Below are positions 1-64,000 of a stretch of DNA of 64,000 bases, piece by piece (the first letter of the stretch is position 1; every line of letters starts with the position of its first letter). This stretch comes from Rebecca billardiae RCC1528 (taxonomy: Eukaryota > Protista > Haptophyta): NCBI GenBank assembly GCA_965240325.2, contig OZ251249.1, positions 806,001-870,000 of the forward strand, given 5' to 3'. Both the position numbers and the translations under genes were made by a program. A model generated the notes under the pieces. That model was not told the DNA's origin. It made no database searches and was given only the letters and a program-made list of their open reading frames with translations.

Positions 1-40
1 GCTCCGCCTCGCCCAGGTCGATGAGGAGGTCGTCGGCCAT
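1..40 (-). CDS. Possible 5' end of a gene running off the left edge (MADDLLIDLGEAE...)
   Basis: ATG at 40 in a GCGGCC-ATG-G context, open frame to the window edge with GC3-rich codons; only 13 codons visible. Confidence 0.35.
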   Translation of the reverse strand, partial: MADDLLIDLGEAE

Positions 41-463
41 GGCCGCCGTGGCGGACGACTTCGCGGCGGCCACCTCACGCCCAGTCGTGGCGGTCCGGAG
101 CCACCGGACTCACCCGAACGGCAGCCGCTCATGAAGAGTTGGTGGCGAGCGGTCAGCGGAGACCGGAGTGGTCAGTGGAGACTGGAGTACAGTAGTGAGT
201 AGCCGCTGCTGATGCGGTCATGAACACGCGCGGCCCCCGATCACTGCGACGCCGATAGATAGCTTGCCTGGCAGTTGGGCGGCTGCGTACTGGCGGCAGC
301 CGTGTCTCGTCTGAGCCGACCGGAGGCAGTCCGTGCTTGCCGCCGAGACTTTCTGACACTCCTCGGAACTCGGAAGTCAGCAGGCGCAGTGCCAAAGTGC
401 GCGGCAGTGTCAGCGAGTGCCGGGTGAAGCAGCGCGCGCGCTTCGGAGCACGGCGGCGCGGCG

Positions 464-1951
464 TCAGCGCGGGTCCACGACGCGCACCGGGCGCGGCAGC
501 TGCTCGATGCGCGCGGGCCACTCGACAGCTCGCAGCACAAACTCAGCCGTCCCAAAGGCTGCGGACTGGCCGAGGCCGAGCGCGGCCGACTGCCTGCCGC
601 ACGCGTGCGCCGCCCCGTCTGCGGTGGCAAAGAGCGCGTGGGCGCGGCCGAGCGAGCACTGCGCCACGCGCGCGCCCTCGAAGGCGGGCACGGCCTCCGG
701 CGCGCGCACCTCTTGCGGGGCCCGCGGCCCGAGCCCGAGCTGCCCACGGGCGTTGTCGCCAAACACGCGCACGCTGCCGTCCGCGCCGAGCACCGCGCTG
801 CTGTCGTAGCCAGCGCACGCGCGCACAGCGCGCACGGCGCTGAGCGCGCCGACGCGCGTGGGCGTGCGGAGCTCGGAGTCGTCGGGCTGGCCCAGGCAGC
901 CGCACCTGCCCACACCGAAGGCGTGCACGCCGCCCGCCGCGTCCACCACCAGGCTGTGCGCAAAGCCCGCACTCACGTGCGCCGCGCGCACGCCCGCGAG
1001 CGCCTCGATGCGCCTCGGCGCGCGCAGCTCCTGCGCGTCGCCGTGGCCGAGCTGGCCGCGCAGGCCCCAGCCGCACGAGTAGACGGCGCCGCCGGTGGCG
1101 AGCAGCAGCGAGTGGAACGCACCGCCGCCCACGCCGCCGATCCGCACGCCGTCCAGCGCCTCGACGCGCGCCGGCTCCCACCGGTCCTCCGTGTCGCCGT
1201 GGCCGAGCTGGCCGTGACAGTTCCAGCCCCAGCTGAACGCGGCCCCGCCCGCGCTCAGCGCGAGGCTGTGCTGGGCGCCGGCGGCGAGGCAGGCGATGCT
1301 CTCGTGCTGCAGCGCATCGAGCAGGACGAATGCCTGCTGCGTCGCGCAATCGCCCAGCCCAAGCTGGCCGCGTGAGTTGCCGCCGCAGCCGTACACGGCG
1401 CCGGCCTCGCTCAGCGCGAGCAGGTGGACCGTGCCCGCGGCGACCGCGAGGACGCGCACGGCGGAGAGCGAGGCGACGCGCGTGGGCAGGAGCACCGGGC
1501 TCCGCCCCTGGCCCAGCGCGCTCGCGCCCTCGGGCGTCCCGCCGAAGCGGGCGCCCCAAACGTGCATGCCGCTCTCCTGCCCACACGTGTGCAGCCCGCC
1601 GTCGACGTCCACGAACGCGCTGATCAGCGGCTCGTTCGACGTGCCCTGCCCGGCGACAGCCGATGTGGCGTGCGCGTGCGCGAGCTCGAGCACGCGCTCG
1701 CGCGCGAGCAGCTCCTCGCTCCACGTGCGCGCCGCCGCGGGCAGCTCGGACGGCAGCGCGTGCGCGCGCGCGCGCGCGCGCTCGCGCAGCGCGCGCTCGA
1801 CCGCCGAGCGGCCGCCCGGCGGCGCGGCGCAGAAGAGCCGACCGGCGGCGTTGGCGGCGGCGAGGTCGCGTGCGCGCGCAACGAAGCCGAGGACGCGGTC
1901 CAACGCGTCGGGTGGCAGCGTCGCGAGTAGGGGCGGGCCGCCCTCCGCCAT
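464..1951 (-). CDS. RCC1/BLIP-II repeat protein with an N-terminal F-box-like motif (495 aa, intronless)
   Basis: Repeated RCC1 motifs (AAGAQHSLAL...FSWGWNCHGQLGHGD, GAFHSLLL...YSCGWGLRGQLGHGD, SAGFAHSLVV, FGDNARGQLGLG); N-terminal LATLPPDALDRVLGFV resembles an F-box. Confidence 0.85.
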   Translation of the reverse strand: MAEGGPPLLATLPPDALDRVLGFVARARDLAAANAAGRLFCAAPPGGRSAVERALRERARARAHALPSELPAAARTWSEELLARERVLELAHAHATSAVAGQGTSNEPLISAFVDVDGGLHTCGQESGMHVWGARFGGTPEGASALGQGRSPVLLPTRVASLSAVRVLAVAAGTVHLLALSEAGAVYGCGGNSRGQLGLGDCATQQAFVLLDALQHESIACLAAGAQHSLALSAGGAAFSWGWNCHGQLGHGDTEDRWEPARVEALDGVRIGGVGGGAFHSLLLATGGAVYSCGWGLRGQLGHGDAQELRAPRRIEALAGVRAAHVSAGFAHSLVVDAAGGVHAFGVGRCGCLGQPDDSELRTPTRVGALSAVRAVRACAGYDSSAVLGADGSVRVFGDNARGQLGLGPRAPQEVRAPEAVPAFEGARVAQCSLGRAHALFATADGAAHACGRQSAALGLGQSAAFGTAEFVLRAVEWPARIEQLPRPVRVVDPR

Positions 1952-2199
1952 GGACTCCGTTCAGTTGGACGACCAGGCTGGTAGTTTGGACGGCCTGGTC
2001 TGGATCCGCGGCCTGGTCTCGTCCGAGTCCGACCCTTCGCCCGCCGCCCCGCCCTTCCGCTTTGGCTCGGGCGTTGCCTCGGCAAGCCACTGCCGCACTG
2101 GCCAAGTCATGCCGAGCTAGATCATCGCTACTGCAGGGCGGCGCGCGAGATGTTGTCGTTGACGATATATGGACACTAGTCACTACTATACGACTACGC

Positions 2200-2200
<1 letters not shown>

Positions 2201-2276
<76 letters not shown>
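2201..2276. repeat. (TA)38 microsatellite, left flank of the viral insert
   Basis: Perfect TA run read directly. Confidence 0.98.
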
Positions 2277-2957
<681 letters not shown>

Positions 2958-3823
2958 GCGCGGTCTACATGCTGCGCCGATGGCAACGGCCTGAGCTCGC
3001 GTCTCGCCATAAGTAAGTCGGACGCTCGGCCCGTCGGCGGTTGTGAACCGTCACAGTACCGGTTGTCGCGGCGGTCGACTCGAACCGGAACTCAAAGTCG
3101 GCGTCGTCGCGATCGGGACCAATCACGATTAGACGGCCACGACGGCCACGCGGCTCGGCAGAGCAGCAGAGTTGATGTAGACAGTCCACGTTGATGAGCG
3201 CGCGTCACAGGGAGTGTGATCGCGGGCCGCAGGCGTGGCCACGGGCCCGTGGGCCCGAGTGACCAGTGCGCAGTGGATGGCAGTGAGGGCGGCAGCGCAC
3301 GTCCATATGCCAGCGCACGCGGCGCACGCCTGCCGGCTGCTGCCGCGGCCGCGGCACGCGGCGCGAGCACTGTCCGCCGCGGCGACGACTGGTGTGGAGC
3401 ACAGGGGGGGTGGCGTGGAAGTAGTGTGCAGCGCACGGCGGCTCGTGGCGACGCACCCGCCCCATGGCAGCACGTGCGTCACGGTGTTCCAGCACGAGAT
3501 ACAGCACGAGATACATGCAGCGCGAGATACAGCACGAGATCGTGCGGAGGCGCCCCTCGCGCGCCGTCGGCGCTCGGGCGAGCGAGCACGCGAGCGCCGT
3601 GGGAACCATGGCAGCGACGTGACGCGTCGCGCGCTGCCCGAGGGGCGGCGCGGGCCCAGCGGCCGCCAGCCCAGCGCAGCGGCAGCGGCAGCGGCACCCG
3701 CTTGCCACGCGCCGCGTGCGCGCACCGCGCGCTGTGCCCGCTGTGAGCCCATGCCACGGCGCCCGCCCGCGCGGGCTGAGGGCCTTGCGCACGGGGCAAG
3801 CGCGGCTTGAGCGCACACACAGG

Positions 3824-6800
3824 TCAGCTCGGCGGCACGCGCTGGCCGGTGGTGCCGGCTGGCGGCGCCGCCGCCCCGCCACCGGGCGGCTGCGGCAGCG
3901 GCGTCGCGGCGGCCACGACGGGCACGGCGCCCGCGTGCTCGCCGCCCGCGTGCGCGCCGCCCGCGGCCTGATCCGCCGTTACGTCCGCCGTCACGTCCGC
4001 CGCGACGGCCGGCCCGTTGGTGCTCGCGAGCAGCAGGCTGCGCTTCTCGTCATTCTTCACGATGGACGTGAGCTCCTCGAACGTGGGCACGCGCCCACCG
4101 AACGCCTTGATCACCTCGGCCAGCTCGGTCGCCGCGTCGGCCTCGTAGTACTCGGGCGTGCGCCTCCGGTCGGTGATGTAGTGGCGGTCCTCGCGGTCGA
4201 GGTCGGGGGCAAAGAGCCTGGCGGCGCGGAGGCGCGGCGGGCGGGCGGCGGTGGTCAGCGTGGGCCAGCGGGCAGCAGTGGCGGCGGTGGTGACGGCCGT
4301 GGGGCAGCACGCCGCGCAAGTGCCATGCGCGTGTGGCTGGTGTGGCTGGGAGTGCGCCGCGCTGCGCCCGCGCCCAACACCCCGCCCCGCTGGCCAGCAC
4401 ACGCGCCCTCTGGCCGCGCCCTCCTGACGCTTCACCGCTCCGCGCTGCCACGCCCTGCACGCGCACGGCCCCGCGCACACGCAGTGCACACGGCCCGGCG
4501 CGCGCACGGCACGCACGCAGCGCACGGCACGCAGCACGCAGCAGCACGCAGCAGCACGCAGCAGCACGCAGCAGCACGCAGCAGCACGCAGCAGCACGCA
4601 GCAGTGCGCACCAGCCCAGGATGAAGGGAAACATGCGCGGCGCAAAGATGCTGCCCATGCTCGAGCAGAAGACGAACACGTCCGAGAACCAGTCGAGCAG
4701 AAGACGAACACGTCCGAGAACCAGTCGAGCGCGTTGTTTGCGAACCGCGAGTAGATCACCAGCATGTCGCTGGCGGCGGCGGCGGCGGCGGTGGGCAGCG
4801 GGGCGCACGCACAGCGCGCGCGGGGGAGGGGGTCCGGGGCGCGCGTGAGCCGGCGCAGCGGACGGTGAGGAACGATGGCGGCACGCGGCCCTGGGGCGGC
4901 AGCACTCGGCGCGGGCTCGGCGTGCCCGCAGCTCAGACGCACACGCACACACGCACACACGCCCACGCGCGCGCACGCCCACGCGCACACAGCGGGCGAT
5001 GCGCGCACGCAGTACGCCCACGCGCGCGCACGCAGTACATACGCGCGCACACCTGGCAATGCGCGCAACGCCCTGCACGACAGCGGCGCGCGGCAGCCGC
5101 CTCAGCTGGTACGAGCGGAGGGCAGCGGGCACGTCCGAGCGCCTCTGGACCTCCTTGAGCTCGATCGCCAGCCGGTACGCGTCCTCGATCGCCTGGCACC
5201 CGCCCTGCCCCAGGTTGGGCATCATAGGGTGCGCCGCGTCGCCCATGATGGTCACAGAACCGTCCACCCAGCCGCGCAGCACCTCGGGCGCGCGGTCGAA
5301 CGTGTCGCGCCTCGAGATCTCGGCGTCGGGGGTCGCGTCGAGGACGTCGAGGACCTGCGGCGGGGAGGGAGGGCGGGGCGCGGGGTGGTGCGCGACACGG
5401 CGGTACGTGAGTGCCGCGGGGCGAGCGCGCGAGGGAGCCGGGCAGCCGAGCATGCGGCCGGCGGCCGGCGCGCGCGCCTCGGGCGGCGCTGGCCGCGCGC
5501 CCGCGCGGCGCGGCGCGGCACGGCGCGACGCGACGCGGCGCGGCGCGCACCTCCTGCTGCCAGCCGGCAAAGGCGTCGCGCAGCGTCTGCCCGTACTGCG
5601 CCTGCGGCTCGGACGTGCCCACCTGCGTGTAGATGAACGCGTACCTGCGACCCACGCGGCGCCGCGCACAGGTGACGCACGCGCGCGCGCGCGAGCAACA
5701 AACGTCAGTCTGTGGCCGCTCGCAGGAGCAGCGCACGCGCGCCGCCGGTGCCCACGACACGGCGCGCTCGCTCGAGCACCCTCGCCGCCCCCACGGCGCG
5801 CCGCGCGCGCTCGACGCGGCAACGGGCGCTCACACACACACGCACGCACGCCCACGCCTCGGCGGCGCACGCCCACGCGCGCGCGCTGCGCCGCACGCAC
5901 GCACCACTCCTGCATGCCGTTGCCAATGTCACAGAGCACAAAGTATTTCTTCCGGCCGATATAAACCTTGTACGCCACGATGGCGGCCTCCTCGGGCGTG
6001 TACGTGCAGCGCGCCTCGTAGCACGCGTACCTGCGCACGCGGGAGGCGGCGAGGCGCGGCGGCGGGCGTGAGCACGGCGGGAGGAGGGGGCGCCGGCGGC
6101 CGCGCGCGCAGGCGCCGGCCGCGCACAGCGCGCCGCGCGCAGCGCGCCGCGCGCCGCGCGCCGCACCCCGAGTTCGGGCGTGATCGGCCCCTGCCCGTGC
6201 AGCACCGAGCGCACCGCGCTCCACAGCCCGTCCGCGCCCACGAGCACGTCGCCCTCCGCCGCGGAGCCGTCTCCAAACGTCGCGCGCACGCGGTTGGCCC
6301 CGCTCGGCAGCCGCTCCTGCGTGTACCCGGTGACCTGCTTGTTGTAGTGGATGTGGACGCGCGGGTTGTCCGCCACGCCCGCGTGGAAGAGGTCGACCAG
6401 CGTCTGCCGCTTGATCACGCGCGTGAGCGGCATCCCCGACCGCCGCGCCGGCTCGCGCGTGTCGAACATGCAAAACCACTTGCCGTTCAGCCCGTCCTTG
6501 ACTCCGTTCACGCGGCACGCGTTGATCACGCCGACGCGCATCGCCTCGCGCGCGAGGGTGCGGTTGATCGCCTCGATCGAGGCGAGCGCGTTCGACTGGA
6601 TCAGGATCGGCCCGCCCGTCGTGCGCAGCTCCGGCGCCTTCTCGAACAGGTGCACCTCGTGGCCGGCCTTGGCGAGGCCGTTCGCCGCGAGCATGCCGCC
6701 GATGCCCGCGCCGGCGATGAGGACGCGCAGCCGGCTGGCGTCGGAGAGCTCGTCGGGCACGGGCTCGTCCGTCGGCGCGGGGAACGTCGCGCTCGGCGCC

Positions 6801-6997
6801 GCGCCCCACGACGAGGCGAGCACGCGCGAGCGCGTGCCGAGCGGCATGCGCGTCGCCGCGGCCGCGCGCCCCACGCGCGCGGTGCGCACGGCGCGCGAGG
6901 CGACGCCCTCGCCGCCCAGCCGGAGCACGGCGAGGACGAGCAGCGAGAGCGCCAGCCGCACCGCGCCGCACGCCCGGCGATGATGGCGCGCCGCCAT
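3824..6997 (-). CDS. ZEP: Zeaxanthin epoxidase-family FAD monooxygenase, multi-exon, with N-terminal targeting peptide; two apparent frame disruptions as assembled
   Basis: VLIAGAGIGG, GGPILIQSNAL, NGVKDG..KWF..FD, GMPLTRVI, DVLVGADGLWS, GDAAHPMMPNLGQGGCQAIEDA. Approximate exons 6997-6167, 6030-5905, 5644-5551, 5354-5054, 4770-4612, 4217-3824. Confidence 0.85.
4531..4603. repeat. 10-bp tandem repeat (GCAGCACGCA) x ~7 in the last ZEP intron
   Basis: Read directly. Confidence 0.9.
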
Positions 6998-7288
6998 GCT
7001 CGGTGTGTCGCGAAGGCCTGCGCCGCGCGAGGCTTGCTGGCCCAGCCCAGCGCCCGCGCTGATGGGATCCGATGACGCGCTCGAAGGTTTCCAGACTCGC
7101 CAGAAGCGCGCTGCGGCCCAAACGCCAATCAAGCGCGCTTCGTCGCCGTCCGGCCGAGACGACGCAGCGGCCGAGGCGGGCGAGGAGTCCGGAGAGAGCT
7201 ATCCGGACTGCCACCGCGACCTTCTGCTGGGCGGCAAGAGGGCGGCGGCTCGCGCTGCTCGCATTTTGGTGGGTGCGCAGGCGGCGCG

Positions 7289-7450
7289 ATGGCGCAGGCC
7301 GACGAGAGCGGAGGCGCGTCGCGCCTCGAGATCACCAACGACCACCTCGTCGGCGCCGGCATAACCTGGACCGTCTGCTGCCTCCTCATCACCGTCGCCA
7401 CCTCGGTGGCGCTCATCGTCATCGTCCTCAACGCGCAGATGGCACGGTGA
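7289..7450 (+). CDS. Small single-pass membrane protein (53 aa), below the ORF-track cutoff
   Basis: MAQADESGGASRLEITNDHLVGAGITWTVCCLLITVATSVALIVIVLNAQMAR*; strong C/G third-position bias and one hydrophobic helix; divergent from ZEP. Confidence 0.55.
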   Translation: MAQADESGGASRLEITNDHLVGAGITWTVCCLLITVATSVALIVIVLNAQMAR

Positions 7451-8527
7451 TGGCGCGGCCGCCGCATCAACGCGCTTGCCACCGGGCGGCGCGCCTCGAG
7501 CTGGCTGCCAGCAGCGGCGCATGCGGGGAGCGCGCGCGCAGATGCGCTGGGCTGGACCTACCACGCACTGGGGCCCGCGGTGGGTGCACCGCGCTCGGTG
7601 CTTCCACGCAGAAGGATGGCGACCGCATTTGGTGGCGGCTACGATCGGGCGCCGGGTGCGGCCTCACGGCCTCGGAGCGTGGCGCGCATTCTTCTCACAC
7701 ACAGCGGTCGTAGGCCATCGGCCCGAGCCTGCTGACGGCCAGTCGCACTGTCAGCGCGCGGGAGACGGCCGACGGCGGCCTAGCCGGTATATGTCCCGGG
7801 GACCCGTCTCAGAGTGGAGGACCAATTCCGATCCGGTCGTCATCAGTTATGGGACGAATATGGCGTCCGCCTGAGCCGCCGCCGCGCGCGCGACCTACCG
7901 CCATTCCGTTCGTCAGGCTCGTCACGATACTACGTACGCGGTACGGTACGTCGTAGTCGTCGTCGTCGTATGCGGCGGTACATATGATAGCAGCAGACTC
8001 TGTTAAGAGTAAATAATAGTTTATTAATCGGCGCCGCATCGATATATATCTGATCTGACTACGATTATGTCCGCCTGTCGTCACTCGCAGCCGGAGTCGC
8101 GGCACGCCCAGGCGGCGGCACGGCCGACTGTCGGCCGAGTCGGATCGGCCCGGACCGTGTTCACCGACCGCTGTTCGGCCACGGCGGCGGTAGTGATGTC
8201 GTCCGGGTAGCAGTAGACGTAGTCGGACCGGGACGACGCCTGTCGGACTGACAAGCTGCTGTACGTTCGCGCAAGCTGGCGTGGATCAGGATGATGACGA
8301 CAGCCCGAGGCGGCGGTCCGTAACTCCGTACGGCGGCGCCAGGGCCGCGCGGGCGCCCCCCACCCCCGCCCATCCGACCGGACAGCCGACGGCCCGCGGT
8401 GCGGCCGTGGCATGAGCCGCGACGATGGCCACCCCGTGGCCCGCTGGACAGCCGCTGGTGGCCGGTGGGAGCGTTTTCCACGCTCGTCGGCTTGTCGGGC
8501 GCCAGCCAGACCACCCGGACCGGATGA

Positions 8528-11500
8528 TCACACGGCCGTCGGCGGCGGCGGTGGCGGCGGCGGCGGCGATGCCTCGCTCCGCTGGCGGCCGTCGCGCGCC
8601 GCGTCGGCCGGCGGACCCATCGCCCGCGGCGCTCGCGCCCTCCCGCCGCCTGCGCCGCCGCGCGGCGCCGCCACCGAGGCCGAGCTGGGCGCACCGCCGT
8701 CACCGCCGCCCGGCCGGCGCGGCCGGCGCCTCTTGGCGCGCGCGGGCGAGCGGGGCACGCCGCGCGCGCCGCCGCCGCGCTCGGTCGGGACGGAGCGCTG
8801 CCGGCCGTCGGCGCCACTGCCGCCGCCGCCCGCGCGTGCCGAGGCGGGCGGCGGCGCGAGCGGCGACGGCGGCACCGCCCCCGCCGCCGCCGCCCGCGCC
8901 GCCGGCGGCACGGCCGTCGGCGGCGGCGCGGGCCGGCGCGGCGGCGGATCGCCGTCAAACTGCAGCGCTTCGAACGCCAAGTACTTGACACGCGACAGCC
9001 GCGAGTTGGGGTGCGTGCTCACCTGCGCCGTGCGCGCGTGCGTGGGCGGGGGAAGGGGCGGGGCGCACGCGCCGCAGCACGCCGCGCCGTGCGCAGCGCG
9101 CGCGCGGGCGCGCAGCAGTCAGTCAGGCAGTCAGTCAGGCAGTCAGTCAGGCAGTCAGTCAGGCAGTCAGTCAGGCAGTCAGCCAGGCAGTCAGGCAGGC
9201 AGTCAGGCAGTCAGGCAGGCAGGATGGCCCCTCCCGCGCCGCACGCGCCGGCGCGAGCGCCGCGCAACGCGCCGCGCGGCGCGCGCCCCCGCCGCGCGCG
9301 CACGTAGGCCGCGACAAAGTCCGCCACCTGCTCGGAGACGCGCGAGCGGTCCGGCTCGTGGCCATCCACCTCCACGACCAGCTTGTGGTTGCCGCCCTTG
9401 ATCAGGATGACGCCGATCGTCGAGCGCAGCGCGTACTCCGTGTCCGTGCGCAGCGAGTAGGGCGGCAGCCCGGCAAAGACAATGTCCCATCGGTCGCCGT
9501 CCGCGCGGTTGCGGAAGCCCACCTGCGCGCGGTGCGCCGCGGCGCGGCGGGTGGGCGGCTCGGTTCGGGCGGGTGGGGCGCGCGCGGCCGCGCGCCGCCA
9601 CGCGTCCGCGTCGCCACAGCAGCACACGGCGGGGCAAATTCACCAAGACCCCGACACAGACATCAGAAATCCTTCCAAGCACAGCTCAGGCTGGGGGCGG
9701 CGTGGGCGTGTGCACGTGCGCGCACCAGCTCGCCGTACTCGCAGATGCGCGTGAGCTGCTCCCAGCGCGGGCCAGTCCTGCGCTCGACGACTGCGCGCGC
9801 GCCCCCCTGCTCGATGATGTTGATGATGGCCTGCGACACGCACGCGCACACGCGCACACACACACACACACGCACACACACACACACAAGCACGCGCGCA
9901 CACACACACACACACGCACACACACACGCGCGCGCACAGCCGCCCACAGGGGGCGGGAAGGGGGTGTGGGCGCGGTGTGCCGTGTGCGCCACCGCGGCCG
10001 GAGCGCAGGCGGGGCAGCAGCGGGGCCGGTGAGCAGGCGGGGCAGCAGCAGCGGGGCCGGTGAGCAGGCCACGCGCGCACAGGCTGGCGGCGGGCGCTCT
10101 CCGGCCGCGGGCGGAGGGGCGCAGCCGCGCACGGCGGCGGCGGCGGCAGCGGCGGCACGCACCTCGAGCGAGCGGAACGGCTCGGTCGACTTCTCGTCCG
10201 GACCGAACCGGGCATTGGCCAGGTCGGGCGCTGGCGCCGTGCGCTGCGCAGCGCCAGCCGCAGCGCCGCTCGCAGCGCGGCCTTCGCCTTCGCCTTCGCC
10301 TTCGCCTTGGGCCGCGCGAGCCGCGGCCGCGGCCGTCGGCGCGGCTGGCGCGGTCGCGGCGCCGGCGCTCGGCGCGGGCGCGGCCGCCGTCGGCCCGACG
10401 CCCGCCCCCGGCTCCGCCGCCGGCGCAAGCGCCGAGCCAGCCCCCTCGCGCGCACGCGGCGCGCCCCCCTCGCCCTCGCCCGCGCCCCCGACGTTGATCC
10501 GGGGCCTGGGCGCTCGCGGCGGCGGCGGCGGCGGGTCGAGACGGGTGCGGCCGCGCACCAAGTCCCACGCCGTCACGACGGGCAGCCGCTCCGCGGGGGC
10601 GATGCGGAGCATGCCTGCGCGGCGCGGCGCGGGGGAGGGCGCGCGCGTGGGCGGAGGGCTCGAGCGTGCCGCGGGGTGCACGCGGGGCGCGCGCGCCGTG
10701 TGCCCAGCCCACCGCCGCCACCTCCGGCCGCCGCCGCGTGCACCGCCCGCCCACGCCGGCCTCCCCCGCCGTTACGCCCGCCGTTACGCGCGAGGCCGCC
10801 CCCGCCAGCCGCCTGCCTCCCCCGCCGTTACGCCCGCCGTTACGCCCGCCGTTACGCCCGCGCGCGCGGCCGCCCGCGTACCCAGCACGAGCTCGACAGT
10901 CCAGCCGTGGTCGAAGAGGTAACCGCCGCCGCCATCGTTGAGCGAGGCGAGCAGCTCCGCGGACGCGTCCAGACTGGGCGCGCGCGGGGGGGGGGCGGCG
11001 GGGTGGCCGGGGGCGGGCGGTCAGCCAGCTCGCGGCGCGGGGCGGCGGCCACCGGCGGGGGCGCGCGCCGGGCTCGCTCTGAGCGTGCGCGCCGCGCGCG
11101 CGCGCACCGCTCGGCGATGGTGCGCGCGACGGCGCGGCGCTCTGAGAACTCGAGCCTGCGCCAGTCCACGCGCCCTGCGAACGGCGACGCGCGCAGCCTG
11201 CCGAACAGCATGCACAGCAGCACACCCACAGACCAGGCTGCGAGGCGGCGCAGCGGCGCGGCGCGGAAGCGGCGCGGAAGCGGCGGCGCGGAAGGAGCGC
11301 GGAAGGAGCGCGGAATGGAAAGAGAAGGCCGCGAGAATCGACAGAGGCGCCGGTGCGAAGGGGTGCGCGCGCGCGGGGCAGCGGCGGCGTGCCGGCGTGA
11401 GCGCACGACCCATCCATCGAGGCGCCGATCGATCCGCCGGGCGGTCCGGGCGGCACTGCCACGCGCCCGACGCCACACCGCCACGCTGCGCGCGCGCGCG

Positions 11501-12918
11501 CGGGCACGGGGCGGGGTGCGCGCGCGCACACACACGCGGCAGCCTCCGCGCTCGGCCGCGCGCCGCGCCCGCCGCGTTCCGCGCGCGCGCGCACCGTCCA
11601 TGGCGAGCAGCGCGCGCAGGTTGGACTGCACGACGGTTCCGCCGAGAATCTCTGGCGGCGCGTACGCCCACGTGCGTGGCACCTGCCAGCGCGGCGCGGC
11701 GCGCGGCGCGCGCGAGCGGGCGGGCACGCCGGGCGAGCGCGCGCGCGCGTGGGCGTGCGCGCGCGCGCGGCTCGCGCGGCTCGCGCGGCGCCGGGGCGGG
11801 CGCGCCCGCTCAGCCATCCCCCGGCCGCGCCGCCGCCTTGCGCGCACCTGCCACCGCGGCTGCTGCAGCAGCACCGGCCCCGCCCCTAAGCCGATCAGCT
11901 GCAGCCGCAGCGCGCCGCCGCGGTCGCGACCAATACGCACGGCGTCCGAGTGCAGCGCCAGGTGAGGAAGCGAGCGCTTGTGGAGGTAGGCGATGGCGGC
12001 GAGCAGGTCGCGCACGAGCTGCGTCTGCTCGCGCTCCGCCGCGCCGCCCGCCCGCGCGCCCGCGCCCTTGGCGCCGCGCGCGCCGCCGCCGCGCCGCGCC
12101 GCGCCCGCGCCGCCGCCGTCGGCGCCGGCCGAGCGATCATCCGACGCGTCCGCCTCTGCCGCCCACGCGTCCCAGTCGAACTCCTCGAGCGGCGGGCCGA
12201 GCGCCTCGAAGGCGTGGAAGTGGCGGCCGCGCACCTCGAACGAGCGCACGTACGCGCCGAGCGCGAACGGCGCGCCGCCGTCGCGCCGGATCGACTCGTA
12301 CTCCGAGCGCTCGGCGAGCCAGGACTCATGCGAATCCGCTTCGATGATGAGCGTCTCAGGCGCGAGCGACCACGGACCTGCGCCCTCGGACGCGTCGTCG
12401 TCGGCGGCGGCGTCGTCGTCGGCGGGCGAAGGGCCACCGGCGCGGAGCGCCGGGCCGTCCGCCCACGCGCCGTCCGAGCCCGCGGCGCGGCCGTCTGCGC
12501 CGGGCCGCCGCGCGCTGTCCGCCGGCGCGGCCGCGCCGCCGCCGACTCGCCTCAGGCCAACCGCGTCGCCGAGGTCGCTCGCGGCGAGCGGCGTGCCCTG
12601 CGCCGTGCTCAGCTCGTCGTCGTCGATGGGTATGGGCGGCGGGGCCATCCTCGCGCACGCGCGAGCCGCACCGACGCGAGCGCGCGCCAGCAGGGCGCGC
12701 GCCGCCGTGCGCGGCGGCGCGAGCAGGAGGCCTGCGGGCGCGCGCGCGAGCGGCGGCAGCAGCAGCAGCAGCAGCAGCACGGGGAAGACATGCGCAAGGG
12801 CGAGGCGCGGCGCGAGGCCGCGCAACGCCCCACACGCGCTCGCGCGGCGCCTCGGCGCCCGCGACACCGCCGCCGCCATCCCCGCGTCGGCCAGCCAGCC
12901 GCCAGGCCGAGTGGCCAT
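8528..12918 (-). CDS. Predicted targeted protein: pseudokinase domain fused to a C-terminal inorganic-pyrophosphatase-like domain (8 exons)
   Basis: Exons 12918-11848, 11682-11595, 11237-11108, 10973-10882, 10614-10163, 9830-9726, 9522-9304, 9022-8528 join in frame through GT-AG introns. Kinase-like QLVRDLLAAIAYLH, YAPPE, DAWSVGVLL, MLRIAPAERL; PPase-like YGELVGFRNRADGDRWDIV...IGVILIKGGNHKL. Confidence 0.7.
9116..9222. repeat. Intronic CAGT/CAGG-based microsatellite
   Basis: (CAGTCAGTCAGG)n-like run read directly. Confidence 0.85.
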
Positions 12919-13468
12919 GCTGCTGCTCCGAATCTCACTGGCCAGCCGCTGGGCGGCAAACGTGCACGAAGCCGCGAAAAGATGGCGGGTCCGGGAGTCC
13001 GGGAGGCCTCGCCAATTTGGAATTGTGACGGCCGCGCGCGCAAAACGGGTCCGGATGGCCACAGCTTGCCCAGCCGGACACGAATCACACGATGCAGAAC
13101 CGCCGCGCCGCCGACAAAACGGTCTGAAAATCCGGTGGTCGGTTCAAACCGTCGTCGTCCGGGGTGGCCCGTTGGCAGCCGCTGCTTCGGAGGCACCGCC
13201 AGTTCGAACGTGCGCGCTTGCGTGCAGCGCGCTCCACGCGCGCCGCCGCCTTCTCACCCGGCGCGCGCACCGCGCCGCACGCCGCCCGCAGGCCGTCGGG
13301 TGGCGCGTCCATCCCCGTAGAACCCGCCCTAGGCCAGGCGCCGCCGCACGGTGCGCGCTGCTCGCCGCGCGCGCGCCGTCGCGACGAGCGGTGCGACGCT
13401 CATCAGCTGACGGCGCTGCCGCCGCGCGGCGCGGCCCGCGTGCGCGCAGTGCACGAGGGTGCCCCACG

Positions 13469-16060
13469 ATGTCCACCAGCGCACTAGAGCTCGATCGCGA
13501 GGCCTCGGACGGGGACGGCAAGCCGCGCAACGGCCGCCGAAAGATCAACCGGCCGTTCGACGCCGCGGAGGTGCGCGGCAACGCGCCTTCAAACCGCCTG
13601 GGCCGCGCGCGCGCGAGCGTGCGAGCGTGCACGCGCGCGCGCGCCGTGCGCGCCGTGCGAGGTCAATGCACGCCGTCCGCGTGGCTGGTGCGCCGTGCGC
13701 CCGCCTGGCGTGGCGCGCACGCCGGTGCGACGCGCATCTCCCGACCGGCTCGGCACGCACGGCGCGGCTCACGCGGCGCGCCGCGCGCGCTCGCCCGCGA
13801 CGCTCGTGGGCTGCTGTGGCGCAGGACAAGGCGCTGCTCACGGCTGTGGAGGGCATGCTCGCGCAGCTCCCGCCGCCGCCGCCCAGCGCCGCGCACGACG
13901 ACGACGACGACGACGACGGGCCCGGCGCGGACGCGCTCGACTGGACGGCGGTCAAGGCGGCCGCGGCGCAACTCGACGTCAGGCTGGCCAGCCGCTCGGA
14001 GCACGCGCTGCAGACGCGCTGGAGCAAGGTGCTCGACCCGAACCTGGTGAAGGGGCAGTGGACCGCCGAGGTGCGCGCGCGCGCGCGCGGCACCCGTCGC
14101 GCGCCGACGCGCCGGCCGGTGGCGCGCCCGGACTTTTTGCGGCGCCCGGACCGCCGCGCGGCTCCGTCGCTCGCTCACTTGAACGTGGCTGCCCGTTGGC
14201 GCGCCGCGCGCGTGCGTGCCGCCGCCGCCCGCTGCCGCCCGCCGCCGCGCGTCGCCCCGCCGCGCGCGCTGCGCGTGCGCCCGGGATGGTTCGCAGGAGG
14301 ACCAGATGCTCCGCCGCCTCGTCGCCGAGCGCGGCGCGCGCCGCTGGTCGCAGATCGCCGCCGAGCTGCCGGCGCGGCGCACGGGCAAGCAGTGCCGCGA
14401 GCGCTGGTGCAACCAGCTGGCGCCGGGCGTGCTCAAGGCGGAGTGGGCGGACGAGGAGGACGAGAAGATCCTCAACCTGCACCACTCCCTCGGCAACCGC
14501 TGGGCCGAGATCGCGCGCCAGCTCCCGGGCCGCACGGACAACTCCGTGAAGAACCGGTGGAACTCGACGATCGTGCGCCGGCTGCAGCTGCTGCACGCGG
14601 AGCGGCCGCTGGAGCCAAGCGAGTGCCACCCGGAGCACCTCGCCGCGGCGCAGGCGGCGCCCCGCCCGCCGCGCAAGCGCCGCAGGTCCGAGGCCGCCGC
14701 CGCCAAGGCCGCCGCCACCGAGGCTGCATACGCGGCGGCTGCCGCCGCCAAGCGCGCCGCGGACCGGGCGGCGGCGGGCGCGGCGGGCGCGGGCTTCGGC
14801 GCGGGCGCGAGCCCGACGGGCTCGGCGGGCGGGCTGGCGCGCGGCCTGCATCCGAGCACGCAGCACGGCTGCGCCGGCGCCGCGCCGCGCCTGCCCGAGC
14901 TGCCCGCGCCCGTCGTCGCCGTGGTCGAGGTAACGGCCGTGTCGGTTGGGGGCGGGTCCGCCGCGGCCGAGCCGGGCGGCGGCGGCGGCGGCGGCGGGGG
15001 CTACGCGTTCGTGCCGAGCTTCACGAGCTTCACGGAGGAGGGCTCGCGCGCGTGGGGCGCGCCGGCCACCGCCGCTGACGCCGCGTCCGCCTTGGTCGAG
15101 CACGCCACCGCGCGCGCGGCCGCGCCCCGGGCCGGCGGCGCGCCGCGCGCCGAGTCGGCGGCTGCGCCGCCGCCGCCCATCGCCGGCCGGATGACGAGTG
15201 CGGCCGAGCTCGCCTTCCCCCAGACGCCCGCGCCCACGAGCGCGCCGCTGCGCCGCACGGACTCGCACGCGAGCGCGCCGCAGCCGCCACCCGCCGCCCG
15301 CGCGGCCACCGCGCACTGCGGCGCGCTCGGCGCGGCTCGCGCCGGCGGCGGCGGCGCGCGCGGCGAGGCGACGTCGACGCCCATCGTCGCTCCGGCGCGC
15401 GCCGCCGGCTGTGGCGCTGAGGACGTGCTCTCGCCGCCGGGGCCGCTCGTCTCGACGCCGGCGGCGGCGAGCGCGCTCGCGGCCGCCGCGATCGCCGCGC
15501 GCGGGTACAGCCGCCCCGCCGGCGGGTACTCCGGCGGCGGCTCGTTCAGCTTCAGCGGCGCGCCGGCGCTCGGCGCGCCGGCCGGCGGCGACTGCACGCC
15601 GTGCGCGCGCGCGCGCGGCCGCTCCGCCGAGCCTGCGGACGGCGCCGCGGCTGGGAGCGCGCCGCTCGGCGGCGCCGCGGTGGCGTTGGACGCCGCTGCC
15701 GGCGCCGGCCGGGCGGCCGAGGGCGGGGGCGCTGGCGGTGGCTTGGCGCCGCCGCTGGCGCCGCCGCCCGCGGGAGTGCAGCCGCTGGGCGCAGCCAACA
15801 GCTCGGCCAATGGGGCTAAGGTGGGCGGCGGCGGCGCGGTCGCAAAGACGCCGCCGCCCGCGCCGAGCGCGCTCGCGGGCGCGCACGGCTGGTCGTACGG
15901 GGGCGAGGCGCGCGCGCCGCCGCCGCCGCCGCTCAGCCTGGGCGGCGCCCCGCCCGCGGTGCGCGCGTGGGAGCAGGACACGCCGCGGCGCAACCTGCTT
16001 ACCCTCGCCGCGATGGCGGCGGGCGCGCCGCGCCAGCTCGCGGCGGACGGCACGGCGTGA
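13469..16060 (+). CDS. Three-repeat (R1R2R3) MYB transcription factor, 3 exons
   Basis: Exons 13469-13570, 13825-14070, 14297-16060. LDW...[65 protein letters not shown]. Confidence 0.9.
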
Positions 16061-17328
16061 GCGCGTGCCGCCGGCGGCGGGAAGTCGAGACGGCGGCGGC
16101 CGCCGCCCGAGCCGCTGAGCCGCCGCGCGTCTCGCACGCGCCGCCGCGCCCGGCTACGGACCGCCGGGTGCGGCGGTGCACGTCGTGGCGCGCCGGCGGC
16201 GCTGCGGCGCGCCGGCCCGGCCCGTGCACGGTGCAGCTGCGCTGCTGCGGGCTGCCCGCCGCGACCGTCGGCCGAGCGCGCGCGCGCGGCAGCCTGCAGC
16301 GGGATGGCCTGATCGATTCTGCAGCCTCCGGCCGTTTCGCCCGATGCGACCATGCCGCTTCCGCGCGTCGAGCCTCGCCGGCGCATTACAGAATACGAAC
16401 CCGCGGAACGGATTAGCCGGACGATCCGTATTGTTTTACTCACTTTTGACTGAGTGTCTGTGACTGTGAGAACTTTTCCATATGGGGGTATACGCATATG
16501 AGCTTAGGCAATTAGCGTTATGCTAATTGTTACCTGCCTTCACCCGCATGTGTGTGAAATGTGGGTGTTCAGCAATCGTAACAATCATTCGCGGACCGAC
16601 GGCGTTATCGCGACGTTAGGCCCACTCATACATGACCGGTCCTTTTGGGCGTCGGCGCTGATTGGCCACACAATAGCCTGCTCATCATCCAAACAGCATT
16701 CGCTCGATTCTTGCCGGTGAACAATGTTGAGACCTTTGAGAACCTAATGATGGCGACGATAGAATCGAGGTGATTGAACAATCTCCCGAAGCATCCAAGA
16801 TGTAAAGTACGCTCATGTATTGATAGCCGTAATCAACTGCTCGTAAGGTTCAAGCGAGAAGATGTTAACGCTGTGGGAAGCCCGGGTGTGTCTCTTTCAA
16901 GCTCCGGGAATGAAATCAGGGCGATTGGCGCACCACGGGCGGAAATGCCTGCAGTTCACTTCTTCGAAAAAAAAGCGTCGGAAAAGCCTGCAATCACCGT
17001 AAGTATCCTGAGACTTCATGTGTTTTGGCGTCAGCCTTGATCTCCGACTATTGGCAGCTCAAGTTGCGCGCTCGGGGTGTTGAACCGATTTTAAGCAGAA
17101 AGTTTGGGCTTGTATTTTAGGGTGTGGGAGCACCCCGAGCCCAGAGACCGGGAAAAGCATCTGCCGCTGGCTGCCGCTGATGAGCTTGGGACTTGCACGG
17201 CTCCGACACACCGACCCTGGACCGAAAAGCGACCACCCATTCCCCAACACCTCGCCCGTCGACGACACGGCGAATTACGACAAAGCGGCCAGATCCAACC
17301 GTCAAGCCGTCCACGCACGGCCGTCTCC

Positions 17329-19116
17329 ATGCTCGCCGCGATATCCACGCACCGCATAAGCCCGCGGGCGGGCGCGCATGAGCGCGCCGGCTCGCTCGCA
17401 CCCACGCCGACAGGCACGCGCGGCGAGCCGAGCCCGCGCGCGCGCTGCCCGCGCGGCAGTCCGCGCCGGGCGGCGTGCGTGCAGCTGCGCACGGCACGCC
17501 CGACGGTGATGTCACCCCCGCATCGCCTCGGCGCACACGCCTTCATCACGCGCTGCGCCGAGCACAAGCGCGCTCGCAGTGCCGCAGCGAGTCCGTCGCT
17601 CCTCGGCCTCGCGCCCAACTCGCTCGCTGCGCCTGAGCTCGAGCCGACCCTCGTCGGCATCTCGCGCAAGCTGGCGGAGCGCGTGCGCCTCAGCGAGGCT
17701 GAGATGGCTGCCGAGAGCAGCACGATGCGCACACCGCCCCTCCGGTCGCGGCTGCAGGCCCCAGCCCGCACGGCTGGCGGCGGCGGTGGCGCGCCAGCTC
17801 AGCGGCCCGGCGCCACGGCGCCGGCCGCAGCCGCCGTCGCCGCCGCACCCAGCGCCGCCCCGCAGCCCTCGTCCCCGGGGGCGTGGTTCAGCCTGGACTC
17901 CACGTCGCACCTCGCGGACGAGCGGTGCTTCCCACTGCACGACGAGCCACCGTGCGTCATGCCCGCCGCCGCCGCGCTTGATGGCGGCGTGGCGCCGGCG
18001 GCGGAAGCCGAGCGGTCGCTGACGTGCTGGCTGCACTCGGTGTGCGCGCGCGCGGACATTGACGCGAACGCGACCATCTTCGCGTGGCTGCTCTTCGAGC
18101 GCATGCTCGACCGGTCTCCTCGGCCGAGTGACGCCTGCCAGCATGGCGCTGGCGCGTGCCAACTGGCGCCCGCGGCGAAGCCACGGCGTGAGTCCGCGCC
18201 CGCGGCTGTGCTCGCCAACGCGGTGTCAGCGGTGCGCGCCGCCGCCAGCCTGAGCCGCCACCAGCGCGACCAGCAGTCGGCGCGCGCGTGGAGCCTGTCC
18301 GACACGGACTCGGACAGTGACTCGGACAGCGACTTCGACATGTCCGAGGGGGACGAGCCACGCGAGCGTCGGCGCAACTATGACCGCCCCGGCGCGTCGG
18401 ATGATGACGGCTGCTTCAGCTCGGACGACGAGGTCGACGACGGCGGCGGCGGCACCGCCGCGGACACGCTCGGCGCAGACGGCGGCTGGTGCGCGCTCTG
18501 GGCCGAGCAGCTGGCGAGCGTGCTCGCCGATGGGGCGGACGTGCGGCGGCCAGGCTCGGACGTCCCGGAGGACGAGCGCATGAGCTTCTCCAACTCGGAG
18601 TCCGACCACGACTCTGCCGAGGCCGGCTGGCGCGCGCGGCCACGCCGGCTGAGCGCGGCGGCGCCCGCCGCGGAGCCGCCGCGCGTGTGCGGCGCGACGG
18701 TGCGGCTGCTGTGGCTCACGTGCGCCTGCCTCGCGCAGCGGCTGCTCTCCGACGAGCCGCTCAACACGCGGCAGTTCGCGCTGCGCCTCGTGCGCCACGC
18801 GGGGCCCACCGCCGCCGCGCAGTCCGGCGTGGACGAGCCGGACGCCGCCACCACGCGGCCGGCGTCGCCGCGCACGCTGCTCGTGGCGACCGAGCTGGCG
18901 GAGCGGCTGACGCTGCTCGAGCGGAGGGTGGCGACGGCGGTCGGGCACCGGCTGCACGCGAGCGCGGGGCAGTACGCGCGCGCGTTCTTCGACATCAACG
19001 GCGCGGCCCAGTCGGGCTTCCCGCGATCGCCGGTCGCCGCGGGCGCGATCGCCCGAAGGCTCAACCGTCTCGCGCGAGCGCGCCATTCGGCGCGCGTGTC
19101 AGACGCGACGGGCTGA
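17329..19116 (+). CDS. Cyclin-Y-like protein, tandem copy 1 (start codon uncertain)
   Basis: ATIFAWLLFERML...LLWLTCACLAQRLLSDEPLNTRQF...LTLLERRV...HRLHASAGQYARAFFDI follows the cyclin Y/PHO80-type box; long acidic insert. Confidence 0.65.
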   Translation: MLAAISTHRISPRAGAHERAGSLAPTPTGTRGEPSPRARCPRGSPRRAACVQLRTARPTVMSPPHRLGAHAFITRCAEHKRARSAAASPSLLGLAPNSLAAPELEPTLVGISRKLAERVRLSEAEMAAESSTMRTPPLRSRLQAPARTAGGGGGAPAQRPGATAPAAAAVAAAPSAAPQPSSPGAWFSLDSTSHLADERCFPLHDEPPCVMPAAAALDGGVAPAAEAERSLTCWLHSVCARADIDANATIFAWLLFERMLDRSPRPSDACQHGAGACQLAPAAKPRRESAPAAVLANAVSAVRAAASLSRHQRDQQSARAWSLSDTDSDSDSDSDFDMSEGDEPRERRRNYDRPGASDDDGCFSSDDEVDDGGGGTAADTLGADGGWCALWAEQLASVLADGADVRRPGSDVPEDERMSFSNSESDHDSAEAGWRARPRRLSAAAPAAEPPRVCGATVRLLWLTCACLAQRLLSDEPLNTRQFALRLVRHAGPTAAAQSGVDEPDAATTRPASPRTLLVATELAERLTLLERRVATAVGHRLHASAGQYARAFFDINGAAQSGFPRSPVAAGAIARRLNRLARARHSARVSDATG

Positions 19117-19817
19117 TGGGCGTGCGCGCGGCTCGGACCTCGGAGACAGGCTGCCGTCGTGATGCCGATGCCTAAGCATGTCCCGTGCCGGCGGTTTGCG
19201 GGGTGTACTGTGGTTTAAATTATAGCTATGATACCATCGTCATAGATCGTCGCCAAATGGGTGTAGTGCAAGGTTGGTGTAAGCTGCTCAGCTGCTGGTC
19301 CCAGGGACAATCACGAAGCGATATCCGCCGGGCCGCGGCCGAAATGATAAGAGGTGCATGCTCATAATGATACATTGATATTATCCCGTGATGGCGAGAA
19401 TCAGACCATCGTTGGCGGTATCTGTCTGGAAATATTCTGCGAGGAAGACGTACCAGACTGCCCCCGGTTGACGATATTCTTTTTAGCCTTCGCTGAGGAA
19501 CCTGTGATACGGCCAGGTACCACTCCGCGATTGTTTTGGGGAGTTCGATCCAACGCGGCTCAGGGCTGAGCTTCCAGAGCCCTCCCATTGGCTCAAAGCT
19601 CGTAAAAATCACGACCCGCGGTTTTTTTCCACGTGAACCGCTTTTGGAGCTGGAACTTTTATGGACCCCGACGATATCGGGCAAGCCGGGAGCGCGGGGC
19701 GTGGTGGCTCCCACGAGCGATAAGTTGAAAGTAGTAGTAGCGCTTGGTTACCTCGCTTGCCAAGTGCCAACCACCCTCGTGGCGCGGGCGCTGCGAACAA
19801 CTCGCCCGTCGACAGTC

Positions 19818-21647
19818 ATGGCGAATTACAAGGCGGTCGATCTCACACCGTCAAGCCTTCCACCAACAGCCATTCCCAGGCACACCGCGATGCGCACGCG
19901 TCCCATGAGCCCGCTGGTCGGCGCGCTTGCACGCGCACACCCGCTCGCACGCACGCCGACAGGCACGCGCGGCGAGCCGAGCCCGCGCGCGCGCTGCTGG
20001 CGTGGCAGTCCGCGCCGGGCGGCGCGCATGCCGCTGCGCACGGCACGACCGCATGCGCTGTCTCCCCCGCGTCGCTTGGGCGCACACGCCTCCATCGCGC
20101 GCTGCGCCGAGCACACGCGCGCTCGCAGTGCCGCAGCGAGTCCGTCGCTCCTCGGCCTCGCGCCCAACTCGCTCGCTGCGCCTGAGCTCGAGCCGACCCT
20201 CGTCGGCATCTCGCGCAAGCTGGCGGAGCGCGTGCGCCTCAGCGAGGCTGAGATGGCTGCTGAGAGCAGCACGATGCGCACACCGCCCCTCCCGCCGCGG
20301 CTGCAGGCCCCAGCCCGCACGGCTGGCGGCGGCGGTGGCGCGCCGGCTCAGCGGCCCAGCGCCACGGCGCCGGCCGCAGCCGCCGTCGCCGCCACACCCG
20401 GCGCCGCCCCGCAGCCCTCGTCCCCGGGGGCGTGGTTCAACCTGGACTCCACGTCGCACCTCGCGGACGAGCGGTGCTTCCCACTGCACGACGAGCCACC
20501 GTGCGACATGCCCGCCGCCGCCGCGCTTGATGGCGGCGTGGCGCCGGCGGCGGAAGCCGAGCGGTCGCTGACGTGCTGGCTGCACTCGGTGTGCGCGCGC
20601 GCGGACATTGACGCGAACGCGACCATCTTCGCGTGGCTGCTCTTCGAGCGCATGCTCGACGGGTCTCCTCGGCCGAGTGACGCTCGTCAGCATGGCGCTG
20701 GCGCGTGCCAACTGGCGCCCGCGGCGAAGCCACGGCGCGAGTCCGCGCCCGCGGCTGTGCTCGCCCACGCGGTGTCAGCGGTGCGCGCCGCCGCCAGCCT
20801 GAGCCGCCGCCAGCGCGACCAGCAGTCGGCGCGCGCGTGGAGCCTGTCCGACACGGACTCGGACAGCGACTTCGACATGTTTGAGGAGGACGAGCCACGC
20901 GAGTGTCGGCGTGGCTACGCCGGCCCCGGCGCGTCGCATGATGACGGCTGCTTCAGCTCGGACGACGAGGTCGACGACGGCGGCGGCGGCACCGCCGCGG
21001 ACACGCTCGGCGCAGACGGCGGCTGGTGCGCGCTCTGGGCCGAGCAGCTGGCGAGCGTGCTCGCCGATGGGGCGGACGCGCGAGGCTCCGCTGGCGTGGA
21101 GGACGAGCGCATGAGCTTCTCCAACTCGGAGTCCGACCACGACGCTTCCGAGGCCGGCTGCTACGCGCGGCCACGCCGGCTGAGCGCGGCGGCGCCCGCC
21201 GCGGAGCCGCCGCGCGTGTGCGGCGCGACGGTGCGGCTGTTGTGGCTCACGTGCGCCTGCCTCGCGCAGCGGCTGCTCTCCGACGAGCCGCTCAACACGC
21301 GGCAGTTCGCGCTGCGCCTCGTGCGGCACGCGGGGCCCACCGCCGCCGCGCAGTCCGGCGCGGACGAGCCGGACGCCGCCACCACGCGGCCGGCGTCGCC
21401 GCGCACGCTGCTCGTGGCGACCGAGCTGGCGGAGCGGCTGACGCTGCTCGAGCGGAGGGTGGCGACGGCGGTCGGGCACCGGCTGCACGCGAGCGCGGGG
21501 CAGTACGCGCGCGCGTTCTTCGACATCAACGGCGCGGCCCAGTCGGGCTTCCCGCGATCGCCGGTCGCCGCGGGCGCGATCGCCCGAAGGCTCAACCGTC
21601 TCGCGCGAGCGCGCCATTCGGCGCGCGCGTTGCCATCAGGCGAGTGA
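19818..21647 (+). CDS. Cyclin-Y-like protein, tandem copy 2 (start codon uncertain)
   Basis: Near-identical paralog of 17329-19116 with the same motifs. Confidence 0.65.
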   Translation: MANYKAVDLTPSSLPPTAIPRHTAMRTRPMSPLVGALARAHPLARTPTGTRGEPSPRARCWRGSPRRAARMPLRTARPHALSPPRRLGAHASIARCAEHTRARSAAASPSLLGLAPNSLAAPELEPTLVGISRKLAERVRLSEAEMAAESSTMRTPPLPPRLQAPARTAGGGGGAPAQRPSATAPAAAAVAATPGAAPQPSSPGAWFNLDSTSHLADERCFPLHDEPPCDMPAAAALDGGVAPAAEAERSLTCWLHSVCARADIDANATIFAWLLFERMLDGSPRPSDARQHGAGACQLAPAAKPRRESAPAAVLAHAVSAVRAAASLSRRQRDQQSARAWSLSDTDSDSDFDMFEEDEPRECRRGYAGPGASHDDGCFSSDDEVDDGGGGTAADTLGADGGWCALWAEQLASVLADGADARGSAGVEDERMSFSNSESDHDASEAGCYARPRRLSAAAPAAEPPRVCGATVRLLWLTCACLAQRLLSDEPLNTRQFALRLVRHAGPTAAAQSGADEPDAATTRPASPRTLLVATELAERLTLLERRVATAVGHRLHASAGQYARAFFDINGAAQSGFPRSPVAAGAIARRLNRLARARHSARALPSGE

Positions 21648-22364
21648 TGTCAGACTCGGCGCGGCGGGCAGGCGCGACGCGGCGACGGGCTGCCCTCCGC
21701 GTGATCTCCAGTGCGCGCGCGTGGCACAGTCGCGGCGGCTTCAATAGTACCGTCGTGGAGATCTAGGATTAGCGTGTCATCTCGACGGCGTGATTGTTGT
21801 GCTGTTGGCTGACATCCGTATCGCCATGCCGCGTACACGCGGCCAGTACGGAGCCGCTCCATCGCCGGCCTGTCACTCGGCCGGACAGTCCGCGTGTATG
21901 AGCCTGTGGGCGTGAGCCCGCCGCGAGGTGAGGAAGGGTGCCGCGAATGCGGGTAACCCGATTCGAGTTTCTACGACCTCCCAAACCAGCGCAAGACCGC
22001 AAGTCACGTTGCATGTGCTAATCTACGAAGCAGGCTCGACTCGCTTTTCACCCATCCACGGGCCAAGATGTTAAAACTCGCATCGATTCCCGATTCCCAG
22101 ATTTCAGACCCTGATGAGCTGGATGATCATATCCAAACTGCTTCAATGTACGGCCCTGCGCGCGGCGCGCCCGTTGGTCGCGTGGCACCGCGCGCCCGTG
22201 CTAAAATGCCGTTCCGCGCAGTTTCTGAGTTTCGCCCGGTACAACCAAGCGTTTGTTTGGCCAATGGCCGCCCGCCGCTTGTGTGAAGCCGGCGACGCGG
22301 AGCGGGAGCGCTGGCCGCCATCCGCCGCGCCGCAGCGGCCTCCGTTGGCAGCAGGCGGCAAGCG

Positions 22365-23546
22365 ATGCCGTCCGCGCTCAAGCTCGCGATGGGCGGCGCG
22401 CGCGGGCGCGGGCTCGTCGCGACGCGCCGCTTCGAGCCCGGCGCGCTCGTCTTCAAGGAGCGGCCCATCGTCCTCTTCGACACCGAGCGCGCGGCGGCGG
22501 GCGAGCCGTCGGTGCACCACATCACGCCGACCGCGCGCAAGCTCTCGGCGCGGCTGCCGCTCGAGAAGCTGCGGCGGCACTGCGCGGAGCACGGGATCAG
22601 GTACCCGCTCGTCGTGGCGGACATGGCGATCAAGTCGCTCTGCACGCCGCCCTGCTCCGTCCTCACCGAGCCGTTCAAAGAGTTTTGGACGCGCGTCAAC
22701 TACCTGCACCGCACGCCCGCGCCGCGCCCGCTGCCCGCGCGCTGGTCCGCGGAGCACGCGCTGCTGCGCGACGCGTTCTGCTCGCCGCAGGCCTCCGTCG
22801 ACGGCGCGAACGCGCTCTTCGCCGACGAGGGCCAGTTCGGCCTCGACTGGTACGCGCGCACCCTCTCGACGCTGCACGGCAACCTGATGCGCGTCTCCGA
22901 CTCGGAGATCGCGCTCTTCGAGTGCGCGTCGATGCTGAACCACGACTGCCAGCACAACCTGCTCTTCTCGTTCGAGACGGGCGGCACCGTCGCGCGCTTC
23001 ATCGCGCGCAAGCCCATCGAGGTGCGCCCGCGCGCCCAGCGCGCCGAGCGCCCTCGCCGCCGCCGCCGCCGCCGCGTCGCGCGCCGCCGCGCCCGCCCAC
23101 CGGCCACCGCGCGCCCGCGCCGCGCACGCGCGCGCCCGCGCGCCGCGCGCGGCGCGCGCTGGCAGGAGGGCGAGGAGCTAACGATCACGTACGTCTCGCC
23201 GCTCGCGGTGGTGAGCCCGCAGCAGCAGCGCCAGCGCGCCGCCGGCGGCGCCGCCCCCGCCTCCGCCGCCGGTCCGGACGACGAGCTGCTCGCGCCGAGT
23301 CCGGAGCAGCGCGCCGCGCTGCGCCTGGCCTACGGGTTCGACTGCGACAGCTGCGGCTGCGCGCGGCGCGCGGAGACGCTCGCGGCGGCGGCGGCGCTGG
23401 AGGCGGCGCCGAGCGGGTCGGCCGCGGGCGCCACGGCGGAGGCGCCTGCCACGCCCATCCACGCCGTGCAGACGCCGACGCCGCCCTTCCCCCTGGGAGC
23501 GCCAACGCCGCCGCCGCCGCCGAGTGCGCCCATGGCCGCCGCCTGA
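22365..23546 (+). CDS. SMYD-type SET-domain lysine methyltransferase (intron 23022-23165)
   Basis: GRGLVATRRFEPGALVFKERP, MLNHDCQHN, GEELTITYV, post-SET YGFDCDSCGC. Confidence 0.85.
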   Translation: MPSALKLAMGGARGRGLVATRRFEPGALVFKERPIVLFDTERAAAGEPSVHHITPTARKLSARLPLEKLRRHCAEHGIRYPLVVADMAIKSLCTPPCSVLTEPFKEFWTRVNYLHRTPAPRPLPARWSAEHALLRDAFCSPQASVDGANALFADEGQFGLDWYARTLSTLHGNLMRVSDSEIALFECASMLNHDCQHNLLFSFETGGTVARFIARKPIEVRPRAQRAERPRRRRRRRVARRRARPPATARPRRARARPRAARGARWQEGEELTITYVSPLAVVSPQQQRQRAAGGAAPASAAGPDDELLAPSPEQRAALRLAYGFDCDSCGCARRAETLAAAAALEAAPSGSAAGATAEAPATPIHAVQTPTPPFPLGAPTPPPPPSAPMAAA

Positions 23547-24045
23547 GCGCGCGACGGGCGACACGCCGCCGCCGGTGCGCGGTGCTGGGCGGCGGCGCAG
23601 CGCGCGGCTGACTCCATCTCCGGTCAGGGCCAGTGGTCGTCGCCCCGTGAATCGCCGCCGCGCCTGGCTTTACACCCAGGCTCCTCTCCCAGGCTCGGCT
23701 GCACCCGGAGGCACAGGGTGTGACTGACGATCGAGTGTTTCTGGCGATCTCAAGATCGCGGGGCGCAGACACGGTCACAAGGCTGTAGCGTTGTCCGGGT
23801 ACATCTTCCTCACCACGACCGCCCGTTCTACCGGAGTCGTTAAGGCGTGCGCCAGCGTTTGGCGCCCCCGACCTAAACGCACGCGCAAGCCGCCCCGGAC
23901 TGGGCAGGAAGTGTGCATCGGCTGACCTTTCCAGGCAGCAAGGCAGCGGCATTGCAGCAGCAGCCGCTAAGCAGAGCGGCGCTGTCTCGCGTCGTCCCCA
24001 GGCCCCGCGGCTGCGCCACCCGCGCGCGCGGCGGAGGCGTGCCCC

Positions 24046-28168
<4,123 letters not shown>

Positions 28169-28536
28169 GCGCCGACGCCGCCGCGCAGCCCGCGGCGCGC
28201 CGACGCCCGCCGCTCGCGCGCCCGCCGCCGCGCGGCTCGCCGCGACGCGACAGCGCGGCCGCGCGCACTCGCGCGGACCGCCCACGCGCCGCCTCCTCAG
28301 CTGTCAGCATCCGCGCTTCGGCATGGCTGCCCGGCCCAGCGGCCCGCTGGCGCAGCTGGCGCTATGCCGGCGCCACTCCGCGCATACGGCATAGGTCGTG
28401 GGCGCGGCGCACGGCTTCATATTGACCCATCGGTCGTCCCGCGCTGCCAGTGGGCCGGGGGCGGGGTGGCGGCCCGGTCCGGCGGGTCTGCGGCGCCGCG
28501 TGCCGCGGCCACGACTACGACATGCAGCGGCATACA

Positions 28537-30457
<1,921 letters not shown>

Positions 30458-30556
30458 ATATATATATATATATAATATTATTGCGCAATAATAATAAGCA
30501 TATCAATGATGATATATGCTGGTATACGCGTATGATACGGGAGCTCGGACTCTGAG

Positions 30557-33500
30557 CAAGGGGCTTACAAAATATATATATACTGGAATAACTGGGGGCA
30601 AAACACAGCGCTGTCGTCGGATGCGATGTACATGATGAGACGGAAAGTGTCCGGCTATGTGCGAATCAAGGCACAGCAACGACTTCGATCTTTTTTAAAG
30701 CGGCCGTTAGCGTGTCCATCGGCCGGATTATTTTACGGAAAATTACTATGCGCTGCGCGCGCGCGCCCAGCGGGCGGCGCGCGCGCGCGACTAGTCCCCC
30801 CTGCATGCCCTAACCGTCAGCTGCCTGATTCCCGCTACCCAGCCCCGCTGCCGTCGCGCGCGACATCCGCGCCGTCGCTCACCGTCGCCGAGGCCGAGCG
30901 CGCCGCCGCCCTCAATTTGCTCTTGAGTGCCGACAAGTCCTCCTCCGGAAGCCCAGCCTCCTCGCGCACGAGCTTGCGCGCCGCGATGTACTCGTCGACC
31001 AGGTCGTGCGCGCCGGCCTTCGCCTTGCGCTGCCATTCGCGCTGCCGCTTGCCCTCCTTCTTCAGCCAGAGCCGCCGCACCTTGTCGCCGAACTCCTCCT
31101 CCGCCCACGTCGCAAGCGACACGCGGCGCAGGAGCTGCGCGGCCGTCGAGATGTGCGGCTGCACCGTCGACTTCTTCCCCTCGGCATACTCGCGGACGAA
31201 CGAGTCGAGCGACTTGCGCGCGTTCACGAGCGGCATCGCCCGCTTGGTCACCTGCACGAAGTGCTCCTGCACCTGCTCGTCCGCGAGCTGCACGAGGTGG
31301 CCCCACCGCCTGATCAGCAGAGGCAAGACGAACCGCGCGATCGTCTTGTACTGCGAGGTGACCGGCTTGAGGACGAACAGGTCGAGCGCCTCGACCCACG
31401 CCGTCGCGGCTGCCTCAACCTCGTCCGCACGCTTCGCGCGGCCATCGTCATCGTCCGTGTAGCCGCGCGAGGAGACGAGGTCGTGCAGCTGCCACGTGAG
31501 CATGAGCAGGCGGCAGAAGAGTGCCATGCGCGGCATGTCCGCGATCTCGGCCTTCAACTGCGCCTCGTCGTCAAAGCCGATCTCGTCCATCATCTCGCGC
31601 TCCTCCTCGTCCTGCATGTCCGAGATGCGCGCGTCCTCGTCGCCGCTGTCCGCCGCGCCCGCGCTGCTCGCGCCGTCGAGATCCGCGTCGATCTTCCACA
31701 CGACCTGCACCAACGCCCAGAAGACCGCGTGCGTGCGCAGCAGCGAGATGCCGTCGCCGCGGAGGTCGGGCACGCCGATCTCGTTGGTGCGCGTGCGCCG
31801 CTTGGGCACTCGCACAGGCACGCCCGCGTTCTTGAACAGGACGATCAGGTCGTACTTGGTGAGCGGCGCGTCGCGGCCGTACAGCTCGTCCACCTCCCTC
31901 CACAGCGCCGACAGCACCGGCTTGAAAGTGTCGTGCTTGAAGTGCATGATGCCGGGGAAGTAGTTGACGTGCTCGAGCTCCAGCTGCGGTAGCAGCCACT
32001 GGTTCTCGTGCAGCTTCTGGTCGACGATGCGCTCGGCGTCCTTCGAGTCGTCGGCGAGAAGGCGGCGGCGCTTGGTCATCTCGGCGTCGCACTCGCCCTG
32101 GTCGGCAGGCGTGACCTTGCACGCAGGGCACGTCACGCCCGGGTCCGCGTGGCACAGCGCGCGCGCGCGCTTGTACGTGCGCAGCCGCCACTGAGGCGAG
32201 CCGCCGTCCGCGCCCGCCTCCTTGACCGCCCACACGTTGAAGCGGAGCGGCGAGACGTTGTGCGAGCCCTGGCCGGCGAGGCTGGCAAGGTTGACATAAT
32301 CGCCGGTGTACGTGATGATGGCCTTCTGCTCCTCCGCGTAGTCGGCCGCCTCGCCGCCGCCGCCAAAACCGCCGCCGGCCGCGCCGCCCGCCGCGCCGGC
32401 AGCGCCGGCCGCGCCGGCCGCGCCGGCCGCGCCGCCGGCCGCGGCGGCCGCGGCGGCCGCGGCGGCCGCGCCGCCGGCCGTGCCCGCGCTCGGGTTGCCA
32501 GCCGCGCTGCTCGCCGCGCCGCCGGCCGCGCCACCGGCCGCGCGGACGCCAGCGCCGGCGGTGCCGCCAGCCACGCCGCTGCCGCTGCCGCTGCCGCCCG
32601 CGCCGCCCGCGCCGCCCGCGCCGCCGCCAGCGCCCGCGCCCGCGTTACCAGCCGCGCCGCCGGCAGCGCCGCCGGCCGCGCGGACGCCAGCGCCGGCGGT
32701 GCCGCCAGCCACGCCGCTGCCGCTGCCGCCCGCGCCGCCCGCGCCGCCCGTGCCGCCGGCCGTGCCGCCGGCCGTGCCGCCGGCCGCGCCGCCGGCCGCG
32801 CCGCGGGCCTCGCCGCGGCCCGCGCCGCCGGCCGCGCCGGCTGTGACGGCCGCGGCCGCGCCGCCGGCCGCGCCGGCCACACGTGCGGTGGCGGCAGCAG
32901 GCGGCGTCGGTCGCGGCGGAAGCAGGCCGCTCCGGATCACGTCATTGATCGCGTCGGCGTGCGCACTCCATAACTCGGACATGTCCGAGTCCGGCCGCTC
33001 CGAGATGGCGATCGCCTCTGACGACGCGAGCGCGCCGTAGTTGACGCCCCAGCCGTTGCGCACGATGGCGATCGTGGCCGTGCGCGAGTGAGCCGTGTTG
33101 CCCGCGTCCGCCGAGAGGAGGAGGACGTGCGGCTGCCCGCGCGGGCGCGCGGACTTGCCGTTGCGCTCCGAGCGATCCAGCACGGCGTGCACGGCCTGCG
33201 CCCACGGCCGCGCCGCCGACTCGCTGCCGATCATGAGCACGCCCGCGCCCGCGTGCTCGCGATCGCGCTGCGCGACCTCTCGAGAGCCAGCCGCCGGCGG
33301 CGGGATCGGGTGGCGGATCGGCTCGCGGCCGAAGCCGCCGCGGAAGACGGTGCGAGCCGAGTGCTCGCCCGTCACCGGGTGGATCTCCTTCCCCACCCAC
33401 TCGCGCCACGTGTCGAACTGCGCGTCCGTGACGTTCTTCGAGACGAGGTAGCCGGCGACGTCGTGGTGCGTCTGATGAGATTGAATCTCGCGCACAACGC

Positions 33501-36500
33501 CCACTGCGCCGCGGCGCTGCTGGAGGTAGGCGTGCCTCGCCCACGGCTTGCGCGAGCCGTCGTCTGCGCCCTCGAGCATCTCGTGCAGCACGAGGTCCAT
33601 CACGTCGTCGGGCGTGCCACGCAGGATGTGCTCGATATGGTCCGCCTCCCCCCGCCTGCGCTTGCGGCACGCGTTGCTCGAGACCGAGAGAGATGGGCGC
33701 TGAGCGCGCTGCCGATGAGCGCCGTCCAGCCCGTTCAGCTCGGCGAGGTGCTCGAACTTGCCGGCGGCTCGGTCGGCGCGCTTGCGCGCGGCGTCCTTGT
33801 CGCGCTTGAGCTCGACAAGCTGCGACTGCTGCTCGTCGCAGAGCGACTGGGCGTGCGCGCACTGCTGCTCGAGCAGCTGCTGCGCGTGCAGCGCAGCCGC
33901 GAGCTCGTGCTCGACGCCGCTCAGCGCGTCAGCGGCGATGTGCTCGGTCGCGGTGAGGCGGCGCTCCAACTCGAGGGCCCGATCGCGCTGCGCGTCGGCG
34001 GCGCGCTGCGCAGCTGCGGCCCGCGCGTTCGCCTCTTCGAGATCGCGCCGAAGCTTCGCCTGCGCCTGCTCCGCCTCGGCGTCGTGGCGGGTGCGCGCAT
34101 CCGCGCTGTGCCCGGCGCGGTACCCGGCGAGCACAGCGCGCCTCTCCGCGGCAGCACCGGCGGCGCGCGCGGCGGCGATCCGGTCGAGGGCCTCGCGCTC
34201 GATGTTCTCGCACTCGAGCTTGACGGCGGCGATCACCACGTCGAGAACCGGCTCGAGATCGACGGCGGCCGAGTTGACGATGTCCTCGCGCTGCCGCACC
34301 GCGTCGTCGCGCTCGCGCTCGAGCTCGCCGTTGAAGTGCTCGAGCTCGGTCACACGTGTGCGCAGCGAGGTGAGCTCGAGCTCGGAAGGGACGCTGCGCG
34401 TGCTGTGCGAGCGCCGCAACTGCTGCTCGAGCTCGGCCACGTGCTGCAGCTCGGCCATGCGCCTTCGACCCCGTGCTGTCTGCTCGTCCGCCTCTGCCTC
34501 GGGCGTCGGCGCCACGCTGCCAGCCGAGCGCGTGAGAGGCCGCTGGCGGGTGGGCGCGGCCGAGAGCAGCACGGCAGGCGGCGGCGACATGAAGGCGGGC
34601 GAGGCGACGGCAGGTGACCTCGGCGGCAGCAGCTCTTCCGCCGACCCACCGACGAACGGCTGCGCCGCCGCGCCAGCGAGGAGGAGTGGCGGCGCGGGCT
34701 GGCGGGAGGCGCTGCGCGTGACCGCGGGCGACGGCGCAGCGGCAGCAGGAAAGCTCAAGGCGGAGGAGGCGTTGGTAGTGGCGGGCGAGAAGACGAGGTG
34801 GTCGGCGTGAGCGGGAAGAGACGAGAAGCGGGCAGCGACGACGGCGGGAGACAAATCGGCGGCGGCGGCGGCGGCTGATGCCGCCGCCTCGCCGCCATCA
34901 GCTCGAAGGAGAGCGAGCGCGCGCGCGGTCGGTGGACGGGCGGCATCATGCGGCGAGGACAGCGGCTGCGGCTGCGGCCGCGGCCGCGGCCGCGGCCGCG
35001 GCTGCGGCGGCTGCACGAGCGGCGGAGGCAGGTGCGGAGGCGCCGACGGCAGCTGCGGCGGTGGCGGAAGCGACGGCAGCGGCGGCGGCCCCAACGGAGG
35101 CAGCGGCTGGGTGTCCGCGACCGCGTAGGGCATCACGGCGGCGGACGATGGATCGAATGGCGCGTCGGCGCAGAGGCCGGGCGTGAGACCGAGGACTGGA
35201 ACATGCGAGAGAGGCTGAGAATGAGAATGCAGATGGGCATGCGTGGGATCGAGGGCAGAGAGATCGAGGGGGGGATGCGGCGCGACCGCGCCGTCACCAG
35301 CTGGCGCGCGACGCCATCGGGCGCTGCTCGCTGCTCGGCGAGTGGCGGTCAGCTGCTCGCGCTGCGCGCGGCGCGCTCTCCAGTCCGCGCGCTTGCGCCG
35401 TGAGACGTCGGACTCGGGCGGCGCCGCCGGTGCCGCCGCGGCGGGCGCCGCGGCAGGCGCTGCCGGCGGCGCGCCCGTGAGCTCCGACGGGCCCTTCGTC
35501 ACAGACGGCGTGCGCCGCCAGCCCCGCCTCCGCCGCGGCGCATCGAGACGCCCTGCGCGCACACCTTGAGCAGCTCGCCGCTCACGTCAGCGCGCCCCTT
35601 CTCCTTCTTGAAGCGCCATGGCTGCATCAGCGCGTAGCGCTCGGCGTCGACGCTCACGCCGCCCTGCGCGTCCTGTGGCGCGTGCAGGCCGCCCTGCGCG
35701 TTGAGCGAGATCACGCCCACGCGCACGTGCGCGAACTGCTGGTACGCGCCGTCCGGATCGAGCCGATGCATCTCGGTGTGCTCGATCGAGAGCGAGTGCA
35801 CCGTGTTGATCGCCGAGAGGTGCCGGTCCGTGCGCGCGCCGCCGAGCGCGTTCGCCCGCAGCGGCTTCGGGACGCGGCGCATGCCCAGGTTGAGCCACGT
35901 CGAGATGCGCTCGGGCTGGTACGAGCTCACGGTGCGCCGCGTGCGGTCCTTCTCTCGCGTCTCGTGCACGACGCCCTGGTCGTCGAGCGAGGTGAACATC
36001 GGCGAGTAGAGGGCGTCACGCGGGAACAGCGCCAGCTTGGCCTTGCGCAGCAGGTTGCCCTTCTTCCGGCTGCCCTTGATGGCGACGAAGTTGTTGACCT
36101 TGCGCTTGACCTCCGCCAGGTAGTTCTCGTTCGGCATGATCGAGTGGTCCACCTCGCTCGCCGCCTCGCGCGCGCGCAGCATGAGCGTCTCGTGCTCAGC
36201 CGCCTTCTCCGCGGCCGCCGCGGCCATGCGCCGCCGCACAGATGCGGCAGAGACCTTGCGCCCGATGCCGTAGCCGCCCTTCCGCTGCAGCTTGACCTTC
36301 TTCGGCTTCGCGCAGGAACGCTTGCCCTTGCCCACGGTAAGCACAGCCGTCGTCATTGCTGCGCGCGGCGAGCGCGGTCCCGCGCGGCCGTGCCGGGCGC
36401 AGCCGCAGCAAGTTAGTCTGATGCAAATTCCCGGTCACCCATGCAAAAGTAAGCGTTCCCGCTGAGCATGTGCGTGGATCACGAGTAAGTAAAACCCGCC

Positions 36501-38022
36501 GCCTGAATACAAACTCCGCGCCCCTCCATACACTTCCTGCATCCCCGCGCGCGGCGGCGTGCAGGCGGGCGCAGATTCGCACCGTGTTACGAACAGACCT
36601 AGCAAAGTAGATCGGCGTGGCGGGTCGGGACGCGGAGCGGGTGCGGGGCAGGTGGGGGATAGGTTGGGGAACACCCGCGATTAGAGCACCGGTGGCGCAG
36701 CGGCGACGTGGACGCCGCCACACGCGCACGCACGGCGCACGCGCGCACCGGGACTTTCAACTTCGCGTCGGAGCTCTGAACGACCGTCGGTTGGTCCGAG
36801 CGGCGCGAGGAGGCTCTCGGGATTGTGGCCGGACGCCCGGGTTGAGCCGTTAACGGCCGAAAATCAATTTGTTGGAGTTTCCTTAACGGCCGCTTTAAAA
36901 AAGAAATCGTTGCTGTGGGCCTATATGGCCGGCCATGACCGATGATATTGGCCGCTAGGCGGCCATGGCCGATGGTTAGCGGTCGACCATCCATCTCTGG
37001 CCGATGGGTATTGGCCGATGGCCGTCCGTACTCGTAGGCCGCGCCGGACGGCACGGCCACGGCGCCGGCGCGTGATGGCCGCGTGAGCACGCCGCGCGGG
37101 CTGCAGCACTGCCACTGTCCGACTCTGCACGGTCGTAGTTCGAGAGGGCGGCCCCGGGGCTCGGCCGACCCAACTGGTGGACTTGTTGAGCCCCAGTGGC
37201 GGTCTCGACCGAGCTTGGCAGGTGTGTGTGTGTGCCTGTGTGTGTTAATCTGATATACTATATCAGTTACAGGCGACTATGTCTATATTGCGATGTATTT
37301 GCCGATTATGCGCGCCGGCCCGGCGAGTGAAGGACGCGAGGTGCAGCAGGCGGCGAGCCCGGCGAGACTCCGAGGGCGAGTCAGCGGCCGCACCCGCGCC
37401 CGCGACCGCGCCCACGCCCGCGCCCACGACCCCTACTTCTGCCACGGCTCGCGCTTGCACTGCCAGCAGCGCTGCGGCATCGTCTCACGCAGACCACGTC
37501 TGCCGACGCGGCGACTGCGGCAGCCTCGCGGCGAGCGGACGAGCGGTGGCTGCCGCAGCACAGTAGTCGGCTGCAAGCAGCTTCTGCGACGAGATCATGC
37601 CCAGACAGAGTCAAGCCGACCTCGTTGGGGTACCATACGTTCTGCCCGAGTGGTGAATAATCTTTTGCCGAAAAAGAAAAAGGGATGAATGAATATATGT
37701 ATATTCATTTATGCATTTATTCGTCGTAGTCGGCCACTGGCCGATGAACGGGCAAAAGTGGGCATCCTGTGGCCGACGGGTTGGCCGACGCCCGTCGAGG
37801 CTTGATTCGCACACAGGTGTCCGGTCAGCGGAAAACACTGTGCGCGAGAAGTTTGAATCCGGGAAAGCGGGTAGATCTGTCGTGACCTCATTACTTCTTC
37901 CCAGGCATTCCTGTGTTTTCCTCATACGAGCTCCCGGACACTTTCCGTCTCATGTACAAGTCGCATAGACGGGGTTCCTCACTTGGCGCTTTCGCCCCCA
38001 GTGGTATTTTGTAAGCCCCTTG
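30557..38022 (-). mobile_element. Apparently intact 7466-bp TIR DNA transposon with 7-bp TSD CTCTGAG
   Basis: Perfect 18-bp TIR CAAGGGGCTTACAAAATA (30557-30574 / 38005-38022) with further imperfect inverted homology to ~30654 / 37934. CTCTGAG at 30550-30556 and 38023-38029. Encloses a DDE-like gene. Confidence 0.9.
30835..36356 (-). CDS. Putative DDE transposase, ~1816 aa if the predicted intron 35494-35564 is spliced
   Basis: Candidate catalytic motifs VLLLSADAG (D ~33107), YTGDYVNLASLAG (D ~32300), PGIMH, LIRRWGHLVQLADEQVQEHF (E ~31265); CH..x..CPAC metal site; coiled coil. The 285-aa and 1575-aa ORFs join in frame at AAG|GT...AG|GGC. Confidence 0.7.
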
Positions 38023-38206
38023 CTCTGAGCATCCGCCGGTCGCGACGCGCGCGCGCGCCATGCATGCATGATGACCCGCGTTTTATTATTTAGAATTATT
38101 TAATATTTAATGGCAGGCGCGCCGGTAGTCGCGTATATATATTTTTATTATTGTCAAAAAATTTAAAAGGCGCTGGCGCGGCGGATCGATGATCATCATT
38201 GATCAC

Positions 38207-38822
38207 GGCACGGAGCGTTGCGCCAGCTGGACAAACGCGAGGACGCTACGGAGCGTTGCGCCAGCTGGACATGACGCGAGGACGCTAGCTTTCGTAGATC
38301 ACGAAGCTACGGAGGGCCTCTGACGAGAATCGCCTTCGGATCGGGGCCCTCTCCCGCTGTGCCGCATCGGCGCACGCTCGGCGGGCTACGTTTGCGCACG
38401 CCGTGCAGCTCGCGGTGCGTGCGCGTCGGCTAGCTGGCACACTGCTCCTGACGCACAAGTCGAATGACCGCAGCTGGGATGCCCTTTCGCGCGGCAAGGA
38501 CGCGTGCGAGGCCGGTCGCTGCGGCCGAGCGGCGTGACCGTGCCGCCTGCACGCTGGGCGCCCATGGACGTGGCTTCGCCGCGCGCGATGCGGCTGGCGA
38601 GCGTCGCGACCGAGTTCCACGACGCGTGCGACGCGCCATCTGCCCGCTTCCGTGCCTCCGACGCACGTTTTATGCGGGCAACGGCCATCGCCCGCCCATG
38701 CGGCGGCGAAGCCGCCATCCGCCGCGCTTTGCCGTTGGACAGAGCGCAGAACATTTCGTTTTGAAAAGCGCAGATCTGAAAAGACCGGAAGGCGTTTGTC
38801 CAGCTGGCGCAACGCCCCTGCC
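38207..38822. mobile_element. Possible MITE-like relic with ~30-bp inverted ends and a 38-bp tandem duplication at the left end
   Basis: GGCACGGAGCGTTGCGCCAGCTGGACAAACGC at 38207 is inverted at ~38792-38822; unit 38211-38248 is repeated at 38249-38287; no TSD found. Confidence 0.45.
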
Positions 38823-38864
38823 TTGCAGGCAAGAACGTTTGGTCCAGCAGCAGAGGGCATCAGC

Positions 38865-40001
38865 ATGGCGACGGCGGCTATGCTGCAGCTGCTGCTGCTG
38901 GCGACACTACGCGCGTTCACCTGCCCGCCACGCTTCCAGGCCTCAGCGTCGGCGCCCGTCCCAAACGTGGTGCACCAGCCCTGGCTCGGGGGCACCCCGA
39001 TGCGCTGGGAGCACGTGCTCTCGATGATGAGCGTGCGCTACGTGCTGCGCCCCGAGCAGTACGCGCTCTACTACGACCGACCGCCGCCGCGCACGCCGCA
39101 GTGGCTCTGCGCGCTCGCGCTGGTCGACAGGGCGGTCCAGCGCGACGCGCGCAACCGGACGTTCGACGACGGGGCCCCCGTGCGCCGCGTCGCGCACCAG
39201 TCCGACCACATGCGCCTCGAGCTGCTCGAGGCGCACGGCGGCGTCTACTTGGACCACGACGCGTTCGCGCTCCGGCCGCTCGACGAGCTGCGGCGCTGCG
39301 GCGCCGGCCTGATGGCGAGCCACGACGTGCTCGGCGGGGTGGAGAAGATGAACAACGGCGTCATGCTGGCGCGCGCGCACGCGCCCTTCTTCAAGCTGTG
39401 GCGCAAGGCGTACGCGCAAGGCTTCACGCCAGACGAGTCGTGGGACCGCAGCTCGTGCGTGCTGCCGATGCAGCTGGCGCGCGCGCACCCGGACCTCGCG
39501 CTCGCGGTGCCCGAGGGCGCCATCGGCCCGCTGCCCACGCCTCGCGACGTGCGGGGCGCGAACAGGAGCCACGCGAGCATCCTGGACCAGGCGCTCGTGC
39601 TGCACCTCACGGGGCTGTTCACGGTGCGGGCCCGGGTCCGGCAGGTGCGCAAACACGGCGTGCTGCCAGCCATCGCCGAGCGTGTGCTTGCTGCTGCGGG
39701 CAGCGTGGGCGACGCCCGCCGGTGGCGGGGGCCGCCAGGCACGGCGGAGTCGACCGGCGAGACGGGACCTACGACGGCCGCGGCGGGCATGACGCCGCCG
39801 CCCATGAGCTTGCAAAGCTGCCAACGGCAGGTCCGCGCGTACGTGCAGCTGCGCTGGACGAAGAAGATTCAGAAGAACAGCTCCGCCACGTGGACCACTG
39901 GCAGCAGTGCGAAGCAGCAGCGCCGGCAGCAGCCGATCGTTGTCAGCAGCATGCGGAGGCGACTATACGACGACGAATCAGAAGGCTCCGGATTCGGTTG
40001 A
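38865..40001 (+). CDS. GT32-type (DxD, alpha-1,4-glycosyltransferase-like) glycosyltransferase, copy 1
   Basis: Signal/anchor peptide, VPNVVHQPW, SDHMRLELLEAHGGVYLDHD, NNGVMLARAHAPFFKLW. Confidence 0.85.
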   Translation: MATAAMLQLLLLATLRAFTCPPRFQASASAPVPNVVHQPWLGGTPMRWEHVLSMMSVRYVLRPEQYALYYDRPPPRTPQWLCALALVDRAVQRDARNRTFDDGAPVRRVAHQSDHMRLELLEAHGGVYLDHDAFALRPLDELRRCGAGLMASHDVLGGVEKMNNGVMLARAHAPFFKLWRKAYAQGFTPDESWDRSSCVLPMQLARAHPDLALAVPEGAIGPLPTPRDVRGANRSHASILDQALVLHLTGLFTVRARVRQVRKHGVLPAIAERVLAAAGSVGDARRWRGPPGTAESTGETGPTTAAAGMTPPPMSLQSCQRQVRAYVQLRWTKKIQKNSSATWTTGSSAKQQRRQQPIVVSSMRRRLYDDESEGSGFG

Positions 40002-40553
40002 CCCCTGCCAGTGGCGGGCATTCTGAGTCGGAACGACGGGCGGAACCGAGTCGAAGTTACTCAAGCGGACCATATAGCCAGGTCCCTAGTTGCGCAGGTG
40101 GGGGTGCGGGATTGGGCACTGTGCCACAGCAGCTGCATCCCATGAGCTCCCCCCCAGGTGGCATGCAGCCCACCCTAGGGGCGGGTACCAGATCCACTGC
40201 CAAGCACAATTTATTATAGGCCTGGTACGTCTGTGTACTCTGTGTGGGCACACGATCGCGGGCCCGCGACCAGTCAACGACACAGCCTGCGGCAGGATCT
40301 GCGGCCAGCTGCGACAGGCTGTACGGCCCGTGCAGCCGTGTGACCTGCTGGTGTGCCCAACTCCAGCCCACGCGCGCTGGGGCTGACGCGCTGGGTCGCC
40401 AAACCGTCGTGCACGGGCCGTGAAGGCCGCCTGGATCAGCCCAGGGGGGCAGGGTGAGCAGTGGCGTGCAGCTCAGTCAGAATGATGTCGTGACGATTTA
40501 AAATTGTTGAGACCCCTGTAAGCACGTTTGGTCCAGCAGCAGAGGGCATCAGC

Positions 40554-41672
40554 ATGGCGACGGCGGCTATGCTGCAGCTGCTGCTGCTGGCGACACTACG
40601 CGCGTTCACCTGCCCGCCACGCTTCCAGGCCTCAGCGTCGGCGCCCGTCCCAAACGTGGTGCACCAGCCCTGGCTCGGGGGCACCCCGATGCGCTGGGAG
40701 CACGTGCTCTCGATGATAAGCGTGCGCTACGTGCTGCGCCCCGAGCAGTACGTGCTCTACTACGACCGACCGCCGCCGCGCACGCCGCAGTGGCTCTGCG
40801 CGCTCGCGCTGGTCGACAGGGCGGTCCAGCGCGACGCGCGCAACCGGACGTTCGACGACGGGGCCCCCGTGCGCCGCGTCGCGCACCAGTCCGACCACAT
40901 GCGCCTCGAGCTGCTCGAGGCGCACGGCGGCGTCTACTTGGACCACGACGCGTTCGCGCTCCGGCCGCTCGACGAGCTGCGGCGCTGCGGCGCCGGCCTG
41001 ATGGCGAGCCACGACGTGCTCGGTGGGGTGGAGAAGATGAACAACGGCGTCATGCTGGCGCGCGCGCACGCGCCCTTCTTCAAGCTGTGGCGCAAGGCGT
41101 ACGCGCAAGGCTTCACGCCAGACGAGTCGTGGGACCGCAGCTCGTGCGTTCTGCCGATGCAGCTGGCGCGCGCGCACCCGGACCTCGCGCTCGCGGTGCC
41201 CGAGGGCGCCATCGGCCCGCTGCCCACGCCTCGCGACGTGCGGGGCGCGAACAGGAGCTACGCGAGCATCCTGGACCAGGCGCTCGTGCTGCACCTCACG
41301 GGGCTGTTCACGGTGCTGGCCCGGGAACGGCAGGTGCGCCAACACGGCCTGCTGCCAGCCATCGCCGAGCGTGTGCTTGCTGCTGCGGGCAGCGTGGGCG
41401 ACGCCGGCCGGCGGCGGGGGCCGCCAGGCACGGCGGAGTCGACCGGCGAGACGGGACCTACGACGGCCGCGGCGGGCATGACGCCGCCGCCCATGAGCTT
41501 GCAAAGCTGCCAACGGCAGGTCCGCGCGTACGTGCAGCTGCGCTGGACGAAGAAGATTCAGAAGAACAGCTCCGCCACGTGGACCACTGGCAGCAGTGCG
41601 AAGCAGCAGCGCCGGCAGCAGCCGATCGTTGTCAGCAGCATGTGGAGGCGACTATACGACGACTACGAATGA
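40554..41672 (+). CDS. GT32-type glycosyltransferase, copy 2
   Basis: Near-identical tandem paralog of 38865-40001. Confidence 0.85.
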   Translation: MATAAMLQLLLLATLRAFTCPPRFQASASAPVPNVVHQPWLGGTPMRWEHVLSMISVRYVLRPEQYVLYYDRPPPRTPQWLCALALVDRAVQRDARNRTFDDGAPVRRVAHQSDHMRLELLEAHGGVYLDHDAFALRPLDELRRCGAGLMASHDVLGGVEKMNNGVMLARAHAPFFKLWRKAYAQGFTPDESWDRSSCVLPMQLARAHPDLALAVPEGAIGPLPTPRDVRGANRSYASILDQALVLHLTGLFTVLARERQVRQHGLLPAIAERVLAAAGSVGDAGRRRGPPGTAESTGETGPTTAAAGMTPPPMSLQSCQRQVRAYVQLRWTKKIQKNSSATWTTGSSAKQQRRQQPIVVSSMWRRLYDDYE

Positions 41673-41894
41673 ATATATATATATATATAATTGATATTAA
41701 TTATATATATATATATAAATTTATTATATTGACTCTGCTGCTGTACGATCAATGAATATTCGTTACGATGCCGCGCGACGGCGCGTCGACGCGACGACCG
41801 CCACTTATATGCCATATATATCGATGACGACCATGATGCACGACTCGTAACTGAATGCGCGGGCCTGCTACCCGGGCCGACCGGACGGCGACGA

Positions 41895-44388
41895 CTACGC
41901 GCGCGCGCCCTCGACCGCGCACTGCTCGTCCACGATCGCGTTGATCTCCGAGTCGAGGGCGCGGATGCGCTGCTCCGCCTGCTTGCGCTCGCACTGCAGC
42001 GCGTGGAAGCGCTGCGCGAAGCCCGAGGCCGCGTCGGTCGGCCGCGCGGCGTGCACGCGCAGCACGCCGCTGTTGAGCCGGTTGAGCTGCGCGAGGCAGT
42101 GGTACCGCGCGCGCGCGTCGGATGGCGTGCACGCCATCGTGAAGTGCTGCTCCACGTCCGTGAGGTCCTCCAGCCGCACGTGGCGCGTGTACCGCAGGTG
42201 GTTGGAGCGCGAGGCGAGGGCCCAACCGCCCTCGCGCAGCGCGTCGGCGACCGTCGTCGGCCGCGCGAGCTCGACGCCGCCGCCGCCCTCCGCCTCCGTC
42301 TCACCCTCGGCGGCCGCGGCCCCGGCAGCCGGCGGCGGCTGCCGCGGCGCCGCCCAGGGCAGCTCGGCGGCGCCGGGTCCGGGCGGTCCGGAGCCGGCGG
42401 TCGGCGTGGCGGGCGTCGAGAGCGGCGAGGCGCGGCGGCCGTGCGCCTCGGCCAGCGAGATCTGGAGGGCGCGCGCCAGGCACGCCGCCTCCGCGCCCTC
42501 CTGCGTGTGCTCGCCGCCTCGGCGCCGCGCGCCGTCGTGCGTGCGCGCGCCGGGCGCGCGCGCCGCGCGGTGCGGCCGCGGCCGCGCCGCGCGGCCGAGC
42601 TGCAGCTGAGCCTCCGCCTCGCGCGCCTCCGCCGCCACCACCGCGCGCAGCGCGGCCTCGAGCGAGCCGTCGTCGTCGTCGTCGCCGCCGCCAGCGCCGC
42701 CGCCGCGCGCGGTCGTGCGCGCGCCCGCGCCGCCCTCGCCACCGCGCCCGCCGCCGCCGCCCTCCGCGGCGCGCGCGTCGAGCGCGGCGCGCCGCAGCTG
42801 CGCCGCCGCGGCGCAGAGGTTGGCGGCCCGCTCGCGGTGGACGCAGAAGCGCTCCAGCGCAGCCTCGGAGTGGCGCGCGCGCAGCAGGCTGTCAGCCAGC
42901 TGCCACTCGCACGCGAGGCTCGCGTCGCGCCCGAGCTCGAGCGCGCGCTCGCACGCGCCGAGCGCCTCCGCGGCGAGCGGCGGCTGGTGCTGCTCCATCG
43001 CCGCGCGGCCGTGCGCCCAGCAGTCGTACGCGAGGTCGTAGCACGCGCGCGCAAGCACCGAGCGCGCGAGCGTGACTCCTTCCATCGACGCGTCCGCGCT
43101 GCTCGCGCCGCCGCTCTCCTCGTGGCAGCGCCGCGCGGCGACAAGCGCGGCCTCGGGCGCGCCCAGTTCGTACAGCTGGCGCGCGAGCTTGGCGAGGGCG
43201 GCCGCGCGCGGCGCGCCCTCCGCGCCGGCCGCGCGCGCGCTGGGGTGGGCGCCGCCGCCGCCGTGCGCGCACGCGGCCGCGCCCGCCGCCGACGCCGACG
43301 CGGCGCCGACAGCGCGCGGAGACGGCTCCGCGCGCGCCGCGGGCGGCTCCGGCACTGCGCACGCGGGCGGCTCGGGTAGCACCGGCGACTCTGGCGGGGC
43401 GGGCGGCGGCGGCGGCGGCGCGGCGAGGGCCGCGGGCTCGGGGCCCGCCGCCTGCTGCCACGCGGGCGCGGGCGGCGCGTCGTCGTCGTCGTCGCGCGCC
43501 GAGGCCGCCGCCGCCTTGACCGCGGCCGCCACGGGCCGCAGCGGCGCGCCGCCGCCGACGCAGCGCAGGCAGCGAGCCGTCCCGAGCAGCGGCCTGTGCT
43601 GCGTGCGCTGCGTCTTGCTAAAGTGCGAGGGGTGCAGAACGCGCTCGCACGCGCCGCACTCGTAGCCGCCCGCGTCGACGCACGCCCACGGCAGCCCCAC
43701 ACTCACCATCCGCACGCACTCGGAGCAGCCGCCGCCGCCGCCGCCGCCGCCGCTCGGCCGAGCGCGGCCGGGCGCGCCGGTGGCGCTCCGGCCGACGACA
43801 GCGTGGATGTGCCCAGCGAGCTCGGCGTCCAGCTCGGGCGGCAGCGCGCCGGGCTCGAAGAGGAAGTCGAGGGCGAGCAGCGAGGAGTCCGGAGGGTCCG
43901 GGGAGTCCGGAGGGTCCGGGGAGTCCGGAGGGTCCGGAGACGCGTCGGCGGGGCGCGCGGCCGCGCGCGCGGGCTCGCCGCCACCCGTCAGCCCGCCCCC
44001 CGCCTGCCGTTGGAGCCGCAGGCAGGAGACGCGCACGCGGCTGAGGCCGAGCGCGGCCGTGTCGCACAGCCGGCGCAGTGCCGCGCCGTGCAGCGCACCC
44101 GCCGGGCGCGAGGGCGCGAGCAGCGGCGCCCACGGCGGGAGCTCCGCGCCCGGCGCGAGGGTCACCGCCTGGCCGGGCAGCACGCCGCGCCGCGCCAGCC
44201 GCAGCAGGGCCTCCGCCGCGCGCGGGCGCGCACCCCGCAGCCGCGCGCCCACCAGCTCCTCTGGGCGCTGGCCGACGCGCGCGCCGAGCGCGCGCAGGCG
44301 TGGGCCCAGCGTGCTGGGCCCGGCGCTGCCCCCGGCGCGCGCGTCCGCGTCGACGATGGCGCAGAGCTCGCAGCGCAGCTGCCGCCCC

Positions 44389-44422
<34 letters not shown>

Positions 44423-46904
44423 CGTCAGAGTCAGAGTCGGCGTCGGCGTCGCTTGCCGAGCGGAGCTCCTCCGCCTCCGCCTCCGCCTCGTCCGCCTCTT
44501 CGCCCCAGCCGCTCGCGCCGTCGCTGCCCGAGCACTCGCTGCCCGACCCCGCCGAGCCCCCGCCATCCGCGTAGTCCCCGGCCTCGTCGACCTCCGAGCA
44601 CGAGTCCGTCTCGTCAGAGCACGCCGACGCGACGTCGTCCTCCTCAGCAGCAGAATCGCCGCCACCGTCGCCGTCGCCGCCGTCGCCACCGTCGCCGATG
44701 ACGTACAGCTCGTGCGCGGGCACGCTGATCACGCTGACACACAGCCCGTCCACGCCGCGCAGCGGCCGCTCGAGCTCGACGCGCGCGGTGCTGCGGTCGT
44801 CGGGGTCCGCCGCGCCGCCGCCGCGCCGCGCCGCGCCGCCCACCTCGAGCACCAGTCCGGTGCGGCCGTGCAGCCGGCGGCGGAAGGCGGCCCAAGCGTC
44901 TGCGTCCGCGCGGCGCGCGCCGCCGCCGCCCCGCCGCCCGCCGCCGGCGCCGCCGGTGGCGCCGCCGCCCGCGCGCGGCGTGTCCCCTTTGCTCGGCGGC
45001 GCGCCGCCCTTCGGGTCCTCGTCCGCCGGCTCGGGCGGCGGCATGTGCACCCGGACCCGCCGCCCCGCGTGCAGCGGCGGCAGGAAGGAGTGGCGGCAGG
45101 CGGGGCAGTGGTCCCTGCCGTTGAGCACAAAGCTCGCGGCGCAGTCGGTGCAGATCCAGTGGTGGGCGCACGGCAGCTCGAGGCGGCAGACGCCGCCTGG
45201 CCGCGGCGTCACCTCGAAGCACACGAGGCACTCCGACTTGGAGTCGGGCCCGCCGCTCAAGTCGGGCGAGCGCAGCTGCCGGCACGACTGCAGCCGGCGC
45301 AGAATCTCCTGCCCCTTCAGCGGCAGCCCCGGAATATGCCCCGGACTGTTATGTCCGGGAGTCCGGCCGGCCGCGAGCAGTCCGGGCGCGCGGGTGGCGA
45401 GGTCGACGCGGGGACCGCCGGTGGCAGGGCTGCCGCCCTCCGCGTCGGTCGAGCCGCCCTCCTCCGCCTCGGACGCCGACGCCGCCGCCGGCCCAGACTG
45501 GGCCGAGGGCGCCTCCGCCGCCGACGCCGCCGCCGGCTCCGACGGTGCCGAGGGCGAGGGCGCGCGCGCGCCCGCAGCCGCGGGCGCATGCGCGCGCGCG
45601 CGCGCCGACCCCGCCTCAGCCGCCGCGCCCGCCGCCGCCGCGCTCGTCGTGGCCGCGGTCGGGGTCGGCGGCGGCGCCCCCGCCGTCGCGCCCGGAGGCG
45701 TTCCGAACGACGGCGGCGGCGTCTCCGCCCGCGTGCCCGCCGCGGGCGCGGGCTCGCGCGGCGGCGGCTGCTGCGCGGGCGGCGCGCCGGCCGCGGCCGA
45801 CGGCGCGTCGGCGGCGCCGCGCGCGCGCAGCGCCGCGTGCGCCTCGTCGCGCGCCGCGCGCGCGGCGGCGAGCTCGGCGCGCAGCGCATCGGCCGCGCCG
45901 CGCGCCTCGTCCAGCCGCGCCGCCGCCGCCTCCGCCTCCGCCGCGCGCGCCAGCGCCGCGTCGCAGCGCGCCTGCAGCGCCGCGGCGCGCGCCGCGTCGC
46001 GCGCCGCGTCGCGCGCGCGCCGGCCGCGCAAAGCCTCCGCCTCTGCGCGCAGCCCGTCGCGCTCGCGCTCGAGGCGGCGGCGCTCGGCCGCGTCGGCCTC
46101 GCGCTCCCGCCGCGCGCTCGCCGCCGCCTCCTTCGCGCCGCGCAGCTCGGCGCGCGCGCGCTCCAGCTCCTCCGCCAGCGCGGCGGCGCGCGCGGCGGTC
46201 GCGCTGGCCGCGCGCGCGGCCGCCGCGTCGGCCGCGCCCTTGCCGCGCGCCGCCGCCGCCGCCGCCGCTTGCTCGGCGCGGCGGAGCTTCTCGCGCAGCG
46301 CGTCCGCATCGGCGCGCGCCGCGTCGCGATCCCTCGCCACGCGCGCCGCCACGCCGTCCGCGCCGCGCAGCCGCTCGCGAAGCGCGTCCGCGTCGGCGCG
46401 CGCCGTGGCCGCGGCCGCCACCGGCGCGCCCTCCGCCGCCTCCGCCGCCCACGCGGCCGCGGCGCGCTCGGCGCGCAGGTCGTCGAGCTCGCGCTCGGCG
46501 CGCTCGGCGCGCTCGCGCAGCTGCGCGAGCAGGTGCACCGGCGGCGGCGGCTTGGGCGCGCGCGCCGCCGCCTCGCGCTCGGAGGCGTGCCGCGCAAGCT
46601 GCGCCTCGGCCGCGCGCGCGGCCGCCCGCGCCGCCGCGAGCTCAGGCTCGAGCGCGGCGTGCTTGGCGCGCCACTGCTCGACGGCGGCTTCCGCGGCGGC
46701 GCCGCGCTTCTGCTCCAGCGCGCACAGCTCGTCGGACAGCGCGGCGCCCTGCTCCGCCGCGAGCGCGCGCGCCTCGGCCGCGACCGCCCGCTCAGAGAGC
46801 GCGCGCGACTCCGCGCGCGCCGCGTCCGCGTCGGCGTGCGCGGCGTCGCGCTCGGCGCTGAGCTGCTGCACGCGGCGGCGGAGGATGTCGAGCTGCAGGT
46901 CCAT
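41895..46904 (-). CDS. Large multidomain protein: coiled coil, RING finger, SH3/KOW-like segment, Stc1-like Zn finger, helical region, UIM, HicA-like C-terminal domain
   Basis: RING CLVC...CAHHWICTDC...CPAC (~45096-45230); CGAC...FSKTQ...ARCLRC (~43560-43658); LARALQISLAEA; LREGGWALASRSNHLRY...CTPSDAR (~42070-42255); single open frame. Confidence 0.75.
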
Positions 46905-47316
46905 CGGCCGACGGGGCTCGCGGGCCGCGCCGCGCGTGCGCGAGGCGTGCGCGCGCACCGACCGCCGCGCAGTGCGGGACGGCCAGCGCTCGAGACGCGG
47001 CCAGCGCTCGAGACGCCAAGCTACAGTTTACTAAGAATAAGAGACGCACACAGCTCACAGTACAAGCTCAAAGCGGCAAGGCCCTTCCGCTTGCAAGCGG
47101 GCCGCGCAGCACGCCTGCGCTGCCGCCGGACCAGGCGGCCGCCCTTTGTTCCAGCAAAGTCCGGGAGCTAAAATCGCGCCACTTCCGCCCCGCTTTTCCC
47201 GCGCTCCCCGTCTCGTCAATCGCCAGTCATCAGGCTCCGTTCACTCGGCATCAGGCGATCGATCAGCACTGCGCTACGACTGCAATACGCGACCGTGCTG
47301 CTGACGCGCGCAGATG

Positions 47317-49509
47317 CTACGACGCGTCATCGTCATAGCGCCGCCGCGCCTCCGGCGTGTCGTAGGGCGGCGGCGAGGGCGGCGGCGGCACGTAGCGCGC
47401 GCCCGCGCCAAACGCACGCACGCGCGCGCGCAGCATGGCCGCCGCTGCATCCGCATCATCCGCAGCGGCACTACTGCGAGCATCCGGCAGCGGCTCAGCA
47501 CGCCGAGCAGCGCCGCCCGTGCCCCCGCCCTCCGCCGCGCCGTGCACCACGCGCCCGCCGCCAGACCACTGCCCCCCGCCGCCTCCGGCGCCGCGGCCAT
47601 AGCCACAGGCACTCTCGTGAGTAGAGTGAGTAGAGTGAGTAGCGGCTGAGTAGTAGGCCGACGGCGGGAGCCAGATCGAAGCGCGCCCTTTGAAGCCGCC
47701 GCCGCCACCGCCACGGCGGCTGCCGCCATCCTCCTCGTACGGCAACGCGCCGCGCGGCGCGGACGCGGCGCGCGGCGCCACGCCCCAAGCCCCGCCGCCC
47801 TGTGCGCCGCCCTGCAGCCCGGTGCTGGCGCCCTGTGCGCCGCCCTGCAGCCCGGTGCTGGCGCCCTGTGCGCCGCCCTGCAGCCCGGTGCTGGCGCCCT
47901 GTGCGCCGCCCTGCAGCCCGGTGCCGAGGGCCGCTACCGCGTGCGCCTCCGCCGCCGCGCGCGCGCGCACGTGCAGCGCGCGCGGGTCGTGCGCCACGGC
48001 GCCCTTTGCGCGCGCGCGCCGCGCCGCGACATCCGCCGTCGCGACGCCCGCGGCGTCAGGCGCGTGCGCGCGCGGCGGCGACGCGGCCGCGCGGAGCGGC
48101 GCGGCGCGCTCGGCGGCATCGCGCGCCGGCGGCCGCCACCCAGCCGCGCCGCCGCGCGCCGTCGGCAGCGGGATGGCCGCACCCTGCAGGGAGTCCGGGG
48201 CCCACGCGCCCGGCCGCGCGCGGAGTGCCGCGCCGTGCCTGCCGCCGCCGTCGGCCGCCGCGGCGGGGGCGTCGCCCGCCTGCGCGCCCGCGCGCCGCGC
48301 GCCGCCCGCCGCGCCGGCAAGCAGCGCGCAGCGCCAAGCCACCTCGGCCGCGCGCGCGCCGGCCAGCGCGCCGGCTGTCGCGGCCAGCGCGGTGTGGTGG
48401 TGAGCGCTGTGGAGCTCGGTCGAGGTGAGGCCCGCGGCGGCGGGCGGCAGCGTGGCGGCAAGCGGGCGTGGGCGCCGCGCGCCGCGATCCCAACCACCCT
48501 CGCCGTCCGCGCCGTCCCCGTCGTCGTCATCGCCGCCGCCGCCGCCGCCGTCGTCATCGCCGCCGCCGCCGCCGCCGTCGTCGCGAGCGCGCGGCGCCTC
48601 CGGTCGGACGCCCAGGTGACGCGGCCGCGCGCCCCGGCCTCCGCCCCCGCCCTCGCCGGGCCAGTCGGCGCGGCGCGCGCGCGCGGGCAGGCCCGCCGCG
48701 CCCGACAGCTCGACGGCGCGCGTGCGCGGCGGCGGCGCGGACGCGGCGCGCGCTGTCGCGCCGTCGGGCGCCAGGAGGCGCGCCACGCCTCCGGCCGCGG
48801 CGCCGGGCGCGACGCGCGCGCGGCCGCGGCCTGTGCCGAGCAAACCCGACACAGCCGCCGGCATCGGCTCGGCGAGCAGCGCGCCACCACCACCGCCGCC
48901 AGCCGCGCCGTCCGGGGCGGGCGGCGTGCCGCCGCTGCCGAAGTCGAGCACGCGCGGGCCTGGGCCTGCGAGGTGGCGGCTGCCGCGGCTAGGAACGCCC
49001 GCGGCCGCCGACGCCGCGTGCGGCGCCGCGCCGCCGGCGGCGGTGGCGGCGGCCGCCGGCGAGAGCGGCGCGACGGCGTCGGGCCGAGCGGGCGGCGGGG
49101 AGAACGCGCCGCGCCCCTTGCGCCCGGCGCGGAGCGGGTCCGCGCGCTGCGCCGCTCGCGCGTGCGCGGCGCCCAGCCCAGCGGCGCGCTCCGCCGCCGC
49201 CGCCTCCGCCGCGCCGTCCGCGTCGGCGCCGCCGCGGCCGGAGCGCGCGGTGGTCTCACCCGAGGCGCTGCCGCCGTCGGCGGCGAACGGCGCGGGGCGC
49301 GCGCGCGGCGGGGCCGTCCACGCGAGCGCGGCGCTCGCCTCCACCACGCCGCCTGCGCCCGGCACGCGGCGCCGTGCGGGCACACGCTCCGGAGACCACT
49401 GCGCACGCACGCACACACGCACACACGCACACACGCACGCACGCACACACGCACGCACGCACGCACGCACACACGCACACACGCACACACGCACACACGC
49501 ACGCACACA

Positions 49510-49556
<47 letters not shown>

Positions 49557-51665
49557 GCAGGCGCGGGGGCGGAGGGGCGCGGCGAGGAGGGTGAGGGTTA
49601 GGGGAGGTCGGGTGCACGGCGGCGCATGGCCGCCGCTCGCGACGCGCGCTCGAGCGCGCACCACCTGCCGAGCAACACGCTGCGCCGGCCGCTCGACCGC
49701 AAGGGTGGCGCTCGCGCCGAGCGCGGCGCTGCGCGCGGGCTCATGCGCCCACGCCACCGGCCCGATCCGGCGCGCGTCCGCCGACGCCGCGGCGAGCTGC
49801 AGCCGCATGAGCCGCGGCGTCTCGGCGACGCCGAGCGCGGCGCGCCGGCGTGCGCGCCGCGCCGTGTGCCCGCCCTCATCGTCCGCCTCCGCAGCCGCCC
49901 ACGGCTCCGGCCGGCTCGGCTGCGGCGGGCGCGGACGCGTAGCGTCGGTGTCGGCGGCAGCGGCCGCAGCGAGCGCGTCCGTGTGCGTGGCCACCGATGG
50001 CGAGTCCGGCCGCAACGGAGCGAGCCCGGGCGGCAGCCGAGGCGTGTCGCCGTGCGCGAAGCCCGCCAGGCCCCGCTCACCGCGGCACCAGCGCACGCCA
50101 CCACCGCCGGCGTCGGCGTCGGCCGCGCCGGCGTCGGCGTCGGCAGAGGTGCGCGCGCCGCCGAGGAGGGAACCGATGGCGCTGCCTGCGGCGAGCGCGC
50201 CCACGCGCCGCTTGCCCACGCCGCCGAGCTGGTCGTTGGCGCTCGCGCCACTCGCGCCCAGCGCCGACGCACCGCCGCCGCCGCCGCCGCCGCCGCCGGC
50301 GGAGGAGAAGCTAACACTGACAGCGCTGTCGGCGCCGAGCGCGCCGGTGGCGGCGGCGGCAGCGGCGGCCACCGCGTCCGCTGCGGCGGCTTGCGTGCGC
50401 GCGTGGAGCGTGCGGGAGAGCACGCCGGCGACGTCCGGCTCGGGCGGCGAGCTCGGCCGCGCCGCGCGCCCGCCGCGCGGCGCGTCCGCCTCCTCCGAGC
50501 CGCCGCCCTCCGCCGCCGCCCACGGTGGCGGCGAGGCGGGCGGCGCGCGCCGCGGCGACGCGCCGCCCGCTGTGGCACCCGAGCGGTCGGCCGCGCCGCC
50601 CCAGCGCGCGCGCGGTGGGGCGGAGACGGCGCGCTTGCCCGCGCGCGGGAGCCCCGCCTGCGCGCCGCTCACGCCCAGCACGGCGCTACGCCCAAGGAGC
50701 GCGCCGCTGCCGCCGCCCGCCCAGGGACCGCCGCCGCCCAGCCCTGTGCGGGCGCCCGTGTCAGCCCACGCCGCCAGGGCCTGCAGGTCGTGCGTGCGGA
50801 GGCCGGCGGGCGGCGTCTCGCCGACGCGCCGCGCGGAGCTGAGCGCCGACGCGGACGACGCCGAGCCCACGCCACCGCCTGCCCAGCCCTCGCCGCGCCA
50901 GCCGCCCCCCGGTGGCCCACTGCTCGCGCGCCGCACGCGCCGCCGCTGCGGCTGCGCTGACACCTCGTCATAGAAGCCGCGCGCGCGCGCGCGTGCCTCG
51001 CCGAGCTCGACGGTGCTGCGCCCGGCGGGGCGCGCGCTCTCCGCCGGCCGCTCCGATGCCGTGCGCCAGCTCGTTGGCGGCGTGCTCGGCGCGGGCGAGG
51101 CCGCGGGTGCCCACGCGCCGCCGCCGCCGCCGCCGCCGCCGAGCGCGCGCGCGCGCGCGAGCGCGACGCGCTCCTGGGGCGCGGCGTCGGCGTGGCGGCC
51201 GTGCGCGGCCCACCACTGCGCCGACGCATCGTGCCGCGCGTGGGTGGACGCCTCGTGCGCGCGCGCATCCACCGCGCCCACGCCGCCGCCGCGCGGCGGC
51301 GGCGTCGTCCCCTGCTCAGGCGGCGCGCGCGCGCCTCCGAGCGCGCGCACGTTGGCGAGCTGGAGCCGAGGGACCGAGGACGGGGCGGAGGAGCGCGTGT
51401 CATTCGAGCCGGCCGGGTGCGCGTCGGCGGCGCCGGGCCCGCTCGCGCCCGCCGCCGCCGCCGCCGGCGGCGCGTGCAGCGCGCCACCGCCCGCGTGGGC
51501 TTGCGCGTGTGCGCGGATGGGCGATGGCGGCTTGGGCGATGGCGCCGCGCCGGCGCGCTCGCGTGTGGGCGTGTGCTCGCGCGTGCGCTGCGCCGAGAGC
51601 TCGGCGTCGGAGGGCTCGCGCGCGAGGACGCCCGGCGCGGGGGCGCCGTGCTCGCGCGGCTGCAT
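47317..51665 (-). CDS. Low-complexity Ala/Gly/Pro-rich hypothetical protein, 2 exons (intron ~49399-49664)
   Basis: Two long ORFs join in frame at CAG|GT...CAG|TGG; the intron holds a (GCAC)n microsatellite; no recognisable domain. Confidence 0.5.
47797..47923. repeat. 33-bp coding tandem repeat x ~4 ([11 protein letters not shown])
   Basis: Read directly. Confidence 0.9.
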
Positions 51666-52107
51666 CGTCCCTGCTGATGGGCGTCGCAGCGCAAGCAAAG
51701 TAGCGCAGCAAGCCCGCGTTTGTGCTGCCGGGCGTGCGCGAAAAAATCGCTCCAATCAGCGGACGGTGAAACGGCCGCCCGGTCGTGCCACACCCAAATT
51801 TTGGCAGGCAGATCGATTATAAGGTCTACCTCGCCGAGTCGCCGGCGAAGACACCGGCACAAAACAGACCGGCGCAGCAAGGGTGGCGCAGGCAGGTGAG
51901 GGGCGCGTTGCCGCACCTCATCGAGGCGGCCATTGCAGCAAGCGGCCGCCCCGCGCTCGGAGGCACGCGCTCGAGAGCGCGCTCTGACACCACACGGGGA
52001 GGGTGCTGCACCTGGATGTTGTACCCCCGGGCGGTGCTGCGTGGCCGCCATCGCTGTCATCGGGAACACATATGATTCCCGGCGAGAGGCGCACAGCGGA
52101 TTGCCGG

Positions 52108-53364
52108 ATGAGGCCGACGAGCGTGCCGACGCTGCGGCCGGGTGTAGCACGCACGCTCGCGCTCGTTGCGCATATGACGTGCGTGTCGGCGCGTTTTTTC
52201 CCTCCGGGTGTCACCAGCCGCCGCGCGGGCGCGGAGTGTAAGCGCTTCGGCGCCATCCACACGCCCGCGGTCCACCTGACGACGTTCTACTCCCAGGGAG
52301 CGCCATACGACCGGGCGCTCAACCTCTCGGCGAGCGAGGAGCGCTTTCGTGCCGCGTTCGCGCCGCACTTCAGCAGCTACCGCGCGTGGTCGTGCGCCGA
52401 GCTTCGCCGCGTCGCGCCGCACGTCGTGCAGGAGTTTGCGGACGGCATGAAGTCCAACCACGGCCTGAACGCCGTGGGCTTTGGCGCGTACAAGCCGTAC
52501 GTCATGCTCGACGCACTGCGGCGCGCGGGTCCGGGGGAGATCGTCGTGTTCCACGACGTGAACGTGCACAAGTACCCGGCGTACCTGCAGGTGGCCGAGC
52601 ACGTCGCCACCGTGAGCCGCAGCCTGATGGCGCTCTGCGGGGCGGACGTGTACATGCCAATGGAGAGGCCGGGGGAGCTGCAGGTGGCCGGGTGGGTCAA
52701 GGCGCAGGTGGTGCGCGAGCTGGGCGCGGGCTGGCACGAGCCGCTGGCGGCAACGCCCACTGAGGCGGGGCCGGGCAGCGCCATGGCCACATTCAACGCC
52801 GCGCAGCGCCGCGCGCCGCCGCGCGCCCAGCGGCTGATGGCCGGGCTCTTTGCCTTCCCGCTGCTCAACGCGCACTTGGTCGTGGCCAGGAAGACGGCAG
52901 CCGCCGAGGAGCTGCTGCAGCGGTGGCTGGAGGCGAACTTGCACGACGAGTGGATCAGCCTGACCCCGAATCACGCGCCGCACCCCACCTACCACGTGCA
53001 CACGCCCGAGCAAGGCGTCTTCTCGGTGCTGGCCGCCCTGCGCGTGCTGAACGGCTCGCTGCCGCGCGACTACCCCCGCTACTACTTCGAGAAGGACCGG
53101 CTCGTCAGTTGCGCGCAGATGAGGAGGCTGAACGCGTCGAAGGAGCTCATGGAGTACGCGCTGCGGAAGTGGGACGCGAGCAAGCTCAAGCACGAGCAAT
53201 CCGCGCGGGCCACTCCGGTCCGCCGCGGACAGCGGCATGCAGACCGCCCGGCCGCTGGCAGCGCTGGGCAGGGGGCCGCTCACGCCGTTCGTTGGCGGCC
53301 GAGCGGCCGAGCCCCGGCGTGGGGCAACGAGTCCACAGACGGCACCGCGGGGCCGCGCCGATAG
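52108..53364 (+). CDS. Putative secretory-pathway glycosyltransferase-like protein (GT-A fold)
   Basis: Signal-like N-terminus; GFGAYKPYVMLDAL...GEIVVFHD and HTPEQGVFSVL resemble WKP..I..GD.L.Y.D and H..DQS motifs of nucleotide-sugar transferases. Confidence 0.55.
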   Translation: MRPTSVPTLRPGVARTLALVAHMTCVSARFFPPGVTSRRAGAECKRFGAIHTPAVHLTTFYSQGAPYDRALNLSASEERFRAAFAPHFSSYRAWSCAELRRVAPHVVQEFADGMKSNHGLNAVGFGAYKPYVMLDALRRAGPGEIVVFHDVNVHKYPAYLQVAEHVATVSRSLMALCGADVYMPMERPGELQVAGWVKAQVVRELGAGWHEPLAATPTEAGPGSAMATFNAAQRRAPPRAQRLMAGLFAFPLLNAHLVVARKTAAAEELLQRWLEANLHDEWISLTPNHAPHPTYHVHTPEQGVFSVLAALRVLNGSLPRDYPRYYFEKDRLVSCAQMRRLNASKELMEYALRKWDASKLKHEQSARATPVRRGQRHADRPAAGSAGQGAAHAVRWRPSGRAPAWGNESTDGTAGPRR

Positions 53365-53674
53365 TCGTGGCGAGGCAGTCGTCAACAGGCCGGGCGCACG
53401 ATGCGGCCTGACCGACCGGTCACAGTAGTCGTCCGTCAGCAGGCGCGCGGAGTCGTCTGCAACTCTGCACGCGCATCCACGCGCGATACTCAGGCCGATT
53501 GATGAATGATGCTGTAGCAGCAGCAGCGCGCACAGTAGTCGTAGTATAGCGCGCGCTGTATATCGCGTCGCCATCGATCGATCGATCTATATATATATAT
53601 GCTATGTATATACTGATATATATGCATGTCGTATATGATGTTCGTCGCGCGTATATCATCAGCCGCCCGACTCA

Positions 53675-54925
53675 TCAGTCGTGATGAGGATCAGCCAGGG
53701 CGCGGCGCGCGCCGCCATCAGCCCGCCCGCGCGCATTTGGCCTTGCGGCCGGGTCGTCGATGATCAGGTCATCGACCCGCAGCACCTTGTCGTAGGGGCT
53801 CAGCTTGCGCTCGCGGTGGACAAAGCGCGGGTTGTCGAGGATGAGCTCGCCATCGGCGCTGGCCACCGCGCCCTTGGCCGAGGTCGTATAGCAGCCCTTG
53901 CGCAGCACCTCCGTCCAGTTGAAGCGCTCTGGGATGGGCGGCTCCTTGTACATGCCGCGCACGTGCAGCCCGGTGCACAGCATCTCCTGCCTGCTCAGCA
54001 GGGGGCGCGCCTCGAAGAGGGGGATCCACTTGTGCTCCTCGACGAGCAGCCTGGAGAGCGCCGCGTGGATCTGCGCCGAGTGCGTGCCGATCACCAGCCG
54101 GTACACCTTCTCGCCCAGCAGGCGCACGGTCGCCCTGACGACCTCGAGCTCGGCGCCTTGAATGTCCATGTCGATCAGGTCGACGTGCTGCTGCTGGGCG
54201 AGCCACGCGCGCGCGTTGGCGGCGCGCGCCGGCTCGCACTGCAGCGCGTACGGGCTGAGCTTGTTCACGCCCATCACCCTGCGGATGCCGTCGCAGCACA
54301 CCTTGTTCACCTCGAAGAAGTGCACGCTGTACGGCTGGTGCGGCCGGAGCGCGCGGAAGAAGGCGGCCGCGCGGCTGCCCCACGTGCCCCAGCGCGCGCC
54401 CCACTCCGCCACGACGTACGGCTGGTCGGTGCGCGCGCGGAGGGCGCTCTGGTACACGGCGACGTGCTCGTTGTACTCGTCGTCCACCAGCGGCAGGCTG
54501 GGCTGCACGAGCGAGTTGCCGGACTTGAGCGCGCCGTAGTGCAGCCAGCACGCGTGCCAGCGCGTGTGCACCTCGTAAAAGTAGTAGTGGGGGCCCCAGT
54601 GCTTGCCGTTGTTGAAGATGTCGCAGTCGTAGCCGGCGGGCACCTTGAGCCCGTTCCACTCCGTGATGTACCGCCTGTCCACGGGGTAGACGCCCGCGGG
54701 CACCTCGAGCATCACGGGGTGGTGTGCGTACACGCAGCCCTCGAGGTGGTTGATGGCGAGCGGCAGCTGGCCCGACTCCGAGCCGTCCGCGAGCAGGTTG
54801 CCGCCCTCGCCCAGGCAGCGCACCCCATGCCACGTCAGGCTGCGCGAGGCGTTGCCGGGCGGGCCTTGCGCGGCAGCGAGCAGCAGTATCGAGGAAAAAC
54901 AGCACGCAACGATGGCCGACGACAT
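53675..54925 (-). CDS. FkbM-like SAM-dependent methyltransferase with signal peptide
   Basis: VVAEWGARWGTW (motif I-like), VDLIDMDIQGAELEV, LVIGTHS. Confidence 0.75.
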   Translation of the reverse strand: MSSAIVACCFSSILLLAAAQGPPGNASRSLTWHGVRCLGEGGNLLADGSESGQLPLAINHLEGCVYAHHPVMLEVPAGVYPVDRRYITEWNGLKVPAGYDCDIFNNGKHWGPHYYFYEVHTRWHACWLHYGALKSGNSLVQPSLPLVDDEYNEHVAVYQSALRARTDQPYVVAEWGARWGTWGSRAAAFFRALRPHQPYSVHFFEVNKVCCDGIRRVMGVNKLSPYALQCEPARAANARAWLAQQQHVDLIDMDIQGAELEVVRATVRLLGEKVYRLVIGTHSAQIHAALSRLLVEEHKWIPLFEARPLLSRQEMLCTGLHVRGMYKEPPIPERFNWTEVLRKGCYTTSAKGAVASADGELILDNPRFVHRERKLSPYDKVLRVDDLIIDDPAARPNARGRADGGARRALADPHHD

Positions 54926-54969
54926 GCTGTTCCGTTGTAGTCCGACCTGACCGGCGATCCGACGCCATC

Positions 54970-56031
54970 ATGCGTCGCCTCGCCGCGCTCGTCGCCGCCG
55001 CGAGCGCGCCCGGCTGCGCCGCGCTGTGCACGCGCGCGGCGCCCACCGCGGCCCAGCTCGCGCAGTGGTCCGATCGCAAGCGCCAGCTCGGCGTGTGGCA
55101 CGGCCTCTGGACCACGTGGACGCCGACGCCGCCGCCGCCGCCGCCAGCCGCCGCCGCCGCCGACGACGAGGCCTTGCGCCTCGAGAGGACGCTCACGCGC
55201 GCGGTGATCGTGCACCTCGACGTGGTGGGCGACGGCGGTGCGCACGCGGAAGAGTGCGTACAGCGCAACCGCTACATCGACCCGTCCGTCACGCCCGACG
55301 AGCCAGCCGCGCTCCTCGCCGCCGAGCGCGCAGGCCAGTACACAGACAAGGAGTTTCCGGCGGTGACGGCCGCGGAGAGCCGCGGGCGGTACGCCGGCCC
55401 CGGCTTCGTGTGGCACGGGAGCGTGCCCACGGCCGACGGCGGGCTGGCGTTCCACGCCGAGCTCGGGCTGGTGCACGGCAACGAGCGCCGTCGGGCAATC
55501 CTTAGCTACCACCGAGCGGCGGCGGGCGGCGACGCGGCCGCTGCGGAGGCGGCGCCGTGCCCGCCGCTCCGGCTGACGAGCGTGGTGGCGACGCAGGAGG
55601 AGGCGGGCCGCTGGCCCTCGCCCCGTGCCGAGCCCGCCCCCGCGCCCACCCGCCCGCCGCGCGCGCCCCACCCGCCGCCGCCGTCGCCCACCGCGTGGAC
55701 GCACGCCGCGGAGGGCGCGCCGGTTCTGACCGAGTCCCTTCCGCCCACCTCCGCCCCGGAGCGCGGCGCCGACGGCGGCGAGACTGTGCGCTGCTGGGAG
55801 GTTGCGCCGGACGTGCGCGTGCTCGCGCCCGTGAGCGCGCACGCCGGGCAGCCGCTCCACGTCGAGCTGCGCTGGCGCGCGCGCGCGCCGGCCAACACCC
55901 ACGGCGACGCCCAGCTGCGCGCCCGCCTGCACGTGCACGCCACACCCGCCGCCCAACACGACGCGTCTGCGCGCGCGCCGCCCGCGAGCGTCCGGGTCGA
56001 GCTGCGCGCGCTCGCCGCGGGCGGGGCGTAG
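54970..56031 (+). CDS. DUF3598-like beta-barrel protein with N-terminal targeting peptide
   Basis: QLGVWHGLWT and FHAELGLVHGNERRRAILSY resemble DUF3598 motifs. Confidence 0.5.
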   Translation: MRRLAALVAAASAPGCAALCTRAAPTAAQLAQWSDRKRQLGVWHGLWTTWTPTPPPPPPAAAAADDEALRLERTLTRAVIVHLDVVGDGGAHAEECVQRNRYIDPSVTPDEPAALLAAERAGQYTDKEFPAVTAAESRGRYAGPGFVWHGSVPTADGGLAFHAELGLVHGNERRRAILSYHRAAAGGDAAAAEAAPCPPLRLTSVVATQEEAGRWPSPRAEPAPAPTRPPRAPHPPPPSPTAWTHAAEGAPVLTESLPPTSAPERGADGGETVRCWEVAPDVRVLAPVSAHAGQPLHVELRWRARAPANTHGDAQLRARLHVHATPAAQHDASARAPPASVRVELRALAAGGA

Positions 56032-56723
56032 GCTGCGCTAAGCCCGGGTCGACCTGGGCTGCGGCGTGATGGGCCTCGGGAGTCTCCACGGAAGCTGACC
56101 ACCGAGCTCAGGGCGGTCTGGTGCGACCCGGCGCCGGCAACCCCGCGGCCCGCGCGCGTCCGGGCGGACGGACCCGGACGAGGCGGTGCGCCAGGGGCAC
56201 CGTCGAGGCCTCGGGACTCGATCGGGACTTGATGGGACTCGCGGGAGCGCCGCCCGCCGGCGCCCGATGTGGCGCGCGACGATGACGATCGTCAATACGC
56301 GCGTACGTAGTCGTGCGCCGATATATCGACGACTACGCGGCCCGTCTACTACCCGGGAGTTCCGATCCGATATATCGTCCGGGCCGGTTATATTAACAGT
56401 CGTCCGCGAGACCGACGGCGACTGTCATTCTGGACGGCCGCTGACAGGCGGCGAGCGTCAGGCGACGCAGGCGTCGCCCGCACGCCACCGACCGCCGCGT
56501 TGCGGCCGTTGCGCGCAGGAGCCGCGGAGTGCAGCGCGGGCCGCCGCCACCCGGTCCGGGCCGCGCCGCGGGTCGGACCGCGTGGCGGCACTCACCTCGG
56601 CTGCTGACCGCGTATCCGGGCTTGCCGGGGCGAGAGTGCTCCGGGCGGCGTCCCGCCATCCTGGAGCTGTGATCATGCTGTATCTACTATCTGCTTCGGA
56701 CGCGGCGCCGGGACAAGGCCGCC

Positions 56724-59700
56724 TCAGGCGACGAAGGACTCGAGCTCCTTGAGCTTGCGACGCCACTCGGCACGCGCCTCGTCTCTCGCGCGCACGGGGC
56801 GCGTGCCGAGCTCGTCGGAGAGCGTGTGCACGGACGTGTTGCCGTCGGCGAGGCCGATGGCCAGCAGCGCGGGCGCGGCGGTGGAGCCGCCGGCGCGCCC
56901 GGGTGCCGGCGAGAGGGCGAGGCAGGTGACGCGCGTCTGGCCCTCCACGTCGCCGCCCAGCGAGCGCAGCGGCTGCTTCGAGGCGGGCTCCTGCGAGGGC
57001 GCGGCGCGCGCGCACGCGCACAGCGGGGGCAGGGGGTGGGGCAGGCTCAGCGCGGCGTGGACCGCGGGCAAGGCGCGGGAGCCGCGCCGCGCCGCATCCA
57101 CGAGCCGCACGCCCCCCCAACACGCATGGCATGGCGGACGACGGCAGCCATGGGCGCAACCCAAGCCAAACCGACGGAGTCGGCGGCGCCCGGACTGTTT
57201 TCTCCTGCTCCGGACTTCGCCGCGCACCTGCAGGCTCTTGAAGAGGTCGAAGGCGAAGAGCGTGCTCTCGCCGTCCAGCACCCAAAACACGCCCGGCCGC
57301 ACGGGCGACCACGCGACCTGCGCAGCGACGGCGGCGCGGTGCGGGCGGCGCGTGTGAGCGCTGGCTGCGCCTCTCGACGCCGCTCGCTGCACGCGCGGCG
57401 GGTGGCGTCGTGCGCTGCTGCGCTGTGCGCATGCGCTGCGCTGCGCGTGTGAGAGGGCGCGCACGGCGCGCGCTGCACGCGTGCCTGCGTGATCGGCGCG
57501 AGGCTGAGGTCGTCGTACTTGAGCAGCGGGCGCTCGCACGCGAGGTGATACAGGGAGACCGAGCCTGCACAAACACACGCACACACACACGCACAAGACA
57601 CACGCACAACACACACGCAGAGAGAGCGACGGGGCCGCATGCACACACCACGCGCGCACACAGTCAGCCGGGGGCCGGCCAGCGGTTGGCGCGGCGCGCG
57701 CGCACGCGCCCCACGGCGCAGCAGCCCCGCCGTGCAGCCCGCACGCCCGACTCCCCCGCCACCACACACACGCGCGCAACGCAACGCAACGCAACGCAAC
57801 GCAACGCAACGCAACGCGCACCATCCTCTCGCCCGACCAGGAAGAGATCGGCCGAGTGCGGGCAGAACTGCATGCTGCTCACGAGCGCGGCGGGCGGCGG
57901 GCGCTCGGCGGCGTTCGGCGCGGGGCCTCCCGCGCGGAGCACGCCGCGCCTCGCCGCGTGCGCCGCCGCCGCCGCCGAGTGACAGTACACCGCAGGCGTG
58001 GGCACGCGCCCAAACCGCACGCGCCGCAGGATCTGGCCGCCGCCGCCGCCGCCGCCGCCGCCGGCTGCGGCCGCGGCCGAGTCGGGCTGCTCATGCGCCG
58101 CAGAGGCGACGAGGTACGAGTTCTGGTCCCCCGGGACGAAGGCGAGCGCGCCGAGGGGCGCGGCGCCCAGCGCGGCGCCCGGCCCCGCGCCGCCACCGCC
58201 GCCGCCGCCGCCGCCTCGCGCGCCGGCGGCGGACGCGGCCGCTGCCCCGAACGCGCGCTGAGACGCGCCTCCCGCCGTCGCCGACACCTTTCGCTCCAGC
58301 GCGCGCGCGGCGGTGCCGAGCGCGCGCGCCGGGCGCGGGCCGGCGGTGGGCGTGCCCGCGGCGCCGAGCAGCACGCCGGAGCGGATCAGCTTGAGCCGCG
58401 CGCCGAACAGCAGGTTCGAGTCCGCCGCGTCCTGGGAGTGCAGCAGCCGCGTGGAGCGCGCGGGACCATCCGCGGCGGCGGCGGCGGGTGGCGGCGGCGC
58501 GGCGGCGGCGGCGGCTTTTGCTCCGTCCGCGCTCACGCCGAGCCCGCCGCCGAGCCCGCCGCCGAGCCCGCCGCCGAGCCCGCCGCCCAGCCCGCCGCCC
58601 AACCCGCCGCCCAGCCCGCCGCCCAGCCCCCCACCGCCACCGCCGCGCCCCGCCTCGCCGCCTCCGCCGCGCGCGCGCTGCTCGCCCGCGCCCGCCGTCC
58701 CCCCCTGCGGCGCCACGGGCACGCGCGTGGCGCCGCCGCCGCCGCCGCCGCCCACGCCGCCGGGCGTGACCTCGACGACGGTCCAGAGCGTGACCGCGCC
58801 TGACTCGTCGAGCGTGACGAGGGAGATGCCCGCGCCACCGCCGCCGCCGCCGCCCGCCGCGCCGCCGCCGTCCGCCGCGCCGCCAGCGCTCACGGCGGTC
58901 AAGCTGACGATGCCGCCGCCGCCCGCGCGGCCCGGCGCGGCGCCGCGCGCGCCGCGCGCGCCGCCGCCGCCGCTCGCGCCGCCGTCGTCCTCCGCATGCG
59001 CGCCGTCGTCCGTCGTGTACGAGGGCACGCGCAGCACGAGGCGCTGCACGCCGCCCGGCCCCTCCTGCCCCTGTCCCCCCGCACCCGCCGCTCCACCCCC
59101 CGCCGCAACCACCCCGCCCGCCGCCGCCGCCGCCGCCGCCGCCTTCCGCCGCACAGTCTCGCGGACGTGCAGCGCCTCGGCGTCTCGCAGGTCGAAGAGC
59201 TGGAGGGCGCCGTCGGAGGTGCCCACCGCGACGATGGCGGCCTGCCGCAGCGGCGGCAGCGCCACGCACGTCGGCTGGCCGAACGTCACGAGCGTGTGCG
59301 TCGGCGGCACGCCCTCGGCCGCGGCGGCGGCGAGATCGGGCGCGAGATTGCCCGAGATCGAGATGCCCGCGGCCGCGGCGTCCCAGAGGCAGACGCAGCC
59401 GACCGGGCCGACGCGGCGGAGCAGCGGCCTCGTCTTGCCGCGCGCCGCCGCCTCCCCGCCGCCCCCGCCGCCCGCCGCCTCGAGCAGCGCGTCGGACGGG
59501 CGCGCGAGCGCATAGCACACGGCGAGGGTGGCGGGCTCGGCGGGAGCAAAGGCCATCGCGACCACACTGCCGCCCGCGCCGACGGCCGGGGGCGGGACGA
59601 TGGTCTTGAAGGCGGTGGCGAAGGGCAGCGGCGAGGGCTCCGACGCGCCCCCCGCGCCGTCGAACGCCGCCGCGCCCTCGCGCGCCACCCCCATCACCAC

Positions 59701-61716
59701 GTCCCCCGCGCGCCCGAGGAAGCGCCGCAGCCGCAGCACGTCCACGGCGGGGGGCGGCGCGCGGCGCGCGGCCAGCACCAGCGCGTCGAGGCCGGCGCGC
59801 GCGGCGTGGGCGGCGGCGTGGGCGGGCGCGTCGGGGGCGTGCGCGTCGTCCCCCCCGCCACCCACCGCCGCGGCGGACGCGGCGTTCGCCGCCGCACTCG
59901 CGAGCGCGGGCACGGCGGCGTCGTCTGGCACCTGCGAGGCAGCATGGCCGACGTCTGGCGGCTCAGTCTGAGCGGCCGCGGCGCGCGCGTCGTCGGCGGT
60001 GCCGCACTTGACGGACTTGAGCGCGCCGCCGGCGAAGCGGCGCTGCAGGTCGACCGCCGAGATCGGGTGCAGGTCGAGCAGCGTCGCCTCGTCCTCGCGC
60101 AGCCGGATCCGCCCGAGCAGCGCGCGCGCGCGCGCCGCGCGCCGCGCGGCCGCCTCCGTGTCTCGCGGCAGCGCGATCAGCTTCCGCCCGGACTGTCCGG
60201 ACTGTCCGGACTGTCCGGACTGTCCGGGGTCGTGCGGCGCGGCGGGCGGCGGCTTGGGCGGCGCGGCGGGCGCGTACGGCGCGCCGCCCAGCGCGCCGCC
60301 GCCAAACCCGCCAGCGCCGCCGCCCGCCCGGCCGCCCCAGCCGGAGCCGCCGCCGGGCGGCGCGCCGCCGCCCGCCGTCGCCGCCGCCTGCGGCCCGAAG
60401 CGGTGCGCCGGCGGCTCGGCCAGCTCGCCGAGCTCGGGCGCGGCGGAGGACGCCGCCGCGCCGCCGCGCTCGTACCGCACGCCGACGCCCGCGCCCGCGC
60501 CGCCATCGCCGCCTGCACCGCCGCCGCCAAAGCCGGCCGCCGCGCCGCCGCCCGCGCCGGCGCGCGCCGGCGGCGCGGGCGCGCGCGGATATGCGCTACC
60601 GCCGCCATCGTCGTCGTCGTCGTCGTCGTCGTCGTCGGCGCTGTCGGCGTCGCGCTCGGCGCCACGCGGCGTGTCCTCGACGACGGCGGCCGCGCCGCCC
60701 GGCGTCGCGCGCGGCAGCGGGTCCCCGAACGTGCCGGACGCCTCCAGCCCGGACTCGGCGCGAGAGGCGGCGACGCGCGCCGACAGTGTCAGCCCCTCCG
60801 TCACCGGCTCCGCACGGCCGGCTGGCTCGGCCCAGGGCGGCGGCGCGGCGGCGGCGGCGGTGCCGGGCGTCGTGTGCTCGGAGGGCGGCGCGGGCGCGGC
60901 GCCGGACTCCTCCTCCGGCTCGAAGTCGTCGTCGTCACCGTAGTCCTCAAAGTCGTCGTCGCCGTACTCGTCGTCGCCGCCTCCGCCGCCGCCGCCGCCG
61001 CCACTGGCGCCGCCGCCGCCGCCGCCGCCGCGCGCCGCCGGGCTGGGCGGCGCGGCGGCGGCGGCGCGCGCGGACGGGCTGGGCGGCGCGGCGGCGGCGG
61101 GCGTCGGGCGGAGCGGCGGCGGCGAGGGCGACGCGCCAAAGCCCTGCGGCGGGCCGAGCCCGCCACCCAGCGCCACCGGCGGCGGCGTCACATGGCCGCC
61201 GCTGCCACTCCCGTAGCCGCCGCCGCCGCCGCCGCCGCCGCTCGCCGCGGAGGCGTTCGAGCCGGCGGAGAGCTGCGGCTGGAGGAGCGGCTGCGCGCGC
61301 AGCGACGCGTACGGCTGGTGCGCGCCCGGCAGCCCGCCCGGACCGATCAGCGGCGGCCGCGGCCCGCCCGGCGCGCCGGGCGGCGCGCCGGGCGGCTGCG
61401 GCACCACCGCCGCGTCGGGCCGGACGGAGTAGCCCTGCTTGGCGAGGTCGGTGGGCAGGCTGGGCTTGGAGATGCGCGCCGAGCCCGGCCGGCCCGAGCC
61501 CGGCCGCGCGCCCGGACCCGCGCCCGGCGGCTGCACGCCCGGCCGCGCGGCGCCCGGGCCCGGCCGCGCCGGCGGCACGTTGGCCGCGAGCGCCGCCTGC
61601 GCCGCGTTGATCTGCGCGTCGAGGAGCGCGTCGTCGTCGGCGAGCGGCTTCGTCGTGCGGCGCGCCGACGACGGCCGCACCGTCCCGCCCTGCACGCGCG
61701 GCTTGGGCGGCGGCAT
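56724..61716 (-). CDS. WDR60: Cytoplasmic dynein-2 intermediate chain WDR60/FAP163-like, 4 exons
   Basis: LLGRIRL...LLDLHPI...FAGG...DDARAAAAQTE...ASQVP followed by WD40 segments (VAVGTSDGALQLFDLR, FCPHSADLFLVGREDG, VAWSPVRPGVFWVLD); GC-AG intron 57318-57484. Confidence 0.75.
57776..57817. repeat. Intronic (GCAAC)8 microsatellite
   Basis: Read directly. Confidence 0.9.
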
Positions 61717-61903
61717 CGCGCCGGCGAGCAAGCCGTTGCGGGCCTTCGGTGGGGCGGCGCTCCGCGCTGCTGGCGAGCACCGCTCGAGCGGCGAGCAACG
61801 GACCCGGCTAGCGGAGTCCGGACGGGCGGTGCGCGCGGAGTCCGGGCCGGCGAGCGCACGAGGCCGGCCGCGCGCGCGCACGGCCGCTCAAGCACGACCG
61901 TCA

Positions 61904-62435
61904 ATGGCCACGCGCGTCGCGCTGCTCGCCGTGGTCGCGCTGGCGCTCGCGCCGTTTTGCCGCGCGCATGCCGCACGCCCGGGCCGCTCCGCATGGCGCC
62001 GTGCGGCCCTGCCGCGCACGCGCGCCACCGCCGCCGCGCCGGCCGACCGAGCGCGCGGCTGGGACTCCCAGCCGCCCGCGCAGCAGCAGCAGCAGCCGCG
62101 CGGCGCAAAGCAGTGGTACGCGCGGCGGCGCGGCGGCGAGGACGGCGCGCCCACGCCGGCGCGGCGCAACAAGAACCGCGCGCGCAACCGCGCGCGCGCG
62201 TGGGAGCGCGTGGGCGACGCGGTGCACGCGCGCGCCGCCGAGGCCGGCGCGCCGGCCGGCGCCGAGCTTGCCGCTGAGGGCGAGGCCGCCCGACCGCTGG
62301 ACCTGGCGGCGGCGGCGGCGCTGCTCGGTGCGTTGCCGCGGCTGAATGACACGGCGGGTCGCGCGCTTGCCGCCGACGACGGGCACGGCCGAGCCGAGGC
62401 CGCCGGCGGCGGCGGCGGCGCCGACGCGGATTCGG

Positions 62436-62472
<37 letters not shown>

Positions 62473-63905
62473 GCGATGGTACGACGCCATCACGTTCGGC
62501 GGCCTCTCGGTGGGCCCCGAGCTCGCGGCCACGCTGCGCGCGCAGGGCCTGCGCGCCCCGCTGCCCATCCAGCGCGCCGCCTTCGCCCCGCTCTACGCGC
62601 GGCACAACGCGGCGCTCGCCGCGCCGACGGGAAGTGGCAAGACGCTGGCGGTTCTACTGCCGCTGCTGGCGCGGCTGCGGCAGCAGCGGCGCGGCGGTAG
62701 CGGCGGCGCGGCGGGCGTGGGCGCGCCGTTCCGCGTGCTCGTGCTCGCGCCGTCGATCGAGCTCGCGCGGCAGCACGCGCGCACGGCGCGCGCGCTCGTC
62801 GGCCGCGGCGGCTCGGGTGCGGCGCGCTCGCCGGGCGCCGGGCGCGCGGGCGGCGCGCCGAGCGCGGCCGCCGCGGCCGCCGCCGCGGCGGAGGATGCCG
62901 ACGCGATCAGCGTGGCGCTGTGGACGGACGCGAGCGCCGAGGCCGCGCGCGCGGCGCGGGTGTCCACGTTCGGCGCCGCGGCCGCCGCTGCCGATGCCGA
63001 GCCGTCCGACGCGCCACCCGAAGCGTCGGGCGCCGCCGCCGCCGCCGCGGCGCCGAGCGAGCGCGCGGCGGCGGAGGGCGGCGCGGGCGGCGCGGCGGCC
63101 GCGGAGGAGGGCGCGGCGGCGGCGGCGGCCGGGCTCGACCCGGCGGACGACGACCGCGGCGCGCTCGGCACCGTGGTGATCGCCACGCCCGCGGCCGCGC
63201 TCGCGCGCCTGCGCGCGGGCCTCTCCGCCAAGTGCTGGGGCCGGCTTGAGACGGTGGTGCTGGACGAGGCGGACGCGCTGCTGGGGCTCGACCTGCGGGC
63301 GGCGCCACGCCACGCCGCCGCCGCCGAGACGGGGGTGCAGGATGAGGCGGACGCGCTGCTGGGGCTCGACCTGAGGGCGGCGGCGCCCGCGGCGGAGGCG
63401 CGCGTGGCGGCGGCGGCGGGGCGTGGCGCGGCGCCCGCGGCCGAGGCGCGCGCGGCGGTGGAAGCGGAGTTGGCTGCGGCGGGCGTGGCGGCGGCGGTGG
63501 CGAGCGTGGAAGGCGCGGCGGAGGGGGCGGGCGCATGCGGCGACGGCGACGGCGGCGGGGTGGCCGGTGAGCATCGCGGGGGCGGCGGCGGCGTGGAGGC
63601 GGAGGCGCGCGGCGCGGCGGGCGGGCTGGGCCCGAGCCCAGCCGGCTCCGAGCCCGCGGCGCGCGGCGGCGGCGGGGCAAACGCCGAAGCCGCCGCGGCC
63701 GGCGGCGCGGCGCCGCCCTCACGCAGGCGCCGCCCGGCGGCGCGGCGCCGCGAGCGCACACCCACCGAGCATGTGCTGGAGCTGCTGGCCGCGCGCTGCC
63801 CCGGCGGGCTCGCGCACGCGGGCGCGGCGGCGGAGGCGGGCGGCGCGGCGCAGGCGCAGCAGCGGCGCTCGCGTGGCGGCGGCGGCGGCGGCGCGAGCGG
63901 CGGCA

Positions 63906-63938
<33 letters not shown>

Positions 63939-64000
63939 TGCAGCTGGTGGCCCTCTCAGCCACGGTGGGCCGCGCGCTGCGCCGCGCGCTGCAGGCCGTG
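61904..64000 (+). CDS. DEAD-box RNA helicase with signal/transit-like N-terminus; runs off the right edge
   Basis: Q motif (TFGGL...PLPIQ), APTGSGKT, VLAPSIELARQ, VIATP, VVLDEAD, ALSAT; no stop before the window end. Confidence 0.88.

Follow-up and report, generated by a model that had tools for sequence, protein, structure and literature searches.

A RAG1-fold transposon candidate with a 7-bp target-site duplication in a haptophyte alga

The DNA analysed as a whole, a stretch of 64 kb that we call the window, comes from the very GC-rich genome of a haptophyte alga, probably a pavlovophyte, and contains an intact-looking transposon of 7466 bp at positions 30557-38022. The termini of the element are perfect inverted repeats. 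The 18-mer CAAGGGGCTTACAAAATA, which begins CAAGGGG, occupies 30557-30574 on the plus strand, and its exact reverse complement, ending CCCCTTG, occupies 38005-38022 on the minus strand, giving the element CA..TG termini. A third match to the 18-mer was absent from the window at up to three mismatches, with 0 expected from shuffled sequences. Copies of CTCTGAG, in direct reading, abut both terminal inverted repeats (TIRs), at 30550-30556 on the left and 38023-38029 on the right; the chance of a 7-bp match at that place is about 6e-5. The perfect 18-bp TIRs and the duplicated CTCTGAG had both been described in the original prediction and were recovered at these positions. It had also remarked that an 8-bp repeat would make the ends asymmetric, and re-reading had the same outcome: the 8-bp duplication CTCTGAGC is readable only with asymmetric ends. 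Because one copy alone was examined, the 7-bp duplication is an observation from a single insertion.

Two further pairs of repeats lie just inside the termini. A 20-mer occurs exactly twice in the window, inverted and each time close to an end: 78 bp inside the left end (30635-30654, plus strand) and 69 bp inside the right end (37934-37953, minus strand). It is a putative transposase-binding site. The 12-mer GTGCGAATCAAG also has only two matches in the window, at 30659-30670 (plus strand) and 37801-37812 (minus strand), and these are mutually inverted. The inverted 20-mer and 12-mer support the pairing of the two ends as parts of one element. A search of the window for further elements with TIRs and a duplication, or for foldbacks, returned only GC-rich or (TA)n noise.

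The coding capacity of the transposon lies on the minus strand. One uninterrupted gene of ~1816 aa had originally been proposed; what we find instead is two overlapping open reading frames (ORFs) in different frames. ORF B (30835-35586, with its stop codon at 30835-30837) is open over 35586-30838 for 1583 codons, or 1575 aa counted from the first GTG, and runs from a Pro/Ala-rich low-complexity stretch and a charged helical stretch into the catalytic core. ORF A (35502-36356), which overlaps it, encodes 285 aa from an ATG and, by GC3 and homology, probably represents the first exon of the transposase gene. GC3 is 0.95 in ORF A and 0.84-0.94 in ORF B, whereas codon periodicity is missing in the 5' 1.67 kb, and on these compositional grounds both ORFs are clearly coding. 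The aperiodic region upstream (36357-38004, minus strand) would hold the promoter and leader, and includes a few clustered motifs resembling TGGCCGATGG (36930-37030).

Sequence reading and frame arithmetic predict a 92-nt GT-AG intron with a GTGAGC donor (35494-35585, minus strand), whose removal would fuse the two ORFs in phase 0 into a product of ~1809 aa; an alternative acceptor is present at 35483-35482. A homologous gene from Pavlovales likewise contains short introns of the GT-AG type, their donor being GTGAGA and their acceptor AAG. ORF A itself resembles the N-terminus of the homologue P0027 (E 9e-5), a stretch upstream of the core in locus L008 (E 1.5e-4) and the upstream ORF of locus L003 (E 0.024), and would thus represent a conserved N-terminal domain. 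In the sequencing-read search, one run (X1, Logan contigs) contained short, mostly identical pieces of the element, none of them over the junction.

The overlap of ORF A and ORF B in different frames could also mean that the element is a dead relic, or that a genuine frameshift between the two breaks the transposase frame and a functional protein is not made. The absence of the element from the RNA runs searched would agree with this. We nevertheless consider such a loss of function unlikely. Extreme GC3 is kept in both frames, there are zero internal stops across the 1583 codons of ORF B, and the TIRs and the duplication are perfect. Furthermore, removal of the predicted intron, which has the canonical GTGAGC...AG form, would bring the two ORFs exactly into register in phase 0, and in the gene model of the Pavlovales homologue the corresponding parts are fused over short introns. 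L003 encodes the N-terminal domain in an upstream ORF of its own, so that separate expression of the two parts would be viable too. Together, the perfect ends, the perfect duplication and the open frames suggest that the insertion is recent, and the element is possibly still active.

By sequence, the transposase has few relatives: 33 among the 1.84 billion (1.84e9) proteins searched. Judged from these, the lineage appears rare and has so far been found in Pavlovales algae (including KAJ1620815.1 and KAJ1618320.1 of Pavlovales sp. CCMP2436), in marine protist transcriptomes (MMETSP transcripts) and in metagenome contigs. A word-indexed protein search matched the C-terminal half to one homologue alone (P0001), and gave no match for the family alignment or for ORF A, while a locus search with a five-sequence alignment yielded only four loci, all short and from metagenomes, of which one was known before. 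Pfam produced zero matches for the whole ORF, for three pieces of it, for ORF A or for any of the 33 family members. A THAP domain had not been seen in the original prediction, and the Pfam searches of ORF A and ORF B were equally blank. PDB sequences searched with either the protein or the family profile gave low-complexity noise alone, and RAG1 or Transib chains were not found.

The loci of several relatives were searched for TIRs and target-site duplications. L001, from Pavlovales, is interrupted by N gaps, and L008 is a decayed copy in which convincing ends were not found. L002 shares ~175 nt of 3' UTR with the element and is divergent beyond. L003 is the one complete relative found; it has 33-bp TIRs that start CACTGC, and a clean target-site duplication was not found for it. 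Another locus, L011, was rejected as a relative, having 38% GC and no homology.

Two independent AlphaFold models, both resting on a shallow, 40-sequence alignment, were used for structural comparison: one of the element's own protein (m13d4a539f489), in which the core has a pLDDT of 80-97, and one of P0043, a homologue with 25% identity. With the element's model, the top 35 Foldseek matches were RAG1, BbRAGL or HzTransib; the P0043 model gave 34 matches at E<=1e-3, all of them RAG1 or RAGL, the best at 4.5e-6. VIA-align placed RAG1 first for the element's model, with a Z score of 16.5 over 421 aligned residues (rmsd 4.5, RAG1 residues 482-1029), followed by BbRAGL (15.9), HzTransib (10.6), the P element (8.8), ISCth4 (7.6), Hermes (6.9) and Tn5 (6.0). 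The corresponding scores for P0043 were 15.1 for RAG1, 14.7 for BbRAGL, 10.3 for HzTransib, 9.7 for the P element and 7.7 for Hermes. Sequence identity to RAG1, RAGL and Transib in the structural alignments is just 10-13%.

The original prediction had read the DDE core as RAG1/Transib/Chapaev-like and not P-like, and had proposed Foldseek on an AlphaFold model against RAG1, HzTransib and P as a check. Both models match RAG1 and BbRAGL best, with HzTransib next and P far lower. Given the ranking of Z scores (RAG1 > HzTransib > P > Hermes), the RAG1-like reading is upheld and that of a P element is rejected. The ESM Atlas shape neighbours of the P0043 model extend the likeness to Transposase_21, that is CACTA/EnSpm (TM 0.53-0.56), Plavaka (0.52) and DUF1280 (0.53) alongside RAG1 (0.53), plus unnamed clusters. 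The comparison covers superfamilies with a solved structure, which Novosib, Kolobok, Academ, Sola and Zisupton/KDZ do not have. The usual duplications are 8 bp for Novosib, TTAA for Kolobok, 3-4 bp for Academ and 4 or 8 bp for Sola, and the 7 bp of the element fit none of these commonly quoted lengths.

In model m13d4a539f489, the predicted RAG1-fold catalytic region comprises ORF B residues 640-1575 (30838-33645, minus strand). Family conservation points to a candidate triad, likewise on the minus strand, of D819 (33108-33106), D1088 (32301-32299) and E1429/E1433 (31278-31264); also conserved in the core are C1145-x-x-C1148, H1185, H1207-x-x-H1210 and K1440. The D, D, E, two Cys and three His are kept in nearly all homologues that cover each position. 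A set of D, D, E, two Cys and three His, to which these residues may correspond, is reported for the CMCT clade (CACTA/EnSpm-Mirage-Chapaev-Transib), whose members mostly have 5'-CA..TG-3' termini and 2-5-bp duplications (PMC12730594). Conservation and secondary-structure position suggest these DDE and zinc assignments, under which the core would be an RNase H-like DDE domain with a large helical zinc-binding insertion. The His pair is spaced as H(2)H and precedes the E by ~220 aa, whereas that of RAG1 is spaced as H(3-4)H and stands just before the E. Between the first and second catalytic Asp, the element carries an in-frame Gly/Ala-rich low-complexity insert of ~185 aa (32344-32898, minus strand; model residues 250-434, pLDDT <35), at a place where most homologues have a Cys cluster (LPCC..C.C).

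We therefore regard it as very probable that the element is an autonomous 7466-bp cut-and-paste transposon, one that belongs to CMCT by fold and to a rare, undescribed lineage by sequence. A narrower assignment would make it a true Transib or RAGL transposon, directly related to the lineage of the V(D)J recombinase but cutting its target with a changed stagger. RAG1 and BbRAGL are indeed the best solved-structure matches, duplications of 5, 3 and 2 bp have been reported inside one Transib lineage (bioRxiv 10.64898/2026.08.26.747230), and a pelagophyte alga has a RAGL transposon (PMC9435367). However, none of the family members matches a Pfam RAG1 domain, and the PDB search with the family profile picked up neither RAG1 nor Transib chains, whereas the divergent Transibs already described remain recognisable by sequence methods (bioRxiv 10.64898/2026.08.26.747230). 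The CACTA and Plavaka clusters equal RAG1 in shape match to the model, the ends read CAAGGGG and not as a CAC heptamer, 7 bp instead of 5 are duplicated, and a second, RAG2-like gene is missing. On this evidence we judge true Transib or RAGL membership to be quite improbable.

Membership of hAT7 or Kyakuja (KDZ) would account for the duplication, as both superfamilies make 7-bp duplications and Kyakuja termini are CA..TG (PMC12730594), but we find it very hard to sustain. Hermes reaches a Z of only 6.9-7.7, and the Pfam hAT dimerisation domain (PF05699) and KDZ domain are both unmatched. The Atlas shape neighbours contain no KDZ cluster, and hAT-type clusters (DUF659/Dimer_Tnp_hAT) give only weak matches with one model (TM 0.27-0.32) and none with the P0043 model. 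Kyakuja is, moreover, without TIRs, in contrast to the perfect 18-bp TIRs of the element. Least credible of all is a P/Galileo superfamily member with a very divergent transposase, which would fit the 7-bp duplication, the CA..TG ends and a weak yet detectable match to the P element transposase (6p5a; Z 8.8 and 9.7), but for which RAG1 scores about twice the Z with ~110 more residues aligned in both models, P element chains are absent from the Foldseek top 50, neither THAP nor another P-related Pfam domain was found, and CA..TG termini are no less characteristic of CMCT (PMC12730594).

This last point bears on the description of the ends as P-like in the original prediction. The CA..TG termini and the 7-bp duplication are there to be seen, but since CA..TG is typical of CMCT, the ends need no P-element explanation, and the duplication alone is out of range. 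P/Galileo, hAT7, Kyakuja and true Transib/RAGL membership were rejected for the reasons given above. We conclude that the element probably represents a new sequence lineage in the recognised CMCT assemblage, not a new kind of transposon, with a 7-bp duplication outside the range of that assemblage. The original proposal of a candidate new lineage is fair at the level of a sequence family, because no described family was matched, and does not extend to a new transposon kind. The element may be the founding autonomous member of a superfamily-level new RAG1-fold lineage with a 7-bp target stagger.

Transposition of this CMCT-type element would start from the single gene, its two overlapping ORFs probably joined through one short intron, and from a transposase of ~1800 aa. 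This protein would be arranged as an N-terminal domain, a low-complexity linker with the charged helical stretch, and the RAG1/Transib-type core, with D819, D1088 and E1429/E1433 as catalytic residues. It would bind the terminal 18 bp together with the 20-mer and 12-mer just inside them, and would cleave exactly at the CA...TG termini; to judge from RAG, Transib, hAT and CACTA elements, cleavage would probably proceed through a hairpin formed on the DNA that flanks the element. Both 3' ends would then be joined to target phosphates with a 7-bp stagger, repair of which would leave the CTCTGAG duplication.

V(D)J recombination descends from RAG1-fold transposases, which is why these enzymes attract wide interest, and to our knowledge their diversity outside animals is poorly charted. 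The predicted fold would make this element an intact, possibly active addition from a haptophyte alga, one that the sequence methods applied here link to no described family. As 7 bp exceed the 2-5 bp that serve as a diagnostic for CMCT as a whole, duplication length becomes weaker as a classifier. The element also offers a natural contrast for how the RAG1 fold sets active-site spacing on target DNA.

Among known systems, the Drosophila P element and Galileo resemble the element in their CA ends, their 7-8-bp duplications and an RNase H-type DDE core with an insertion domain. The element differs from the P superfamily in having no THAP DNA-binding domain by Pfam in ORF A and ORF B, and its match to the P element is much weaker than that to RAG1 (Z 8.8-9.7 over ~310 residues). 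From the RAG and Transib systems it is set apart by the absence of a RAG2-like partner gene, by CAAGGGG...CCCCTTG termini that lack both a CAC heptamer and the 12/23-type asymmetry, by a duplication of 7 bp (one copy) and not 5, and by the unmatched Pfam RAG1 domain (RAG1_RNase_H and neighbours). Compared with CMCT elements in general, it has a duplication of 7 bp against 2-5 bp, an H(2)H pair far upstream of the E, a long N-terminal extension with a conserved domain, and no sequence-level match to described members in Pfam and PDB searches. It is nonetheless, like them, a cut-and-paste element with 5'-CA..TG-3' termini, and its predicted fold appears, from the Atlas neighbours, to be shared with the CACTA/EnSpm, Plavaka and RAG1 transposases. 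The closest structural likeness is to RAG1, BbRAGL, AanRAGL and HzTransib, with a modelled RAG1-type core in which ~415 residues align and which would cover the pre-RNase H, RNase H, zinc-binding and C-terminal regions of RAG1.

The element is real and looks intact. It runs from 30557 to 38022 in the window, a length of 7466 bp that is bounded by terminal inverted repeats (TIRs), a target-site duplication and two inverted subterminal motifs. Read directly, the left TIR, the 18-mer CAAGGGGCTTACAAAATA at 30557–30574 on the plus strand, is a perfect reverse complement of the right TIR at 38005–38022 on the minus strand, and the 7-bp duplication CTCTGAG adjoins both ends of this single copy (30550–30556 and 38023–38029), just as the original prediction described. 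When the 64-kb window was searched for the 18-bp TIR with up to three mismatches, only the two element ends were matched, against an expectation of 0 from shuffles. Furthermore, a subterminal 20-mer (30635–30654 and 37934–37953) and 12-mer (30659–30670 and 37801–37812) are found in inverted orientation at both ends and are absent from the rest of the window. A further C on either side makes an 8-bp duplication readable too, as had been pointed out, provided that the ends are asymmetric by 1 bp, and the inverted repeat can also be extended outward by one base (G...C), a reading that has no matching duplication. The symmetric reading, which yields precise inverted ends of the form CA...TG and a 7-bp duplication, is the simplest. 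Within the element's 5' non-coding region, TGGCCGATGG-like motifs form a small cluster with ~30-bp spacing at 36930–37030, and one more lies near the right end (37781–37796); these could be promoter or binding-site repeats.

The element had been credited with one uninterrupted gene of ~1816 aa. Instead, we read two overlapping ORFs in different frames of the minus strand: ORF A, 285 aa from its ATG (36356–35502), and ORF B, a long open frame of 1583 codons (1575 aa from the first GTG) that extends from 35586 to a stop at 30835–30837 and contains the catalytic core. Both are truly coding, with a GC3 of 0.95 in ORF A and of 0.90–0.94 in the catalytic part of ORF B, and codon periodicity is absent from the 1.67 kb that separate ORF A from the right end. 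Canonical signals and frame arithmetic predict a 92-nt intron running from a GTGAGC donor at 35585 to an AG acceptor at 35495–35494 (an alternative acceptor at 35483–35482 would also work), and its removal would join the two frames in phase 0 to give a protein of about 1809 aa. Such splicing is plausible because a gene model from Pavlovales sp. CCMP2436 joins the same two parts over short GT-AG introns, and because ORF A-like sequence is found upstream of the core in two contigs that carry relatives of the element, L003 (E 0.024) and L008 (E 1.5e-4). At the catalytic motif itself, two homologous metagenome proteins, P0007 and P0004, show apparent read-through into an unspliced intron between NEQV and QE, which suggests that some relatives share this intron position; the gene in the window lacks an intron at that point.

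The predicted fold of the enzyme was obtained from an AlphaFold2 model of ORF B residues 640–1575, built on a shallow 40-sequence alignment (pTM 0.63; pLDDT 80–97 over the core, model residues 130–250 and 435–900). Foldseek comparison of this model with the PDB, as proposed alongside the original prediction, filled the top 35 places with RAG1, amphioxus RAGL or HzTransib (best E 6e-3, probability ~1), scores that are diluted because of a disordered insert in the model. As a replicate we modeled P0043, a homologue with 25% identity, encoded by an MMETSP transcript, that has no insert (pLDDT 74, pTM 0.73). This model gave 34 matches at E≤1e-3, all RAG1 or RAGL (best 4.5e-6), with HzTransib at 4e-2 and Hermes at 6e-2. 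VIA-align, which is independent of Foldseek, was run against 48,161 PDB representatives. Z was highest for RAG1, at 16.5 for this protein (421 aligned, rmsd 4.5, RAG1 residues 482–1029) and 15.1 for P0043, followed by BbRAGL (15.9 and 14.7, respectively), HzTransib (10.6 and 10.3), the P element (8.8, with 307 aligned, and 9.7), ISCth4 (7.6 and 8.2), Hermes (6.9 and 7.7) and Tn5 (6.0 and 8.4); for P0043, retroviral integrases came next at about 7. The predicted match to RAG1 is therefore robust, with almost all of the RAG1 core aligned and with P and hAT enzymes scoring far lower. The claim that the core is RAG1-like rather than P-like thus held with both aligners and both models.

The gene encodes a protein with a predicted RAG1-type DDE core, and its acidic and zinc-ligand-like residues are conserved. 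Counted in columns of the family alignment (ORF B numbering), the conserved residues are D819 in S-x-D-A-G (16/16), D1088 in G-D-x-x-N...G-x-G-S (19/20), C1145 and C1148 in C-P-x-C (20/22 and 19/22), H1185 in H-x-N (18/23), H1207 and H1210 in G-[VI]-M-H-x-x-H-N (19/21 and 19/22), R1276, to which no motif is assigned (27/27), and E1429, E1433 and K1440 in S-Q-Y-x-T...P-x-L-I-x-x-W-G...N-E-Q-x-Q-E...K (24/26, 22/25 and 21/25). AlphaFold2 places D819 within a beta strand and D1088 where a strand ends, with E1429/E1433 beginning a helix, predicted positions that agree with those needed for an RNase H-type DDE active site. The loop that connects D819 and D1088 holds a Cys cluster (LPCC..C.C) in most homologues, among them the distant matches P0004, P0027 and P0037; the window copy and its closest relatives have a low-complexity linker there. 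In the window copy this linker is expanded in frame to ~185 Gly/Ala-rich, microsatellite-like residues (32344–32898), a stretch predicted to be disordered.

Pfam returned no match for ORF B, its pieces or ORF A, with the THAP, hAT, KDZ, CACTA, Plavaka and RAG1 models included, in agreement with the earlier statement that no THAP domain is present. Solved PDB chains likewise gave no match to the transposase sequence, and a PDB search with a profile of 40 relatives found nothing. An exhaustive HMMER search of 1.84 billion representative proteins recovered 33 relatives, mostly fragments, of which 16 had E≤1e-10 and none had a Pfam match. Their named sources are the Pavlovales sp. CCMP2436 proteins KAJ1620815.1 and KAJ1618320.1 and MMETSP transcripts, which indicate that relatives are expressed; the remainder were recovered from contigs of JGI, ENA and Logan. 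The closest relative, P0001 on contig L002 (NCBI assembly GCA_046766215.1), is 68% identical. L002 2082–2260 and window 30660–30834 have ~175 nt of 3' untranslated sequence in common, including TAACGGCCGC.TTAAAAAA and TCGTTGCTGTG, followed by complete divergence. The single complete relative, 5957 bp at L003 444–6400 (JGI metagenome 3300017818, contig Ga0181565_10011449), has perfect 33-bp TIRs that start with CACTGC, an ORF A-like ORF upstream and a transposase divided between two called genes; no clean duplication of target sequence is seen in its flanking DNA (...atcatca / atctgct...).

The insertion site is an AT-rich island in a genome that elsewhere is 70–85% G+C. (TA)n tracts occur in the island around the element (28500–30550 and 38030–38150), and another element, marked in the first reading of the sequence (28707–30457), is ~100 bp away. 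Low-GC islands recur in the window at 2–3 kb, 16–17 kb, 19–20 kb and 28–31 kb, and look like favored landing sites for mobile DNA. No non-coding foldback element with CAAGG(G) termini and a 7-bp duplication was found in the 64-kb window. Short pieces of the element (window 31268–35220), several without any difference, are present in Logan contigs of a public sequencing run from 2024, in which one joint skips 31310–32190; the element was found in no RNA run. These contigs are short and leave the insertion junction uncovered, and the run may come from the same sample as the assembly, in which case it gives no independent support.

In the mechanism that we propose, the transposase would recognize the 18-bp TIRs together with the subterminal 20-mer and 12-mer and would dimerize, perhaps via a charged helical stretch upstream of the core that is present in all long homologues. 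Excision would occur at the CA/TG boundaries, probably with hairpins formed on the flanking DNA, like those of RAG, Transib, hAT and CACTA elements, and insertion would follow with a 7-bp stagger. The codon bias of the element's frames is host-like and, together with the perfect ends, perfect duplication and open frames, points to a recent insertion of a probably long-resident family.

Solved structures cover only a few superfamilies. In the ESM Atlas, the shapes nearest to the P0043 model were unnamed eukaryotic clusters (commonest labeled phylum Streptophyta, TM 0.63; Cnidaria, 0.61), followed by CACTA/EnSpm (Transposase_21; 0.53–0.56), DUF1280 (0.53), RAG1 (0.53) and Plavaka (0.52). With this protein's own model, those unnamed clusters and DUF1280 again ranked first, and the Atlas feature search listed them along with RAG1 clusters. 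By its predicted structure, the enzyme is RAG1-fold and not P-like. We rejected membership in Transib/RAGL, since CACTA/EnSpm, DUF1280 and Plavaka clusters are as near in shape as RAG1. P/Galileo elements are known to make 7-bp duplications. The same is known of hAT7 and Kyakuja (PMC12730594), and membership in any of these three groups is disfavored by the fold and domain tests. The element, seen in one copy, is best classed as a new lineage at the sequence level, a variant of the CACTA/EnSpm-Mirage-Chapaev-Transib (CMCT) assemblage with a 7-bp duplication; it is probably neither a member of Transib/RAGL nor a new kind of transposon.

The CMCT clade has in common a DDE triad and the conservation of two Cys and three His, with mostly CA..TG termini and 2–5-bp duplications (PMC12730594). 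Duplication length drifts (5, 3, 2 bp) within one Transib lineage (bioRxiv 10.64898/2026.08.26.747230), and a 7-bp duplication is mentioned for the clade in neither of these sources. Like the CMCT clade, the element has CA..TG termini. It also has a candidate set of DDE, two Cys and three His; however, its His pair has the form H(2)H and is ~220 residues before the E, and its duplication is 7 bp.
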